Assembly: GCA_049513715.1 (NCBI GenBank)
Contig: JBEKVV010000004.1
Coordinates: forward strand, 96,001 to 160,000
DNA length: 64,000 nt
From: Candidatus Bathyarchaeia archaeon
Lineage (GTDB): Archaea; Thermoproteota; Bathyarchaeia; 40CM-2-53-6
Direction: 5' to 3'
The position numbers and the translations under genes were made by a program. Position 1 is the stretch's first letter; every line of letters starts with the position of its first letter. Below are positions 1 through 64,000 of the stretch, one piece after another. The notes beneath the pieces were generated by a model that worked only from the letters and a program-made list of their open reading frames with translations, was not told where the DNA came from and ran no database searches.

Positions 1-448
1 TGATTAGTTCCACTACTTTTCGCACAGCCCGCTCAACCACAAGTGACATGGCTGCCCCTTCGTCGAAGCATTTCCCCTCGATACCATAGACAATAAGCCT
101 CTGGGGGAGCTGGTTCATGACTCTAGCTAGTTCGATCGCTTGTGGAACGCCGAAGGCATGCGTTGAGTAATGAAACATGCTCGCTGGGAGCGGTGAGTTG
201 TGAGCCTCGTACCTGTGAATGTGTCCATGCTCGGCTCCGGATTTTACTGCGTCAACGAGTATTGTGACTTGCGAACTCTTCCACAATTCCATAAGACGTG
301 CTCCTTCGCCAGACTCCTCGACGCTATTGCATTGATGGGGAAGTCTTTCTCTCACTCCACTCGCAACACGCAAACCGACTTCATCATCACCGCGAATTTC
401 GTTTCCCACCCCGATCACGAGAACGCGTGAGTCATTCGAGCCCACCAA
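1..448 (-). CDS. hydrogenase maturation protease (3' end runs off window)
   Basis: Manual translation, not in ORF track: VLVIGVGNEIRGDDEVG...ILVDAV...STHAFG...LIVYGIEG; directly follows hydrogenase large subunit. Confidence 0.9.
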   Translation of the reverse strand, partial: MVGSNDSRVLVIGVGNEIRGDDEVGLRVASGVRERLPHQCNSVEESGEGARLMELWKSSQVTILVDAVKSGAEHGHIHRYEAHNSPLPASMFHYSTHAFGVPQAIELARVMNQLPQRLIVYGIEGKCFDEGAAMSLVVERAVRKVVELI

Positions 449-450
449 CT

Positions 451-1743
451 CTACTCCCTCTCTATTTTGAGTTTCAAGTAATGGGTTGCGCAGGAGATGC
501 AGGGATCGTAATTGCGTATGAGTTGCTCGCACTGCCACGTAAGCTTGTCCGTCGACAGCCTAATGTTTTCTTCCACGAAATGCTTCAGGTCTTCCTCGAT
601 TCCGCTTTGGTTCTGGGATGTGGGTGGCACGATTTTGGCATTGAGTATGATGCCGTTGTCGTCGATGGTGTATCGGTGGTAGAGTATTCCGCGAGGTGCC
701 TCAGTGCAGCCATAACCTGTACCTCCGTGCGGATGGATTTGTACTGCGGGCTCGAGTGGTGGTGTGTATTGCTTTATGATGCGCAATGCTTCATCGCATG
801 CGTGGAGGGTTTCCACGCTGCGTGCGATGATGCTTTTGAAGGGGTTTCGGCAGGTTGGCTTCAACCCTGCCTGCCTCGCGGCCTTCTGTGCCGATGAAGA
901 CAGCTTATCGAAGTTCAGGTTGAAGCGGGCCATCGGGCCTGTGATGTAGGCTCCGCCGTTTTTCATGTGACCGTGAAGGGCGTTGGAATGTGCAACATGT
1001 TCCTCTATGAAATTGTCTTCGTAGTCGTTTACGGCGATGTCCAAACCACTGCTTGAAACCAAACGCCCCTCGTTGAACGGGTACTCGTCTGGGTGCCGTA
1101 GGGCTACGTATTCGTAGTCTTGTTCAAAGTCGGGGAACTTGAAGCCTGCTACCCAACGAACGGTCTCTTCTGCGGCCTTGCGTGCCCACTTCAACTCCTC
1201 AACAATCGGAGCTATTTCATCTTTGGTTGGGACCTTGTAGAAACCGCCCACCCGAACGTTAATCGGATGAATCTCCCTTCCACCGAGAAGCGAAACTAAC
1301 GCATTACCGATTTTCTTGAGCCGCAGTCCTCTCTGAACAATTTGGGGGTTGTCTCGTGCAATTTGGAGGACGTTGTCGTACCCTAGGAAGTCGGGTGCAT
1401 GAAGCATGTAAATGTGCAGTGCGTGGCTCTCGATCCATTCCCCGCAGTAGATTAACCGGCGTAGGTCACGGAGGGAGCCTTTGACTTGGACGCCACAGGC
1501 GTTCTCCATTGCATGAACCGCGCTCATCTGATAGGCGATGGGGCATATGCCGCAGATTCGCGCAGTGATATCTGGCGCCTCTGTGAAATGGCGGCCGCGT
1601 AGGAACGCTTCGAAGAACCGGGGTGGCTCGTAGATTCTGAGCTTAGCGTCAGTGACCTTTCTGCCCTGAATCTTTAGATTTAGTGCGCCTTCGCCTTCTA
1701 CTCGCGCGAGAGCGTCCACGTCGATGGTTCTACTTGCTGGCAT
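451..1743 (-). CDS. hydA: group 3b [NiFe]-hydrogenase large (alpha) subunit
   Basis: RVEGEG, RICGIC (L1), DPCISCATH (L2) with C-terminal extension. Confidence 0.95.
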
Positions 1744-2512
1744 GTGACTCGCTCTCCTTTCTGAATGGTTCAGCGTACGCGTTGAATGTGCGGAATGCCC
1801 GCAAGATATCTTCGCCCTTCATGCCCAGATGTGCCAACCAATTGCTCATTGAGCCTGTGTTCGGCGTCTCCATTGGGCCGAAACATGCGTAGCAACCACG
1901 GTTGTAGCTGGGGCAGATTGCACCGCAGCCGGCTTGCGTTACTGGCCCAAGGCAGGGTGTGCCATGAGCAACCATGACGCATGTGGTTCCACGCAGCTTG
2001 CACTCCATACAAACGCTGCTCGTGGGAATGTTCGGCCTACGCGCGTTCAGAGTTGCGTTGATGACCTCAAGTAGCTGGTTCTTGTTGATTGGGCAGCCGC
2101 GTAATTCGAAGTCAACCTGAACATGTTCACTGATTGGGGTCGACGTGCTCAGGGTGTCTATGTATTCTGGTTTGGCGTATACGGCGGAGATGAACTCCTT
2201 GACGTCTTTGAAGTTGCGAAGTGCTTGAATGCCACCGGCCGTTGCGCATGCGCCAATGGTGACAAGTAGCTTGGATTCCTGGCGAGCCTTTTGGATCCGT
2301 TCAATGTCGTGCGCCGTTGTGATGGAGCCCTCTACGAGTGAAACATCGTATGGTCCTCTGGTTACGGCGCTTGATGCTTCTAGGAAGTATGATATGTTAA
2401 CCTCACCAGCCAGGGAAAGCAACTCGTCCTCGCAGTCCAAGATGCTGAGCTGGCAGCCGTCGCAAGATGAGAACTTCCAAACGGCAAGTTTGGGTTTCTG
2501 TTTATTAGACAT
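1730..2512 (-). CDS. hydD: group 3b hydrogenase small (delta) subunit
   Basis: SSCDGC, GACA..GG, GCP, CLGP motifs; start reassigned to MSNKQ at 2512. Confidence 0.92.
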
Positions 2513-2513
2513 C

Positions 2514-3353
2514 CTAAATCTCCCTCTTTGATAGGAATGGTTGGATCTGGTCGTATCGGAAGACTGGGCCGTCCTTGCAGACGAATACGGATCCGAGCTG
2601 GCAGTGGCCGCAGAGTCCATTGCCGCACTTCATGTTGCGTTCCATGGAGACGAAGATGTTTTCTGTGGTGACGCCGCGATTCTGGAGTTCTAGGATTGTG
2701 AAACGGGTCATGATTTCTGGCCCACAGATGAACGCCTTCGTATGCTGAGGGTCGAAGTTGGCCCTTGGAATGAGTGTAGTCACCACGCCAACATTTCCAT
2801 GCCACCCAGGTTTTGCAGTGTCCACAGTTGTTTCGACGTCTATGTCGAATCGGGCTCGCCATCGTTTAAGCTCGGTTGTGTAGAGCATGTCTTGCGGCGT
2901 CCTCGCTCCGTAAAGGAGAACAATTCGCCCGTAATGCTCGCGATTAGCGAGCAGTTGGTAGATTGCTGGGCGCAACGGGGGTAGCCCGACGCCCCCCGTA
3001 ACTATGAGCACAGCATGCCCGACCGAGTCTTCAACGGGCCAATGCGTTCCGTAAGGACCCCGAACAGTGACTTCTTCGCCTTTCTTTAGGAGGCATAATG
3101 CTCTGCTCACCGCACCCACTGATCTTATTGTGTGAATCAGCCTCTCTGGTTTTGTGGGGTCACCGCTGATTGAGACTGGGACTTCGCCAACCCCGAACCC
3201 GTACACCATATTGAACTGTCCCGGGGTAAATGAGAAGTCGTCATGGTCATCGACCGGCTCAAATTCAAGGGTCCAAGTGTCGTATGTTTCCTGGTTGGAT
3301 TGTTGAACGCGGTAAATGCGGGGAAGAATGGACTCGGTGGAGAGTGGTTTCAT
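2514..3353 (-). CDS. hydG: group 3b hydrogenase gamma subunit (FAD/NAD(P)-binding, 2Fe-2S)
   Basis: [30 protein letters not shown]...CKDGP. Confidence 0.92.
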
Positions 3354-3360
3354 GATGGCC

Positions 3361-3822
3361 CTATCCGCCCTCGTCGTACAGGTCCAAGAGTTGTAGTCGT
3401 GTGGCCTGTAGCCTCTGTATCATGACTGCGGAGAATCTCTTCATCAGCTCGTAGCCCAGGTCGTGGTCTTCTTCACACTTCTTGCGCAAGCATTTGCCGT
3501 CGAGGCTAATGGCCCGCGTGAGTTCGATTGCTCTCGCACCAAAGTGCACGTGGTAAGGCGGAAAGAGCCATGACCAGCCTAGCACGTCTCCATTTGTAAG
3601 AGTCTGGATTGTAATCGCTCCACGTTTTGGTGAGAAGGCCTCAATGGCGACTTTGCCTTCGCGTATGACGAAGAAGTTGTTCGCCTCATCCCCCTCTCGG
3701 TACAGAGATTCTTCTTGCTCAAAGCGGACGTTTGATGCGCAGCCCGCTAGGAATTGTAGCTGTTGCGGTTTTAGGCCTTTGAAGAATGGGTGGTCGGCGA
3801 GCACCACGTCAAGCGTTTTCAA
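3361..3822 (-). CDS. stand-alone cyclic-nucleotide-binding (Crp-type) domain protein
   Basis: [18 protein letters not shown]...GDVLGWSWL cNMP fold, no HTH. Confidence 0.85.
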
Positions 3823-4963
3823 TTTTCATACCTCCAGATTCAGCTGTTGCAGTCTTTTCGCTTTCGCGAATTGCGCGTGCTTCTTCCGTTATGTCGATGC
3901 CGACAGGGCACCATGTGATGCAGCGGCCACAGCCTACACACCCAGATGTTCCAAATTGGTCGATCCAGGTGCCGAGTTTGTGTGTCATCCACTGTCGGTA
4001 CCGGGACATAGGTGAGGGTCGAATGCTGCCGCCATGAATGTATGAAAAATCAACGGTGAAACATGAATCCCATTTCCGCCAACGCTCCGCATGCCTGCCT
4101 GTGAGGTCGGTCACGTCATAGACGTCGCTGCAGAAGCAGGTCGGGCACACTAGGGTGCAGTTGCCGCAGGTCAGGCAGCGGTCGGCGACTTGGATCCAAC
4201 GTGGGTTATCATAGTTCCTGTATAGCAGTTCTTTAATGCCATTTGTATCCAGAGTCTTACGCACTTCTACTGCATCAGATACGTGATCGGCCGCTCTTGA
4301 TTGTGCCTCGGTAGCCGTTTGGTTGGTAATCGATTCGATGACAGAGTTGCCCCGCTCTGATCCTACATCAAGCACGAAGAAATGCGAACCGTTTTCGAGA
4401 ACCTCGGTTAGAGCAAGGTCGTAGCCGAAAGTCGCCTTTGGGCCTGTGCCCATGGAGACGCAGAAGCAATTGCTGCTTGCATGGCTGCAATTTGCCGCAA
4501 GAACAAATGTGTTCTCGCGACGCGCCCTATATCCTGGATCCGAGTATTCTCCTTCGAGGAAGACTTTGTCTTGGATGGCGATTGCGTGTATTTCGCATGA
4601 ACGGGCACCGATGAATGCGTATTTCTCGGTTGGCCCTTCTTTCTCACTGACCGCTTGTATCTTCTTCGCGCCTCGATTCGCCTGCCATAAGCGAGCCATG
4701 GGAGGGAATAGTAGGCGTTTCCACGATTGGGGGCCGACCGTATATCCGAAGACGCGTTCATCATTACTCCTCTTGAGCCGGCAAGCACCTCCATCCTGCT
4801 CATCGATCCATCCTACTGGCAGGTCGGCGAGAGCTGTTATGTTATCGTAAACGATCGCCCCTTCGCGGACAGTGGGTCCAATCAGGTGGTAGCCCCGCTT
4901 CCTGAGCAGATCGAAAAGTTGCTGTAGGCCTTTTGTGTCGACAATCAACTTGCGCGCAGTCAT
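3809..4963 (-). CDS. hydB: group 3b hydrogenase beta subunit (4Fe-4S)
   Basis: [16 protein letters not shown] and [12 protein letters not shown]. Confidence 0.9.
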
Positions 4964-5252
4964 TTGCCCACAGCTCGCCCAAAATGGCACGTTTCTGTAT
5001 GAAGCAGGCTAACCTTTTCGGCTGATTTCCTCCATTGAATCCCTGCTTGGAAACGGTTGCAGGGGGAATCTTAGGGCATTGTGGTCTGTGGAATGTTCTA
5101 TCATTTTCACTAGGAATGCTGTTGCGGACCAACTAGACAAAATGAACCGGCTGCCCATCTGACCTGACTCGCCACGAGGGATTCTTACAGAACTAGGCTT
5201 AATAATCGGAATAAAATTCGATGCATGCGCGTCAGTTCAGTAGGCCTATCGC

Positions 5253-6034
5253 TTGGAAACTAGTTCGAATTTCGTTGAACATAATGAGGCATTGAAGAAA
5301 GAGGGCCTACGCATAATCTCCGAGGGCAACAAGCGTGGGTTTCACTTACGCCTTCTTGGCGCAATAGCATTCCAGACCCACTGTCCCAAGTATGACTACT
5401 TCACGCTGAAACTAAGAAGAATGCCCTCAGACGTCGACTTCGTAGGCTATGCAAAGGAGAATCAGCTAGTCACCAGTATGATGCGAGAGCTGGGTTATGC
5501 TGACCAACCGATGATCACCGCTCTCTGGGGAGATAGGCGAACCATCTGGGACCACCAAACGAACGGAACCCACGTTGACATTTTCTTTGAAAGTATGAGA
5601 TGAACCACAACATTCCTTTCACAAATCGACTTGAACTCGAACCATTCACGATTTCCCTTGCAGACATGCTCCTGGAGAAGATGCAGATAGTTCACATCAA
5701 CGAAAAAGACATCATAGACACGATAATGCTACTGCGCGAACATGAGATTGGGTATGAGAATGCTGCAGAGACGATAGACGCACGGTACATCGTCGGCCTA
5801 CTCTCCAAAGACTGGGGCTTTTACTACACCTTTACAACAAACCTCGCCAAAGTGAGAGAGAAAACCGCAGCTACCAAAGAATTAAGCGAAGACGATCGAG
5901 CAGATGTGAACAGGAAGATTCAGAAATTAGCTGATATTCTTGAAAAAGAGCCGAAGACGTTCGCTTGGAAGATGAGAGCCAAGATTGGAACGAAGAACAA
6001 GTGGTATAAGGATGTAGAAGAGATTAGGCGCTAA
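5253..6034 (+). pseudogene. nucleotidyltransferase-family protein split by a frameshift near 5590
   Basis: LLGAIA...SDVDF (NTase motif) in ORF 5253-5603 continues as MNHNIPF...LADMLLEKMQ...EKD in ORF 5600-6034. Confidence 0.65.
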
Positions 6035-6216
6035 TCGCGGCAACCTTGTTTGAACGCGCGATTCTCATGTTATGAGGAACATGTAACCTTTGAACGGCAT
6101 TTTAGGATATTTACCACTTACCCGTCTTTGACTGGAACCTTCGGTGTGAGTAAGTTAATGCCTCTAGCAGCCAGGGCTCAGAGTGATTGCACCGAGAGTT
6201 TCAGAGATCTTAACTG

Positions 6217-6723
6217 TTAATGGGCTAATGCGTGAGCCTGAACGCGTGCTTCGAGCAGTTTCCTTAGGTCTTCGGGCATATTGGGCTCGTACGCTACCTT
6301 CACCAGCCAATACAGCATGTCTCTCTCAGTGACCATTCCGACAAGTTTGCCACCATCGATGACAGGAAGTCGTCGAATGTCGTTCCTCACCATCTGTTCC
6401 ACAGCCTTCCAAATCTCCATCGAAGGCGCGACCGTCACAAGTGGCTTGGACATTGCCTTCTTGACAGCCATCGTACGCAAATTCTGACCCTTCGCGATCC
6501 TCGTCGTAACATCTCGTTCCGTCAGGATTCCGATTGGCTTCCCCTTCTCAACCACGATTATGCTTCCAATCTTGTGCCTCACCATCGTGCGAAGAGCCAC
6601 GTTAACCTTCTCATTCGCCTTTGCAGTTACAATCTTGGTGGACATTATGGCGGAGACATCCTCACTCGGTGTACCAGACGCGGACAAGCTTCTCCTCTCG
6701 CTTCGACGATGCGCTTCAATCAT
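6217..6723 (-). CDS. CBS-domain protein
   Basis: Tandem CBS motifs GILTERD, RRLPV, GMVTERD. Confidence 0.9.
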   Translation of the reverse strand: MIEAHRRSERRSLSASGTPSEDVSAIMSTKIVTAKANEKVNVALRTMVRHKIGSIIVVEKGKPIGILTERDVTTRIAKGQNLRTMAVKKAMSKPLVTVAPSMEIWKAVEQMVRNDIRRLPVIDGGKLVGMVTERDMLYWLVKVAYEPNMPEDLRKLLEARVQAHALAH

Positions 6724-6831
6724 CTAAAAGACTTCCTGAAGACGCCAGATTAGATCACTTTGCAGCACAACCGCACAGGAACCTAGAATAGGATTTATTG
6801 CGGGTTTTGCAGAGCTACCTTCTGGTTTCGT

Positions 6832-7086
6832 TTGAGTGGGGTTAAGGTAACCATTGTGTATCTCGGTCAAGCTCGCGAAGTCGCCCGGACAAAAGAGGAA
6901 GAGCTTGTATTAACGACCCCTGCAAAGGTCGAGCACGCGATTATTCAAGCCGTCAGCGCCCACCCTGAACTGTCCAAATTAATGGAAACAATTCGCCTCC
7001 TCTTAAACGGCCAATGGGCAGCGGGGAACGCGGAATTGAAGGACGGGGATCGAGTCACTCTTCTACCGCCGGTCGGAGGAGGCTAG
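6832..7086 (+). CDS. MoaD/ThiS/SAMP ubiquitin-like sulfur carrier
   Basis: beta-grasp, LKDGDRVTLLPPVGGG C-terminal diglycine. Confidence 0.9.
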   Translation: MSGVKVTIVYLGQAREVARTKEEELVLTTPAKVEHAIIQAVSAHPELSKLMETIRLLLNGQWAAGNAELKDGDRVTLLPPVGGG

Positions 7087-7221
7087 ACAAACACATCGGT
7101 TCCACTTGGAGAAAGTCAGCTCCTAGGCTGCGCCCACGGTGCCACAAGTTTCTCGAACAAGGTTTCATCCTGCGAAAACATGAATGTAACTGACTAGTTT
7201 TTGAGTAATCGGCAGTCTCCG

Positions 7222-7848
7222 TTAGCATTTTGCGCCGCAATTGTGGCAGTACATCGCGCCGAGAGAGATTGCAGCTCCGCAATTTGTGCAGAATCCCGGA
7301 AGAACAGAAGGGGGAGCAATCGGGCGTGTGGACAGTCGGTAGTATTTCCATGCGAGGTAATACGAAGCTAACGTTGCCCCCAAGCCGCCGACAAACCAAA
7401 GCAACCCTAGGCTGGCGAACAGGTTGTTGAGAAAGTGCAACCCCACGGATACGAAATAGTACTTCAGTGTAGCACGTTTGAATACACCGTAAGCGACGAT
7501 CGTTGTGCCAGCTGCATGAAAACCGATAGCTGGCAACCTAGCAATGAAAGGAACCCCGCTCAAGACGTAGACAATGGATTCAGCTAACCCGAAACCAAGC
7601 CCAGCGAGAAAACCGAAAAGGAGGAGAGATTTCGCAGGCCTTTCGTACCGAAAGAATAACGGGTTTGCTTTCGCGAATTCCTCCACGAAGGGGGCCACAA
7701 TCGTGACTACACCAAATGTCGTAAACCATAGATGGGAGGTCATTTCGAAGAGGAACGCCACAGGTGCACCTACCACGATTCCTGAAAGAAAGAAGAACAG
7801 CTTTTCTCCTGTTGACGACTCGCTCGGCATTGACGTCTCCTTGCCCAT
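7222..7848 (-). CDS. PrsW-family intramembrane metalloprotease with C-terminal zinc ribbon
   Basis: APFVEEFAK, GFGLAES, H motifs; CTNCG...CHNCG tail. Confidence 0.8.
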   Translation of the reverse strand: MGKETSMPSESSTGEKLFFFLSGIVVGAPVAFLFEMTSHLWFTTFGVVTIVAPFVEEFAKANPLFFRYERPAKSLLLFGFLAGLGFGLAESIVYVLSGVPFIARLPAIGFHAAGTTIVAYGVFKRATLKYYFVSVGLHFLNNLFASLGLLWFVGGLGATLASYYLAWKYYRLSTRPIAPPSVLPGFCTNCGAAISLGAMYCHNCGAKC

Positions 7849-7901
7849 TTTGTCGCTGTGCCCTGGGAGTAACAGCGGGTTGGGGTTAAGAGTTTAGGCA
7901 G

Positions 7902-8696
7902 CTATGTGGAGAACGTTAGTTCCACGGGCTGCGCCCACGGTGCCGCAAGCTTCTCGAATAGAGCGGTGATCGCAAAGAGGATCACTCCAACCAGTGTGAT
8001 TAGGAGAATTCCGGCGAACAGGGGCGCTGTGTCAAAGTTCGAGGAGTAGACCAGCATCAAATACCCGACTCCATGGCTGGAGCCACCAATCCATTCCCCA
8101 ACTATGGCGCCGATGATTGCAAACGTCATAGCAACCTTGAGGGAGGCAAAGAGGTAGGGGATGCAGTTAGGGAGTTGAACTTTCAAGAAGACTTGGCGTC
8201 GGCTTGCGTATAGGGAGGACATTAGGTCAGCGATGGATTGGTCGATTGTGACGAGGCCTTTAATTGAGTTGACCAAAACCGGGAAGAAGCAGATTAGCGC
8301 GGTAATCATTGTGATGGGGACCTCTCCGTACCCGAACCAGACCAAGAAGACCGGCGCGAGTGCTATTTTCGGTATGACTTGCACGGCGACGATTACGGGG
8401 TAGAGGATTTTTGGTAGTAAAGGAGAGCTGGCAATGATAACGGCCAGGCCGAAAGCCACCACCGTCCCCAACGCGAAGCCAACCATGATTTCCTCCAACG
8501 TGTAAATCAGTTCGGCTGAGAGAGCCGGCCACTTGGTTACGAAGGAGGCCAACGTGGCCGTGGGGGATGGAAGCAGGTATTGTGGAATCTTGAAGAAGGT
8601 GGTGAAGAGTTCCCACAGTATTACTACGAGGATTATGAACCCCACGCTGAGCGAGTATGTTCTGATTTCGCGCCCTAATTGCGACATGGTCGTCAT
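7902..8696 (-). CDS. ABC transporter permease (NitT/TauT family)
   Basis: LLPSP, PKIALAP, AIVGEW motifs. Confidence 0.92.
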   Translation of the reverse strand: MTTMSQLGREIRTYSLSVGFIILVVILWELFTTFFKIPQYLLPSPTATLASFVTKWPALSAELIYTLEEIMVGFALGTVVAFGLAVIIASSPLLPKILYPVIVAVQVIPKIALAPVFLVWFGYGEVPITMITALICFFPVLVNSIKGLVTIDQSIADLMSSLYASRRQVFLKVQLPNCIPYLFASLKVAMTFAIIGAIVGEWIGGSSHGVGYLMLVYSSNFDTAPLFAGILLITLVGVILFAITALFEKLAAPWAQPVELTFST

Positions 8697-8697
8697 A

Positions 8698-9462
8698 TTA
8701 CGCCAACCCGAAATGTTCCCTTATGGTTTGAACGTGGCGTGTGAACGCGGGGTCGTTTTGACTTTCAGCAGACCTCGGGCGCGGTAGATCAATTTTCAAC
8801 GTCTCCACAATTTTCCCAGGTCGTTCGGACATTATTGCGATTTTGTCGGATAGGAGTACTGCTTCTGGTATGTCGTGGGTTACGAAGACGACCGTTCGCC
8901 TAAACTGGATCCAGATTCTTAGTAATTCGTAAGCCATCTTTGTGCGCGTCATAGCGTCCAACGCGCCGAATGGCTCGTCCATTAGCAGAAGCTTCGCGGA
9001 GAAGGCCAGGGCTCTGGCAATGGAGACCCGCTGCTGCATTCCGCCCGACAGGGCAGAGGGGTAGCTGTCCAGGAATTTTGAGAGCCCCATAAAATCGAGA
9101 AGATCAAATGCTTTCTTTCGGTTGGTCGGAGTGTTCTCACCAATAACCTCCAAGGGCAGGAGCACGTTTTGCATAACGTTCCTCCACGGCAGAAGTGCGG
9201 GGGTTTGGAAGACGAACCCGAATTCGCGGTTTTTTCGAGCATCTTGAACTGGCCTTCCATCTATTGCGATTCTTCCCGAGGTCGGCTTGAGTAATCCACC
9301 AATTAGCTTTAGGACCGTGGTCTTTCCGCAGCCACTTGGCCCGACGATGGAGAAGAACTCGCCGGGTTCAATGCTGAGGCCAACGTTTTCCAAGGCCTCA
9401 ACCTGTTTCTTCTCCTTACCGTAGGTCATCGTGACCTCGGAAAGATCGATTGCGTGTGACAA
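8698..9462 (-). CDS. ABC transporter ATP-binding protein (NitT/TauT family)
   Basis: GPSGCGKT, LSGGMQQR, LLMDEPF, VTHD. Confidence 0.95.
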   Translation of the reverse strand: MSHAIDLSEVTMTYGKEKKQVEALENVGLSIEPGEFFSIVGPSGCGKTTVLKLIGGLLKPTSGRIAIDGRPVQDARKNREFGFVFQTPALLPWRNVMQNVLLPLEVIGENTPTNRKKAFDLLDFMGLSKFLDSYPSALSGGMQQRVSIARALAFSAKLLLMDEPFGALDAMTRTKMAYELLRIWIQFRRTVVFVTHDIPEAVLLSDKIAIMSERPGKIVETLKIDLPRPRSAESQNDPAFTRHVQTIREHFGLA

Positions 9463-9565
9463 CGAACGTTCGCTCGAATGAGAAGCATGGAATGAGATGA
9501 TTTTGTCGTAAATAAAGAAAGGGGTGGTAGGGTTTGTACGCGCGCTTCAGTGGTTCGTTTACTTT

Positions 9566-10747
9566 CTAGGAGGTTTTTCCTGTAGCGGAAACGGTCAGGT
9601 TGAAGCCGATTCCGGGGACGTTGGCGCCGGTAATGGTTCCTGGGTTCGTTGGGAAGGCCCTGTTGGATGGGAGGAAGTCGTTTGTGAAGACCTTCGTGTA
9701 GTCGACTGGGGTGCTGCCTAGGACTCCGGTGAGGTATTGTCCCATTGCTTGCCATTTCGCGGATGTCTGCCACCACAAACCATTCGCGTCGGTGTCAGAG
9801 CTTGTCCACAACTTGTACGCGAAGGCTGAGGCTAGTTGGTCTCTCAGTAGTGTTACGTTTGTTGATGAGACGTGGTTGTTGAGGCTGGTTATTGCATCCA
9901 TTGGGTGTTGAATGGTGTACAGTTCGCCCTGTAATGCGCCAGCGAGAAAAGCTTTGACGGTGTCGGGATGGTCTTTGAGCATAGCGCTGTTTGTAAGGAT
10001 TCCAAAGCCGTACTCGCTGACTCCGTACTGTGTGAACGGAAGCAGGGATACAGCGTAGCCCTTGTCGACTACGTTTACTGCTTCGTAGTCTACGAATTCG
10101 GTTATGAAGTCCACTGAGCCAGACATCACGAATGCCTCCTCAGGGTACCCGATGGATGTGTTGCCTTTGATTGATGAGCCTTGGATGTTGTTGGCGGTTA
10201 GGAATGCTTGGAAGGCTGTTGGGCCTGCGCCTCCGGGGTGGTAGCCCCAAGTTAGGCCTGAGAGGTCCGATGGAGTGGTTAGTTTGTGCATCGACTGCAG
10301 CGCGATTGCTGAAAGACCTGTGTTCTGGTCAACTGCTGCTACGGAAACAACGTCAACTCCTTTCGATATAGCTACCAAAGCTGTTGGTAGATCTGCCTCA
10401 GCGAAGTCGAAGGTGCCCGCTGCAACTGCGCGAATCGCTACGCCCGAGCCTGTTCCTTCAGAGATTGAGACATCGAGGCCTTGGGCCTTGAAGAACCCTT
10501 GGTCGATGGCCACGTAGAAGGGCGCGTTGTACCCTGCGGCTAGCCATGGTAGGGTAAATGTGACACTAGATTTGCTGAGCGGTGCCATACTGCTTTCGCT
10601 CGTCATGCTGGTAGTGCTGGTTGCAGGAGAGGGAGTCATCGAATAGTAGAAGCCCGCCGCTGCTCCCGCAATGACGACGATGGCGACAACCAAGACGATT
10701 GCTGCTGTTCGAGAAATTGCTTTTATATTTGAAGATAGATGTGACAT
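9566..10747 (-). CDS. ABC substrate-binding protein, NMT1/THI5-like
   Basis: Class III signal peptide (KAIS), S/T linker, APFYVAIDQGFFKAQGLDV. Confidence 0.88.
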   Translation of the reverse strand: MSHLSSNIKAISRTAAIVLVVAIVVIAGAAAGFYYSMTPSPATSTTSMTSESSMAPLSKSSVTFTLPWLAAGYNAPFYVAIDQGFFKAQGLDVSISEGTGSGVAIRAVAAGTFDFAEADLPTALVAISKGVDVVSVAAVDQNTGLSAIALQSMHKLTTPSDLSGLTWGYHPGGAGPTAFQAFLTANNIQGSSIKGNTSIGYPEEAFVMSGSVDFITEFVDYEAVNVVDKGYAVSLLPFTQYGVSEYGFGILTNSAMLKDHPDTVKAFLAGALQGELYTIQHPMDAITSLNNHVSSTNVTLLRDQLASAFAYKLWTSSDTDANGLWWQTSAKWQAMGQYLTGVLGSTPVDYTKVFTNDFLPSNRAFPTNPGTITGANVPGIGFNLTVSATGKTS

Positions 10748-11021
10748 GGATCAGATTTCAGGCTGCAAGTTCCTAAAATACTTGCTTACAATCCGCGCGC
10801 CGCGCGATGATGTTGATTTTTTCCTGATATCGCTTCAATAAATCATGATTACCAAACAGTAGATCCTATCTCGCGCAATCTCAATCACTCCGTTCTTCGT
10901 CTGTTGGGTTGGTGCGCGTTGTGGGAAAAACTCATACATACAGCTGCACCTCAACACGGCGCCTATTGATTTGATTAAACGCGGCCCAGAACATGATTGC
11001 CATCGGCAAAAAGTGAAGTGT

Positions 11022-11903
11022 ATGCCTTTTCATCCAACGGATTACTTCGAACCCACCACTCCTGAAGAGGTGTGCGGACTTCTTTCGCAGTATGGCAAGC
11101 ATGCAAAGGTGATCGCGGGCGGGACTGCGATTTACGAATTGGCAAAGCGAGACTTGGCATCTGAGGTTAAGCAATTAGTCAGCCTTCGCAAGGTTCCGCT
11201 GAAATATGTTCGCAGAGATGAGCAAGGGCTGCATGTTGGAGCCACAACTCCCCTCGCTGAACTCGCAGGCTCATCTGAAGTTAATAGTGATCCTTTGCTG
11301 CAAGTCTTGGCGGAAGCGCTCCGAGAGATTAGGCCTATGCAGGTTCGGGCTGTCGCAACCGTGGGAGGAGAAATTTGCACATCCCTTCCACTATTGGATT
11401 TACCCCCAGCGCTACTTGCACTCGACACAGTCGCGATTATTCAAGGGGAGAGTCGCCAAAGAGCTATCGCCCTCAATGAGTTCCTAGTGGATTTCTTCCT
11501 GAACGCCCTGAATAGAAGCGAATTTCTCGTTGAGGCGTTGATTCCAAAGCAGCCGGAACATTCGGGCTCAGCGTTTTTGAAGTTTGGCCGCACGGCTTAC
11601 GACTTCAACTTAATCAATGTTGCAACTAGGCTGACGCTCGCCAAAGACGGAACCTGCTCGGATACGAGAATCATTCTTGGCGGAGTTGGGCGCGTGCCAT
11701 TGCGCGCGGCTGCGTCTGAAAACGAGATCAAGGGTCGACGGATTGATGACCAGACAGTGGCCAGGGCTGCGGAAGCATTGGGTGAATTCAAAGCGATACC
11801 CCAAATTCATGGCGACGCTGGATACAAACGAGACATCGCACGTGTGCTGGTTCGGGATTGTGTTAAGCGGGCTGCGGAACGGACGTTGGTGGTGGCACAT
11901 TGA
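11022..11903 (+). CDS. xanthine dehydrogenase/CoxM-family FAD-binding subunit
   Basis: IAGGT, QVRAVATVGG; start reassigned to ATG 11022. Confidence 0.9.
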   Translation: MPFHPTDYFEPTTPEEVCGLLSQYGKHAKVIAGGTAIYELAKRDLASEVKQLVSLRKVPLKYVRRDEQGLHVGATTPLAELAGSSEVNSDPLLQVLAEALREIRPMQVRAVATVGGEICTSLPLLDLPPALLALDTVAIIQGESRQRAIALNEFLVDFFLNALNRSEFLVEALIPKQPEHSGSAFLKFGRTAYDFNLINVATRLTLAKDGTCSDTRIILGGVGRVPLRAAASENEIKGRRIDDQTVARAAEALGEFKAIPQIHGDAGYKRDIARVLVRDCVKRAAERTLVVAH

Positions 11904-12367
11904 AGAACAAAGTCGCACTGCGAGTGAATGGCAAGAAGTACGAATTGGAGCTGGGCCCGTATGCGCTACTGTCGGAAGTTCTTCGCGAGGATTTGGGTTT
12001 GAAGGGGACGAAGCGGGGTTGCGATTTCGGTGGTTGTGGTGCCTGCACGGTTCTCATGGATAGGCAAGCGATCTACTCTTGCATGATGCCTGCGCGGCAC
12101 GCGGAGGGACATGAGATTACCACGATAGAGGGCTTAGCGGAGGGTGGGAAATTGTCGCCAGTTCAAAGATCGTTCGTGAAGAACATGGGATTTCAATGCG
12201 GCTACTGCACGCCGGGAATAATAATATCCGCAACGGCTTTGCTCAAACGTAACCCGCACCCAACCGAGGACGACATGCGTGAAGCGTTGGCGGGGAACCT
12301 GTGCAGGTGCACAGGCTACACGAGCATCTTCAAATCCATCAAAGAAGCAGCCGAAACGCAAACCTAG
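11900..12367 (+). CDS. xanthine dehydrogenase/CoxS-family 2Fe-2S subunit
   Basis: GCDFGGCGACTV, QCGYCTPG, NLCRCTGY. Confidence 0.95.
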   Translation: MKNKVALRVNGKKYELELGPYALLSEVLREDLGLKGTKRGCDFGGCGACTVLMDRQAIYSCMMPARHAEGHEITTIEGLAEGGKLSPVQRSFVKNMGFQCGYCTPGIIISATALLKRNPHPTEDDMREALAGNLCRCTGYTSIFKSIKEAAETQT

Positions 12368-12376
12368 CAGGATATA

Positions 12377-14752
12377 TCAGTCAACAAAGACTGTTTCGTT
12401 ATTCTTCTTCTCTTTGAGGGCTTTCAGAATTCTCTCCCCCGTGACTGGGAGCGACCGGAATCTGAGGCCTATGGCGTTGTGGATTGCGTTGGTTATGGCT
12501 GGTGCGGTTGCGGTTATAGGGGCCTCGCCGCAGCCTTTCGCCCCGAACGGGCCTTCCTCGAAGGGGTTTTCGAGGATTTTGGATTGAATGGGAACGTAGT
12601 CCATTGAAGTCCAGATCTTGTAGTCTTTGAGGTCCCCATTAATGACCTGGCCGTCTTGAATTACGAGTTCTTCGGAGATGGTTGTGCTGGCGCCCATGAT
12701 GATGCCGCCCTCATTCTGCCCTAGCACATTCAGCGGGTTAATTACACGGCCAACATCCAACACGCCAATAATGTTCAGCAACTTGACCTGTCCAGTTTCA
12801 ATGTTCGTGGCTAGGTCGACGACCTGAACCACGGGTGTGTAGTAGGCTACGGCCCGATCTGTGGAGCATTGTCCAGTCTCTGGATCAAGTTCTCCGGTTT
12901 CGGGGTGCCAGACAGCTTTCGACGCGAACTCACCGATTCCCTCAACAAAGCCATCGCCCATGGGACCCGGCCTGAACAAGTCACGAACACGAACCTGCAC
13001 GCCAGGATTCTTCCTACCACGAACCACTCCGTCTGCGAGTTCCAAGTCGTCTGGGTTCAGGTTTAGTTTGCGTGAGGCGATTGTGAGAATTTGGGCTTTG
13101 ACGCCGCGGCAGGCCATGCTCACCGCTTTGCCGAGTTGAGAGGTTTGCCTGCTGCCACTGGCTCCGGGGCCGACGGGGGCGAAGGATGAGTCTGCTTCCC
13201 GAATGGTTATGCTTTCAAGTGGTAGTTTGGATTCCTCTGCCGCGATTTGCGCTAGTCCAGTTCGGGTTCCTTCCCCGGGGTCTGCGACAGCGGTTGAAAT
13301 CTCAACGGTGTCGTCTTCCCTGTACTTTGCGTATGCCATGCTTGGGAAGCTTACGTCACACATCTCTTGGGCGACGGCTATTCCTCGGCCGAATCGCCAG
13401 TGGCTGTCGAGTTTGGGTTTCGGAATCTTCTCCGCTTCTTTAAGCGCTGTCGTTATGCATTCTTGTAGGGTGAATTTTCTCATTCGTTCGCCCATTGCGT
13501 TCTTGGAGTCGGTTCTTAGCATGTTCTTCAAGCGAAGTTGGATCGGGTCGATGTTGAGTTTCTGAGCGATGATGTCCATCTGGGATTCTATGGCGAAATA
13601 TGCTTGGGGCGTCCCGAAGCCGCGGAAGGCGCCGCCTTGAACCTGGTTCGTGTAAACGCGGAAGACGTCTAGTTTGAAGTTTGGAATATCATAGACGCAG
13701 ACGGAGGCGTAGACGCAGTCCCTGACAGCCACGTTGCCTGCTAGGGAGTAGGCGCCGCCGTTGTAGATGGCTTCCATTTCCCTGGCGATTATTCGGCCGT
13801 CGGCATTGACGCCGTCTTTGATTCTGATTATGGACGGATGCCGGATGGAGGTGGTCTCGAAGACTTCCTCGCGGGTGAAGGTGATTTTCACGGGCTTGCT
13901 TGTTTTGAGGGTTAGGGCCGCGCATATTAGTTCGGCGTGGGTTTGGCCCTTGTTTCCGAAGCCGCCGCCGACGTATGGTGGGATGATGACGCGGATTTTG
14001 GATTGCGGAATTCCGAGTCCGTCGCTGAGTTCTTTTCTGGCCCTGTAGACGTTCTGTCCTGACACCCAGACCACCAATGTCCCGTCGGGCTCTGTCGAGG
14101 CGATTGCGGCAACTGGCTCAATGTGCATGTGCTGCACAGGGTGAGTGCGAAACGTATTCTCAACGACTAAGTGGGCTTCCTTGAAGCCCTGCTCGACGTC
14201 GCCATGCCTGACTTTGAACCTGTTTGTCACGTTAGGGCGGGATGGGTCTGTGGCCGCCCGATAAATCTGCGAGGAGTACCGTTTGTAGTTAGGAAGGTCT
14301 GGGTGAACTGTGACCGGTGGGTTTTCTTTGACGGATACAAGGGAGTCGAAGATTGGTTCAAGCTCCTTGTATTTGACCTCGATTAACTCGGCCGCTTCCT
14401 TGGCCAGGTCCTTTGTTTCGGCAGCGACGGCCGCGACCGGCTCGCCAATGTACCTGACCCTGCCCCTGGACAGGATTGGGGTGTCGTAGAGCCCGCGTCC
14501 TCGTAACCCTGCTGGCACATCATCACCGGTTATTACTGCATGAACGCCGGCGAGTGCTTCGGCGCGGGATTTGTTGATGGAGATTATCTCCGCGTGGGGA
14601 AGGGGGCTGCGTTTGATTGCGCCATGCAACATGCGCGGCAGCTCCATATCATAAACGTACACAGCACGCCCCGTAACGACCTCCTCAGCTCCTATGCGGG
14701 GGAGTGCTTTCCCGATGACCTTCGAATCGCGAGCTAGTTCCGATTGTTGCAA
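12377..14752 (-). CDS. xanthine dehydrogenase-family molybdopterin-binding subunit
   Basis: VGGGFGNK, AFRGFG, GAKGCGE. Confidence 0.92.
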   Translation of the reverse strand: MQQSELARDSKVIGKALPRIGAEEVVTGRAVYVYDMELPRMLHGAIKRSPLPHAEIISINKSRAEALAGVHAVITGDDVPAGLRGRGLYDTPILSRGRVRYIGEPVAAVAAETKDLAKEAAELIEVKYKELEPIFDSLVSVKENPPVTVHPDLPNYKRYSSQIYRAATDPSRPNVTNRFKVRHGDVEQGFKEAHLVVENTFRTHPVQHMHIEPVAAIASTEPDGTLVVWVSGQNVYRARKELSDGLGIPQSKIRVIIPPYVGGGFGNKGQTHAELICAALTLKTSKPVKITFTREEVFETTSIRHPSIIRIKDGVNADGRIIAREMEAIYNGGAYSLAGNVAVRDCVYASVCVYDIPNFKLDVFRVYTNQVQGGAFRGFGTPQAYFAIESQMDIIAQKLNIDPIQLRLKNMLRTDSKNAMGERMRKFTLQECITTALKEAEKIPKPKLDSHWRFGRGIAVAQEMCDVSFPSMAYAKYREDDTVEISTAVADPGEGTRTGLAQIAAEESKLPLESITIREADSSFAPVGPGASGSRQTSQLGKAVSMACRGVKAQILTIASRKLNLNPDDLELADGVVRGRKNPGVQVRVRDLFRPGPMGDGFVEGIGEFASKAVWHPETGELDPETGQCSTDRAVAYYTPVVQVVDLATNIETGQVKLLNIIGVLDVGRVINPLNVLGQNEGGIIMGASTTISEELVIQDGQVINGDLKDYKIWTSMDYVPIQSKILENPFEEGPFGAKGCGEAPITATAPAITNAIHNAIGLRFRSLPVTGERILKALKEKKNNETVFVD

Positions 14753-14796
14753 GGGGTTGTTCAGTAGGTTGGCTGGATGTTTTCTCTTTAACCTTT

Positions 14797-15228
14797 ATGT
14801 GCGAAAGTTGCGAAGGAAGAGCGGTGCCTGTTTTGGCGGGAAAGTGCGGCCGCGCCATCCAAATGCTATCCCGATACATCGGGTCGACACCGGAGGTCAA
14901 GGGTATGTTGGAGGGTTGGCAGTCGATTATCCAGTTCGATTTCGTTGGCGAAGACTCATTCTACTTGACGATTTCTGGCAACGCCGCCAATTTCCATGAG
15001 GGCAGAGCGGAGAGCCCTGATGTTGTTCTTTCGGGGCGGTCGGACGTTTTCTTTGACGTTATGACAGGGAAGCTGGATCCAGATGAGGCATACATGATGA
15101 AGAAGTACGCTGTGAAGGGCTCGGTTGTGGACGCGATGAAGTTTCGAAGAATCAGCGAGTTAACTGAACAGGCACACAAATCCACGTTCTCTCTGATGAA
15201 GGCCGTGGGAAAGATCGCATTCAAGTAG
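14797..15228 (+). CDS. SCP2 sterol/lipid-binding domain protein
   Basis: PDVVL...TGKLDPDEAYM..K..VKGSV. Confidence 0.75.
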   Translation: MCESCEGRAVPVLAGKCGRAIQMLSRYIGSTPEVKGMLEGWQSIIQFDFVGEDSFYLTISGNAANFHEGRAESPDVVLSGRSDVFFDVMTGKLDPDEAYMMKKYAVKGSVVDAMKFRRISELTEQAHKSTFSLMKAVGKIAFK

Positions 15229-15389
15229 AAAATGCTGTAAGTGCACGTGATGAGAAGTTCTCTTTCAGTTACCCAACGTCATGTGGAACAAGAGGAGACT
15301 TACAGGTAGCTGCCTGCAGACCTAGAATCCAAGTGAACTTAAATCAAAAAGAGAAAAGGGAGAGAGTGACCGGTTCACAGGTTCTCTGC

Positions 15390-15812
15390 TCAAAGCAGAT
15401 GAATTGCTGTGAACGGCCCTCCACCGATCGCTGCCAGGACTGCTAAGGCTAGGGAGAATACTAGCAGCAGGAGGTCTAGCTCATAGCCGCCCATGAACTT
15501 CTTGTGGATTTTTGCTGTTGAAAGCCAAATTAGAGCAGCCATCCACAATACGAAGAGCCCGGCGATTATTGATGTCAAGATCCCTAGGATCAGCGCTATT
15601 CCGCCGAAGAATTCGACGATCCCTGCGAACAGCCCGAAACCAGAAGGAATCCCCATCGTCTTGAGCCATTCCCCTGCCTGCTTTCCGCCGTTTTTGAGCT
15701 TCGGATATCCATGAAGCATGAACAGTGCGCCCAACGTCAACCGTAACAACAGAGATACGGCGTCTAGGGAGCTGCCGAAGATTAGATTGGATGTCATACT
15801 TTTCACCTGCAC
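15390..15812 (-). CDS. DoxX family membrane protein
   Basis: LLRL..G..FMLHG..K, EF.GG..LILG, GGYE. Confidence 0.9.
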   Translation of the reverse strand: MQVKSMTSNLIFGSSLDAVSLLLRLTLGALFMLHGYPKLKNGGKQAGEWLKTMGIPSGFGLFAGIVEFFGGIALILGILTSIIAGLFVLWMAALIWLSTAKIHKKFMGGYELDLLLLVFSLALAVLAAIGGGPFTAIHLL

Positions 15813-15829
15813 AGTAACCTTTAGTTACT
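15813..15829. promoter_or_regulatory. inverted repeat AGTAAC-N5-GTTACT, probable operator of the HxlR regulator
   Basis: Palindrome between divergent doxX and HxlR genes. Confidence 0.55.
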
Positions 15830-15877
15830 AAGCTACAAAAGGTAACTATTTAAACGAATACCCCAACTATCACCCCA

Positions 15878-16222
15878 GTGGCCCTCATGAAGCGGGAGCA
15901 CATGTGCCCAGTGGTTCAGACAGCACGACTGATTGGCAAGAAATGGGATTTGATTGTGATTCGCTACCTGTTGGATGGGCCGAAACGATTTGTGGAACTG
16001 AAAGCGGAGATTCCAGACGTCTCCTCCAAGAGCCTCTCAGCCACGCTGAAACAACTCAACTCCAAAGGAATGATTCAAAGGAATGTTGAATCAACTTTTC
16101 CCGTCTCCGTGGTCTACTCTCTAACCAAAATGGGACGAGAGATGGGCGACATTGTTGAAGCGATGCGACATTGGGGAGAGAAATGGGCACTACCCTACGC
16201 TGCCCATTCCAGCCGCAGGTAA
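15878..16222 (+). CDS. HxlR-family transcriptional regulator
   Basis: CPV...LIGKKW, GPKRF.EL, V.YSLT. Confidence 0.92.
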   Translation: MALMKREHMCPVVQTARLIGKKWDLIVIRYLLDGPKRFVELKAEIPDVSSKSLSATLKQLNSKGMIQRNVESTFPVSVVYSLTKMGREMGDIVEAMRHWGEKWALPYAAHSSRR

Positions 16223-16314
16223 GGGAACCGTTCAGGAAACAATCGAAGGCTACTTGCGGTCAAAGCAGCAAAGCCTTAGGAAGAAATCAGGCACACAGTG
16301 TCGACAGAGTCTCA

Positions 16315-16905
16315 TTAATCAGATTGTTCTTCGGAGAGCTGGCCGCCCGCCCACCGGTGAAAGAGCTCATGCTGAATACCTAGGGTGTCCAGGATCTTGC
16401 CTACGACATGGTCCACCATCTCGCGAACATCCTTGGGCCTGTGATAGAACCCGGGCATGGCGGGTAGTATGATGGCTCCCGCCTCCGCTGCAAGAACCAT
16501 GTTCTTCAAGTGAACTAAGCTAAGGGGTGTCTCACGGGGAACTAGGACTAGTTTTCTGTGTTCTTTGAGGCAGACTTCTGCCGAACGTGTGATCAGGTTG
16601 TCGGAGATTCCGTGAGCAACACAAGCTAATGTTTTCGTGCTGCAAGGAACAATCACCATACCCTTCATCAGGAAAGATCCGCTGGCCGGACCTGCCCCCA
16701 TATCCCTCTCGTTATACGTGACCGTGCAAAGGCTTGCAAAATCCTTTGGCCCAAAGCTCTTTTCGATTTTGAGATTCGTGATCCCCGCTGAACTTATTAT
16801 CCCATGAGTTTCGACACCAAGGTCCCTTAAGACTTCTAGAAGTCGAATGCCGTAAGTTGCCCCACTAGCGCCGGTGATGGCGATTAAGTATCTATCCGGC
16901 ATCAA
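16315..16905 (-). CDS. ubiX: flavin prenyltransferase UbiX
   Basis: ITGASG, ASGS, PCS.KT, VPRETP, PGFY. Confidence 0.95.
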   Translation of the reverse strand: MMPDRYLIAITGASGATYGIRLLEVLRDLGVETHGIISSAGITNLKIEKSFGPKDFASLCTVTYNERDMGAGPASGSFLMKGMVIVPCSTKTLACVAHGISDNLITRSAEVCLKEHRKLVLVPRETPLSLVHLKNMVLAAEAGAIILPAMPGFYHRPKDVREMVDHVVGKILDTLGIQHELFHRWAGGQLSEEQSD

Positions 16906-17283
16906 CTTGACGGCTCATCCTCAACGAGTTTCAGGTATGGTACAATAAGGGCTGATTAAGTCAACGGTTTGACTCTCAGAATCAACAGGATGTAATTGAG
17001 CAATGAACCACGGGGCTGCAGACTGCCCGAGTTCTGCCTCTCAGAAATGCTGTCTATGACTGCCGCTCTCTCTACCTGTCTTCACAGCGTTTAGGAACTC
17101 AATGCATGCGGACTGATTGTTGCCTGATTTTCCTCTAATCACCGCATCATTCCTAGATTGGGATTTGGTCATCCGTGCCCGTCGCGGCAACAAGCCGATC
17201 CTCGTGGCAAGTAATCCACTGGCAAGAACTTCATTTCCCTTGGAACCGCAACTCCCATATCGTTGGAATGACAAGTATAGTAC

Positions 17284-17510
17284 GCTGCCTAACCGAGACA
17301 GGGGTAGATTCGTCGGTCGGCTTCGTCCCAGGGTTTGCCTTGGGTCGCATTGTGGATCGATGAGCGCTCGGGTGTAACGTCACGACGCTAGCGGGAAACC
17401 GTAGAAACTCCGTGAGGCCCGAGTGAGGGAAAACCAAGGCGGAGGATGGAGGGAAAGGTCGAATGTCCCTCGCGAAGGGAAAGCCACATCTGCCTCGAGA
17501 GTTAGGCAGC
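17284..17510 (+). ncRNA. structured ncRNA closed by a BHB motif; predicted 200-nt circular RNA (17300-17499)
   Basis: 10-bp outer helix GCTGCCTAAC/GTTAGGCAGC, central CGAG/CTCG, bulges ACA and AGA; nested helices and GNRA loops. Confidence 0.75.
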
Positions 17511-18163
17511 TAACTTCTTACTTTCTCCCACGTAGCCAACAAAGCTTCTTCATAGGTTTCAGGGTCCACCTCCCTTGCTCTACGCATATCGACATCAATG
17601 AAGAAGAGCGAGTGAACTCTGCCTGAAGCTATCTCCTCCAAGGGTATGGGCGGATTCTCGTAGTAGCGGTCGCACAGCTTCTTCGTCTTCTCAATCTCTT
17701 CTCGTTCTCTCACTTTTGGAGGTTTCAGGAAAAGTGCGGGGATTGGCAGAACTTGGTAGAGAGGGGAGGCCAGGCTGAACTTGTCCGCGAACCTGCTGTA
17801 CCTCGCTATCTTGCTGGCAATTCTGGCCGAACAAAATGCAGTAGGATCCAACGCGTGCTCCGGAGGAACAAACCCAGTCTCTATTTCTATAACCGCTCTT
17901 CCATCGCCCTTGATCCCCAACAAATCGCAGACAAGGGATTCTCCCAAGCGATGCTCAACATCTACATCATAGCCCTTCAAGATCAAATCTTTGGCGCAGA
18001 TAAATTCCATGGCCGAGTGGTTGATCTTCACCAGATTTTGTCTGTGCATCTTAACCAGCTTCGTCTTTATGGCGTCGAGCTTGAAGAATGCCTCATCGTT
18101 CTGGTCAGGGACCAGTTTTGAGAGAAGAGCATCGAGGTCGGATGCGAACTTGTCGTCGCCCAT
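17510..18163 (-). CDS. conserved archaeal hypothetical protein, PD-(D/E)xK-like
   Basis: GYDVDVEH...CDLLG...IEIETG pattern. Confidence 0.7.
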   Translation of the reverse strand: MGDDKFASDLDALLSKLVPDQNDEAFFKLDAIKTKLVKMHRQNLVKINHSAMEFICAKDLILKGYDVDVEHRLGESLVCDLLGIKGDGRAVIEIETGFVPPEHALDPTAFCSARIASKIARYSRFADKFSLASPLYQVLPIPALFLKPPKVREREEIEKTKKLCDRYYENPPIPLEEIASGRVHSLFFIDVDMRRAREVDPETYEEALLATWEKVRS

Positions 18164-18381
18164 TTGAACACAGAGGCGGGATTACCTTGAGGCGACATAT
18201 AATATGCATATTTGCCTCCGCCCAGAAAGAAAAAACCGGGTAGATTGGTTACGGTAATTCAGCTTTGTTGATGATCAGTTTTGGTGGTGGGTGTAAAGAG
18301 GAATGAATTGCCTCTGGCTTACCCCTGCGTTCAAGCCGCAAACCTTGAATTCCCATACAGGTCAAACGCCTCCGAAGGGAA

Positions 18382-19179
18382 ATGAGCAAAAGCGAGAGAC
18401 AGCGGGCTTCGAGGACCGCTCTCATTACCGGAGCGTCCAGCGGGATTGGTTTGGAACTCGCTAGAGTGTTTGCGCGGGAAGGTTACAACTTGGTTTTGGT
18501 GGCGAGGAGTGTGGAGCGGCTGGATGAGATAGCGAAAGAGTTGCGGGCGCTTGGTGTTTCTGTGAAGAGCATGCCCATGGATTTGGCCGACCCACATGCA
18601 CCTCAGGCGATTTGTGACGGGCTCCGGAAGGAGAGTGGGGTGGTTGATGTTCTTGTCAACAATGCTGGGTTTGGTAGCCATGGGGTCTTCCACGAGAATG
18701 ACCCTGCCACGGAGCTGAGTATGATTCAGGTAAACGTCACCGCCCTTACAGAACTGACCCGACTATTCCTGCCGGATATGGTTAGGAGGGGGGAGGGTGG
18801 CGTTTTGAATGTGGCTTCTACGGCTGCCTTTCAACCAGGCCCACTCATGGCAGTTTACTATGCCACCAAAGCCTACGTGCTGTCCTTTTCGGAGGCGATT
18901 GCGGAGGAATTGAGAGGAACTGGTGTGACAGTCACGACCTTGTGCCCCGGACCTACGTTGACAGGGTTCCAGGGCAGGGCAGGAACAGGGGAAATGAGGA
19001 TGCTCAAAGGAGGCCTAGTGCTTGACGCAGCAACGGTCGCCAAAATTGGTTACGAAGGCCTAATCCACAACAAGACAGTCGTCATTCCAGGTTTCAAAAA
19101 CAGAATACTAGCCTTCGGAGTGAGGTTAACCCCCAGACAATGGGTTACCCGAGTCGCCAGACAGATGAATGAAACCTAA
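18382..19179 (+). CDS. short-chain dehydrogenase/reductase
   Basis: TGASSGIG, NNAG, YYATK. Confidence 0.95.
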   Translation: MSKSERQRASRTALITGASSGIGLELARVFAREGYNLVLVARSVERLDEIAKELRALGVSVKSMPMDLADPHAPQAICDGLRKESGVVDVLVNNAGFGSHGVFHENDPATELSMIQVNVTALTELTRLFLPDMVRRGEGGVLNVASTAAFQPGPLMAVYYATKAYVLSFSEAIAEELRGTGVTVTTLCPGPTLTGFQGRAGTGEMRMLKGGLVLDAATVAKIGYEGLIHNKTVVIPGFKNRILAFGVRLTPRQWVTRVARQMNET

Positions 19180-19258
19180 TGCCCTTCAGGGAACTTCGTC
19201 AAAGTTTCTTATTATGAACGAAATCTTTCCCGCTTGCAGCTGACAACCAAGAAAAGCT

Positions 19259-19274
19259 TAAACGTATACGTTTA
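19259..19274. promoter_or_regulatory. 16-bp perfect palindrome TAAACGTATACGTTTA overlapping TATA box; probable vapBC operator
   Basis: Directly upstream of antitoxin start 19297. Confidence 0.65.
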
Positions 19275-19296
19275 CGTTTACGATGCCGTATGCGCT

Positions 19297-19482
19297 ATGA
19301 AGACTACTGTGATGCTGAGAGAAGACCTGTACGAGATCCTGAAGAGAAAATATGGACCGAGAGGCCTCTCCGAGGCCATCAACGTAATCTTGGCCGAGGC
19401 ATTGCTCAAAGGAGAGAGCATGTTCGGGACGATGCCCAAGAGGTCGCTCAAGGACTTGAGGAATCACAGTGACCGTATTTGA
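19297..19482 (+). CDS. VapB-like antitoxin (RHH-type)
   Basis: MKTTVMLREDLYEILK; overlaps PIN gene start. Confidence 0.8.
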   Translation: MKTTVMLREDLYEILKRKYGPRGLSEAINVILAEALLKGESMFGTMPKRSLKDLRNHSDRI

Positions 19483-19868
19483 GATACATCATGGACTCAT
19501 ATGCGTGGTTAGAATACTTCATGGGCACCGACTCCGGAAAAAAGGTGAAAGGCATCATTGACTCTGAGGCTCATGAGAAACTGACCCCGACGATTTGCTT
19601 GGCCGAAATATACTCCAAGATTCTGAGAACAGAGGATGAGAAGAAGGCGGAACTCCGTAGAGCTTTTATCAAATCTCGAAGTGGCCTCGTCCCACTTACT
19701 GAAGAAGTGGCAGTCGAAGCCGCTAAAGTCGATGTGACCATGAAACGTAAAGTTCAAGGTTGGGGGTTGGCTGACTCAATCGTGCTCTCCACCGCGCAAA
19801 ACAGGGACGGGAAAGTTGTTACAGGTGACCCGCACTTTCGAGGATTAACCGAGACCTTCATGATATAG
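19479..19868 (+). CDS. vapC: VapC PIN-domain toxin
   Basis: MDSYAWLEYF, LAEI, LADS, TGD.HF. Confidence 0.92.
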   Translation: MRYIMDSYAWLEYFMGTDSGKKVKGIIDSEAHEKLTPTICLAEIYSKILRTEDEKKAELRRAFIKSRSGLVPLTEEVAVEAAKVDVTMKRKVQGWGLADSIVLSTAQNRDGKVVTGDPHFRGLTETFMI

Positions 19869-19937
19869 CTACGTGATGGGGCCGCTGGGATCAAGGCTCA
19901 TCAACAATAAGCGAAAGTGGTAATTGCTTGAGTAGCT

Positions 19938-21449
19938 ATGTTGATTCGAAGTCAGTTGGCTAGCCTCAAAAAAGAAACCTATCCCAATGAGTTGACGCAT
20001 CGGGACCTACCGCCAGACATTTTCAGAAAGTACGCCCATGAGGCAGCTGATTGGATCGCTGAATACTTGGAGAACATGGATAATTATCCAGTACTGGCTA
20101 CTGTGAAACCGGGCGAGGTCAAATCAAAGCTACCGAAAAACCCACCTGAGAAACCAGAGCCGTTCGAGAATATCCTAGGCGATTTTCGGAAGGTTCTCGT
20201 ACCGGGAATTACCCATTGGAATCATCCACGATTCTTCGCCTATTTCTCAGTCACCGGCTCCTATCCCGGAATCATCGGGGAGATGTTGTGCAGCGCGTTG
20301 AATGTGAACGCGATGCTATGGAAGACCTCCCCGTCCGCCACTGAACTTGAGGAGGTCGTGTTGGATTGGCTGCGGCAGATGCTCGGCCTACCTAGGGGGT
20401 TTGAGGGCGTAATACACGATTCAGCCTCGGTTGGAGTCGTGTGCGCCCTGGCGGCAGCACGGGAATCCGGCAACCTCCAAATCCGCGAGAAGGGCTTGAC
20501 GGGAAGGAGTGAGCTCCCTCGATTGCGAGTATACGCTTCAGAGGAAGCGCATTCCTCCATCGAGAAAGCGGTAATCGTCTTGGGTGTCGGCCAAGAGGGC
20601 CTTAGAAAAATCCCGACCGATGAGGCCTTCCGCATGGATTCCCACGCCTTGGAGGAGGCTGTCAAGGAGGATGTGGACGCCGGCGTTAAGCCGATTTGTG
20701 TCGTCGCAACGATCGGCACCACCTCGACAACCAGTGTTGACCCGGTGAAGGAGATTGCTGCGCTTTGCAGGAAATATGGTATTTGGCTTCATGTCGATGC
20801 CGCCTACGGCGGCGCCGCAGCCCTTCTCCCGGAAAAGCGGGTACTGTTTGAGGGTTGGGAGCAGGCTGATTCACTCATCGTCAACCCCCACAAATGGCTG
20901 TTCACTCAAATCGATTGCAGTGTCCTCTACTGCCGGCGACCCGAGGTGCTCAAACAGGCCTTCAGTTTGACACCCGAGTACCTTCGAACAGGAGAGGCCG
21001 GCGAGGTCAAGAACTTCATGGATTACGGCGTAGCCCTCGGCCGCCGTTTCCGCGCCCTCAAACTCTGGATGGTCATCCGTTCCTTGGGCTGTAGCGGAAT
21101 CACCAGCGCCATCCAGGAACATATCTCCTACGCCAACAAATTGGCCGATATGATTCGGGACCACCAGAACTTTGAGCTTCTGGCCCCGGTGCCATTCAGC
21201 ACCCTAGTCTTTCGCTTCAACCCCAACAAACACACAAACAGTCCCGCGACGCCCTCAGGTTTGGAAATCAACACCCTAAACGAGAAACTGCTCGAAGCAG
21301 TTAACCAGACTGGACGAGCATTCCTATCCCACACCAAGCTGAGAGGAAAATTCGGAATTCGATTCGCTATCGGCAACCTGAAGACCACATGGGAAGACGT
21401 AGCGCTAGCTTGGAAGATTATTCAAGAGAAAGCCACAGAGCTACCGTGA
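19938..21449 (+). CDS. PLP-dependent aromatic-L-amino-acid decarboxylase (group II)
   Basis: PGITHWNHP, SP.ATELE, HVDAAY, NPHKW, LGRRFRALK. Confidence 0.92.
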   Translation: MLIRSQLASLKKETYPNELTHRDLPPDIFRKYAHEAADWIAEYLENMDNYPVLATVKPGEVKSKLPKNPPEKPEPFENILGDFRKVLVPGITHWNHPRFFAYFSVTGSYPGIIGEMLCSALNVNAMLWKTSPSATELEEVVLDWLRQMLGLPRGFEGVIHDSASVGVVCALAAARESGNLQIREKGLTGRSELPRLRVYASEEAHSSIEKAVIVLGVGQEGLRKIPTDEAFRMDSHALEEAVKEDVDAGVKPICVVATIGTTSTTSVDPVKEIAALCRKYGIWLHVDAAYGGAAALLPEKRVLFEGWEQADSLIVNPHKWLFTQIDCSVLYCRRPEVLKQAFSLTPEYLRTGEAGEVKNFMDYGVALGRRFRALKLWMVIRSLGCSGITSAIQEHISYANKLADMIRDHQNFELLAPVPFSTLVFRFNPNKHTNSPATPSGLEINTLNEKLLEAVNQTGRAFLSHTKLRGKFGIRFAIGNLKTTWEDVALAWKIIQEKATELP

Positions 21450-21580
21450 ATTCTGAGAAACCAGTTTTGCTATCTGGACACGTTTACAAGGAGGTTCTGT
21501 TAAGGGATGGGAAACAAGCCGTCCTGAGGGTTCCTGACTGGCATGACGTTGATGATTTCTTGGGTTTCATTAACGCGCCT
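21446..21580 (+). pseudogene. probable N-terminal fragment of a GNAT acetyltransferase
   Basis: VLLRDGKQAVLR.P.W.DVDDFLGFINA, then runs into the convergent MoaD-like gene. Confidence 0.4.
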
Positions 21581-21616
21581 CCGTCGCGCGCGAAGGTGCG
21601 TGTGGAGTCCTCAAGA

Positions 21617-21904
21617 TCAGAAGTCCTCGTGGCCCAGCCATGGATATATCAGGGCGACCGCGTCTCCATCTTTCAGCTCAGCATTCAATCCGCCTACGAA
21701 TTGGCAGGACCGTCCGTTGATTAAGATCCGAGCATACGGCCTAACATCACCGCTCTCTGTAAAGATAATGTCAGCGATGCGATAGGTGTCCACGATTTCC
21801 TTCAATACATCCTTCAACGTGTTCTGTGAGGAGACGAACTCTACACGCCCAGTCCCGGTCCTCTGCCTGGGAATGCTCATGAACTTCACGGTCAACCTAA
21901 CCAT
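21617..21904 (-). CDS. MoaD/ThiS-like beta-grasp protein lacking C-terminal GG
   Basis: ILINGR...GL.AELKDGD.VALIYP, ends WLGHEDF. Confidence 0.8.
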   Translation of the reverse strand: MVRLTVKFMSIPRQRTGTGRVEFVSSQNTLKDVLKEIVDTYRIADIIFTESGDVRPYARILINGRSCQFVGGLNAELKDGDAVALIYPWLGHEDF

Positions 21905-22053
21905 GCTGTCGAGAATCTCCTAGTTATATTCCAATGTGAGGTGAAATCCATCAGTTCTCACTCACTTCATAAGGCAGGTGGATTTGAAGATGAATGTAGA
22001 AATCGTACACACTGGAAATCCAAAGCGTTTAACTCAGCGCGTTCGCTAAATAT

Positions 22054-23865
22054 GTGGCCATGACTCTGGGTGGATATGCCAACCGGATCGCAAGAGTTAA
22101 CCTAACCCACAGCAAAGTCGATTATGAGCAGCCGAATGAAGAAGACCTGAAGAAGTACATTGGCGGCCGCGGGCTCGGCGTGAAATATGTTCTAGACAAC
22201 GGGCCAAAAGTGGAACCATTCTCTGAAGACAACATACTCTGCTTCATGACTGGACCTTTGGTGGGCAGCGAGGTTACGATGAGTGGCCGTATGGCCGTTG
22301 TCACGAAATCACCGCTAACAGGGACAGTGACGGATTCTCACCAAGGGGGTTGGTCAGGCGCACGGCTTCGATGGGCAGGCTTCGATGGAATAGTCTTCAG
22401 GGGTAGGGCGAAGAAACCGACCTACGCCTACATTGAGGACGGAAAGGTCACGTTGAAAGATGCATCCCACCTCTGGGGTAAGAACGTTCACGACACGGTC
22501 AAGGCGGTCAGGACGGAACACGGTGAACATGACACGAGTGTGGTCACCATAGGACACGCCGGAGAGAAACTGGTGAGGTTCGCTGCAATCATCAATGAGA
22601 ACGATCGTGCTTCTGGAAGAGGCGGCACGGGTGCAGTTATGGGATGGAAGAATCTGAAGTGCCTCGTAATCAAAGGCAGCATCAAAAACAAACCTACGCC
22701 CGCGCATCCAGATGAATTCAAAAATGCGGTAGCTGTCGCGAACACGGCCATCGTACAAGGAGCTGTGACTGCCCCCAGAAAGGGAGGTCTCTCTGTTTAT
22801 GGAACGGATGTACTCATGAACCTTGTCAATGAAATCGGCGCTCTTCCAACTAAGAATGCGCAATTGACGCAGTTCGACCATGCAGACCAGTTGAGCGGGG
22901 AAACCATAAAGGAGACGATTCTGGTCGGCGACCCGACCTGCCACGCCTGCCCTGTTGCATGCAAGAAAGAGGTAGAGGTGAAGGAGGGCAAGTATAAGGT
23001 CCACATGGAGAGCACTGAATACGAATCCATGTGGTCGCTTGGAGCCAACTGCGGGTGCAGCATCAAGGAGGCCGTTGCAAAGATGGTCTACCTGACCAAT
23101 GATTATGGAATGGATACGATCGAAACCGGCAACTGCCTCTCCGTCACAATGGAAGCAAGCGAACGCGGACTCATTCGCGACAAGGTTGAGTGGGGTAATG
23201 CGGATGCGATGATCGATCTCATTCACAAAATCGGGAAGAGGGAAGGTCTCGGTGACACTCTCGCGGAGGGCTGTTGGAGAGCCGCCAAAACCTTCGGGGA
23301 CGAAGGAATGGCCAACCAATCAAAGGGCCAAAGCATAGCGGCCTACGACCCGCGAGGCATGCAAGGGATGGGAATAGGATACGCCACATCCAATCGAGGA
23401 GCATGCCACCTCAGAGGATACACACCTGCAAGTGAAGTGCTCGGCGTACCCGGAAAGACAGACCCGCTCGGCTGGGAAGGCAAAGCAAAACTCCTAACGA
23501 TTTTCCAAGACCTACACGCCATCTCGGATTCATTCGACATCTGTAAGTTCAACGCGTTCTCAGAGGGAATTAACGAATACGTCGCGCAATTCAATGCCAT
23601 GACTGGTCTACAATTGGACGCGGATGGCCTGATGAAGGCTGGTGAAAGAATCTACAACCTAGAACGCTACTACAACAACTTATGCGGATTCACAGGCAAG
23701 GATGACTCGCTCCCGGAAAGATTCTTGAAGCGACCCGGTTCCGGGCCCGCTGCAGGTCATGTGTGCGAGCTCGATAAGATGAAGAAGGAGTACTACGAAG
23801 CCCGCGGTTGGGTTGACGGCGTGGTCCCCCAGCAGAAACTGCAAGAACTAGGAATAATCGCCTAA
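22054..23865 (+). CDS. aor: tungsten aldehyde:ferredoxin oxidoreductase (AOR family)
   Basis: YIGGRG, KSPLTG, GRGG.GAVMG.K, C..C...C, EYE, YDPR, RGACH. Confidence 0.93.
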   Translation: MAMTLGGYANRIARVNLTHSKVDYEQPNEEDLKKYIGGRGLGVKYVLDNGPKVEPFSEDNILCFMTGPLVGSEVTMSGRMAVVTKSPLTGTVTDSHQGGWSGARLRWAGFDGIVFRGRAKKPTYAYIEDGKVTLKDASHLWGKNVHDTVKAVRTEHGEHDTSVVTIGHAGEKLVRFAAIINENDRASGRGGTGAVMGWKNLKCLVIKGSIKNKPTPAHPDEFKNAVAVANTAIVQGAVTAPRKGGLSVYGTDVLMNLVNEIGALPTKNAQLTQFDHADQLSGETIKETILVGDPTCHACPVACKKEVEVKEGKYKVHMESTEYESMWSLGANCGCSIKEAVAKMVYLTNDYGMDTIETGNCLSVTMEASERGLIRDKVEWGNADAMIDLIHKIGKREGLGDTLAEGCWRAAKTFGDEGMANQSKGQSIAAYDPRGMQGMGIGYATSNRGACHLRGYTPASEVLGVPGKTDPLGWEGKAKLLTIFQDLHAISDSFDICKFNAFSEGINEYVAQFNAMTGLQLDADGLMKAGERIYNLERYYNNLCGFTGKDDSLPERFLKRPGSGPAAGHVCELDKMKKEYYEARGWVDGVVPQQKLQELGIIA

Positions 23866-23909
23866 CCCGCGTCCGCGAGTACCCACGGCCCGGATGTCAG
23901 CGTGTGTGC

Positions 23910-24191
23910 TCAGAAATTCTCCGCGTAGGGATAAATCAGTGTCAATCTGTCACCATCATGAAGCTCAACACCTAACCCTCCTACGAACTCTTGCGACCTC
24001 CCATTAACCAAGACTCTTGCCCACGGCCTCACTTCAGCACTCTCCGTCAAGATAATGTCTGAAATGTGATAGGCTTCAACGATTTCCTTTAACACAACCC
24101 CAAGCTTCCGCTCCGCTGAAACATGCTCTGACTCGCTTGCTCCTACACGTTGCCGTGCTATGCTGAGAAATTTGACAGTGACCGTTACCAT
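23910..24191 (-). CDS. MoaD/ThiS-like beta-grasp protein lacking C-terminal GG (paralogue of 21617-21904)
   Basis: VLVNGRS.EFVGGL..ELHDGD, ends IYPYAENF. Confidence 0.8.
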   Translation of the reverse strand: MVTVTVKFLSIARQRVGASESEHVSAERKLGVVLKEIVEAYHISDIILTESAEVRPWARVLVNGRSQEFVGGLGVELHDGDRLTLIYPYAENF

Positions 24192-24460
24192 GAAGGCATA
24201 ATCTCGAGTCTCTGGAAGCCAGAATCGGTTTACTGGACTCTAGAGGTTTAGTATTGTAGCGACGCCCAGAAAAAAACTGTTCGCAAACACATTCGCTCAT
24301 CTCTACCCACAAAACTAGCAACGCAAGTAACCTGTTGTCTCCCAAAAATGGGGTACACCCCACCCAAACAAGTCTGCGCGCGAAGCGAGGTTCCAACTCA
24401 TCGATATGCCCACTCGGTCAATGGTCTTTAATACCAATACGGCTTGAACAGTAAGGCCAG

Positions 24461-24949
24461 ATGTTCTTGGATCTTAAACAGACCGCTTTTGGCTTGGTTC
24501 TGCTGATTGTTTTCCTCCTCTTCCAATTCGGGGTCTTCAACCCCCTTGGCCCCTCAGCGTGGGTGCTAGGCGTTATCGTGCTCTCCGTGGTCTTCTTCTT
24601 AATGGGTAAAGTTACCATGCCGAAGAGGCAGCCACCTCAACTAGTGGAGGTTTGGCAGTTCGCAACAGCATTCGCAGTCATCGCGACCGTAATCATCGCC
24701 TACGCAAGCCCACTCATGCCTGCCATGATGTCGGCCTCAATGCCAAACTTGACGCCGCTCGTTCTGGGCTTGTGGCTCGTAATCTTCGGAGCCGCAACCT
24801 TCGTAACCGGCTGGACTGCGAAATGGGGCGTAACAACCGTGGTAGGCATAATCTGGCTATTCTCAGCATTCCACACAGTCTCCTACCTAGACTTCGCATT
24901 CCTCGTAGGTTTACCGTTCATCATCTACGGCCTAATCTCCAAGGGCTAA
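24461..24949 (+). CDS. hypothetical integral membrane protein
   Basis: About 6 hydrophobic segments. Confidence 0.75.
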   Translation: MFLDLKQTAFGLVLLIVFLLFQFGVFNPLGPSAWVLGVIVLSVVFFLMGKVTMPKRQPPQLVEVWQFATAFAVIATVIIAYASPLMPAMMSASMPNLTPLVLGLWLVIFGAATFVTGWTAKWGVTTVVGIIWLFSAFHTVSYLDFAFLVGLPFIIYGLISKG

Positions 24950-25221
24950 TTCTCTATTCGTTCTTGCTGGTTCGGGGTAGTTCGATCTCAGTGGTCTCCT
25001 TCGCCGTGTCAAAAACTAAGCACGTTTCCGTCCTATCAATCTCCTTAACGGTACGCAACTTCTCTGGAAGAAACCTTCCCGCACCCTGTGCCTAAAATGC
25101 GGATATGAGACAGGCGCCAAACTGAGTTAGCCACCCATCGCTAATGCCTCTAATGCCGTTTCCAACTAGCCCCAGAGGGGCCAATCTGATTCTTGTTGAG
25201 CTTCCTTAAGACTAAGGTGCC

Positions 25222-25455
25222 TTGGTTTCATTTCAGCAGGTAGGTGCTAACGTGAGCTTCTTGCGCGAAAGAGTGAGGGCGGTCCTTGATACGTTCGATA
25301 GTCTCCAAAGGCAGGCGGGGGCTGTTGAGAAAGAGGAACTAATATCCGCATTATCGGGAAGGGTTGAAGCTGACGAGGCCGTGGATATCATCGACAAACT
25401 ACTCAAAGAAGGCCTGATCTGCAGCCCTCGACCGGGTCTGCTAGAAAAGCCCTGA
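25222..25455 (+). CDS. small winged-helix protein resembling the MCM C-terminal domain
   Basis: IIDKLLKEGLICSPRPG resembles archaeal MCM C-terminus. Confidence 0.6.
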   Translation: MVSFQQVGANVSFLRERVRAVLDTFDSLQRQAGAVEKEELISALSGRVEADEAVDIIDKLLKEGLICSPRPGLLEKP

Positions 25456-25497
25456 CCTCAAGAAAACTTTGAGCCCTACTGAAGAAAGTTTTGTTGG

Positions 25498-25824
25498 CTA
25501 ATATCGTGGCATAGCCGGATCCACTTCGGCAGCCCACTCATCGATTCCACCCTTCAGGTTCTTCGCTCTGAAACCCATCCTTCGCAAATAGGCCGCAGCC
25601 CACGCACTTCGAACACCCGTATGGCAGTAAATCACACACTCACGCCTAGGATCCAATTCATGTACCCGATTCGGAATCTCACCCATCGGAATCAGCCTGC
25701 AACCCTCAATCCGGCACACTTGAAACTCATGCATTTCCCTAACGTCGATAAGGATTATCGTCTCTCCGTTGTCAAGCCGCTGTTTAAGCTCACGCACCGT
25801 AATCTCGTTCGCGCTGTTCGACAT
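25498..25824 (-). CDS. rhodanese-like domain protein
   Basis: LIDVRE, YCHTGVRS, NLKGGIDEW; resembles MoeZ C-terminal domain. Confidence 0.9.
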   Translation of the reverse strand: MSNSANEITVRELKQRLDNGETIILIDVREMHEFQVCRIEGCRLIPMGEIPNRVHELDPRRECVIYCHTGVRSAWAAAYLRRMGFRAKNLKGGIDEWAAEVDPAMPRY

Positions 25825-25896
25825 CGTAATATCGTTTCTCAAAGAAAACGTCTTAATATGCATACCCTCCGCTCGAAGAGCGAGTGGGCATATGCA

Positions 25897-27711
25897 TTGA
25901 CGTCAGCAGAATTGGGCAGACTTCCCCATTGGAACTTATCAAACGTATACCCGAGCCTTGAGTCCGAACAATTCAAGCGGGCAATCGTGGATCTGCAAAC
26001 TCAAGTCGATGTTATCGACACATATCTGAATGAACGCAAAATCTCCAGATCTTCCCCAGCCGCAAACGCGCTGGGAGCCAAGAATGCGATGGAGGGTTAC
26101 TTGGAGAAAGCGAACGCAGTTTACCGGCTGTTCGGCACTTTGACCGCTTACGTTGCGTCCTTCGTTACCACGGATTCCTACAACACCGCCGCCAAGAAGC
26201 TGGAATCTGAGCTTGAAACGCTCGGCGTGCGGCTCCGCAAACAGGACATCAAGTTCCAAGGCTGGATCGGCAGCGTCGCCAACACTCTACCACAAATCCT
26301 AACGCAACCAGGCTTAGCAAAGGAACACGCGTTCTACCTTAACGAAACCGCTCAGCAGAGCCGTTACATGATGAGTGACGCCGAGGAATCCTTGGCCGCG
26401 GAGCTTGATTTGAGTGGCGGAAACGCCTGGGGCAAACTGCAAGGCACCGTCTGTTCGCAACTCACCGTGAGCTTCGATTTACACGGAAGAACTCAGAAGC
26501 TACCGATCACAGCCCTCCAGAACCTAAACCACGACCATGACCCTGAAGTTCGCCGACGTGCCTACGAGGCAGAGCTAACCGCTTGGGAATCCGTACGCGA
26601 ATCACTCGCAGCCGCTTTGAACGGCGTCAAAGGCGAGGTAGTGATAGTTGACAAGCGCCGTGGCCGAACCGATGCACTCCACGCCTCACTCGACCGTTCA
26701 CGTTTAGATCGGGAAACACTCGAAGCAATGCTCAAAGTAATGCGTGACTCCTTTCCTATGTTCCGCCGCTACTTCAAAGCCAAAGCGAAACGGCTGGGGC
26801 ATCAGGGTGCGCTGCCATGGTGGGACCTCTTTGCCCCTGTAGGTAAGAGTGAGCGGCGCTACTCGTGGGATGAGGCGAAGCATTTCATTCTAACCCAATT
26901 CCGAACCTTCAGCGACCACCTGGCCGATCTGGCTCAGAGGGCATTTGAACATGATTGGGTTGATGCTGAGTCAAGAGATGGGAAGCGGGGCGGGGCGTTC
27001 TGCATGGGCGTCCCAGCTGTTGATGAGTCTCGCATATTGTGTAATTTCGACGGCTCATTAGACCAAGTATCAACGGTTGCCCATGAGCTTGGGCACGCGT
27101 TCCACAACGATTGCCAAGTGGGCAAAACCATCCTGCAAACCATCACTCCCATGACCGTCGCTGAAACAGCATCAATCTTTAACGAAACAATCATCACCAA
27201 CGCAGCACTAGCACAATCCAACGGGCCCGAAGAATCCCTGGCAATCCTGGAAGCGCAATTGGTTAATGCAAGCCAAATCGTTGTTGACATATCCTCAAGG
27301 TTCCTCTTTGAGAAGGAGGTTTTCGAGCGTCGCGAGAAATCGGAGTTGTCGGCAGATGATTTCTGTGAGATAATCCTACGCTGCCAGAGAGACACTTATG
27401 GTGATGGTCTCGACGAACACTACTTGCACAAGTACATGTGGGCGTGGAAGCCGCACTACTACAGCCCCTCATTCTCCTTCTACAACTATCCATACGCCTT
27501 CGGGTTACTCTTTGGAACAGGGCTCTATGCAATCTACAAGGAACGCGGCCGAGAGTTCACTAAAGATTATGAAACCCTGCTAGCCAGCACCGGTGAAAGA
27601 ACACCTGCAGAGCTCGCTGCCAGGTTCGGGATCGACATCCGCAAACCCGACTTCTGGCAGGGCAGCCTGAAGGTTATCGAGCAACAGATTCAGCATTACT
27701 TGAAGCTCTGA
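25897..27711 (+). CDS. pepF: oligoendopeptidase F (M3B)
   Basis: GKRGGAFC, AHELGHAFH, AETAS, FYNYPYAFG; start reassigned to TTG 25897. Confidence 0.92.
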   Translation: MTSAELGRLPHWNLSNVYPSLESEQFKRAIVDLQTQVDVIDTYLNERKISRSSPAANALGAKNAMEGYLEKANAVYRLFGTLTAYVASFVTTDSYNTAAKKLESELETLGVRLRKQDIKFQGWIGSVANTLPQILTQPGLAKEHAFYLNETAQQSRYMMSDAEESLAAELDLSGGNAWGKLQGTVCSQLTVSFDLHGRTQKLPITALQNLNHDHDPEVRRRAYEAELTAWESVRESLAAALNGVKGEVVIVDKRRGRTDALHASLDRSRLDRETLEAMLKVMRDSFPMFRRYFKAKAKRLGHQGALPWWDLFAPVGKSERRYSWDEAKHFILTQFRTFSDHLADLAQRAFEHDWVDAESRDGKRGGAFCMGVPAVDESRILCNFDGSLDQVSTVAHELGHAFHNDCQVGKTILQTITPMTVAETASIFNETIITNAALAQSNGPEESLAILEAQLVNASQIVVDISSRFLFEKEVFERREKSELSADDFCEIILRCQRDTYGDGLDEHYLHKYMWAWKPHYYSPSFSFYNYPYAFGLLFGTGLYAIYKERGREFTKDYETLLASTGERTPAELAARFGIDIRKPDFWQGSLKVIEQQIQHYLKL

Positions 27712-27765
27712 GGCAACCCCTTCCCTACTATTCACAATAATCTCGTTAGCGCGACGCAAAGTCTT

Positions 27766-28881
27766 ATGGCTGGGTGGTCGCGAGTTTGCAGAACTATGTT
27801 CAACTACGATGCCCTCGTAAGAAACGTTCTCAATTCAACCCTCAGCATCCAGCCTGGCGATGATGTAATCGTCGAGTCTTGGGACCACGGACTTCCCATC
27901 GCAGACGCATTCATTTACAGGTTGCGTGAATTGGGCGCTCACCCAATGCTACTATTCGAGCACGAAGAAACATTCTGGAAATCAGCGGAATCGCTTCCTG
28001 AAGAGAAGCTTGGGAAGGTTGGGGAACATGAGTGGGCGGCGATCGAGAAGGCCAAGGGATATGTCTTCATCACAGGGCCTGCCGATTTTCTTAGAATTTG
28101 GAAGAACCGGACAAAGTTCGGCGCGGCAACCGCCTACAATGAGGAATGGTACGAGAGGGCCAAACGATATCGGCTGAAAGCAGCACGCATAGCACTAGGG
28201 TACGCCACACAGCAACGCGCTCGCGCCTACAACATTCCACTCGCCGCTTGGCAGCGCATGCTGATTGCAGCCTCCACGGTGGACTTCACCGCGCTCAAGG
28301 AAAGGGTAGCGAAGTTCGGCTCCCTCATGCGGAGCGGCGATGTGAAACTCACAGCATCCAACGGCACAAACCTGAACCTTCGACTGAGCGGTCGGGATCC
28401 GTCCCGAGACGACTGCACCGTTGACGCGGAGGATCTTGATCGTGGCAAAAATGTTGCAAACATCCCAAGTGGCGACGTCCTAGCCTGCCCGGACGAGACA
28501 TATGCTGAGGGAACTGGCGCTTTTGATAGGCCAGCCCCGTTCATGGGCAAATGGGTTGGCGGAGTACGATTAGAGTTCAAGAATGGTCTGTTGTCGGATT
28601 ATCGAGGGCGTCTGAACGCTGAGCTCCTGAAAGCAAGCTATGACAAGGCCACTGGTGAGCGAGATAGGATTGCGGTCATTGGAGTTGGTGTGAATCCGAA
28701 GGCGAAGACTGGGTTCCTGCAAGACAGTCTAGCCCCCGGTGTCGTGACTGTGGGAATCGGGGGCAACGATGACATAGGCGGCGCCAACAAAACCGATTTC
28801 TATTTCGCCGGGGTTCTAACTAAGGCCACGTTAACTGTTGACGGCAAAGTTATCGTGGAGAACGGAAAACTCATTCTGTAA
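27766..28881 (+). CDS. M29 aminopeptidase-like protein with degenerate metal site
   Basis: GT.L.L, NIPSGDV..P, DGKVIVENGK fold motifs. Confidence 0.75.
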   Translation: MAGWSRVCRTMFNYDALVRNVLNSTLSIQPGDDVIVESWDHGLPIADAFIYRLRELGAHPMLLFEHEETFWKSAESLPEEKLGKVGEHEWAAIEKAKGYVFITGPADFLRIWKNRTKFGAATAYNEEWYERAKRYRLKAARIALGYATQQRARAYNIPLAAWQRMLIAASTVDFTALKERVAKFGSLMRSGDVKLTASNGTNLNLRLSGRDPSRDDCTVDAEDLDRGKNVANIPSGDVLACPDETYAEGTGAFDRPAPFMGKWVGGVRLEFKNGLLSDYRGRLNAELLKASYDKATGERDRIAVIGVGVNPKAKTGFLQDSLAPGVVTVGIGGNDDIGGANKTDFYFAGVLTKATLTVDGKVIVENGKLIL

Positions 28882-28926
28882 GCCAGATCGTCTGATTTCT
28901 CAAGAAAATACGTGATGTGAGCTCAG

Positions 28927-29487
28927 CTGGTCGAGAAAGAAACTGCAGTTCTGAACCGAAGGATTCTTTTCAGAGAGTTTCTAATCGCTCTAGTCCCCAT
29001 CACAGCGCTCATCGCCGCTTTGGCGTCCAGAAGTCTGGTGTTGCTCGATTATGTTCATGTGATAACCGGCGGAACGTGGACGGGGATAGACCTCTTCATG
29101 GGACTGGTGATGACTAGGATCATGCGTTCTCTGCCAATCCCACAAAGAGTGGCCATCGCCAGTCGTCTGACGCCTAAGACTCTCTTCCTCCTACCCTCAC
29201 TTGCATCAACCGCAATAACTGCTGGCGTCTACATGGCAATGGCCGAAGGCGTATTCAGCTTCCACTCGCCCTGGATCGTGGCAGCGATAGTCGTAGTGAC
29301 CATACTAACAGTGCAAGGCTTCGGGCTCCTAATGCCAAACAGCATCAGAATCCTCCTAGAAATTCGCAAAGGAAACCCCGACACGGAGAAGATAGCTCGG
29401 TTGAACTTGAGAAACCTCAGGGTCTCGGGAAGCCAAGCAGCCTTTCAGATTGCGATAATATTCATCATGGCCAACCTCGCAATCTGA
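28927..29487 (+). CDS. membrane protein (probable CTG start at 28927)
   Basis: Frame open from CTG 28927 adds an N-terminal TM helix; YVHV..G..W.G.DLF motif. Confidence 0.7.
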   Translation: MVEKETAVLNRRILFREFLIALVPITALIAALASRSLVLLDYVHVITGGTWTGIDLFMGLVMTRIMRSLPIPQRVAIASRLTPKTLFLLPSLASTAITAGVYMAMAEGVFSFHSPWIVAAIVVVTILTVQGFGLLMPNSIRILLEIRKGNPDTEKIARLNLRNLRVSGSQAAFQIAIIFIMANLAI

Positions 29488-29500
29488 GTGGCCCAGTGCC

Positions 29501-29995
29501 TTAAGATTGATTTTTCTCTCCGGGCTTCGTTTTCCCAAACGGAAGCCGTTTGAGCACCTCGACAACCTCATGCGTATGCTCCGTAACGTCCACGTTCGTG
29601 AAGACCTTGGCAATTCGGCCCTCTCTGTCGATTATGAATGTTGTTCTTTCGGCATACGAGCCATCTTCACTCAGAACCCCGTAAGCCTTCGAGATCCGCT
29701 TCTCATGGTCGCTGACGAGGGGAAAGTTCAGACTGTTTTTCTCGGCGAATTTCTTGTGGGAATCGACGGCGTCGACGCTAACGCCAATGACCTCAGTCCA
29801 GAGAGCGGTTATCGATTGTAATTTGTCTCTGAAACTGCAGGCTTCAATTGTGCAACCTTTGGTATCATCCTTCGGGTAGAAGTATAGTACCACGTTCTTC
29901 TTTCCGAGGTAGTCTTTGAGTCGGATCTGGGTGTCAGTGGATGTTGACCCCTCGAAATCAGGTGCCATATCACCGGCTTTCAGTTTTGCTTCCAC
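29501..29995 (-). CDS. bcp: peroxiredoxin BCP/PrxQ
   Basis: YFYPKDDTKGCTIEAC. Confidence 0.93.
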   Translation of the reverse strand: MEAKLKAGDMAPDFEGSTSTDTQIRLKDYLGKKNVVLYFYPKDDTKGCTIEACSFRDKLQSITALWTEVIGVSVDAVDSHKKFAEKNSLNFPLVSDHEKRISKAYGVLSEDGSYAERTTFIIDREGRIAKVFTNVDVTEHTHEVVEVLKRLPFGKTKPGEKNQS

Positions 29996-30123
29996 AGCTG
30001 TTCCCTGCTCTCCAATTCTATAGCTACGAACGCCAATGCCTTGCCGCGTTTATCACGCTTGCTCTGAAATGGGACTTGGCAAATTGCGGGGCGCGTCCTT
30101 AATCAGTACATGTAACAACTAAT

Positions 30124-30921
30124 GTGTTGGGTAATTTGCGAACGTCCACTTTTCCCGCAATCTATTTGCTGATTCTGCTTTTTGTTAGTGGGACCTTGAT
30201 GACGGCGGCCGCTGTTGACCCTTCGCGGGAGTTCGGGGGAGTCTTCTATTTTCACTATGGATCTCAGTTGTACCGGAATCAGAATGCATCGATCACACTC
30301 CTTGAAGAAGCAAATCTTACCTCTCCCGTAGGGGTCACCCCTCAAGTGGTTGAGGTGGCTTCTGATATTCGCAATGCGACGTCGGTCTTCGGGTCGATTT
30401 GGGTTGGGACGGTGGCTTGGGTTACTCAGCCTCTGGTTCAGTCAACATCAATCCAAGGCCCGGTAGTGTTCGCCGTTTGGTTATCCAGCGACGACTCGGC
30501 CCCATCTTTCTCAGGCGTGGGAGCAGGCATTGCCATCTTGAATCAGCAGAATGAAACCGTGGGAGACTACGATTATACATACTCATACGCCGAGGGAAGC
30601 ATTCTAACCCCCACTCCTAAAGAGTACGATTTCACAGTTGATTGGAACAGGCATGTTGACACTGACCAGAGGCTGGTTTTCGCGGTCGGCGTCGGGTCCA
30701 CGATGGAGGGCTGGCGAATGAAAGTGTACTATGGCGCAGCAGAATACCCCAGTCACACCCAGCTACCAATATCCATGTTGGTCATTCCGGAGTTCACTCA
30801 ACCCATTATGCTTCTAACCGTAGTTTGCGCAATTGTCGTCACATTCGGTGCAGCCCAAAGGGAATCTAACAGGTACGGCGATGAGTCTCAATGTTCCGGG
30901 GCATCGCTAAACGTAAAGTGA
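30124..30921 (+). CDS. secreted protein with PEF-CTERM-like anchor
   Basis: N-terminal hydrophobic signal; VIPEF followed by TM helix. Confidence 0.65.
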   Translation: MLGNLRTSTFPAIYLLILLFVSGTLMTAAAVDPSREFGGVFYFHYGSQLYRNQNASITLLEEANLTSPVGVTPQVVEVASDIRNATSVFGSIWVGTVAWVTQPLVQSTSIQGPVVFAVWLSSDDSAPSFSGVGAGIAILNQQNETVGDYDYTYSYAEGSILTPTPKEYDFTVDWNRHVDTDQRLVFAVGVGSTMEGWRMKVYYGAAEYPSHTQLPISMLVIPEFTQPIMLLTVVCAIVVTFGAAQRESNRYGDESQCSGASLNVK

Positions 30922-31018
30922 ATTTCAGAAATTTCGAGTGCCCGAAATTGTGCGGTGTGTGCGTCTAAGAGTTTACATATCGGGGTCGAGTTGGCAAGGA
31001 GAATCGGGCAGGCTAAAC

Positions 31019-32095
31019 TTGGACAATCGTTCTGGGTTGTCAAAGGTTACGATTTGCATGCTGACAATCGTGTTGGCAATTGCGTTATTCCTGCCCTTGA
31101 ACGTTCATGCGTCAGCTGGTAACCGAGCAGCCCCGCTCTCAGCAACAACCCTAGTGCCCTCCGGGATTGGCGCTAACACATCTCTTCCAACAGCCCAAGC
31201 TCCTACTACGAGAGACATTATTGTTGAGTGGATGAAGACTCAATCCGGGCAAGATAGGTTCAATCCTGAATTCATCATTGTAACCCAAATGGATACCGTG
31301 AACTTGGTATTCATCAACAACGATACGGTTGCGCACGACTTTGTGATAGGGCCTCCGTACAACATACTCGTGAACGCTTCAGTTCCTGGGCTGTACGATG
31401 ACGTGACCGGGCAGAAAATCACCACGCCGGCACTTCGCAATTCCCCCGGCGTAGTGGTCACAGGCACACCTGGAAATGTTTCAGCGTCGTACTCATTCGT
31501 GGCAAGATACGCTGGCATTTTCCAGTACGTGTGCACTTACCACATTGAGGTCGGTATGATTGGTTACCTGGTAGTATTAGCGCCTACATCTCCCAGTTCA
31601 GGTCAAACCCAACCCAACGCTACCACCCAAGCGGGGCAAAGCCCCAACACAGTGCAGGTCAGCATCGACGCCGGATCCGGCGTCAACACCAACTTACCAG
31701 GCTATACGCCTGCGGACATTACGGTTGTAATCGGCGTAAACAACACGGTCGTGTGGGCTAATAACGACGACATGCCGCACACCGTGACCGCCCTCGACGG
31801 CAGTTTCGATTCTGCGAACCTGAATCCCGGCAAACCGTTCGTCCACACCTTCACCAATCCGGGGGTATTCGCCTACACGTGTATGTACCATCGTTGGATG
31901 AATGGGACCGTGACTGTTCTGGGTGGGGCGGGCAGTTCGCCAGTTCAGGGGTCTGGGGATTTCACGGTGGTCTTAACGGGGCATGAGATCTACGGAATAA
32001 TGGCCTTCGCAATAGTCATCATATTCGGGCTGATGCTAGTCTTCACGAAAACAAGGCATAAGGACCAGCAACCGTCGTCTGGCACCGTTGGCTGA
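31019..32095 (+). CDS. membrane-anchored protein with two cupredoxin (type-1 copper) domains
   Basis: HDF...CTYHIEVGM and PHTV...CMYHRWM; signal peptide and C-terminal TM. Confidence 0.85.
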   Translation: MDNRSGLSKVTICMLTIVLAIALFLPLNVHASAGNRAAPLSATTLVPSGIGANTSLPTAQAPTTRDIIVEWMKTQSGQDRFNPEFIIVTQMDTVNLVFINNDTVAHDFVIGPPYNILVNASVPGLYDDVTGQKITTPALRNSPGVVVTGTPGNVSASYSFVARYAGIFQYVCTYHIEVGMIGYLVVLAPTSPSSGQTQPNATTQAGQSPNTVQVSIDAGSGVNTNLPGYTPADITVVIGVNNTVVWANNDDMPHTVTALDGSFDSANLNPGKPFVHTFTNPGVFAYTCMYHRWMNGTVTVLGGAGSSPVQGSGDFTVVLTGHEIYGIMAFAIVIIFGLMLVFTKTRHKDQQPSSGTVG

Positions 32096-32269
32096 GGAAG
32101 GTTCGCAACACTAGCTAATTCGTTTGTTATTGTTCTTCTGGGCTTGCTTGGTCTGAGTCCGCGTTTTTCCATGGTGAGTATTGGAAGAGGTAGTGGCGCA
32201 TGAAGTTCTGTTGCGAGGTTCCCTTCAACTCCGAAATCTCCCGCACCTTTACCCACAAAGGCGCAAAAT

Positions 32270-32445
32270 TGGTGCGGGGAAGGGGATTCGAACCCCTGAA
32301 GGCCTACGCGGATTCTACTGTTCTGATTCCTCTACGCCACAGGATCCCTTCTCTCCAGGCCGAAACGAAACGCTTTCGATCTTAAGTGTGGCCCCACCCA
32401 GAACCGGGCGGACCTGCCCCTTTGGCCTGGCTCGGGTACCCCCGC
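32270..32445 (-). tRNA. tRNA-Leu(TAA) with three BHB introns (30/31, 37/38, variable arm)
   Basis: Removing 32388-32412, 32346-32380 and 32304-32331 gives an 88-nt Leu cloverleaf ending CCA. Confidence 0.9.
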
Positions 32446-32580
32446 GCCGCACAACCCCACCAAACCCCAACCCAATCTTTAAGCTTCTTCCAAAGCAACC
32501 GACCGCCAAGGTTCCAGGAAACCGTTCTTTTGCTGCCAAACCCTCAAGGCTTTTAGTTTCGTAAAGCCGGTTCACGGGTT

Positions 32581-32724
32581 GGGCCCGTAGCTCAGGTTGG
32601 ATAGAGCGGCAGACCCCGCACACGCTGCGGGTGCACCTTTGCCGAACCCCCTAAGGAACACCGGAAAAAGCTGTAGAACCCTTAGGTGCAGAAGTCCGGG
32701 GTTCAAATCCCCGCGGGCCCGCCA
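32581..32724 (+). tRNA. tRNA-Arg (probably CCT) with at least three introns (30/31, 37/38, 45/46)
   Basis: Removing 32613-32646, 32654-32668 and 32677-32693 gives a 78-nt cloverleaf; C at position 33. Confidence 0.75.
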
Positions 32725-32728
32725 CCAT

Positions 32729-32977
32729 CTGCCAAGCCGGAGATACGGTGAAGAAGTCATGGCCTGGGTCAAACTAAAACCCGGTGCTACTGCAACATCC
32801 AAGGAACTAACAGACTACTGCAAGGGTAAGATTGCTTACTTCAAAATCCCATCATACTTCAAGTTCACCGACACTTATCCAATGACTGTCACAGGTAAGA
32901 TTCAAAAATTCAAGATTCGGGAAATATCTACCAAAGAGCTCGGGTTAGAAGAGGCAGCAGCCGTGAAAACGGCGTAG
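32729..32977 (+). pseudogene. C-terminal fragment of an acyl-CoA synthetase (AMP-binding enzyme)
   Basis: YGEEVMAWV...KIAYFKIP...[11 protein letters not shown] starting just after the tRNA CCA; N-terminal domain absent. Confidence 0.8.
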
Positions 32978-33013
32978 CTTATGGCCCTCCAGCATTTCTT
33001 CCCGTTCAGCATC

Positions 33014-33787
33014 CTAGAGGCCTAATGATATTGGCTCTTGAATGAAGGGAGTATGGCGCCCGATCCTCGAAATGCGGCTTTCAAGAAGAGAAGGTCCTGT
33101 TTCCAGGTCTAAGGGATGGCTCTGCCATGTGCTGCATTGGTTTTGGGTTTGGTCGAGTATTCGTGCTTCGAGCCTATAGTCGCTGTCCTCTTGTTTGGAT
33201 TTATACTCTATGATAACATCCGCGAACCGTTTGAGTATTGCTGTTTTCTTTGAATCATGCATGTCTTCGGTTGCTAGCAGAAATGCGGTTTGCCCGTTTG
33301 TTCGTATCCTGGTAAAGAGTTTGCATAGGAACGAGTAGAGTCCCGATGGGACCGTAGATACTGAGAGTACATTATCGAGAAAATCACCGACTATTAGCGG
33401 AATCCGTCCGGTTCTTGTTTTGGATAGTCTGTCAAGGCTTAGGCTTATGTCTGTCAAATCGGTGGGTGGGACTATGGTGAGGCGCGTGCCATTTGGTAAG
33501 TTCCCGCCATCTGTGAAAGTTGCCCAGAGAACTCTTGATCTTGCGGGTGGCCGAAGTGAAATGGGCGTGGTCGGCCCCAACGCCAAGAGGACGCTGTTGA
33601 TGTAGAGGTCCTTTGAAATGCTCAATGCGTCTTGGAGGATGTTGACTGCCCCGACATCTCCTTTGGTTATGGCGATGATGATTCTGTAATCTAGTATTGG
33701 TCGAGGGAGTTGAAGTAGCGCTGGGTAAGTCGCTGAATCAATAGCCGTAATCGGACGGCTGTAATCTGTGCTGGTGTTGAAGGACAT
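33014..33787 (-). CDS. degenerate KaiC/RecA-like domain protein
   Basis: P.DLTDIS..L, H......L...AD.IIE pattern; no Walker A. Confidence 0.5.
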   Translation of the reverse strand: MSFNTSTDYSRPITAIDSATYPALLQLPRPILDYRIIIAITKGDVGAVNILQDALSISKDLYINSVLLALGPTTPISLRPPARSRVLWATFTDGGNLPNGTRLTIVPPTDLTDISLSLDRLSKTRTGRIPLIVGDFLDNVLSVSTVPSGLYSFLCKLFTRIRTNGQTAFLLATEDMHDSKKTAILKRFADVIIEYKSKQEDSDYRLEARILDQTQNQCSTWQSHPLDLETGPSLLESRISRIGRHTPFIQEPISLGL

Positions 33788-33839
33788 GCCGAGCGCCGGA
33801 ACATCAATGTACTGTTTTACGTATATTAATGTTTCATGG

Positions 33840-34088
33840 ATGTGGAAAACACATGAATCAACTCCAACAAAGACGCCAGAACATAATGGAGACATGTCAA
33901 TGGCGGCTCTCACAAAACTCTCGAAGTATGCTGGCGGCCTGGTTTGCACATTCGGCGGACTCTATCTGGGCAATGCATACGGCGCGGGGTACTGGCGCTT
34001 TGGCCCACTAAACCTAGCTTGGGACACGATCTTCCGCGGAACCATGCTGGTTCTGATCGGATTCATGCTGATCAGAATTAGCAAATAG
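33840..34088 (+). CDS. small membrane protein (start uncertain)
   Basis: Two hydrophobic helices. Confidence 0.45.
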   Translation: MWKTHESTPTKTPEHNGDMSMAALTKLSKYAGGLVCTFGGLYLGNAYGAGYWRFGPLNLAWDTIFRGTMLVLIGFMLIRISK

Positions 34089-34312
34089 CTTGAACATTCA
34101 GCACCAAACATTGTCACGTTAGCGCTTTCCCGGCATAATGACGCCGACAGCAAGTAATGGCCATGCATATTGCAGGGTCCATGTCTACGTAAGCATTGTA
34201 ATCCTGTAACAACTTCCAAAACTTCCGAGTTGTGATTTTACTTGAACTTGTCAGTATGGTAGAGCATCCTTTTTTTAGGGGAACAACTCGGAGGCCGCGA
34301 AAGGTGCAAGAC

Positions 34313-35059
34313 TTGAAAAAACTACTGGTTGCCACAATCATTCTAGCGGTCATGATTACCTTTTCAGTCGGAACATCGATTCCTGTTCGTTCACAGACTC
34401 AACAAAAGGCATTGATTCTCTCGTCACTCGAGAAATATCAACCCACACATTATCTTGACAGAACAATACGATACCTGACCAACGATGGATACAACGTTAC
34501 TCTCGTAAAGGATACTGCGGTGACCTTGAACTTACTGACAACACAACTGAACAACTACGACGTAGTATTCTGGCGCACTAATGTCTACGAGTGGCATCAC
34601 GTAACCTACTGGTACGTAGGGGAGCTAACCAACAAGGCAACAATGCAAGCGTACACTCAAGATGTCACCAACGGTTACGTGGACGACACAAACGCCATAC
34701 TCGGCATTAACATGAACTTCCTATTCGAGCATTTCCCGGCAGGCTCGCTGAACCATGTCAAACTGGCGGTTTTGACAGGTAGTTCCACAGCCAACATTGC
34801 CGATGTATTCGTTGCAGCTGGCGTGAAAGGAACCGTCGACTACTACCAATCAGTTTCTTTGGCATTTGGAGAAACAGACGAAATCACAGCGATAGTCGTC
34901 GCCTACTTGACAAGCGGGGTTTCGCTTCAGAATGCAGTCTGGCAGACCCTCATCCCATTTATCAGTCAACAGATAAATGGGGGCCCAGACCCGCTGGTCG
35001 AGACCAGCCAGATCCCTCCGCTATGGTACTTCGGCAGCGGTACACTGACGATACCTTAG
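34313..35059 (+). CDS. secreted hypothetical protein
   Basis: MKKLLVATIILAV signal peptide. Confidence 0.65.
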   Translation: MKKLLVATIILAVMITFSVGTSIPVRSQTQQKALILSSLEKYQPTHYLDRTIRYLTNDGYNVTLVKDTAVTLNLLTTQLNNYDVVFWRTNVYEWHHVTYWYVGELTNKATMQAYTQDVTNGYVDDTNAILGINMNFLFEHFPAGSLNHVKLAVLTGSSTANIADVFVAAGVKGTVDYYQSVSLAFGETDEITAIVVAYLTSGVSLQNAVWQTLIPFISQQINGGPDPLVETSQIPPLWYFGSGTLTIP

Positions 35060-35179
35060 TCAGCTCACGTACATCGAACCGTGACTCGCTTAACCTCCCT
35101 CTTTATTTCGGTGACGTTCTACTCAATACCTAGAATTCCACAGCTTCGTGCACTAAGGCAATTCGTATAAAGTTCCTCA

Positions 35180-36355
35180 TTGATGCTCGTACTGGTGCAT
35201 TTGTCCTTCGTCAAGGAGCCGGTGGTAATCCACAAAGGGCTCGACAATGTCTACGTCAAAGAAAGCAACATCTGCTTCATAGATGGAGAAGCCAGCAAAC
35301 TGTTCTACCGCGGTTACAGCATCGAAGACCTAGCCAAGGACTCAAGCTTCGAAGAAACCTCGTATTTACTAATCCACGGAACGCTCCCCACTAAACCCCA
35401 ACTTTGCGAATTCAACCGCTTACTCGAATCCTACAGGTCACTAGAGCCAGCCGCATTGCGGTTAATCCGGTCATTTCCAACCTCAAGCGATCCGATGGAT
35501 GCGCTGAGAACAGCTGTTTCTGCACTAGGCCTGTTTGACCCCCAACCGCTTAATGACAGCATAGATTCTAAGATTGACAAGGCGCTTCGAATTCTCGCGA
35601 AGATTCCCACAATAATATGCACGTTGGACCGAATCAGAAATGGCCACGAACCGGTTTCCCCGAAAACGGGATTGAGCCATGCCGCAAACTTCCTTCATAT
35701 GCTCACGGGGAAGGAACCTGACCCATACGACGTCCATGTTATGGACGTGGCGATGATTCTTCACGCTGAGCATGAAATGAATGCCTCCACCTTCTCCTGT
35801 ACTGTCACGGCATCAACTTTGGCGGACATGTACTCCATAGTTACTTCTGGAATCGGAACATTGAGAGGGCCACTCCATGGCGGGGCCAACGAAGCAGCAT
35901 TGAAGACCGTGATGGAGGTGGGTGATCCCTCGAAGGCGGAAGCCTATGTTGCACAAGCCCTAGCTCAGAAGAAGAGGATCATGGGATTCGGCCACAGGGT
36001 CTACAAAACATGGGACCCAAGGTATGTCATACTCAAAGAACTCGGGGGAGAGCTAGCTGCAAAAAGGGGACAAAGGAAATTGTTTGAGACCGCGGTTGCT
36101 ATTGAAAACAGCGCTAGAAAACACTTGGAAGGCACACAAATATTCCCCAACGTGGACTCATACTCTGGTATTGTGTTTCACATGCTGGGAATCCCCACCG
36201 ACCTATTCACACCGATATTTGCGATGAGTAGAATCGCCGGATGGACAGCGCACTCAATTGAATACCTGCGATCCAACCGCCTGATTAGGCCTAAAGCCTT
36301 CTACGTTGGAAAGACTAGCTTATCGTACACGCCCATTGAGGCGAGAGAAACTTAG
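35180..36355 (+). CDS. gltA: citrate synthase / 2-methylcitrate synthase
   Basis: HAEHEMNAST, GPLHGGAN, MGFGHRVYK, PNVD. Confidence 0.93.
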   Translation: MMLVLVHLSFVKEPVVIHKGLDNVYVKESNICFIDGEASKLFYRGYSIEDLAKDSSFEETSYLLIHGTLPTKPQLCEFNRLLESYRSLEPAALRLIRSFPTSSDPMDALRTAVSALGLFDPQPLNDSIDSKIDKALRILAKIPTIICTLDRIRNGHEPVSPKTGLSHAANFLHMLTGKEPDPYDVHVMDVAMILHAEHEMNASTFSCTVTASTLADMYSIVTSGIGTLRGPLHGGANEAALKTVMEVGDPSKAEAYVAQALAQKKRIMGFGHRVYKTWDPRYVILKELGGELAAKRGQRKLFETAVAIENSARKHLEGTQIFPNVDSYSGIVFHMLGIPTDLFTPIFAMSRIAGWTAHSIEYLRSNRLIRPKAFYVGKTSLSYTPIEARET

Positions 36356-36362
36356 GGATTGG

Positions 36363-36797
36363 ATGAGGATGAACGTAGGAGATATCATAACGAGACCGCT
36401 CCTCACTATCCCTCCGGGGGCAACTTTGATCGACGCAGCCAAAGTGATGGTTGAGAATAACTTGGGCCTGCTCGTCATATGCGATGCAGAAGACAAGACA
36501 AAAGTAGCAGGGGTGATCTCGGAACGGGACATCATCAAATCCATCGTCTCAGGAAAACTCCTGAACGCTCCTGTAGCAGAAGTGAGCACAAAACACGTGG
36601 TTACAGTGAAAGCAAACTCTGAAGTCGCCGAGGCTGCCAAAGCGATGAATAAGCACAGGATCAGGCACGTTGTAGTAGTGGATGAACACAACAAGCCTAT
36701 CGGCGTCGTCTCGATGCGGGACTTAGTCGGCGAACGCGCAACCCTGACCGCGATTCTTCAATCTCAAGAGAAAGAAGTCTTCATCGGAGGAGACTGA
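36363..36797 (+). CDS. CBS-domain protein
   Basis: GVISERDI, IRHVVV, GVVSMRD. Confidence 0.9.
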   Translation: MRMNVGDIITRPLLTIPPGATLIDAAKVMVENNLGLLVICDAEDKTKVAGVISERDIIKSIVSGKLLNAPVAEVSTKHVVTVKANSEVAEAAKAMNKHRIRHVVVVDEHNKPIGVVSMRDLVGERATLTAILQSQEKEVFIGGD

Positions 36798-36798
36798 G

Positions 36799-38127
36799 CT
36801 AACGCAGGGCCTGCATTTTCTGAACTAGGTCAGCTAATGCTACTTCCGTTTCAGTCCCATCTGCCATGCGCCTAACTTTGACGACTTTCGATTCAATTTC
36901 CTTGGGGCCAACGACTATTAGGTATGGTATCTGAAGCGAATTCGCGTATTCCAACTGCTTTCCCAACGCCCGGCCCTTCAAATCGGTCTCAGTAGAGATT
37001 CCGTTGTCGCGTAGTTTCTGAGTCAGTCGCACTGCTTCGTTCCTTGAGCTCTCCTGAACTGCTGCAACATAGACTTGAGCGGCTTGGTGGGTTTTCGGAA
37101 ATAGATTCGCCCTTTCGAGCGAGATCATGAGCCTTTCAATTCCGCCAGCAACGCCAGTAGCTGGTATGTCGCGTTTTCCGTAAACCTTGCAGAGTTTATC
37201 ATATCGTCCCCCGCCGAAAATTGAGCCAACGTCCTCTCCGCCTTTATCGAAACCCTCGAATACTATGCCGTCGTAGTAACCGATTCCACGGACAATGCTT
37301 AGGTCAAATATGCAGCGGTCCGAGCGGCCGGCTGCAGAGAGAGCGTCGGCCAGAATTGTCAGCTCCTCTAGCCCTTTCTGTGCGAAAGGGTCTTCAAATT
37401 TGAAGCTGGCCAGCTTCTCTAGCACCTTTGAAGCTGACCCATTTAGTGAAGCGTAGGAAAAGATCTCGTCGGCCACAGGTTCCGTAATGTTGATCGCTTT
37501 GAATTCGCTTTCGAGCTGTTGGCGGCTCTCTTTGCGAATTTTGTCGATGATTCGAAGCGATTGCTCCAATTGATCTTGCGAGCGTACTCCGAGCTGCTTG
37601 AGGTATGCTTCACTCAGCTTCCTGTTTCCTATCCGGATGACGTAGTCCTTCAGACCCACATTGGCAAGTATGTCCGCTCCAACGCAAATGGTCTCGGCGT
37701 CGGCTAACGGGCTGGGGGAGCCGAAAATCTCCACATCCCACTGCGTGAAGTACCTGTACCGACCAAACTGCGGCTCTTCATAACGCCAGTTCCCGCCTAT
37801 TGCTGCAAATTTGATTGGTTCAGGCATATCGGAACGACTGGCGACCATGCGTGACAAGCCCACAGTTAGGTCGAAGCGTAGCCCAAGACCGCGGCCAGCC
37901 TTATCTTCAAACCAGTATATCTGGTCTCGAATTGCGGGCCCGCTCTTCGCCTCAAGCGTGTTCAGGTTCTCAATTGTTGTGGGCTCAACCATCTGGAAGC
38001 CATATCTATGAACGACCTCGCGGATTCTTTCGTACAACCACAAGCGTCGGTTCATCTCCTCCGCTTCTGTATCCTTCATTCCGCGGGGTAGGCTAAAGAC
38101 GTCTGAAACCAATTGCCACAAGCTCAA
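36799..38127 (-). CDS. hisS: histidyl-tRNA synthetase
   Basis: PRGMKD, LRFDLT, WRYEEPQ.GRYR, RGIGYY.G, GGGRYD, GIER. Confidence 0.97.
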   Translation of the reverse strand: MSLWQLVSDVFSLPRGMKDTEAEEMNRRLWLYERIREVVHRYGFQMVEPTTIENLNTLEAKSGPAIRDQIYWFEDKAGRGLGLRFDLTVGLSRMVASRSDMPEPIKFAAIGGNWRYEEPQFGRYRYFTQWDVEIFGSPSPLADAETICVGADILANVGLKDYVIRIGNRKLSEAYLKQLGVRSQDQLEQSLRIIDKIRKESRQQLESEFKAINITEPVADEIFSYASLNGSASKVLEKLASFKFEDPFAQKGLEELTILADALSAAGRSDRCIFDLSIVRGIGYYDGIVFEGFDKGGEDVGSIFGGGRYDKLCKVYGKRDIPATGVAGGIERLMISLERANLFPKTHQAAQVYVAAVQESSRNEAVRLTQKLRDNGISTETDLKGRALGKQLEYANSLQIPYLIVVGPKEIESKVVKVRRMADGTETEVALADLVQKMQALR

Positions 38128-38230
38128 GAAGCGAATATGGTGGCCTTCCTATAATCTTGTGACTCGGGCGCTGATTGATTCAGGTGTAACGTTTTATAGT
38201 GAAGTGCAACAGATGGCCAAATGATCATGA

Positions 38231-38743
38231 ATGATAGCTAAGACCCGCGATATCGGAACCGCAACGCTAGGCGGTTCGGTTGCTGCCGGAGCAATCGGGA
38301 CAATCTTGAGCATGGCCGATGTTCCCTACTCATTTGCTATTGGAGCCCTGATAGGTGGAGCGGTAGGAGCGTACCTACTCTATGGCAAGGTTGGGCATGC
38401 CGCACTTGTTGGTGCAATGTCTGGTTTGCTCGGTGTCCCATTCCTCTTAGGCCTGTCCCAAGTACTCGTGATTTTTGAATTGATACCTATACCTCCAGGG
38501 CCTCAGCCAGCAATGGCGGAGTTGCAGCTAGAGGTCTTCGTCATTTTTGGCATAGATATCGTAGCAGGTGTCATAGGGGGATCAGTCATAGGAGCCATTC
38601 GCCATCCGCAGACGCAATTGCCGCCCCCGCCACCACCGCCTGGGTCCACGCCTGCTCAGGCTAGGTACTGTGTTCAGTGCGGAGCCCATTTGCCCGCGGG
38701 GGCCCTGATTTGCCCGCACTGCAATGCTAGGCAACCACAATAA
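38231..38743 (+). CDS. membrane protein with Pro-rich linker and C-terminal zinc ribbon
   Basis: 4 TM, poly-Pro, CVQCG...CPHC. Confidence 0.75.
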   Translation: MIAKTRDIGTATLGGSVAAGAIGTILSMADVPYSFAIGALIGGAVGAYLLYGKVGHAALVGAMSGLLGVPFLLGLSQVLVIFELIPIPPGPQPAMAELQLEVFVIFGIDIVAGVIGGSVIGAIRHPQTQLPPPPPPPGSTPAQARYCVQCGAHLPAGALICPHCNARQPQ

Positions 38744-38752
38744 ACCGCAGCA

Positions 38753-39331
38753 CTAGACATGTAGTGGGGTCAGCGTATAGTATACTATATCCGTGCGTCG
38801 GTCAACCACCGCTAGGATCAGTTCCTTCTTCTCCCGTTCTGCGATCGTCAGAAGCTTTTCCAGTTTCCGCAGGCTCGCCTCTCCGCCCTCGTAAACGATG
38901 GATATGAGTCGCCTGAGTGGACCTTTTCCGTAAATATCGAAATCAAAGTTTCCACCGGATTCTCTGACAATATAACCCCTATCTCTCAGATCCCGATAGA
39001 CTAAGTATTTGATCCAGATTTCGGGTTTGACGAGGGAGAATTTCCTGACGAGGTCTCGCAAGTTAACTTCTTTTTCGTCCTTCTTTGTAGAGACGTGGAT
39101 TTTCTGTTTCTCGATGAGGTAGAAGGACTCGTAGGGTGTGAAGTAGAGTCTGTCCTTCTTGAGGTCTCCGAACCCCCTGTCCCGGAGTTCCATGAGGTCA
39201 GATTTGTAGGGTATGTACACACCGTGCGCATCAGAGAATGCGCTCCAAGGGGTAAACTGAGGCTTCTCCTCCGCTTGAATAGGAGGTTTGGCACTCTGCG
39301 GAGGCGGCGCGCTATTCTCCATGAAGACCAC
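38753..39331 (-). CDS. endA: tRNA-splicing endonuclease, structural (beta) subunit
   Basis: YLVYRDLRDRGYIV, LILAVVD....VYY; catalytic Tyr (KYG) and His absent. Confidence 0.85.
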   Translation of the reverse strand: MVFMENSAPPPQSAKPPIQAEEKPQFTPWSAFSDAHGVYIPYKSDLMELRDRGFGDLKKDRLYFTPYESFYLIEKQKIHVSTKKDEKEVNLRDLVRKFSLVKPEIWIKYLVYRDLRDRGYIVRESGGNFDFDIYGKGPLRRLISIVYEGGEASLRKLEKLLTIAEREKKELILAVVDRRTDIVYYTLTPLHV

Positions 39332-39534
39332 TTGCCAAGCGAAAAGACGCCGTTGGCTTAATGCTTTTGCAGCAGGCGAAGCTGTTTGATGAGCATGACG
39401 AGAGGTTGAGTTTTCGTTACCGCGTTTCGCAAATTACACAACAAAAATGCATTTAGTCATGGGCTGGGTCCCTTGACGCACATTAGCTGCGAAGGTTAAT
39501 TCTGGCGTCGCTACTGGTTTGGGCTGGTAGGGCG

Positions 39535-40584
39535 TTGTTGCGTATGAAGCCAATGTCGGAGTTGCGAACGATTGAATGGGTAGGCAACAAAGTACGTATG
39601 ATTGACCAGACGAGGCTTCCGTACCATCTCGCGCTTGTCACTTTCAGTAACTATCGGCAGGTGGCTAGGGCCATCAAGGAAATGGTGGTACGAGGGGCAC
39701 CCGCTATTGGTGTTGCCGCAGCAATGGGCCTCGCGCTTGCAGCTGACGCAAGCCGAACCAAGAAACGAGACAGATTCATGCGCGAGCTAAGCACAGCAGC
39801 GGAAGCTCTCAAACAAAGCCGACCGACTGCCTGGAATCTGTTCTGGGCAATTGACAGGGTTATGCAGGTCGCAGAGACAGCAGGCGAGCCGAATGAAATC
39901 GCTGACAGAATTATTGCGGAGGCGAAGCGAATGGCGGAATATGATGTGGAGACTAACCGAAGAATCGGTGAATTCGGCTCGGCGCTGCTCAAAGATGGAG
40001 ACCAGGTTCTAACTCATTGTAACGCTGGAACGTTGGCCACTGTGAGCTACGGCACAGCTCTGGCTCCGATTCGTACCGCCATGAATCAGGGAAAAATGGT
40101 GCGAGTCATTGCGACCGAGACACGTCCTAGGCTTCAGGGGGCAAAATTGACGAGCTACGAGCTTTTGCGAGATAGAATTCCTGTGACTTTGATAGTTGAT
40201 GGCGCAGCAGGCTACGTGATAAAAACAGGGAAGGTCAGCGCGGTGATCGTTGGGGCTGATCGAGTGACAAGGAAGTTCGTGGCAAACAAAGTTGGGACGT
40301 ATATGATTGCTCTTGCAGCTCAGGCAAATCATGTTCCGTTCTATGTTGCGGCGCCTTCGTCGACATTCGATCTTAGAACCGGTCATGAAGATGTAGAGAT
40401 TGAAGAACGGAGCGCACAGGAGGTAACCCACATCGAAGGAAAACGCATTGCCCCAAAGGGAATCAACGTATTCAATCCAGCCTTCGACCTGACACCGGTA
40501 GAACTTGTGACAAGTTTCATTACTGAAAAAGGTGTGGTTGGGCCTGAGATGGTTATGGCTGGGAGCCTGCAGCCCGGAACCTAG
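39535..40584 (+). CDS. mtnA: methylthioribose-1-phosphate isomerase
   Basis: DQTRLP, VRGAPAIG, RPTA, THCNAG.LAT, ETRP..QG. Confidence 0.9.
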   Translation: MLRMKPMSELRTIEWVGNKVRMIDQTRLPYHLALVTFSNYRQVARAIKEMVVRGAPAIGVAAAMGLALAADASRTKKRDRFMRELSTAAEALKQSRPTAWNLFWAIDRVMQVAETAGEPNEIADRIIAEAKRMAEYDVETNRRIGEFGSALLKDGDQVLTHCNAGTLATVSYGTALAPIRTAMNQGKMVRVIATETRPRLQGAKLTSYELLRDRIPVTLIVDGAAGYVIKTGKVSAVIVGADRVTRKFVANKVGTYMIALAAQANHVPFYVAAPSSTFDLRTGHEDVEIEERSAQEVTHIEGKRIAPKGINVFNPAFDLTPVELVTSFITEKGVVGPEMVMAGSLQPGT

Positions 40585-41354
40585 GTACGGTTAGTTCCAT
40601 CAAGTTCTTGCAGTGGCTTCTTGCCTACTTGCAGGACGATTTCCACAGGGCAGTGCGTTACGGCTTCAATTTTGTTCTTCCATTCGGATCCCATCCCGAC
40701 CAGTGCGTACATGCCAGTTACTTCGCTTTTGGCTTTTTGGACGATCCGGGTTAGAGCGATTTGTGTCTCTCCACTATCAATGACGTCGTCCACAATTAGG
40801 ACGCAGTCACCTTTCCTAAATGCGTCCCTTGGAACGAAGAGGCTGATCATGATTGCTGTTTTGCTGGGAATGTAGATTTCTTCGATGAACTCGCGGACGC
40901 CCACTTCCCTCTGCTTTTTCGCGATCACGAGTCCGACGCCGAGCCTGTGAGCAAGAAGTGCAGCCAGCGGTATACCGTCCACGGCTGCGGCCAGAATCTT
41001 GGTGATTCGCATTCCAGCGAAAGCATTCACGGCATGTTGAACGGCGCGTTCAAGGAGAAGGGTGTCTGAGATTAGTTTGGTGTTGTCGAAATACCCTGAA
41101 TCATCGAATCGGATTCTTTGCTGAATCTCGCCTTCAAGGCGCATGATTTTCTGGAGTGTGCGGTTAATGTTCTGAGCCCTGTCGATTGTTGGGAGCACGT
41201 GCCCCTTCACGTACCGGCTCAGTACGGTTTCTGGCAGGCCGATGATTTGTGCGAGTTCCCTGTAAGTGTAGTAGTTCTTGGCTAGGTTCAGGAGCTCGAT
41301 GGTCATCAGCTTGTACTTCAGGTCGGATATACGTGAACCTGTTCTCAATGTCAC
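40581..41354 (-). CDS. HTH + phosphoribosyltransferase (PurR-like) protein
   Basis: YTYRELA..GLPETVLSRY HTH; VLIVDDVIDSGET. Confidence 0.85.
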   Translation of the reverse strand: MTLRTGSRISDLKYKLMTIELLNLAKNYYTYRELAQIIGLPETVLSRYVKGHVLPTIDRAQNINRTLQKIMRLEGEIQQRIRFDDSGYFDNTKLISDTLLLERAVQHAVNAFAGMRITKILAAAVDGIPLAALLAHRLGVGLVIAKKQREVGVREFIEEIYIPSKTAIMISLFVPRDAFRKGDCVLIVDDVIDSGETQIALTRIVQKAKSEVTGMYALVGMGSEWKNKIEAVTHCPVEIVLQVGKKPLQELDGTNRT

Positions 41355-41450
41355 GCCTTCTGCAATTGCTTTGACAAGTTAGGACATGCACATGCCCATG
41401 CTATGGGGTATTAATACTTTCGACACGAATTGACACAAAGAGTACGTCGA

Positions 41451-41885
41451 CTATTGCCGGGTATCGACAGTTCCTTGGCTATCTTGATACCTGCCATGGT
41501 ACGGTCGTAGCGTTTTCGTGCTAAGGGGGTGAAAGGCGATTTGCAGAAATCTGTCACCCTTGTTCATGTTGAATGGTGCCGTTCCGGCGTTGTAAAGTGC
41601 TATCGTCAACTGGCCGCGGAATCCCGGGTCGACCAAGGCTAAGCTTGCGAAGATTCCCGCGCGAGCCAGAGATGACCGAATATGCAATGTCCCTGCCATA
41701 TCCTCCCCCAACTCAACACGCTCGAGGGTTGCCACCAGGTGATGCTCGTGAGCTTCCATGTGTAATTTGGCGGCTAATCTCAGGTCGTAGCCCGATCCGT
41801 TCAGGCTTGACGAGTCGAAGGGGTTGATCACGAGTGAACCGTCCTGAACGCGTTTCTCGATTTCCACATCTGACAGAAGAGTCAT
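41451..41885 (-). CDS. dcd: dCTP deaminase
   Basis: GYDLRL, RSSLARAG, VDPGFRG, Y.GRYQ. Confidence 0.88.
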   Translation of the reverse strand: MTLLSDVEIEKRVQDGSLVINPFDSSSLNGSGYDLRLAAKLHMEAHEHHLVATLERVELGEDMAGTLHIRSSLARAGIFASLALVDPGFRGQLTIALYNAGTAPFNMNKGDRFLQIAFHPLSTKTLRPYHGRYQDSQGTVDTRQ

Positions 41886-41982
41886 TGAAAATCCGGCTTG
41901 CGTTATCTAGAGTCTGCAGCTAACTGTCTTGTCCATGTGCCAACCTATAGATTCATCTTGTACTATTGCTGCGTGATGCTTT

Positions 41983-42097
41983 GGGCCCGTAGTCGAGCCA
42001 GGATTAAGACACAGCGACTCCAATGAGTCGTGTAGGCCTTCGGTGCAAATGCGGGGAAAGCCTGGGATCCGGGGTTCGAATCCCCGCGGGCCCGCCA
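41983..42097 (+). tRNA. tRNA-Arg(TCG) with two BHB introns (29/30, 37/38)
   Basis: Removing 42015-42035 and 42044-42058 gives a 79-nt cloverleaf. Confidence 0.92.
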
Positions 42098-42196
42098 CCT
42101 GTTTTCCAGCAAGCGAATCCCCTACTCGCGAAAGGAGTCTGCGAATAGTACAAATACTAAGGTATCTTCTCACACGAAAACTGTAACTGAGATCTG

Positions 42197-42865
42197 GTGG
42201 GACAGACGCGCAAAAAGTTGCTAACCATTGGCCTTCTCATACTTCTCGCCGGAGTGTACCTGTTTGAGCAAGGGCCTCAAATGCTCACTCCGATAGCCGA
42301 AATGTTCGGGTTAGTAACATACACCCCAATCGTGACCCCTGTGATAGCACCAACTCTGTTCGCGGTTCCTGCCTCGAACTACACTGCCCTGTCAGAAACT
42401 TTGAGCGGTGACGTCCAGGTCAAAGGGTCGTTGGAAGTTAGTGACGGTCGTGAGATTGCTTTCTACGTTATGGATGCTGGGAATTTCTCAGAGTGGCACG
42501 CGGGTCAACCCAGCGCCATTTTGCTTGCCAAGACCTTGGCGATAACATACAACTTCACCTTCACTCCCAAAGTCTCGGGAACGTACTTCTTCGTATTCGA
42601 TAACCAAGATACGACTCGCCGGACTGTAATCTTCAGCCTCAACACCGTTGAGGTTCTTGCGGTACTGAGCCCTATTGTCGAATACGCTGGATATGAGGCG
42701 ATGCTGTTGGGAATCGTGCTTTCTATAGCGGGGATTAAGACTGGAAAGAAGAAACCGGTACAACAAAAGACATTGGCGGAGGGGCTGTGGAATTGTAGGT
42801 TCTGCGGAGTGGACAACGCAGGCAGCGATGTGTTCTGTACAAAATGCGGGCGTTCGCAACAGTAG
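42197..42865 (+). CDS. membrane protein with GOLD-like domain and C-terminal zinc ribbon
   Basis: SGTYFFVFDN; WNCRFCG...CTKCG. Confidence 0.7.
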   Translation: MGQTRKKLLTIGLLILLAGVYLFEQGPQMLTPIAEMFGLVTYTPIVTPVIAPTLFAVPASNYTALSETLSGDVQVKGSLEVSDGREIAFYVMDAGNFSEWHAGQPSAILLAKTLAITYNFTFTPKVSGTYFFVFDNQDTTRRTVIFSLNTVEVLAVLSPIVEYAGYEAMLLGIVLSIAGIKTGKKKPVQQKTLAEGLWNCRFCGVDNAGSDVFCTKCGRSQQ

Positions 42866-42878
42866 TCGGTTTGAGGTC

Positions 42879-44075
42879 TTAGCCTATGTTCGTTGGGGAG
42901 TTTTGTTCAGTTTTCCGGAATATTGCGTAGAAGAGGGTTATGGACATGACGTACAAGATTGTGCAGAGGTAGAATGGCAAGCTGAGGTTGCCCGCGTTCA
43001 GTAGCGAGCCACCGACGACAGTGCTTGCTGCGTTCGGTAATCGCCAGATCACCACGTTAAGCGAGGACGCAGTTGCCCTTTCGTCCTCTGCAATCATGTT
43101 CATCAGAAATGTGTCGCCGAGGGGGCTGGACATGTTCATGAGAACTGCACGAATGACGTAGAGGGGTCCGGCGATCATTGGGCTTGGGCTGAATGGGATG
43201 GAGAGTAGGAAAATGGTTGAGAGCCCCTGAGTCACAACGATTCCTCTAATCAAGCCTATTCGTTTAGCGATGCTCGGTGCCGCTAGGGCGGTTAGTCCCA
43301 TTATGATGCTCGATGCTGCGACGAGAGGCCCGCTGAAGACGTCTGTCACATTGAAGCGAAGATAGAACCATGTCGGTATTAGTGGAATGATGAGTCCTGC
43401 TCCCAAGCCGATCATCAGGTTCGCGGTTGAGAATTTAGCTATGATTCCAAGCGATTTGCGAGGCAGTATACCCTTACGTGACGTCTTCGGCTTGATGTTG
43501 ACTGCCCAACGTGAAACCGTAAGCGGGGTTGCGAGGCATATGAGTCCAAGTGCAACGAAAGTCAGTCGGTGCGCTGTCAACAGATCCATTGGCAGCAGCG
43601 GGAATAAGCCGGGCACGAATGTGCCAACACCGGAAGCAATCGTGAAGGTCATGAAGGACAGGCTGAATGTGGCAGCCCTAACATCGGCGGTCGTTGTATC
43701 CGCAAGGTATGCGTTCCATGTGGACAGGTACATGGCCTCGCCTATGCCGCCTGCTATGGCTGAAAGTTCTAGCAGGAGGATGTCTGCTGTGATGCCCGGA
43801 ACTATGATGATGAAGCTCGTGAGAAGTCCTCCGACTAGCATTATGCGTTTGCGGCCGTAACGGTCAGAAAGCACAGCGAACGGGATGCTGAAGACCACGG
43901 TAGTTAACCCGAAAATCGTCAGGAGGGCGCCCAGATAAGTGACAGATATGCCTTCTAAGGGGAGAAAGACTGCTATGGCTACTTCGTAGAAGCCCAACCC
44001 TAGCGCCAAGGGGCTTGCACCCAAAACGACGCGGACAGTGTTTTTCGGGACACTTCCGAATGGGTGCATCTGCAT
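42879..44075 (-). CDS. MFS transporter
   Basis: LSDRYGRK, about 12 TM. Confidence 0.92.
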   Translation of the reverse strand: MQMHPFGSVPKNTVRVVLGASPLALGLGFYEVAIAVFLPLEGISVTYLGALLTIFGLTTVVFSIPFAVLSDRYGRKRIMLVGGLLTSFIIIVPGITADILLLELSAIAGGIGEAMYLSTWNAYLADTTTADVRAATFSLSFMTFTIASGVGTFVPGLFPLLPMDLLTAHRLTFVALGLICLATPLTVSRWAVNIKPKTSRKGILPRKSLGIIAKFSTANLMIGLGAGLIIPLIPTWFYLRFNVTDVFSGPLVAASSIIMGLTALAAPSIAKRIGLIRGIVVTQGLSTIFLLSIPFSPSPMIAGPLYVIRAVLMNMSSPLGDTFLMNMIAEDERATASSLNVVIWRLPNAASTVVGGSLLNAGNLSLPFYLCTILYVMSITLFYAIFRKTEQNSPTNIG

Positions 44076-44126
44076 TGGCCACTTACCAGGGGTTCTGATT
44101 AGATGAGCATGCTGATCGAAAAAAAG

Positions 44127-44543
44127 CTACGCCATGTTCTCGCGAAGGATCCCTGCGACTTCGGTCGGAAGCAGAGTAGCCTTCCAGTTCAGGTCGACTG
44201 CGATGCATTTCAAGTAGCCTTCAGCGGCCAATTCGTTCGTTTCCTTTTTGTTTAGTTGAAACTCGTATGTGACGGTCTTATCGGTGATTTCCTTGACCTT
44301 CATTACGACTTCAATGAGGTCATCGTACTTGCAGGCTACCATGTATACACAGTGTGCTTCAACCCTTGGTAGCATTATTCCGTATTTCTCGCGAATTTTG
44401 GCGTGAGTTGCACCCAGTGAGCGGTAGAACTCTTGCTCGCAGGCCTCGAAGTACCTGAAGAAGTTGGTATAGTGCATCACTCCCGCTACATCTGTGTCAA
44501 CCCAACGAACACGAAACGCGTATTTGAAACTCATCGCGGTCAA
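44127..44543 (-). CDS. acyl-CoA thioesterase (YbgC/4HBT family)
   Basis: VRWVDTD.AGVMH..NFFRYFE. Confidence 0.9.
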   Translation of the reverse strand: MTAMSFKYAFRVRWVDTDVAGVMHYTNFFRYFEACEQEFYRSLGATHAKIREKYGIMLPRVEAHCVYMVACKYDDLIEVVMKVKEITDKTVTYEFQLNKKETNELAAEGYLKCIAVDLNWKATLLPTEVAGILRENMA

Positions 44544-44662
44544 CTATCCCATTGTCCGGCTGAAAGTACTCCATAGATTTAACGAAGCCGTATTGCAAAT
44601 GCGAAAAGGCTGCGGGATTCTCTGAAAGCTTATAGGGCACGCGCCAGAGGCTTTGGTTTTGT

Positions 44663-44837
44663 CCCGCGGTAGCTCAGCCTGGTAGAGCTTCCGAGTCGCT
44701 CTAACTAGGAGTGACGGAGACGCTGTAGGTGTGCGCCCAAGGCGCGGCCATGTCAGCCTACTAGGCTAACAACCGAAACCGGACTGTCGCTGGTTCAAAG
44801 CAGGTGTTACCCTGTGAAAATCCGGCCCGCGGGACCA
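44663..44837 (+). tRNA. tRNA-Tyr(GTA) with three BHB introns (30/31, 37/38, 59/60)
   Basis: Removing 44694-44721, 44729-44777 and 44800-44820 gives a 77-nt cloverleaf. Confidence 0.92.
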
Positions 44838-45668
44838 TTATTTTGATGGTCGTGGGATCGGGGCTCCATTCTCCTTCAAAAGCAGAAGCCGTTCTTGAAG
44901 AGTTGTATGTGGTGGACAGGTACCAAGGGCTTTCCATACTAGGAATTTCGTATTCTTCGACAGATTGGCGAATCCCACTCTCATCATCCAGTAATGTAGC
45001 TGCTTACGACCCTTAATCCATATCAAGTGAAGTGGTACTCGACGCATCTGCTTGCTTTGGTATACACTACTATAGAAACGAAAACCCAGGTTCTTGAGCA
45101 AGCGAGTGGTGCCACTTGCGAGCGAGGGACTGCATGTTGAGAAGTTCAAAATGGGATCAGAGTATTCGGATCTTGCGTTCTTGCCAAATGAGAGTGAGCC
45201 GTCCGTGTCAAAGAGACCTCTCAAACAAGCTGAGTAGAACGATTTGTCATTGGAGTCCAGGAGAACGTCGGGTATACGGGCTCTGTACTTGGGCCCAACT
45301 GGCAATCCAAGAATCTTGGATTTGAAATAGAATACGGCCATGGAGCCGTACATCAGGTTCAGTTCTGACTTTTCAGGGCGCTCGTAAGTGCTACCTCGAA
45401 GATTGTAGAGCCGGGAAACAAGCGTCGAAACATGCGAAAGGAGGTAATCGCGGTCTTCTCTGTTATGCCCTGTATAGATCCATCGATACTCTGTTCCTCC
45501 ACGTTTCGGCCTGCAGAACTTCAGTTGGCCGTCACCCAAATGAATCCCGATTTCCTCCGCAAGCTCTATCGACATTTCTTTGGGGATCGTAACCTGTCTT
45601 CGGTCATCATTCCAACTGCGTGGCAGTGTCGAAGGAATCGGAGGCCTCATCCTTGCATATCGCTCCAA
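44838..45668 (-). CDS. free-standing two-motif LAGLIDADG homing endonuclease
   Basis: ELAEEIGIHLGDG and CLRGLFDTDGS; no intein splice ends. Confidence 0.88.
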   Translation of the reverse strand: MERYARMRPPIPSTLPRSWNDDRRQVTIPKEMSIELAEEIGIHLGDGQLKFCRPKRGGTEYRWIYTGHNREDRDYLLSHVSTLVSRLYNLRGSTYERPEKSELNLMYGSMAVFYFKSKILGLPVGPKYRARIPDVLLDSNDKSFYSACLRGLFDTDGSLSFGKNARSEYSDPILNFSTCSPSLASGTTRLLKNLGFRFYSSVYQSKQMRRVPLHLIWIKGRKQLHYWMMRVGFANLSKNTKFLVWKALGTCPPHTTLQERLLLLKENGAPIPRPSK

Positions 45669-45762
45669 GAGTGTGAGTAATTGCGACTACTAATGCGAGA
45701 GAGCTAGGTGAAACGAATCTGGAATCGTACTAGTCCTACCGTGCAGTATTCAATGAAGGACA

Positions 45763-45910
45763 GCTGTAGTCCTGTACCTTGATGGTATGGGGAGTTCAGC
45801 TTACTAGGCGTACAACGTCTGAAACCGGAGTGTCGCTGGAGAACCGTTCAATGGTTCGGCGAATTCAAAATGGAGTGCATAACTCTATGAAACTCCGGCC
45901 CGCGGGACCA
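45763..45910 (+). pseudogene. 5'-truncated tRNA-Tyr(GTA) copy with introns at 37/38, 53/54, 59/60
   Basis: GCTGTAG|45770-45823|ACCGGAGTGTCGCTGG|45840-45863|TTCAAA|45870-45893|TCCGGCCCGCGGGACCA; acceptor 5' strand absent. Confidence 0.85.
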
Positions 45911-45978
45911 TAACCGAGCTGTAAACGAAACCGTGTTCAATGACTCTTTCACCCTGAGAGCGGGTTCGTTTCCTGATT

Positions 45979-46455
45979 CTACGTGGTCGGTTTGGATACC
46001 TTGTAGAGAAACAGCTTGCGCTCAAGACCACCACTGCTTCCTATTGCGACTTTTTCAGGTGTGAAGCCTGGGAGCTCATAGTCAAGAGAAACGATTCTGG
46101 CGCCCTCTTTGAGTTCCTGTTTCAGTTTGGGTGCTAGCTTCGAGTTCACGCTATCTGAGAGGTAGATGATGACGGCGTCGGCAGGGGAAACGTCGACGTC
46201 CATGAAGTCTGCTTGGATTACTTGTGCTTCGATGCCGGTGGATTTTACGCGTTCCTGAATTCGGGAAACTCGTTCGGGGTCGATCTCGATTCCAACAACC
46301 TTCGCCCCGAATTTTCGTGCAGCTTCGATTAGAATGCGTCCGTCACCGGCTCCCAAGTCGTAGATTGTCTCCCCGCGTCGAATTTGGGCGAGCGAGAGCA
46401 TCTGGTGCACTATGGATTTTGGTGTTGGAATGTATGCTACGTCTAAGTCTACCAC
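45979..46455 (-). CDS. SAM-dependent (protein-lysine-type) methyltransferase
   Basis: YIPTP, YDLGAGDGR, GIEID. Confidence 0.9.
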   Translation of the reverse strand: MVDLDVAYIPTPKSIVHQMLSLAQIRRGETIYDLGAGDGRILIEAARKFGAKVVGIEIDPERVSRIQERVKSTGIEAQVIQADFMDVDVSPADAVIIYLSDSVNSKLAPKLKQELKEGARIVSLDYELPGFTPEKVAIGSSGGLERKLFLYKVSKPTT

Positions 46456-46520
46456 TCTATTCGTCCTCGTCGCAAATTCATTTCAGGTCTTCGAGGAGTT
46501 GGCGACCCAGAGAAAGAAAG

Positions 46521-48461
46521 CTAACGCTTCCTCCTGACCGATCGCCTTCGCTTGCGCTTCGAAGGTTTCCTCCGCAGAAACAGCACGAAGGAGGCGGCAG
46601 ACGCCGCGACGACAGTGATGAGCAATGTCACTTCATACAGCCAAATCGGAGCTAACACATTCAAATCCAGAAAACCTGTGGAGCCACCAAAATACGGGTT
46701 GCCATTGACTGCAACTGTCAGGTTGTGTTCTCCGAGCTGATACCATCCGAAGGCGAGTGTGATGTTCATTGTTCCATCGACAAGCCTTTGACTTGTAATG
46801 AGTTTGTTGTCGAGCCAAATGTCGGCTTGGAGGTTCGGGAGTAAGTTGCCGAATTCATCTGTGGCTTTGACGGTAATTGTGCTAGGCTGAGCTGCCTGCA
46901 TGTTTGGTGAACTGGAGAACTGTATTCTGGTGGCAAGCTTACCCAAGTTCAGGGTTGTCAGCTGGTCGCTGCCCGCAAGGTAGAGATTGCCAAACTTGCC
47001 ACCTGTAAACAAGAAGCGAATGTAGTATTCACCGGGCTTGAGTGCGAAGTGTTCTTCAAAACGTGCAATGCCTTCGTTGTCGGTTTGGTTCGTATCGATG
47101 TCATACCATTGTTCGTGGTCGTAATACTGAAGTTTCACTGGCAGTCCTGAAAGCCTGTTGCCAGATAGGTCTGTAATGGTGGCTGATATTGTTGCTTGCC
47201 GTAGGTAGGTGGCGTTTACGGAGCGAGGTGGTATGATCTGGGTGTTCTGGAGGGTGAGGCCTGATAGTTTTTGGTTGGCTACGAGCACTGTGAAAGTATC
47301 TGCAGTTCTGGATTGGATGGTAATGAATACGTGCCGGGCCGGGTCTTCGAAGGTTTCTCCGACTTGGTAGGGGGCATCGTTCAGCGTTTTGGTTGATGTG
47401 TTCGCGTCCATGACTTGAACGATTCCGCCGCCAGTGTCGCGTGATTCATCTATTCTCGTGATTAGGACGCCTGAGCTAGGAAGGCTGTCGTCAAACCCCA
47501 CCCTGTCACGGAGTTCAACCATGTAATAGTCGGTAGAGCTGTTGGTTGTTATCTTGATTGTTCGAGTTCCGGAGCTTGTTTCTAGCGGGTGGAGTGTTTC
47601 ACTTTGGATGGAGAGGTTGCCTGTGGAAAGTTGAACGCTGTCTGGCAGAAGCCATCCCAACTTGACTCTACTCCACGCCTCAAGCTCTGCGGGCGAGGTG
47701 CCCGGAGGATTGCCCAGCCACAACCCAGTTGCCATAAGGGACCACCTCCCCACAAACGGATCTGGTGTGTTAGGGGCGGCGTTCGCGTCGTATAGATCTA
47801 GAAGGCCTAGCAAGTGCCCGTACTCATGCGTATAGACACCTAATGGAGAATGCCCGTGTGTTTCCATCTCAGGGGCTATTGCGGCGGCGTTGACGACGGC
47901 CCCGTTGTTTGCTTGAATCTGCAGGTCATACCAGTAAGCCTCGGACCAAATGTCGTCGGATGTGGATGCCGCATCCTCTTGTCCTGCTCCTGCGTGAACC
48001 ACAACGATCTTGGAGTACGCATTGAAGTCAACATCCGCTTCGGCTGCTGTGATTGCGTCTCTGATCAATTGGACAGGGTTTGCATCGCTTCCCGGCTGCG
48101 ATGGGTTGAGGTCAGCGCCGTAGAAGGACATAGGGTTAGGAAGCTGATACCAGCCTACGGTTTTCCCGATAACTTGGATTTCGCCGTATGAAACGTCGGA
48201 GTAGTATTTCGCCATCTGGTTGAAAATCATATTGTCAATTGCAGTTTTGTTGGCCGTGTGTTTGACATCGGAGAATTCAACTAGAATCGCAAGCGTGTTT
48301 TGTGGACCTGAGGCAGGGGAGACTGGAGGGTAGTACTGAGGTCCAACGCCCTTCACCCCCAGAAGGTTGGGGCGCATTGCGGCTGCGTAGTCAGGACGCA
48401 TGGACGAGGCTAATACGCAGAAGAGAAAGACCACGGCGATGAGTACTTTTGAGGTTTTCAT
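46521..48461 (-). CDS. M6-family (immune inhibitor A) metalloprotease, membrane-anchored with Ig-like repeats
   Basis: HAGAGQE, HEYGHLLGLLDLY, WSLM..G; C-terminal TM and basic tail. Confidence 0.9.
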   Translation of the reverse strand: MKTSKVLIAVVFLFCVLASSMRPDYAAAMRPNLLGVKGVGPQYYPPVSPASGPQNTLAILVEFSDVKHTANKTAIDNMIFNQMAKYYSDVSYGEIQVIGKTVGWYQLPNPMSFYGADLNPSQPGSDANPVQLIRDAITAAEADVDFNAYSKIVVVHAGAGQEDAASTSDDIWSEAYWYDLQIQANNGAVVNAAAIAPEMETHGHSPLGVYTHEYGHLLGLLDLYDANAAPNTPDPFVGRWSLMATGLWLGNPPGTSPAELEAWSRVKLGWLLPDSVQLSTGNLSIQSETLHPLETSSGTRTIKITTNSSTDYYMVELRDRVGFDDSLPSSGVLITRIDESRDTGGGIVQVMDANTSTKTLNDAPYQVGETFEDPARHVFITIQSRTADTFTVLVANQKLSGLTLQNTQIIPPRSVNATYLRQATISATITDLSGNRLSGLPVKLQYYDHEQWYDIDTNQTDNEGIARFEEHFALKPGEYYIRFLFTGGKFGNLYLAGSDQLTTLNLGKLATRIQFSSSPNMQAAQPSTITVKATDEFGNLLPNLQADIWLDNKLITSQRLVDGTMNITLAFGWYQLGEHNLTVAVNGNPYFGGSTGFLDLNVLAPIWLYEVTLLITVVAASAASFVLFLRRKPSKRKRRRSVRRKR

Positions 48462-48550
48462 TCCGACAGGACCCGGTTGCTAATGGGAGAAGGTCAAACA
48501 GGAAACAACCCGAACACTTTAAACTCTCTTGAGGATTTGTATGAAACCGG

Positions 48551-48656
48551 GCCCTGGTCGTTCAGTGGTCTAGGATGACGGCCTGTCACGTCGTCGACGC
48601 GGGTTCGAATCCCGCCCAAAGGAGCGGAAAGAATCTTCTCCTGGCGAGGGGCGCCA
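48551..48656 (+). tRNA. tRNA-Asp(GTC) with a BHB intron at 68/69 (acceptor stem)
   Basis: Removing 48619-48648 restores GCCCTGG/CCAGGGC plus GCCA (76 nt); TTTAAA about 30 nt upstream. Confidence 0.92.
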
Positions 48657-48672
48657 ACCCGCGTACCCACGA

Positions 48673-48813
48673 CTACTCATCAAGGCCGGACAGCTTTTTC
48701 ATGTCCATGTTGCTGAGTTTCTTGCTTTTGCAGCGGGGGCAGGAGGGTTCTTTGGCGTTTGTGAGAAATTCGTAGCTGCAATCATTGCACGCGTAGAAGG
48801 CCGCTTTGTCCAA
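48673..48813 (-). CDS. 46-aa zinc-ribbon protein
   Basis: Manual translation MDKAAFYACNDCSYEF...CPRCKSKKL. Confidence 0.65.
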   Translation of the reverse strand: MDKAAFYACNDCSYEFLTNAKEPSCPRCKSKKLSNMDMKKLSGLDE

Positions 48814-48893
48814 GATTGTACCCGTGTTTCACTGTGTTCTTACTCAGTCATTAAATATCATTTTGCTGGTTTTGCTGGCGGTTTTGATTTACC

Positions 48894-49835
48894 ATGATGC
48901 CAGTTAATGAGAAGGATGTCGTAGCGGCAATCGAGAAAGTGAGCCCTGCGGTCGTGTCCATCGCAACCCTTAGGGTCATTCAGGAGAACCTGTTTGATGC
49001 TGTTCCAGTTCGCGGCTTGGGCTCGGGTATTATTTTCGATTCTAACGGTGGGATACTTACGAACCACCATATCGTTGAGGACGCTGAGAGGGTTCAGGTG
49101 GTTACTGCGAACGGGAAGAAGTTCCAGGGAGAGGTGTTGGGCTCTGATGCGATGTCGGATGTGGCTGTGGTCAGGGTGGATGGCGAGGGATTGCCTGCCG
49201 TTAGGCTTGGGGATTCCGATAAGTTGGTTGTGGGTCAAATTGCGATCGCAATCGGTAACCCGTACGGGTTTCTTCTACCCGGGCCGACGGCGACGGTTGG
49301 TGTAATCAGTGCTCTGCAACGGCATCTCCACGTTGAGAACCACATGTACGAGGACCTGATTCAAACCGACGCTTCAATCAACCCAGGAAACAGCGGCGGC
49401 CCCTTGGTGGACAGCTCAGGCCAAGTCATTGGCGTCAACACGGCTAACATACCGTTCGCGCAGGGCATAGGGTTCGCGATACCAATCAATAATGCGCGGA
49501 AGATTGCGAAGGAAATAATCCAGCACGGACGCGTCCCGCGACCGTACCTAGGTATCTCAGGCCTGACTCTGAACCGAGACATAGCCGAATCCTACAATAT
49601 TCCACACGAGAAGGGAGTGCTGGTGGTTAGGGTGGGGAGGGGTAGCCCAGCCCATAGGGGTGGCATGTCAGCCGGAGATGTGATTCTTGAGGTCGACAAG
49701 AAACCTCTGAAGGCTTGGGAGGATTTGCAGCATGTGGTTCAGGAGAAGAAGGTGGGAGAGAGTTTGGAATTGTTCGTGGGCCGCGACCAAGAGCAAGGCA
49801 AGATGAACATAGTCCTGGAGGAAGCGGCCAGGTAA
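48894..49835 (+). CDS. htrA: HtrA/DegP-family serine protease with PDZ domain
   Basis: TNHH, DVAV, QTDASINPGNSGGP. Confidence 0.95.
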   Translation: MMPVNEKDVVAAIEKVSPAVVSIATLRVIQENLFDAVPVRGLGSGIIFDSNGGILTNHHIVEDAERVQVVTANGKKFQGEVLGSDAMSDVAVVRVDGEGLPAVRLGDSDKLVVGQIAIAIGNPYGFLLPGPTATVGVISALQRHLHVENHMYEDLIQTDASINPGNSGGPLVDSSGQVIGVNTANIPFAQGIGFAIPINNARKIAKEIIQHGRVPRPYLGISGLTLNRDIAESYNIPHEKGVLVVRVGRGSPAHRGGMSAGDVILEVDKKPLKAWEDLQHVVQEKKVGESLELFVGRDQEQGKMNIVLEEAAR

Positions 49836-50124
49836 ATCTTCGTCCTAGCCACAGATTGGCGCCATTTTTCCTTTCTATTATTGTTGAGTAGGGGGGAGGG
49901 GGCAGTAGGGCAGTATGGGCCCCATCGTCGTGTTTCGGGATAAGATTTAAGCCAGTCATACTGGACGACAGACCTGAATCCAAACTAGGTTGCTGATTCC
50001 TCCGCCCTCCGGGGACTGGATCCAGTACTCCAACCTCTGAGCACCAACCAAGCCACGATTCGGGCTTTCTGGTGTTTTGCTGGCGGCTTGGCCGTAGCCT
50101 GTGATTCTTGTCGCGTGATCTTGG

Positions 50125-50460
50125 TTGGTGTTGTTCTTGAGGAAGAGTGTTCTTCGTATCTGGATTCGACAGCGTGAACTAGATCTGTTGGATGAATTGG
50201 CGAAACGCCTCGGGTTGCCCTCTAGAAGCCGACTTACAAACATCGCTCTGCAGTTCTTTTTCGAGCTAAACCATGAAGATCTCCCTGCTGCGGGGCAGAG
50301 GCGCAGGGTCAAGATATTGTTGGATCCATCAATCAAAGAAGAACTGGACGAGCTCTCCACATGCTTGCTCATTCGAAAAGCTTACCTGACGAAGATCGCG
50401 CTCAACGAATTCACACGTCGTTACCGGGCGACTTCTGTTCAACGAGATCATGAACCCTAG
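50125..50460 (+). CDS. tandem ribbon-helix-helix DNA-binding protein
   Basis: Two repeats: LLDELAKRLGLPSRSRL and ELDELSTCLLIRKAYL. Confidence 0.65.
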   Translation: MVLFLRKSVLRIWIRQRELDLLDELAKRLGLPSRSRLTNIALQFFFELNHEDLPAAGQRRRVKILLDPSIKEELDELSTCLLIRKAYLTKIALNEFTRRYRATSVQRDHEP

Positions 50461-50540
50461 CCGTACGTTAGGCCGCCTAACACAGTTTCGATTCCAGCCA
50501 CCTTTCGTCAAGGGAATGGATCAGGTCGGGGTTATCTGAG

Positions 50541-50921
50541 ATGGCAAATGAGTCGCATAAAAGCGACGATCCAGAAGTTGACATTCAGCAGGTAATCTGC
50601 AAATTAGTGCTAGCTCTGAAGCGATTGGAGGGCTACAATCCGGTTCTAGATCTGCCGCTCATTGAGGAGGTAGCCCGCAGCGCGGCTTTCATCAGACTCG
50701 GCGAAAGCTTCCTGATCAATCCGAAATGCTCTCCGGGAACGTACGCCAGTATTTCTGATGGGATAGCGAAGCATGCGTCCAGAATGCGCCAAGCCATGAA
50801 GGAGCTGGCAGCTACGAGAGCGGAGCGAATGCGCTACCAAACTGCAACGGCACAAGCCGCGCAGGTCAAAGAGATCGTGGATAAGATCATTCACCAGGAG
50901 AATGAGCATGACAGCGCGTGA
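50541..50921 (+). CDS. putative terminase small subunit
   Basis: Helical 126-aa protein overlapping the terL start. Confidence 0.45.
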   Translation: MANESHKSDDPEVDIQQVICKLVLALKRLEGYNPVLDLPLIEEVARSAAFIRLGESFLINPKCSPGTYASISDGIAKHASRMRQAMKELAATRAERMRYQTATAQAAQVKEIVDKIIHQENEHDSA

Positions 50922-52245
50922 AAGATTCCGAGAAGAGGTAAGTAAGGCTAAGTGGAATGCGGCCTACTTTGCCGAAATCTTCCTCTCTCTGAGACCGTTT
51001 CCATACCAAGTCGACTTTCTCAGGGACGATGGAAAAGAGATTGCCGCGGCATGCGGTCGCCAGGTTGGAAAGACCACCCTAGCCGCAATCAAGGGTTTGC
51101 ATTTTGCCTTCTTCCATCCAGACGTGACTGTGCTGATCATCAGCTCCACGCTCCGCCAAAGCATGATCCTGTTCGCAAAGATCCGCTCAATGACAGAGTC
51201 GAACCCAATTCTCCGAATGAAAGTGAAGAACTCGAACCGGACAACAATTGAATTCGATCACGGCAGCCGAATCGTGGCGTTGCCCTGCGGACCGACCGGT
51301 TACAGCCTACGAGGCCACACCGCGGACATGATCATCCTAGATGAAGCGAACTTCGTGCCGGAAGAGATTGTGGACGGCGTCGTAAGGCCCATGCTCATCG
51401 CCAAACCCAACTCAAGACTCATCATGGTCTCCACACCTTGGACTCGAAACCATCCATTCTACCGAGCCATCTCTGAGAAGGGTCGAGGATTTCATGTCTA
51501 CAGATGGCCGACAAGCCTCAGCCCACTAGTCTCCGCGGAGAAGCTTCAAGCCGACCGCAACGCCCTCGACGCTCTCACATTCAGAAGAGAGTACGAAGCC
51601 CAGTTCGTCGAAGAAAACGATTCCTATTTCCCAACCCACCTCATCTCGCAGTGCGTAGACGGAAGCTATGAACTCCTGGAGGATCAGGACGTTCTCCAAA
51701 CCGAACACAAAGGCGTCTTTCACCTGGGCGTGGATTTTGGGAAGCGGGTTGACCACAGTGTCCTAGCTGTTCTTGAGGAATCCGCAGGCCGACTTCAACG
51801 CTTAGTCTATCTAAAACAGTTCCCGCTGCAAACAAATTACGCAACGGTAATCGGCTGGATTCGCCGCCTCAACGAGGGTTTCGGATTCGAGAGTGTAACC
51901 CTAGACCAGACAGGAGTCGGAGAAGCACCAGTCGAAGACGTGAAAACCTTCCTTCCAAACGCTGAAGGCGTCATTCTGACGAACAAGATGAAACTGGATA
52001 TTCTATCGAACCTGCAACTTCTCATGCAACATGAGAGGTTGAAGATACCGCTCGAAAAGACCATAATCACCCAGATCAACGAGCAGCAATACGAGATCAA
52101 TAAGACAGGGGAACTAATCTTCTCACACCCAACCCGATCACACGACGACAAACTCTGGGCTTTGGTTTTTTCAGCTTGGGGAGCCAGAAAACCACCTCGC
52201 CCAAGCTTCTTGCCAATAACCCGCTCCTTTGGACTAAGACCCTAA
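50902..52245 (+). CDS. terL: terminase large subunit (Caudoviricetes-type)
   Basis: YQ, GRQVGKT, ILDEA, STP, FRREYEAQF, GVDFG, HDD. Confidence 0.92.
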   Translation: MSMTARERFREEVSKAKWNAAYFAEIFLSLRPFPYQVDFLRDDGKEIAAACGRQVGKTTLAAIKGLHFAFFHPDVTVLIISSTLRQSMILFAKIRSMTESNPILRMKVKNSNRTTIEFDHGSRIVALPCGPTGYSLRGHTADMIILDEANFVPEEIVDGVVRPMLIAKPNSRLIMVSTPWTRNHPFYRAISEKGRGFHVYRWPTSLSPLVSAEKLQADRNALDALTFRREYEAQFVEENDSYFPTHLISQCVDGSYELLEDQDVLQTEHKGVFHLGVDFGKRVDHSVLAVLEESAGRLQRLVYLKQFPLQTNYATVIGWIRRLNEGFGFESVTLDQTGVGEAPVEDVKTFLPNAEGVILTNKMKLDILSNLQLLMQHERLKIPLEKTIITQINEQQYEINKTGELIFSHPTRSHDDKLWALVFSAWGARKPPRPSFLPITRSFGLRP

Positions 52246-52379
52246 CTGATCGAAATGATTGCCGGAACATGTAACGACTCAGCCGGTGACCACTTTGGGT
52301 CTATGGGCAATCTTGTCAGGATCGCTGATTCTCGGGTCTTGGAAAAGTTTAGGTAGTCTCACCCCTTGCTCGTGTGGTA

Positions 52380-52574
52380 GGGCCCGTAGCTCAGTCAGAT
52401 CCACGCAAAATGGATCCTAGATAGGTAGAGCATCGGAAACACCGTGCAATTCCACGGGTGTTGGTGATGCTTTTACCCTGGGTTTCTGGAACCTTAGGGA
52501 AGCCACCCGAAAAGACACCGCTTAACCGCGGTCTTGGGGAAGGGTCCCGGGTTCAAATCCCGGCGGGCCCGCCA
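52380..52574 (+). tRNA. tRNA-Lys(TTT) with four BHB introns (17/17a, 30/31, 37/38, 43/44)
   Basis: Removing 52397-52422, 52437-52468, 52476-52504 and 52511-52541 gives a 77-nt cloverleaf. Confidence 0.92.
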
Positions 52575-52769
52575 CCTTCACTGAGTGGCTGTACCATTTT
52601 CTTGATGCCAGCAGGACAAAGTCCTCCCGCGAGTAGCCACCATCAGTCTTACGTGAGCATATGCCAGGATTTTTTCTGGTTTGGCGTTTGGAGCGAGCTG
52701 TCGTCAAAGACACCGCTCCCTTGACCACACTAGAACAATTCCTCAGCCCGACTTGTATTCTGCAGCGCA

Positions 52770-52790
52770 GGGCCCGTAGTTTAGTCAAGG
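52770..52790 (+). repeat. tRNA 5'-end fragment GGGCCCGTAGTTTAGTCAAGG
   Basis: Resembles the start of tRNA-Lys at 52380. Confidence 0.55.
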
Positions 52791-52915
52791 TGAGTCCGAC
52801 TGTTTTCGTACACTTTTAGTGGGTGAGTGGCGTGACTGAGCCTAGGCAACGCGGAAGGCTATCTCAGCGCAAAGTCTCTTTAGTAAATCCAAAAGCTAGT
52901 CGTTTCGGGTCTATT

Positions 52916-53262
52916 ATGAGCCCGCAATTCATCCGCTCCAAAAGAGCTTCCAATCTTAGCAAATCCGTGGAGCTTGAGGCGTTCCTTGGTTCCTGCAGAA
53001 ACGATTGGCTAAAAGAGAAAGCCGAAGAGGCATTCACAGAAATAAAAGCTCATTATGAAATTGGCGACAAGGTCCAGAAGGACAGATGGCCGCGCTATTA
53101 CGTCTTGACATGGGGATCAACAATCTGTATGTTCATAAGCTTGGGCGCGACTGGCGCTTAACCTACTCGCTCGTAGCAGATGAAGTAGGAATCATGGCCT
53201 TCTGCCTTGAAATCCTGACACACAAGCAATATAACAAAAGGTTTGGTTACGGGAACACCTAG
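52916..53262 (+). pseudogene. frameshifted RelE/HigB-like toxin
   Basis: After a frameshift near 53102 continues GINNLYVHKLGRDWRLTYSL...LEILTHKQYNKRFGY. Confidence 0.7.
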
Positions 53263-53519
53263 CGCACGCGGATGCTTTTCGCCAATGCCCGCTTTAACGT
53301 GGCGTTGTCAGCGAAGACCCAGACGATTTCACGATCATTCAAGATTATTTTGTTGCTTGCTAGCAAGTACTCTATGACACGGTTGAAAGTTTGGTATTGT
53401 ACCTTGCGCGGGAGGCTTTGCCACAGGGCCTTCTTGGTCGGATAGTTTTTCGCTTTGTGTATGGCTTCTTCCACCATCAGTATGGTTCCTAGTGTGGGTT
53501 CGTGGGCGTTTTTCACCAT
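53259..53519 (-). CDS. small winged-helix protein, putative antitoxin
   Basis: HEPTLGTILMVEE...YQTF..VIEYL.ASNKI; stop overlaps the toxin stop (CTAG). Confidence 0.7.
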   Translation of the reverse strand: MVKNAHEPTLGTILMVEEAIHKAKNYPTKKALWQSLPRKVQYQTFNRVIEYLLASNKIILNDREIVWVFADNATLKRALAKSIRVR

Positions 53520-53578
53520 CAGACATTTCCTCTCCCTTAGAGTTACTACTACAGTAGACTACTATGGTAATGTGCTAT

Positions 53579-53613
53579 TTATACATAATTGTATATTATA
53601 CAAGTATGTATAA
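53579..53613. promoter_or_regulatory. 35-bp AT-rich near-perfect palindrome
   Basis: TTATACATA-A-TTGTATA-T-TATACAA-G-TATGTATAA upstream of the wHTH gene. Confidence 0.55.
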
Positions 53614-53700
53614 TGCTTTAATTGTCGGAAAACGCTATGCCCGCCACATCCATCAAGGGTTGTCATGAAGATTTTGCTCAAGATCCCTGATCTCATGATG

Positions 53701-53731
53701 TTGGTGGGTTCAAATCCCACCGGCCCAACCA
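53701..53731 (+). repeat. tRNA 3'-end (T-arm to CCA) fragment
   Basis: TTGGTGGGTTCAAATCCCACCGGCCCAACCA; first 21 nt identical to 54374-54394. Confidence 0.75.
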
Positions 53732-53779
53732 TCTCGTCTGTGTAATGACCGTTCTTTCACGAGAGTATAATTGAGTCCA

Positions 53780-54043
53780 TCATTTGTAGGCCCTTCCTCT
53801 GAACTCGACAGCGAGAACGGCAATCGTTTTGGATTCCCAGTCGACCTCATACTCGATGCGGATTTCTCCTATTCGTATTCTGTAGGTGTCATGCATCCCA
53901 GCCAGTTTCCTGACATCGTATTCAGGAACTGGCGCTGGATTCTGACTCAAAGCCTCTAAAACCAGCAGGACTCCACGCGCGTAGTGGCTAGGTATACGCC
54001 TAAGCGACTTCCTAGCACGGTTTGAAATAATGATTTCGAACAG
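53780..54043 (-). CDS. relE: RelE/ParE toxin (apparent CTG start; missing from ORF track)
   Basis: FEIIISNRARKSL...DVRKLAG..DTYRIRIGEIRIEYEV...RGRAYK. Confidence 0.85.
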   Translation of the reverse strand: MFEIIISNRARKSLRRIPSHYARGVLLVLEALSQNPAPVPEYDVRKLAGMHDTYRIRIGEIRIEYEVDWESKTIAVLAVEFRGRAYK

Positions 54044-54048
54044 GAGAG

Positions 54049-54267
54049 CTACGCACCGAGTTCCTTTCGGAGCTGGCCTAAGGTGACGTAGCGGCCCTTC
54101 TCAACCTCTAGCCGACCCTGTCGGATCAGTTTTCTTTCTCTGGCAGTCACTCGCTCTTCCGGAAGTAGGGCCGCCCTTAAGCGAAGAAGCTCTATCTTCA
54201 CGTCGTCAAGCTTCGTGATTACTTTACGCAATTCAGTCTTGGTTACTGCCATTAGATTATCCCGCAC
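54049..54267 (-). CDS. antitoxin of the RelE module
   Basis: E..LI..G..EVEKGRYVTL..L C-terminal motif; directly upstream of relE. Confidence 0.75.
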   Translation of the reverse strand: MRDNLMAVTKTELRKVITKLDDVKIELLRLRAALLPEERVTARERKLIRQGRLEVEKGRYVTLGQLRKELGA

Positions 54268-54373
54268 ATCTGCAGTCTAACCAACTAGTAAAAGAATCTG
54301 GCGTCTGGCAGAGCCTTATCTCCTTCCTCCTACGGGGTGGGTATTCTACTTAGAAACGTGATTAGTCCCACAA

Positions 54374-54404
54374 TTGGTGGGTTCAAATCCCACCTGCCCC
54401 AGCA
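54374..54404 (+). repeat. degenerate tRNA 3'-end fragment
   Basis: TTGGTGGGTTCAAATCCCACCTGCCCCAGCA. Confidence 0.7.
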
Positions 54405-54445
54405 CTTTCCTGTTTACCCGTTGCCGTCGAGCATTGCACCTACTC

Positions 54446-54589
54446 CATTGGAGGTCGGCATGTGATGTGCTGGTCGGTGATGCTTTTACCTTTTCGGGAA
54501 ACGTAAACCCAGGGAAGCCACCCGAAAAGAAACCGCTTAACCGCGGTCTTGGGGAAGGGTCCCGGGTTCAAACCCCGGCGGGCCCGCCA
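54446..54589 (+). pseudogene. 5'-truncated tRNA-Lys(TTT) copy (positions 25-76) with three introns
   Basis: CATTGG|54452-54481|GCTTTTA|54489-54519|ACCCGA|54526-54556|GGGTCCCGGGTTCAAACCCCGGCGGGCCCGCCA. Confidence 0.85.
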
Positions 54590-54693
54590 ACTCCCTGTTC
54601 CTCATGAATGTCCGCGTGAATCCGAACAGCCTTCTTGCTGGGGCCCTGCAGATGATGGTCGAGAAGAATGGAAGCTTTTGCATCTAAGCCAGA

Positions 54694-54879
54694 TTAGCTC
54701 AGGCGTTTCCCGCATACTCCGCAATGATGTGCATATGCTGGGTTCACGTTCCCGCATTTGGGGCAGGTTCCACCCACCATCATTGGTGTCCTGGGGAGTG
54801 GTGTCCCGCAGCTGAAGCAATAGCTATTGAACGGGGGGTTCCAGGTGCAACATATCGTGCAATAGGAAGAAGCGACCAT
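54694..54879 (-). CDS. double zinc-ribbon small protein
   Basis: Four CxxC pairs. Confidence 0.7.
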   Translation of the reverse strand: MVASSYCTICCTWNPPFNSYCFSCGTPLPRTPMMVGGTCPKCGNVNPAYAHHCGVCGKRLS

Positions 54880-54924
54880 GATACTCAGTCCAACCTGTAA
54901 CCCTCAAAAGGGCATCCGAATAAA

Positions 54925-55803
54925 ATGTTTGCCTTAGCCCATGGTCATGCATCTGCAATTCATATGGAAGGAGGACGCAAAAATCGGCTTGGTCAACGGG
55001 AACTGACCTACTGGATTTGGAGTTTGTTTCCTTTCTTGGAGAACATCGACCCCGTCTATCTTCTCCAGCCCATAATCACAATCGCGTTCAGCATTGGCCT
55101 GGTTGTTTTCTGGCACTACTGGCGCAGTTTCACGAGAGGCGCACTGATCTATTCCCTCCTTGCCTACGGGGGAGGAATACTGATCAAAATAGTCCTCCAA
55201 TCCTTCACAGCCAGTGCGTTTGTGGCCCGGTTCGGGGAGAATCCGTACATTTTGGGGGCGTACTTTGGGCTTCAAACTGTCGTTTTTGAAGTAGGTGGGG
55301 CGTTCTTGGTAGCGACTTGGGCGGTTTCCAAAGGCAAGCTCGCGGCCAAAGACGATGAAGGCTACGGACTGGGACTAGGGCTATGGGAGAACGCAGTAGT
55401 GGTCGGTGGGTTTGGTTTGCTGAACCTTTTGATAATCTACTTAACATTCGCGTCCGGAGGATCTACAGCTGAAGCCCTACGCGCAGTAGTTGTCAACTCC
55501 AATCCTGAACTTTTCGCGCCACCAGTCCAAGCTTTCACGACGGTGGGATTTGGCTTGTTGGAGCGAGTGTCGTCGCTCATATTCCATTTCGCGTGGGGGC
55601 TTCTCTGCGTGCTTTCAGCAGTCACTCGTAAACGACTATACTTCGTAGTGGCGTTGCCGATGGGGCTCGTGGACTTTCTCGTTCCATTTTCCAAAATCCT
55701 AACGATTCCAGTCTTCGAAACAAGCGTCTTCATTCTAGCTGTCCTAGCTCTCCAGTTGTCCCTGTATGTGACGAGGGGAGATCGACAACCACCTCAAACA
55801 TAG
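54925..55803 (+). CDS. YhfC-family intramembrane metalloprotease-like protein (start uncertain)
   Basis: YGLGLGLWEN, ER.SS..FH; multiple TM. Confidence 0.75.
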   Translation: MFALAHGHASAIHMEGGRKNRLGQRELTYWIWSLFPFLENIDPVYLLQPIITIAFSIGLVVFWHYWRSFTRGALIYSLLAYGGGILIKIVLQSFTASAFVARFGENPYILGAYFGLQTVVFEVGGAFLVATWAVSKGKLAAKDDEGYGLGLGLWENAVVVGGFGLLNLLIIYLTFASGGSTAEALRAVVVNSNPELFAPPVQAFTTVGFGLLERVSSLIFHFAWGLLCVLSAVTRKRLYFVVALPMGLVDFLVPFSKILTIPVFETSVFILAVLALQLSLYVTRGDRQPPQT

Positions 55804-55821
55804 GTGAGCTTGCTGTCCCTC

Positions 55822-57255
55822 TCACTGATTTTCACCGTGACCCATATGCTCCATTTCGTGGTGGTATTGCTCAGGCGTCATTAGGCTTTGGAATGCGCGG
55901 TCAACAACCTCGCTCAAGGCAGGATGAATATGCATCGCATCGAGCAAAGGCCGCGCGCTCTGCTCAGGCGTATACATCAAGTTGATGATTTCCTGAATCA
56001 AAACCGACGCTGAAGGTCCAATGATGTGCGCACCAAGAATCCTGAGGCCGTTCTTTTCGAGAATAACCTTGACGAAATAGTCTTTCACTGCCATGGCTTC
56101 CCCTTTAGCTGTGTCTTGGTAACGCTGAAATCCGATCAGAGTTCCTTCAGACCCATATTTCTCGATGGCTTCATTCTCTCTGAGTCCAACAGCCGCGACC
56201 TCGGGGTATGTGAAGACCGCGTGCGGAACGGCATGGTAATCTACAGGGATTCTGCGACTCAAAACCGCGTTATAAAACACTATCCGGGATTCATAATTAC
56301 CTACATGTTTGAACAAGTACTTACCATGAGCATCGCCGAAAGCCCACACGTTGGGTAGTGAAGTTTCCAAGAATTCGTCGACCAACACCCACCCCTTTTC
56401 GTCAGTCTTGATTCCTCCCTTGTCAGGGTGGAGTATGTCGGTTGTCGGTCCACGTCCTGAGGCAATCATGATTTCTTTCGCAGTGATTGTTGTCTTCTCT
56501 CCTGTTTTGTGGTCAACGGCAAGTAGGGATTTTCCGCCGGGTTCGTTCTGTGCGGTCATAACCTCATGGTTTGTGAGAATCGTCATGTGTTTGCTGAGTT
56601 CCCGCTTGGCTAGGGCTGAAACCTCAGGCTCTTCTTGGGGTAGGAATTGTGGGTTTCGGCCGATGATTGTGACCTTTGAACCCATCGCGGACAGAAAATG
56701 GCCATACTCGGCGGCGATGTACCCACCGCCTACGATGGCTATGCTTTCTGGCAAAGTGGTTTCGTAGAGTATAGTATCGCTTGTCTTGTAACCAACTTCA
56801 TTCAAGCCTTTGATGGGAGGAATGATGGGCTTTGAGCCGATGGACAGAAGAATCATCTTGGATCTGATAGTCTCTTCTCGCACCTTCAGTGTATACCGGT
56901 CAACGAATTCAGCGACGGCGTGGTAATAGTCGATGTTCGGCGATTCGCTCAATCCTTGCCTGATTGAGTTGATGTCGCCATCGATTAGAGTTCTCATGCG
57001 CTTCATGACCTTGCCAAAATCAACGTTCCGTATTGCCACGTCTATGCCAAAGGTTCCGGCACGTTCGATCTCACGAACAAGTTCGGCTGGGTACAGTAGT
57101 ATTTTTGATGGGATGCAACCTCGTGTTAGGCAGATTCCTCCAGGTTCATCTTTGTCGATTACTGCTGCCTTGAGGTCGGGGCTCCTTTGGATCATCCCAT
57201 CAAGAACGTTCATCGCAGAGCCGGTGCCGATTGCAATCACATCATACTCTTTCAT
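55822..57255 (-). CDS. dihydrolipoamide dehydrogenase-family flavoprotein
   Basis: GGICLTRGCIPSK, GGGYIA.E, HIHPALSE. Confidence 0.88.
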   Translation of the reverse strand: MKEYDVIAIGTGSAMNVLDGMIQRSPDLKAAVIDKDEPGGICLTRGCIPSKILLYPAELVREIERAGTFGIDVAIRNVDFGKVMKRMRTLIDGDINSIRQGLSESPNIDYYHAVAEFVDRYTLKVREETIRSKMILLSIGSKPIIPPIKGLNEVGYKTSDTILYETTLPESIAIVGGGYIAAEYGHFLSAMGSKVTIIGRNPQFLPQEEPEVSALAKRELSKHMTILTNHEVMTAQNEPGGKSLLAVDHKTGEKTTITAKEIMIASGRGPTTDILHPDKGGIKTDEKGWVLVDEFLETSLPNVWAFGDAHGKYLFKHVGNYESRIVFYNAVLSRRIPVDYHAVPHAVFTYPEVAAVGLRENEAIEKYGSEGTLIGFQRYQDTAKGEAMAVKDYFVKVILEKNGLRILGAHIIGPSASVLIQEIINLMYTPEQSARPLLDAMHIHPALSEVVDRAFQSLMTPEQYHHEMEHMGHGENQ

Positions 57256-57456
57256 GGCCTCAGTGAAGAATCAGCGAACATAACAGACTTTTCTTGAACA
57301 CACTGAAGACCAGCAGCACGCTCTATCAGCAGCTTGGAAAAAGGACCGAAGTTCGTCCCCGTCGGTTCGAGAACGAGGCATACGCCTATCTTCGCGAAGG
57401 AACTTGATGATGGAGTGATAGTTGACGCTTGGTTAAGTGGACTATTGGACTATGCG

Positions 57457-57804
57457 CTATTCTTTGCGGGTCGCATTTGTTGCGAGTTGGAAGTCTGTGG
57501 CCCATTTGATGAGTTGGCTCATGTGGTTTTCTGCGTTGAATTTGTAGGCTTGAGCGTTGCCCAATTTTCTTGTGGTCGACACCCACCGGAGTTCTTGTAG
57601 GTGCTTGAGGCAGTTCTTAGCGGTTTTGAATGTCAGCCCAGTGCCTTCTGCTATGATGGAGACCGTGAACTCCGCGCTGCCTAGGAGAAGACTTTGGTCC
57701 AGGATCCGCGCCATCGGAATCCCCCTACCCATTACAGTCACGAAGGGGCCCGCGTCAAAGTATTCGTCCTTCTTACTCGCTCTCACAGCTTCCACCATCA
57801 TCAT
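57457..57804 (-). CDS. winged-helix DNA-binding protein
   Basis: FTVS.IAEGTGLTFKTA...L..L...RKLGNA..YK. Confidence 0.7.
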   Translation of the reverse strand: MMMVEAVRASKKDEYFDAGPFVTVMGRGIPMARILDQSLLLGSAEFTVSIIAEGTGLTFKTAKNCLKHLQELRWVSTTRKLGNAQAYKFNAENHMSQLIKWATDFQLATNATRKE

Positions 57805-57856
57805 GATGATGACAATAACTTAATAAATGCTTCCAATAACATGGTAGCGATTTCCA

Positions 57857-58216
57857 ATGTCTACCGAGGAGCGAACGAAGCTCGCTAAGGGCTTCGTAAT
57901 GAACAAGATGTATTCCCTCGGATTAATCGGCGGGAGACACACTTCCGTAGATAACCTTCCGAAAAGCTGCCCGCATGAACTGGAACAAAACGTGAAAGCG
58001 GCAATCGACGAACTCCGCAAAGAAAAGCTTCTGGTAATCAAGCCAACAAGCTACGGGCAACAAGCCTCCGCGACGATGGCCGATCTAGGTCGGAATTACG
58101 CGAATGCCTATAGGGAACACGTCAACCTGCCCGAGACCGATTTCAATCCCACAAAGAAAGTTGAAGCGTCCCCGCTGACCAAGGAGGAATTGAGGAAGCT
58201 AAGATTCAAGAAGTGA
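57857..58216 (+). CDS. hypothetical basic protein
   Basis: IGGRHTS.DNLPK...AI.EL.KE.LL..KPT.YG. Confidence 0.6.
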   Translation: MSTEERTKLAKGFVMNKMYSLGLIGGRHTSVDNLPKSCPHELEQNVKAAIDELRKEKLLVIKPTSYGQQASATMADLGRNYANAYREHVNLPETDFNPTKKVEASPLTKEELRKLRFKK

Positions 58217-58479
58217 GTTCCGAATCGGACTTGGGTGGGTACCGTGCCTCCACTTATGTTGAACTAGTCATAAGTTTCGTCTCAGTGAGATAATTTTGAG
58301 GCCTCTCAACACAGAGACATGCACACACTTGAGATGGGGGGCCCTTCCTTCTTTACAGTTATCGCTTCAATTGATCAGAGGATTCCGACACACACCTCAA
58401 AGGTGAGTGAGATCGCAGCTCAGCCTTCCTCGTTACTTGAGAGCGCGTGTTCCCCTCACTTTTCATGAAGCGAAAAATG

Positions 58480-59916
58480 TCATGGGGGTGCGACTTTGGC
58501 TAGGGTTCTTGCTAATTCTACGCAGGGCGCGGCGTCGTACTCTCTGAGTAAGGTCATTTTCGAGGCTTCAATGGAGCCTTCCGCGTGAATTTGCAGGATC
58601 TCGTTGTACCCTCCGAAATCTGATGCTGTTAGGTCACGAACCAGGTTGATTACCCTAAGTCTGTCTTCCGTAGTCACCGTTTTCTTTCCTCCGAGGTACT
58701 TGCGCAAGTACGGTCCAATTTCGGGGGAGCGTAGGTCCTCTTCAGAAGGCCCAGTGACCGTCAAACCACCAGTCAAATCTTGCACGAGTGCCACGTGTTG
58801 ATGGTAGTTCGTCGCGAAATGCCATTTGGCGATGTTCGAGTAGACTGGGTCTGGGACGGCTAGACCCTCAACCATTCTGCAGTTTAGCGCCGCTTGCTTT
58901 GTCAAGCCCTTGACGGTTTCAGAATAGGCAATGAGGCGCGCCAATTTTTCCCTAACATGAGAAGCTTCGCCAATTCCGTTCATTTGCGCCATCAAAATTC
59001 CCGCTCCCACCAGTAGGTCTAGGAGCGGCGCCTTGTACGAAACGGCAGTGAACCGGTGGTACTGAACAAACCTCAAGGCGAGAGGGCCTGCAAATTGCAC
59101 CTCGCCATTCATGAAGACTCTCTCCCACGGCACGAATACGTCATCAAATATGGTCACCGACTCGACCATGTGGTGTTGGGAGCTGATCGGATTGTGAAAT
59201 TCTGAGCCCGTGGTGCCTCCGAAGGGGCTCGCAACCAGCTTCACTCCCTTCGTATTGGCTGGTACTGCAAACGCTACGGCATACTGCTTGTCCTTCTCCC
59301 CGAAGTTGCGTGTGGGAATTACCATGATTTCGTTGACGCAAGGTCCGTAAGATGTGTGCGCCTTGGCGCCCCTCACGACGATGCCGTCTTTTCTTTCTTC
59401 AACCACGCGGACGTAGTAGTCCTCATGTTCCTGTTCCGAAGGACCAAGGGAACGGTCACCTTTAACATCGGTCTGCGCGACAGCCATAGCCAAGTCATTC
59501 TTCATGCAATAATCATGATACTTCGAAACCCGCTTGAAGTAGTCAGTCCCAAGCTTCGCGTCCATCTGTTTCGAAATAATGTTCATCGCGAACAAGCAGT
59601 CAGTTCCAATTTCCTTTATCAGAAGAACTACCGTACCGCCTAGTCGTGTTCCCAAATCGATGATGCGGCTTCTTTCAAGCAGGTCTTGGGCGTTCTGCGG
59701 GATTTTGAAGTATCGGCTATACCGGTCCTTTCCATTCGGCGTGAATGTGACAGAATCGCGATGCTGTGGGTTCTCAGGAATTTCGAACTCAAGTCCCAAG
59801 TGTTTGATAATGGTGTCGAAGAACGGGTGAGTCGTGACGTCAGAGACTCTTTTGCCTTCGAAGTAGACCTCTCTGTCATCCTGCAGACTCTTGATGAATT
59901 CGGGTTTTGTTCTCAA
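58480..59916 (-). CDS. 4-hydroxyphenylacetate 3-hydroxylase / 4-hydroxybutyryl-CoA dehydratase family flavoprotein
   Basis: AQTDVKGDRS, GIVVRGAKAH, FDDVFVPWERVF, HAEGS; start reassigned to TTG 59916. Confidence 0.85.
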   Translation of the reverse strand: MRTKPEFIKSLQDDREVYFEGKRVSDVTTHPFFDTIIKHLGLEFEIPENPQHRDSVTFTPNGKDRYSRYFKIPQNAQDLLERSRIIDLGTRLGGTVVLLIKEIGTDCLFAMNIISKQMDAKLGTDYFKRVSKYHDYCMKNDLAMAVAQTDVKGDRSLGPSEQEHEDYYVRVVEERKDGIVVRGAKAHTSYGPCVNEIMVIPTRNFGEKDKQYAVAFAVPANTKGVKLVASPFGGTTGSEFHNPISSQHHMVESVTIFDDVFVPWERVFMNGEVQFAGPLALRFVQYHRFTAVSYKAPLLDLLVGAGILMAQMNGIGEASHVREKLARLIAYSETVKGLTKQAALNCRMVEGLAVPDPVYSNIAKWHFATNYHQHVALVQDLTGGLTVTGPSEEDLRSPEIGPYLRKYLGGKKTVTTEDRLRVINLVRDLTASDFGGYNEILQIHAEGSIEASKMTLLREYDAAPCVELARTLAKVAPP

Positions 59917-59988
59917 AATGTTCCGCTGCTGAGATGCTTTGCGGAATGAGGAAACATATAACATTGAACAGGTCTTTTCGATTAATCT

Positions 59989-61644
59989 ATGGAAGTCAGT
60001 GGCGCAGAGGCATTCCTTAACGCCGTTGTGGCCGAAAGCGTTGATTTCGCTTTTGGTATACCCGGAACTCACATCCTACCAATAATAGAACTGCTGGAAG
60101 AGAGCCCGCTCAATTTCGTGAATGTAAGGCATGAGGCTGGAGCCGCTGCGATGGCGGACACCTATGGGCGCTTGACAGGCAGACCGGGCGTGTGCCTAGT
60201 CACCGCAGGACCAGGAGCCACAAATAGCCTCACAGGCGTCGCGCACGCGTTCGCCGCTGCGTCACCGATGTTGCATGTTTCAGGAACTGTCCCAACTACA
60301 AGTGGCACGGGAGCCTTTCACGGTGCAGACAAACCGAGATTCCTTGAAAGCGTCTTCGCACCGGTCTGTAAGAGGAGTTGCAGCCTGGGGTCGGTCGCTG
60401 AAATTCCTCGAGTAGTTCACACGTGCTTTCAAGAAGCAACTACTGGCAGACGTGGACCAGTTCACCTGGGCCTTCCCCTTGACCTCCTCCTCGCACGGGG
60501 CGTCACTGCAAAGCCAAGCCAACGGGTGAAGCCCATTCGTGCTGTTCGAAACCTCGCCCGAACAGCGAAAATTCTGTCTTCGGCAGCGAGACCCGTCATC
60601 CTAGTTGGAGAAGAAGCGAGAGGTTTGGGACGTGAAGTAGAGATTTTTGCTGAGAAGCTTCAGAGCCCAGTAATATCAACGATGAACGCTTTGGGAGTGT
60701 TCCCTCAAGAGAACCACTTGTTTGTTGGATATGTTGAGCAATTCTGGCGTCTTCACCCCACAGCATTTGATGTCGTCAAAGAAGCGGATTTGGTGGTCTC
60801 GATTGGTGCACGAGCAGCTTCGCCTGAAACCAACTGCATAACCTCCGTAGTGGACACTGAATGGCTATTTCTGACCGAGGAAGCTCCGGGGGAGAAGGCG
60901 AAGAAAGCCGAGTACGTATCGGGAGACATCAGGAGAAGTCTTGTGGCGCTTGGGAACAAGCTAGAACCTGCACCCAAACTCAGAGAGAACTGGTCACACA
61001 AAGCGGTGGCAGGTCTAAGGTCCTACATGGAAGAGCTTGACAGGAATGCTGCAGAGAAATCAAGAATCAGACCAATTCACCCAGCCTATGCAGCCCACAG
61101 CCTTCTGCAGTTCCTTCCCCGCGACGGAGTCGTCTGCTCTGATTCCGGAGCCAATGAGATATGGGTCAGAGAATATTTGGGAAACAGAAGAAATTGTGAA
61201 TACCTCTACTCAGGGACATTCGGTGGCATGGGTTTTTCGTTGCCAGCTGCGATCGCGGCATCCCTGCTGCGCCCTAACACAAGGATCCTGGCGGTGTCCG
61301 GGGACGGTGGGTTGCTCATGAGCCTGATGGAGTTATCAACGCTCGTTGAACAGAAATCAAACGCCGTGATCGTTGTTTTCAACGATTCCGCTTACGGTAT
61401 GATGTGGTTGCTTCAACACCACAAGACAACAAACCTACTTAATCCTGTTAATTTCGCGAAGGTTGCTGAAGGTTTTGGAGTGAAGTCATGGCGCGTAGAA
61501 GAACCCGGGAAGTTGAAGGACAGCCTGTCCGAAGCGTTTTCAGTACGTGGACCAGCTCTTGTCGACGTCATCGTCGATCACAAGCAGCCTCTGCCCTTCG
61601 AACCATGGATGGAAAGATTCAGGCAACAGCATCCTGAAGTCTGA
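59989..61644 (+). CDS. thiamine-pyrophosphate enzyme, acetolactate synthase large-subunit family
   Basis: FGIPG, RHE, GPGATN, GDGG...ND. Confidence 0.9.
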   Translation: MEVSGAEAFLNAVVAESVDFAFGIPGTHILPIIELLEESPLNFVNVRHEAGAAAMADTYGRLTGRPGVCLVTAGPGATNSLTGVAHAFAAASPMLHVSGTVPTTSGTGAFHGADKPRFLESVFAPVCKRSCSLGSVAEIPRVVHTCFQEATTGRRGPVHLGLPLDLLLARGVTAKPSQRVKPIRAVRNLARTAKILSSAARPVILVGEEARGLGREVEIFAEKLQSPVISTMNALGVFPQENHLFVGYVEQFWRLHPTAFDVVKEADLVVSIGARAASPETNCITSVVDTEWLFLTEEAPGEKAKKAEYVSGDIRRSLVALGNKLEPAPKLRENWSHKAVAGLRSYMEELDRNAAEKSRIRPIHPAYAAHSLLQFLPRDGVVCSDSGANEIWVREYLGNRRNCEYLYSGTFGGMGFSLPAAIAASLLRPNTRILAVSGDGGLLMSLMELSTLVEQKSNAVIVVFNDSAYGMMWLLQHHKTTNLLNPVNFAKVAEGFGVKSWRVEEPGKLKDSLSEAFSVRGPALVDVIVDHKQPLPFEPWMERFRQQHPEV

Positions 61645-61669
61645 ACTGCCGACATCGCGCGCGATGTGG

Positions 61670-62998
61670 TCACAGAGTTGCCAGGCTTTGGTCTAGGGCT
61701 TTGATCGCTTCATCTACTTGCGCACGAGTTACATTCAGTGGCGGCGCAACTCTGATTACTTGGCCTCGCATGCCGCAGGGGTACATTAGTACCCCTCTTG
61801 ATAGTAATTCATTCAGAACTTTCTTCGCTGCGTTTGAGTTGGGTTCACGGTCTGTGCCGGGCACGATGAATTCTATTCCAATCATGAGGCCCACGCCCCG
61901 CACGTCACCGATCACGGGGTATTTCTTCTTGAGGTCTTGAAGGCGGCTGAGCAGGTACGCTCCCATTTTCTTCGCGTTTTCCAGAAGTCCCTCGTCCCTA
62001 ATGGTATCTATGGTTGCGATTGCTGCGGCGCAGGAGATGGGGTTGCCACCGAAAGTTGTGCCATGAACAGTCGGAGTCCAACGGCTCATAAGTTCCTGTT
62101 TAGCACAAACTGCTCCTAGTGGGAATCCTGATGCTATGCCCTTCGCAATCGCCATGATGTCCGGTTCAAGGCCGAACAATTGGCCGGCGAACCATTCTCC
62201 AGTTCGACCAAACCCGCTCTGCACTTCATCGAAGATAAGCAGGATATTGTTTTTTGTGCAGGTTTCTCGAAGCTGCCGGAGAAATTCCTTTGGCGGCGCA
62301 ACGTATCCGCCCTCTCCTTGAATAGGTTCAACGATGATCGCGGCTACCTGGGAAGGAGCGATGATGCGATCGAGAAGAGTTTGGAGTGCTCGCATCGTTT
62401 CCGCGACGCATTGAGCGGGGTCGTCTGGGTGGGCGGAATGGTAAGTGTCGGCGTACGGTGTGTGGTAGACGCTCCCGAGGAACGGTTCGAGTCCGAGTCG
62501 GTAACTGGACTTGGAAGCGGTCAGCGTGGCGGCGCCGTAAGTGCGTCCGTGAAATCCTCCCGTGAAAGCGATTATGCCCGGTCTGCCGGTAACGTTTCGC
62601 GCGAGCTTAATGCATCCCTCGACTGCTTCGGCTCCGCTGTTGCCGAAGAAGAACATGTCCAGAGCTCCGGGAAGGATGGCTGGCAGCATCTCCGCTAGTC
62701 GGAGGACAGATTCGTGGAGTGTTACACCAACGGCTCCATGGATTTGCTTTTCCATCTGCTCTTTCGCGGCTGCTATTACCTTTGGATGATTGTGGCCGAC
62801 ATTCACCGCGCCGAAAGCTGCCATGAAGTCCATGTATCGTTTTCCATCTAAACCGTACAAGTATATGCCCTGAGCTTTGACAACGGGCAGGTTGGGCCAG
62901 TCTTGAGAGAAGATTGGGGACAGCATCTTGTCTTTGCGGGCTACAAGTTCTGCGAAGGTGCTACGCTTCTTCACGGTCGTCATTGCTTCTGAAACCAA
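61670..62998 (-). CDS. class-III aminotransferase (4-aminobutyrate aminotransferase-like)
   Basis: SGAEAVE, FHGRT, EPIQGEGG, DEVQSGFGRTG, AKG. Confidence 0.92.
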   Translation of the reverse strand: MVSEAMTTVKKRSTFAELVARKDKMLSPIFSQDWPNLPVVKAQGIYLYGLDGKRYMDFMAAFGAVNVGHNHPKVIAAAKEQMEKQIHGAVGVTLHESVLRLAEMLPAILPGALDMFFFGNSGAEAVEGCIKLARNVTGRPGIIAFTGGFHGRTYGAATLTASKSSYRLGLEPFLGSVYHTPYADTYHSAHPDDPAQCVAETMRALQTLLDRIIAPSQVAAIIVEPIQGEGGYVAPPKEFLRQLRETCTKNNILLIFDEVQSGFGRTGEWFAGQLFGLEPDIMAIAKGIASGFPLGAVCAKQELMSRWTPTVHGTTFGGNPISCAAAIATIDTIRDEGLLENAKKMGAYLLSRLQDLKKKYPVIGDVRGVGLMIGIEFIVPGTDREPNSNAAKKVLNELLSRGVLMYPCGMRGQVIRVAPPLNVTRAQVDEAIKALDQSLATL

Positions 62999-63082
62999 TT
63001 ACCGCACATCCTCAGAGAATCAGGAGTATTGTTTGTGATGTGGGGAGAGAAAAAGACTGCCCCAACCTTTCCGCGATGGTAG

Positions 63083-64000
63083 TCAGGTTGGGTCCCTGGA
63101 AAGCGGTGCGGTTGAGCAGTGGGGGCCGCCCAAGGTGTCTAGGAAGCTGTCATCCCATTTCTTGACCTTTATGCCGTGTTTGTTCAATTCCTCGATTGTC
63201 GTTGTTGTCCGCGCGTATGACACGATGGTTCCAGATTTGATGGTGATTATGTTCGTTGCGCCGCGGGTCTGTTCCATTAGCGAGAGCATGAGGTGCTTCA
63301 TGTCGTTCTTCTCTTTGGGCTCACCTCCCACATAGATCAGGCCGTCTTTGTCGACCTTGTCTTCTTTGATTAGGAAATCTACGAAGCTCACGTCACGCCT
63401 CAAGAGGACAGGTTCATTGTTCGTGCCGCGTACGTACACGTAGCATTCTCCGGCTCTTTCGAAAGCTGCAGGGCTAACTACTTCCTGCATTGGCCTTGCA
63501 TCTCGTTCTGTTTGTGCTCGGGTTGCGGCGAGCAACTTCAGTAGCAGCTTCTTCGGTGGCATATCTTTCACAAGTTCGCTGTCGAAATAATATGGCATGA
63601 TGAGTGCTTTGCGGTTCGCTGGAAAGTTGATGACGACATCTAGGTGCATGAAATCTAATGCAGGAAAATCGGCGTTGTAAACGGCGCAGATATACTTGAC
63701 CGTGCGGTTCTGGTCTGCTTCGAAGATCTTTCTCGCAAACTGCAGGAAACCAGTGAATGTAGACCTCTGCCCTAGGCCGACAGCGATCGTTTCTTCGTCA
63801 ACGATCTGTGTGTCTCCCCCTTCAATGTTGGGGGGCTCGGTGTTGCCGATTTGAATGTCATTCGCGTCCCAGATCAGGTTCACATTCTTGCGCAGTATTG
63901 GGTCTGATTCGTAGGCAAGTTTCACCACGTGGGGTTCGAAACGCCTGCTGTATCTTCGCATGTTGCAAATGACTGTCCCAATCTGCGTTGTGAAGGAAGT
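63083..64000 (-). CDS. arginine deiminase / amidinotransferase family protein (5' end outside window)
   Basis: IEGGD, MHLD, GGPHCST catalytic motifs. Confidence 0.85.
   Translation of the reverse strand, partial: TSFTTQIGTVICNMRRYSRRFEPHVVKLAYESDPILRKNVNLIWDANDIQIGNTEPPNIEGGDTQIVDEETIAVGLGQRSTFTGFLQFARKIFEADQNRTVKYICAVYNADFPALDFMHLDVVINFPANRKALIMPYYFDSELVKDMPPKKLLLKLLAATRAQTERDARPMQEVVSPAAFERAGECYVYVRGTNNEPVLLRRDVSFVDFLIKEDKVDKDGLIYVGGEPKEKNDMKHLMLSLMEQTRGATNIITIKSGTIVSYARTTTTIEELNKHGIKVKKWDDSFLDTLGGPHCSTAPLSRDPT

Follow-up and report, generated by a model that had tools for sequence, protein, structure and literature searches.

The DNA analysed here, a 64,000-nt stretch referred to below as the window, comes from a peat Bathyarchaeia archaeon (genome G000) and carries two copies of tRNA-Lys(UUU) on the same strand, about 2 kb apart. 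The working gene occupies 52380-52574 on the forward strand, as do all features below unless the reverse strand is named. It contains four introns, encodes its own CCA and shows the expected splicing-motif register. Its exons lie at 52380-52396, 52423-52436, 52469-52475, 52505-52510 and 52542-52574, and are separated by a D-loop intron (52397-52422), absent from an earlier note on this DNA, and by introns at 30/31 (intron 1, 52437-52468, 32 nt), 37/38 (intron 2, 52476-52504, 29 nt) and 43/44 (intron 3, 52511-52541, 31 nt). The second copy starts 1871 nt beyond the CCA of the working gene. It is a 144-nt fragment (54446-54589) covering positions 25-76, from C25 to an encoded CCA, with exons at 54446-54451, 54482-54488, 54520-54525 and 54557-54589 and three introns at 54452-54481 (30 nt), 54489-54519 (31 nt) and 54526-54556 (31 nt). 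The earlier note had described a repeat of positions 25-76 about 1.9 kb downstream with introns at the same three sites, a single-base difference in the 43/44 intron and the exon changes C28T and T60C; all of this is confirmed, the intron difference being C at 52516 against A at 54531 and the exon changes lying at 54449 and 54573. Eighteen distinct tRNA-Lys genes of the genus have the same three introns, and every one of them carries C28 and the TTCAAAT in which the two exon changes of the copy fall. As the copy lacks positions 1-24 and has no complementary partner in the genome, its sequence indicates that it cannot be a tRNA and makes none. In annotation it should be flagged as a pseudogene fragment, neither a tRNA nor the giant-intron tRNA that ARAGORN reports with introns allowed. 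The multi-intron genes were dissected by hand and with regular expressions; tRNA-Asp is the one tRNA of the window detected by Rfam at gathering score or by ARAGORN when introns are disallowed.

Starting at the CCA and reading backwards, working gene and copy agree at 77 of 79 positions (52496-52574 against 54511-54589, with mismatches at 52516 and 52558), and then similarity collapses. This attL-like core takes in the final 9 nt of intron 2 together with exon 38-43, intron 3 and exon 44-76. Between copy and working gene, identity is 0.97 for intron 3, 0.71 for intron 2 and 0.59 for intron 1. The flanks diverge from the first base past CCA, and the direct repeat ends at the tRNA 3' end. The repeat is no chance match; an att-type, same-strand direct repeat of the 3' part of the tRNA is present at both ends of the intervening island. 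Each of the copy's three introns can be fitted to a BHB register, taken as two 3-nt bulges with a 4-bp helix between them and splice sites that each follow the second base of a bulge; the central helices of introns 1, 2 and 3 have 4/4, 4/4 and 3/4 pairs. The 18 orthologues, the working gene and the copy follow the same pattern (4/4 for introns 1 and 2, three or four of four for intron 3), from which cleavage is predicted only. The closing helix of the copy's intron 1 has 10 consecutive pairs, a length reached by 17 of 20000 shuffles of its interior. The intron differs in sequence from its counterpart in the working gene, closes with a better helix and keeps the 4-bp central helix despite C28T, a combination from which we infer that it evolved inside a working gene. 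Its outer exon helix is lost (1/4 pairs) because the left flank of the copy is not tRNA. That the 30/31 and 37/38 introns differ inside and still keep BHB pairing, as had been claimed before, is therefore correct, and the pairing supports a view of introns 1 and 2 of the copy as structurally intact alleles, predicted not to be decayed versions of the introns in the working gene.

Two of the copy's introns look foreign by sequence. The exon together with intron 2 is 78-84% identical to tRNA-Lys genes of other species and 76% to the gene of its own genome. Intron 3 is the version of the G000 lineage itself, at 0.97 to the working gene with the next best match at 0.83. No donor of the leader and most of intron 1 was found among 22 other genomes of the genus. 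Searches with an exact gapped pattern of the copy's C28T version against public genome contigs and with an intron 2 pattern against public metagenome contigs each gave 0 matches, in both cases with the source genome or near-identical records possibly omitted. A looser pattern recovered 18 loci, all Bathyarchaeia-type genes like those of the genus (three of the records carry bacterial bin labels), and none of the 18 comes close to the copy's intron 1.

The island between the two copies (52575-54445, 1871 nt) has a GC content of 0.483 against 0.516 for the window, and holds decayed toxin-antitoxin genes interspersed with fragments of tRNA genes. From left to right it begins with the upstream region and the initial ~20 nt of a gene resembling tRNA-Val(GAC) (52688-52790), a stretch 71.7% identical over 106 nt to the gene at C2:437773 with its upstream DNA; as its similarity is to this Val-like gene and its upstream region, it was ruled out as a tRNA-Lys 5' half. 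A frameshifted putative toxin gene follows (52917-53262), in which frame 2 ...KDRWPRYYV continues into frame 1 LDMGINNLYVHKLGRDWRLTYSL...; it has no family match in Pfam, PHROGs or NCBIfam, and sequence resemblance suggests that it is RelE-like. Convergent with it on the reverse strand is an 86-aa ORF of no known family (53259-53519, no match in Pfam, PHROGs or NCBIfam). Fragment A (53697-53732) is an orphan tRNA 3' end with a T-arm GTGGGTTCAAATCCCAC, acceptor and CCA. On the reverse strand, a ParE-like toxin ORF (53780-54045) matches Pfam ParE_toxin with E 1.3e-4 and 22.9 bits against a cut-off of 23; about 88 codons are open, with no ATG, GTG or TTG start before codon 33. In the antitoxin position upstream of it lies a 72-aa reverse-strand ORF (54049-54267), also with no match in Pfam, PHROGs or NCBIfam. 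Fragment B (54355-54405) belongs to a dispersed att-like family in which an arm ATTAGTCCCAC.. is followed by the T-arm and acceptor of another tRNA; other G000 copies lie at C1:892314, C3:181344 and C5:206519, and arrays occur in G014 and G018. The remaining 40 nt (54406-54445) form the leader of the partial copy. The opening bases of this leader are similar to the sequence on the right of a chimeric copy in G018 described below, and the leader has no match in 22 other genus genomes and no complementary partner genome-wide. No recombinase gene or remnant was found in the island or in 49800-58400, and tblastn with the integrase-like ORFs of relatives gave nothing; PF00589 has no match in the window, the matches of the G000 genome lying elsewhere. 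Likewise, no endonuclease gene lies between the complete tRNA-Lys and the copy. A nuclease-like ORF family is instead found on the 5' side, where the last ~25 codons or so of a cassette ORF (52247-52330) abut the promoter and 5' part of the working gene, the ORF end and promoter region together spanning 52247-52379 as identified by translation and homology. The frame-1 translation LIEMIAGTCNDSAGDHFGSMGNLV... aligns to the C-terminus of L025:527-1603, the ORF is intact in G004 (358 aa), and an upstream GGAAAAGTTTAGGTAG motif is common to G000, G004, G015 and G034. A 358-aa ORF downstream of tRNA-Lys in G008 was considered as a cassette ORF and is unrelated; GGGCCCC at 49927, considered as a native 5' fragment by HtrA, belongs to a ~75-nt repeat family with 6 other loci aligned and is therefore no remnant of a tRNA.

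Relatives share the gene order HtrA, tRNA-Lys, variable DNA, oxidoreductase, and the gap from tRNA-Lys to the oxidoreductase is ~630 nt in G013, 2.5 kb in G004, 3.25 kb in G000, 3.3 kb in G014 and 7 kb in G018. None of them shares the flanks of G000 or provides an exact empty site, and in 17 relatives the stretch of 70-700 nt that follows tRNA-Lys has no significant match to either flank. In G017 a tyrosine-recombinase gene, read in two frames, stands directly after the CCA of tRNA-Lys on the same strand; three libraries each match it weakly (Pfam 21.4 bits, NCBIfam XerA E 7e-6, PHROG integrase E 7.9e-4). G001 holds a recombinase remnant with a broken frame, in homologous DNA that begins immediately behind the CCA and is 71% identical over 391 nt. 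Integrase-type elements at the tRNA-Lys 3' end therefore do occur in the genus, as shown by the G017 recombinase and the homologous DNA in G001. In G017, no repeat of its tRNA-Lys of at least 11 nt that could serve as attR was found within 12 kb downstream. An apparent likeness between the flank of the working gene and the element arm of G017, G001 and G012 amounts to 9/11 bases around GTACC.TT.T and is too weak to use.

A second partial tRNA-Lys copy is present in 3/23 genomes of the genus (G000, G034 and G018), starting at position 25, 23 and 24, respectively, with unrelated left flanks. The G034 copy follows an island of 0.9 kb that holds a DUF2283 pair, and has three different introns, of which intron 2 is 0.97 identical to the gene of L056 and 0.90 to those of G012 and G016; in an RpoB tree L056, G012 and G016 group outside the clade of G034. 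The gene of G034 itself is mixed, its intron 1 resembling clade D alleles (0.92 to G008). Intron alleles therefore do not simply track species, and naming one copy native is unsafe. The G018 copy lies ~970 kb from the complete gene, is Lys-type up to the T-loop and then continues as the other att family, a chimera that is, to judge from its composition, a trace of recombination inside GGGTTCAAATCCC. Identities of its introns 1, 2 and 3 to those of the complete gene are 0.62, 0.90 and 0.94; in G000 and G018 alike, similarity of copy to host gene is graded and rises toward the 3' end. The nuclease cassette on the 5' side accompanies the copy at the locus in G000 and G034 and occurs without it in G004; among cassette-free genus genomes with downstream DNA read, none has a partial copy at the locus. 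In G004, G034 and three further genomes of the family, the cassette ORF is preceded by a 5' fragment that has the old promoter and stops at position 15-19, and is followed by a complete gene. The full layout of G034 is 5' fragment, ORF, full gene, small island and 3' fragment from position 23. G037 has only the 5' fragment and the 5' start of the gene, with no T-arm in the stretch examined. The G004 gene combines a cassette promoter with introns like those of its clade sisters G013, G014 and G018.

What could have placed an intron-bearing tRNA fragment behind a working tRNA gene? The observations support the copy being the distal direct repeat of a small, mobile-looking DNA block behind tRNA-Lys. 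We propose, with a confidence slightly above even, that it is the distal, attR-like end of a decayed island without an integrase, with a tRNA-derived arm that stems from a different tRNA-Lys allele. The attachment arm of a mobile element would have consisted of tRNA-Lys sequence from about position 24 to CCA with the three introns of a donor allele, and the element would have recombined with the host gene inside the common 3' part. The 5' part of the host gene and its own introns 1 and 2 would have stayed in the working gene, and the element arm with its different introns 1 and 2 would have ended at the far junction. The 79-nt block including intron 3 would represent the shared core, either matched to the host before integration or homogenised later by gene conversion; one or the other is required by an intron 3 that is the lineage's own version. 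Subsequently the element may have lost its recombinase, and what it still holds is toxin-antitoxin genes, all of them broken or doubtful, beside att-like pieces of further tRNA genes. The mosaic identity, the structurally intact but foreign-looking introns, an intron 2 nearer to other species than to the resident gene, the variable locus, the recombinases of G017 and G001, the recurrence in 3/23 genomes and the graded similarity argue for this mechanism, as do the origin of the G034 copy's intron 2 in the allele group of another clade and the improbability of an artefact. Against it, the searches described above found no recombinase, empty site, excision joint or donor, and starts within 3 nt of each other next to unrelated left flanks fit a breakage hot spot equally well. 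The co-occurrence of copy and cassette in G000 and G034 hints at a link that the attachment-arm mechanism does not predict. The earlier suggestion that an integrative element carried an intron-containing attP from a related host holds in part: direct repeat, intact alleles and recurrence speak for it, and neither recombinase nor donor was found. Its corollary, that integration swaps the introns of the host, needs correcting for G000. The identity block includes no more than the final 9 nt of intron 2; by crossing over within it, the two copies could at most have traded intron 3 and the 3' exon, not introns 1 and 2.

Other origins of the tandem arrangement have to be weighed against an attachment arm. 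It could be an artefact, either of joining the tRNA-Lys alleles of two strains one behind the other or of placing a 2-kb circle wrongly in the chromosome, given a bin rated 8.79% contaminated and contigs that in all four metagenome runs break inside a 44-nt stretch common to both copies, so that the graph alone also permits an empty site plus a 2014-nt circle. Coverage renders this barely credible. In 4/4 runs a single contig covers 52545/52546-54561 at flank depth, and the island stays within about 5% of both flanks over depths from 13 to 1000 (511.9 against 524/501, 984.8 against 1021/985, 13 against 13.5/13.4 and 76.2 against 80/78), a 1:1 ratio that an episome or a second strain would not hold. 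Moreover, 0.98-0.99 of the words of 52300-54700 are found in 24 runs, and the 5' part of the copy exists in a distinct version, with 5 differences in 61 nt, in a minor strain; a minor-strain contig of run X1 starts to match precisely at 54446. Strain mis-assembly, which the earlier note had named as a possible refutation, is accordingly unlikely. Among the contigs of the four runs there was no joint skipping from the working gene to the copy and no excision joint; joints from 53724/53731/53734 to 54361-54373, considered as deletion variants, have sides of 27-33 nt and are read as other T-arm-repeat loci. Alternatively, the 3' part of tRNA-Lys may have been duplicated locally in tandem, the two copies then diverging and being separated by unrelated insertions, with no tRNA-targeting element; this would account for same-strand copies 2 kb apart that share the lineage's own intron 3. 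We consider it quite improbable, since a duplicate decaying uniformly is ruled against by the mosaic of 2 changes in 79 nt followed by identities of 0.71 and 0.59. In the copy's intron 1 the substitutions are paired and leave a 10-pair helix intact, for which a dead duplicate offers no reason, and copies with the same limits and other intron sets exist in two other species. Expression of the copy, as a 3' half trans-spliced to a separate 5' half or as a processed small RNA, appears extremely improbable, even though a motif predicted to be cleavable is kept in all three introns, all exon changes preserve pairing, and ARAGORN with introns reports a single 'tRNA' made up of a fragment at 52770, an intron of 1734 nt and the copy. 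An intact gene with the same anticodon lies 1.9 kb upstream (52380-52574), and the 5' fragment at 52771 derives from a Val-like gene. Its trailer pairs with the leader of the copy at -27.3 kcal/mol against a shuffle mean of -27.7, with 52% of shuffles as good, and the best complement to the leader genome-wide is 13 nt long (E 1.1) and away from any tRNA 5' half. C28T and T60C also depart from the state of all 18 distinct orthologues. The DNA thus lends no support to a trans-spliced half, the second refutation that had been envisaged, and no complementary leader/trailer pair is predicted.

The remaining alternative, and the strongest, reverses the polarity of the two copies, the copy being the native 3' remnant and the working gene the import. 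A cassette with a complete or nearly complete tRNA-Lys and the nuclease-like ORF would have entered the D-arm region of the original gene and pushed its positions 25-76 downstream; the toxin-antitoxin cargo would have come later, and the 79-nt identity would stem from later gene conversion. The promoter and 5' part of the working gene are indeed cassette-borne, with the last codons of the ORF abutting them, and the ORF's place in G004, G034 and three others, behind the 5' fragment ending at 15-19 and ahead of a complete gene, is as expected, G034 displaying the entire predicted layout. The insertion point at 15-19, however, differs from the starts of the partial copies at 23-25, even if three left limits so close together beside unrelated flanks resemble a target site. 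A copy at the locus is confined to cassette-bearing genomes (G000 and G034), and recombination of the full gene with the native tail would yield the cassette promoter and clade-type introns seen in G004, which has no copy. But in four of the six ORF genomes (G004, G041, G050 and G069) the locus sequence examined has one T-arm and no second 3' copy, which indicates that the cassette normally restores the 5' end only. In addition, an intron 2 from the allele group of another clade is unexpected in a native tail in G034, and the G018 copy is remote from the tRNA-Lys locus and joined to an att site whose family is integrase-type; a member of that family also precedes the G000 copy at 40 nt. On balance we judge the reversed polarity unlikely, and retain the attachment arm as the preferred explanation.

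How does such an arm compare with known systems? The accessible text of PMC8371274 describes archaeal att sites as favouring the tRNA 3' end 'with various 5' limits' that can extend to the D-loop. As in the attL/attR pairs of elements with SSV1-type and pNOB8-type tyrosine recombinases, G000 has a complete tRNA gene at one end and a same-strand 3' copy at the other, the repeat stops where the tRNA does on its 3' side, and the locus varies between relatives (PMC8371274, same text). Unlike those elements, the island is only 1.9 kb long and without recombinase, and its repeat spans three introns and is near-identical over the 3' 79 nt only, the rest being a diverged allele. An intron-bearing attP was proposed in 2012 by Sugahara et al. 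for tRNA-Thr(GGU) of Caldiarchaeum subterraneum, the idea in the accessible part of that paper being that the host gene receives an intron from the attP that contains it (PMC3293823). There too, a small insertion lies between a multi-intron gene and a tRNA fragment that differ in intron content, the fragment being a 5' one, with one extra intron and a 1.8-kb insert that holds a putative recombinase (PMC3293823, same part). G000 instead has a 3' fragment, three introns in both copies and no recombinase; with three introns in both, alleles would have been exchanged and no intron gained. Split tRNA genes, for which the accessible text of PMC4033280 names Nanoarchaeum and Caldivirga, share with the copy a free-standing tRNA-gene piece with splicing-type motifs. 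The copy differs in having neither a leader/trailer pair nor a 5' half, beside an intact gene with the same anticodon. The tRNA-Tyr locus of the same genome (about 44663-45910) resembles that of tRNA-Lys in its complete multi-intron gene, short insert and intron-bearing 3' copy, which there starts near the anticodon arm; at the Lys locus the island has no nuclease or recombinase, and the nuclease-like ORF is on the 5' side as a remnant only. Cis-mobilisable elements of bacteria are att-flanked remnants that lack a recombinase of their own and carry small cargo such as toxin-antitoxin genes. The G000 island likewise has att-type repeats, no recombinase and toxin-antitoxin cargo; it differs in its archaeal host and intron-bearing repeat. 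The locus is thus an insertion scar of a familiar kind, unusual for its two foreign-looking introns.

Gain and exchange of introns in archaeal tRNA genes are unsettled. A 2026 preprint on Asgard archaea, in its accessible part, treats the route of tRNA intron arrival as still open and finds no general route (10.64898/2026.10.13.758758), and the model of attP as an intron vector rests, in the accessible text of PMC3293823, on the single Caldiarchaeum locus. A broader possibility, which we put forward tentatively and regard as doubtful, is that the arm from position 24 to 76 of tRNA-Lys serves as a travelling intron store, moved between species of the genus by an element family. Recombination from the T-loop would repeatedly convert arm and host gene with varying tract lengths, which would explain the graded similarity in G000 and G018 and the mixed-clade intron sets of complete genes such as that of G034. 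If true, this would be a working route for the replacement and spread of archaeal tRNA introns. Together with its two parallels in the genus, the G000 locus provides concrete material for the question: two allelic intron sets side by side, a sharp breakpoint, similarity rising to the T-loop and a chimera with its crossover in the T-loop. These loci allow it to be tested whether mobile DNA carries intron sequence between genomes.

The genome that holds the window comprises 2.79 Mb in 11 contigs at 51% GC, and the window lies on contig C4. ARAGORN, and Rfam at its gathering score, call tRNA-Asp as the sole tRNA in the window; the remaining tRNA genes, split by several introns, were dissected by hand. 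The complete, working tRNA-Lys(UUU) gene (52380-52574) contains four introns, one in the D-loop (52397-52422) and three at sites 30/31, 37/38 and 43/44 (introns 1, 2 and 3). Positions 25-76 recur in a partial copy at 54446-54589, which is interrupted by introns at these three sites as well. The earlier note had described this copy, and its account proved right in all particulars when the exon changes (C28T and T60C), intron sites, intron differences and pairing were re-derived; the D-loop intron, of the bulge-helix-bulge type, is an addition to it. Identity between the introns of the copy and those of the working gene is 0.59, 0.71 and 0.97 from intron 1 to intron 3, the last differing by one base. 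Counting left from CCA, the copies agree at 77 of 79 positions before similarity collapses inside intron 2, and to the right of CCA the flanks are unlike from the first base. A bulge-helix-bulge register was drawn for each intron and scored by script in 18 distinct orthologues, the resident gene and the copy. The central helix is 4/4 for introns 1 and 2 in all 20 sequences, and the interior of the copy's intron 1 forms ten consecutive closing pairs, a run reached by 17 of 20000 shuffles. The only helix missing in the copy is the outer exon helix of intron 1, which is lost because the left flank is not tRNA. Introns 1 and 2 of the copy are intact alleles, not decayed copies. A 2014 review gives three as the maximum number of introns in an archaeal tRNA gene (PMC4033280), and a non-exhaustive literature search for four-intron archaeal tRNA genes returned just a paper on a red alga.

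Could the repeat be an artefact of assembly or a functional tRNA half, the two objections raised in the earlier note? Public wetland and peat metagenomes do not bear out mis-assembly. Twenty-four runs, all flagged as a possible source of this DNA, contain 0.98-0.99 of the sampled words from 52300-54700, and in all four runs examined by contig a single contig spans 52545/52546-54561 at flank depth (511.9 against flanks of 524 and 501 in X1; 984.8 against 1021 and 985 in X2; 13 against 13.5 and 13.4 in X13; 76.2 against 80 and 78 in X12). Because the contigs break inside the stretch common to the working gene and the copy, the graph alone is also compatible with a 2-kb circle beside an empty site, but the 1:1 ratio of island to flank depth over an 80-fold depth range favours the integrated order. 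One contig of a minor strain in X1 (depth 23) matches 54446-54506 with five differences, and its preceding 1962 nt resemble nothing in 51800-55300; since this match begins at 54446, the break at that position is real. As for a trans-spliced 3' half with its partner encoded elsewhere, ARAGORN with introns allowed does join a 5'-like fragment at 52771 to the copy. However, that fragment and its 100-nt upstream region belong to a Val(GAC)-like gene, pairing between the fragment's trailer and the leader of the copy is no stronger than in shuffles, and the best complement to this leader genome-wide is 13 nt (E 1.1). The DNA thus offers no partner, which argues against a tRNA half. The same program reports four other 'tRNAs' in the genome with introns of 399-2698 nt, which may be further fragment pairs around insertions.

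The island between gene and copy (52575-54445) measures 1871 nt, with a GC content of 0.483 versus 0.516 in the window. First comes, at 52688-52790, a stranded piece of a tRNA-Val(GAC)-like gene (homologue at C2:437773) made up of its promoter region and ~20 nt of its 5' end; a 5'-restoring tRNA-Val cassette would carry a piece of this sort. There follow a frameshift-broken RelE-like gene, named by sequence resemblance, a convergent 86-aa ORF, the orphan tRNA 3' fragment A (53697-53732), a ParE-like ORF with a 72-aa partner (22.9 bits in Pfam against a cut-off of 23; without the usual start codon) and, 40 nt before the copy, fragment B (54355-54405). Fragment B bears an arm, ATTAGTCCCAC.., then the T-arm and acceptor of another tRNA, and represents a dispersed att-like family, to which fragment A also belongs. 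The family core, GTGGGTTCAAATCCCACCGGCCCCA, is the T-arm and acceptor of a non-Lys tRNA and is often accompanied by the arm ATTAGTCCCACGAATC. Six to seven orphan copies are present in this genome, with sites outside the window at C1:892314, C3:166055, C3:181344, C3:427307 and C5:206519; two relatives carry arrays with a spacing of 1-12 kb (G014, C3 122-138 kb; G018, C2 465-486 kb). Behind the 3' end at C3:166055 stands a 470-aa ORF that matches integrases weakly, and 15 kb farther along there is an arm-bearing copy. At C1:892245-892344 and C5:206495-206590, near-identical over 150 nt, a tRNA-Phe(GAA) 3' fragment running from anticodon loop to acceptor without CCA stands 10 nt ahead of a family member, a stacking that resembles fragment B ahead of the Lys copy. 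By a rough whole-genome census of T-arm and acceptor sites, every one with a matching upstream 5' acceptor strand and a tRNA-like 3' end encodes CCA.

The three introns are shared by every tRNA-Lys(UUU) gene found in the genus (18 distinct sequences plus those of G001 and G034). The D-loop intron is found in 12 of the 18 genomes whose 5' part was read (the genome of the window, G014, G004, G013, G018, G008, G015, G017, G006, G010, G034 and G001) and is absent from G016, G007, G012, G005, G002 and G003. Of nine loci compared together with long flanks, eight keep the order HtrA - tRNA-Lys. The DNA behind tRNA-Lys is a variable spot: the distance to the downstream oxidoreductase gene is ~630 nt in G013, 2.5 kb in G004, 3.3 kb in G014 and 7 kb in G018, the intervening DNA is unrelated, and none of the relatives compared offers an exact empty site. 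A tyrosine-recombinase gene begins ~100 nt past the CCA in G017, on the same strand; it is split into two reading frames, its motifs HGFR and LMGHS..Y were recognised by eye, and its matches in three libraries all fall under the curated cut-offs. From the first base past CCA, G001 is 71% identical to this DNA over 391 nt, and the first ~35 nt of the arm are common to G012 and locus L057. No second tRNA-Lys repeat was found in the 12 kb downstream in G017. Recombinase-bearing elements thus use tRNA-Lys in the genus.

A second, partial tRNA-Lys copy occurs in 3 of 23 genus genomes. The G034 locus starts with a 5' fragment that retains the old promoter. A 371-aa ORF comes next, followed by a complete gene with four introns, 0.9 kb containing a DUF2283 gene and its partner of 101 aa, and finally the partial copy. 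This copy starts at position 23, and its introns are 0.58, 0.72 and 0.69 identical to those of the full gene; its intron 2 is 0.97 identical to the L056 gene and 0.90 to the G012 and G016 genes. A single-gene RpoB tree (23 rows, with the partial match of G009 omitted and both G002 copies retained) groups G034 with G001 and G007, apart from G012 and G016, and the copy looks foreign. The resident gene of G034, however, has an intron 1 similar to clade D alleles (0.92 to G008), which means that intron sets are mixed anyway. The G018 copy starts at position 24, ~970 kb from the resident gene and inside an array of att-like sites; it is of Lys type as far as the T-loop and of the fragment-B family beyond (CCCACCGGCCCTACGAC). 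This chimera records a crossover inside GGGTTCAAATCCC, a sequence common to both tRNAs. Its introns are 0.62, 0.90 and 0.94 identical to those of its own resident, and identity to the resident climbs toward the 3' end both here and in the copy of the window.

All that this genome retains of a nuclease-like ORF of ~360 aa, intact elsewhere, is a stretch of its last ~25 codons (52247-52330) ahead of the working gene. Six of 105 genomes of the order, spread over three genera, carry the ORF (L025:440-1661 in G004; L064:1411-2636 in G034; L069-L072), and in all six it is flanked by a tRNA-Lys 5' fragment ending at position 15-19 and by the 5' start of a further tRNA-Lys gene with the D-loop intron, whose 3' end is seen in the stretch compared for five and is absent from the G037 stretch. 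Where the sequence was read (G004 and G034), the old promoter lies on the 5' fragment and a new one in the ORF's last codons. The ORF marks out a separate 5'-side cassette targeting tRNA-Lys. Its structural model (pLDDT 72) finds Bax1, PspGI, Can2 and other restriction-endonuclease-fold nucleases as best Foldseek rows, all at E > 0.001; Pfam gives DUF790 (E 0.0036), and protein-atlas leads to homing-endonuclease repeat and DUF559 clusters are all under 0.9. The weak Bax1 and DUF790 matches suggest a restriction-endonuclease-like central domain. Between HtrA and tRNA-Lys, a lone terminase-large-subunit-like ORF (50902-52245; Pfam Terminase_6N, E 4e-17) abuts the remnant. The 9-kb contig C11 encodes a copy that is 35% identical, as well as homologues of two ORFs at 57457-58216 (a winged-helix ORF and one of 119 aa), and may represent the genome of a small virus or plasmid. 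Just past the HtrA stop, 49856-49955 belongs to a ~75-nt repeat family (TTTCTTTCTATTATTGTTAGGTG..GGGGCAGTAGGG) with six further loci aligned on C2, C3, C6, C7 and C8 and a seventh match.

How did the copy arise? We think it somewhat probable that the island is an att-bounded element that has lost its recombinase, with the complete gene at one end and a CCA-ending 3' repeat at the other. The left part of the copy would then represent the arm of the element, acquired at some time from a different tRNA-Lys gene, and the 79-nt block the core shared by arm and host gene. The small addiction-type cargo, the variable site and recombinase use in relatives speak for such an anatomy; distinctive here is the reach of the repeat, which extends with reduced identity across two further introns as far as position 25. 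An arm of this origin fits the G018 chimera, the nearby fragment B, the foreign-looking G034 copy and the graded similarity. Against it, no recombinase or remnant was found in the island or its surroundings, nor was a donor of the arm; the three partial copies share a limit, yet their left flanks are unrelated, and copies at the locus are found together with the 5' cassette. The principal alternative, which we regard as rather unlikely, reverses the polarity: the copy would be the native tail, and the working gene would have arrived with the cassette. Under either polarity the copy is a pseudogene fragment that mobile DNA has left behind. The earlier proposal that host introns are exchanged upon integration is valid, in this genome, for intron 3 at most.

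Repeats of tRNA tails are a textbook feature of integrative elements. Archaeal att sites prefer the 3' end and vary in their 5' limits, some extending to the D-loop, according to the review PMC8371274, which also notes integration into intron-containing tRNA genes; PMC6563490 counts 10 of 39 such cases in Thaumarchaeota. Sugahara et al. 2012 proposed that an attP may ferry an intron between cells, on the basis of a single locus that has a 5' fragment and an additional intron (PMC3293823), and PMC8371274 takes up this proposal. To this the present locus adds three introns within the repeat, a sharp breakpoint and two parallels in the genus, one of them a T-loop chimera.
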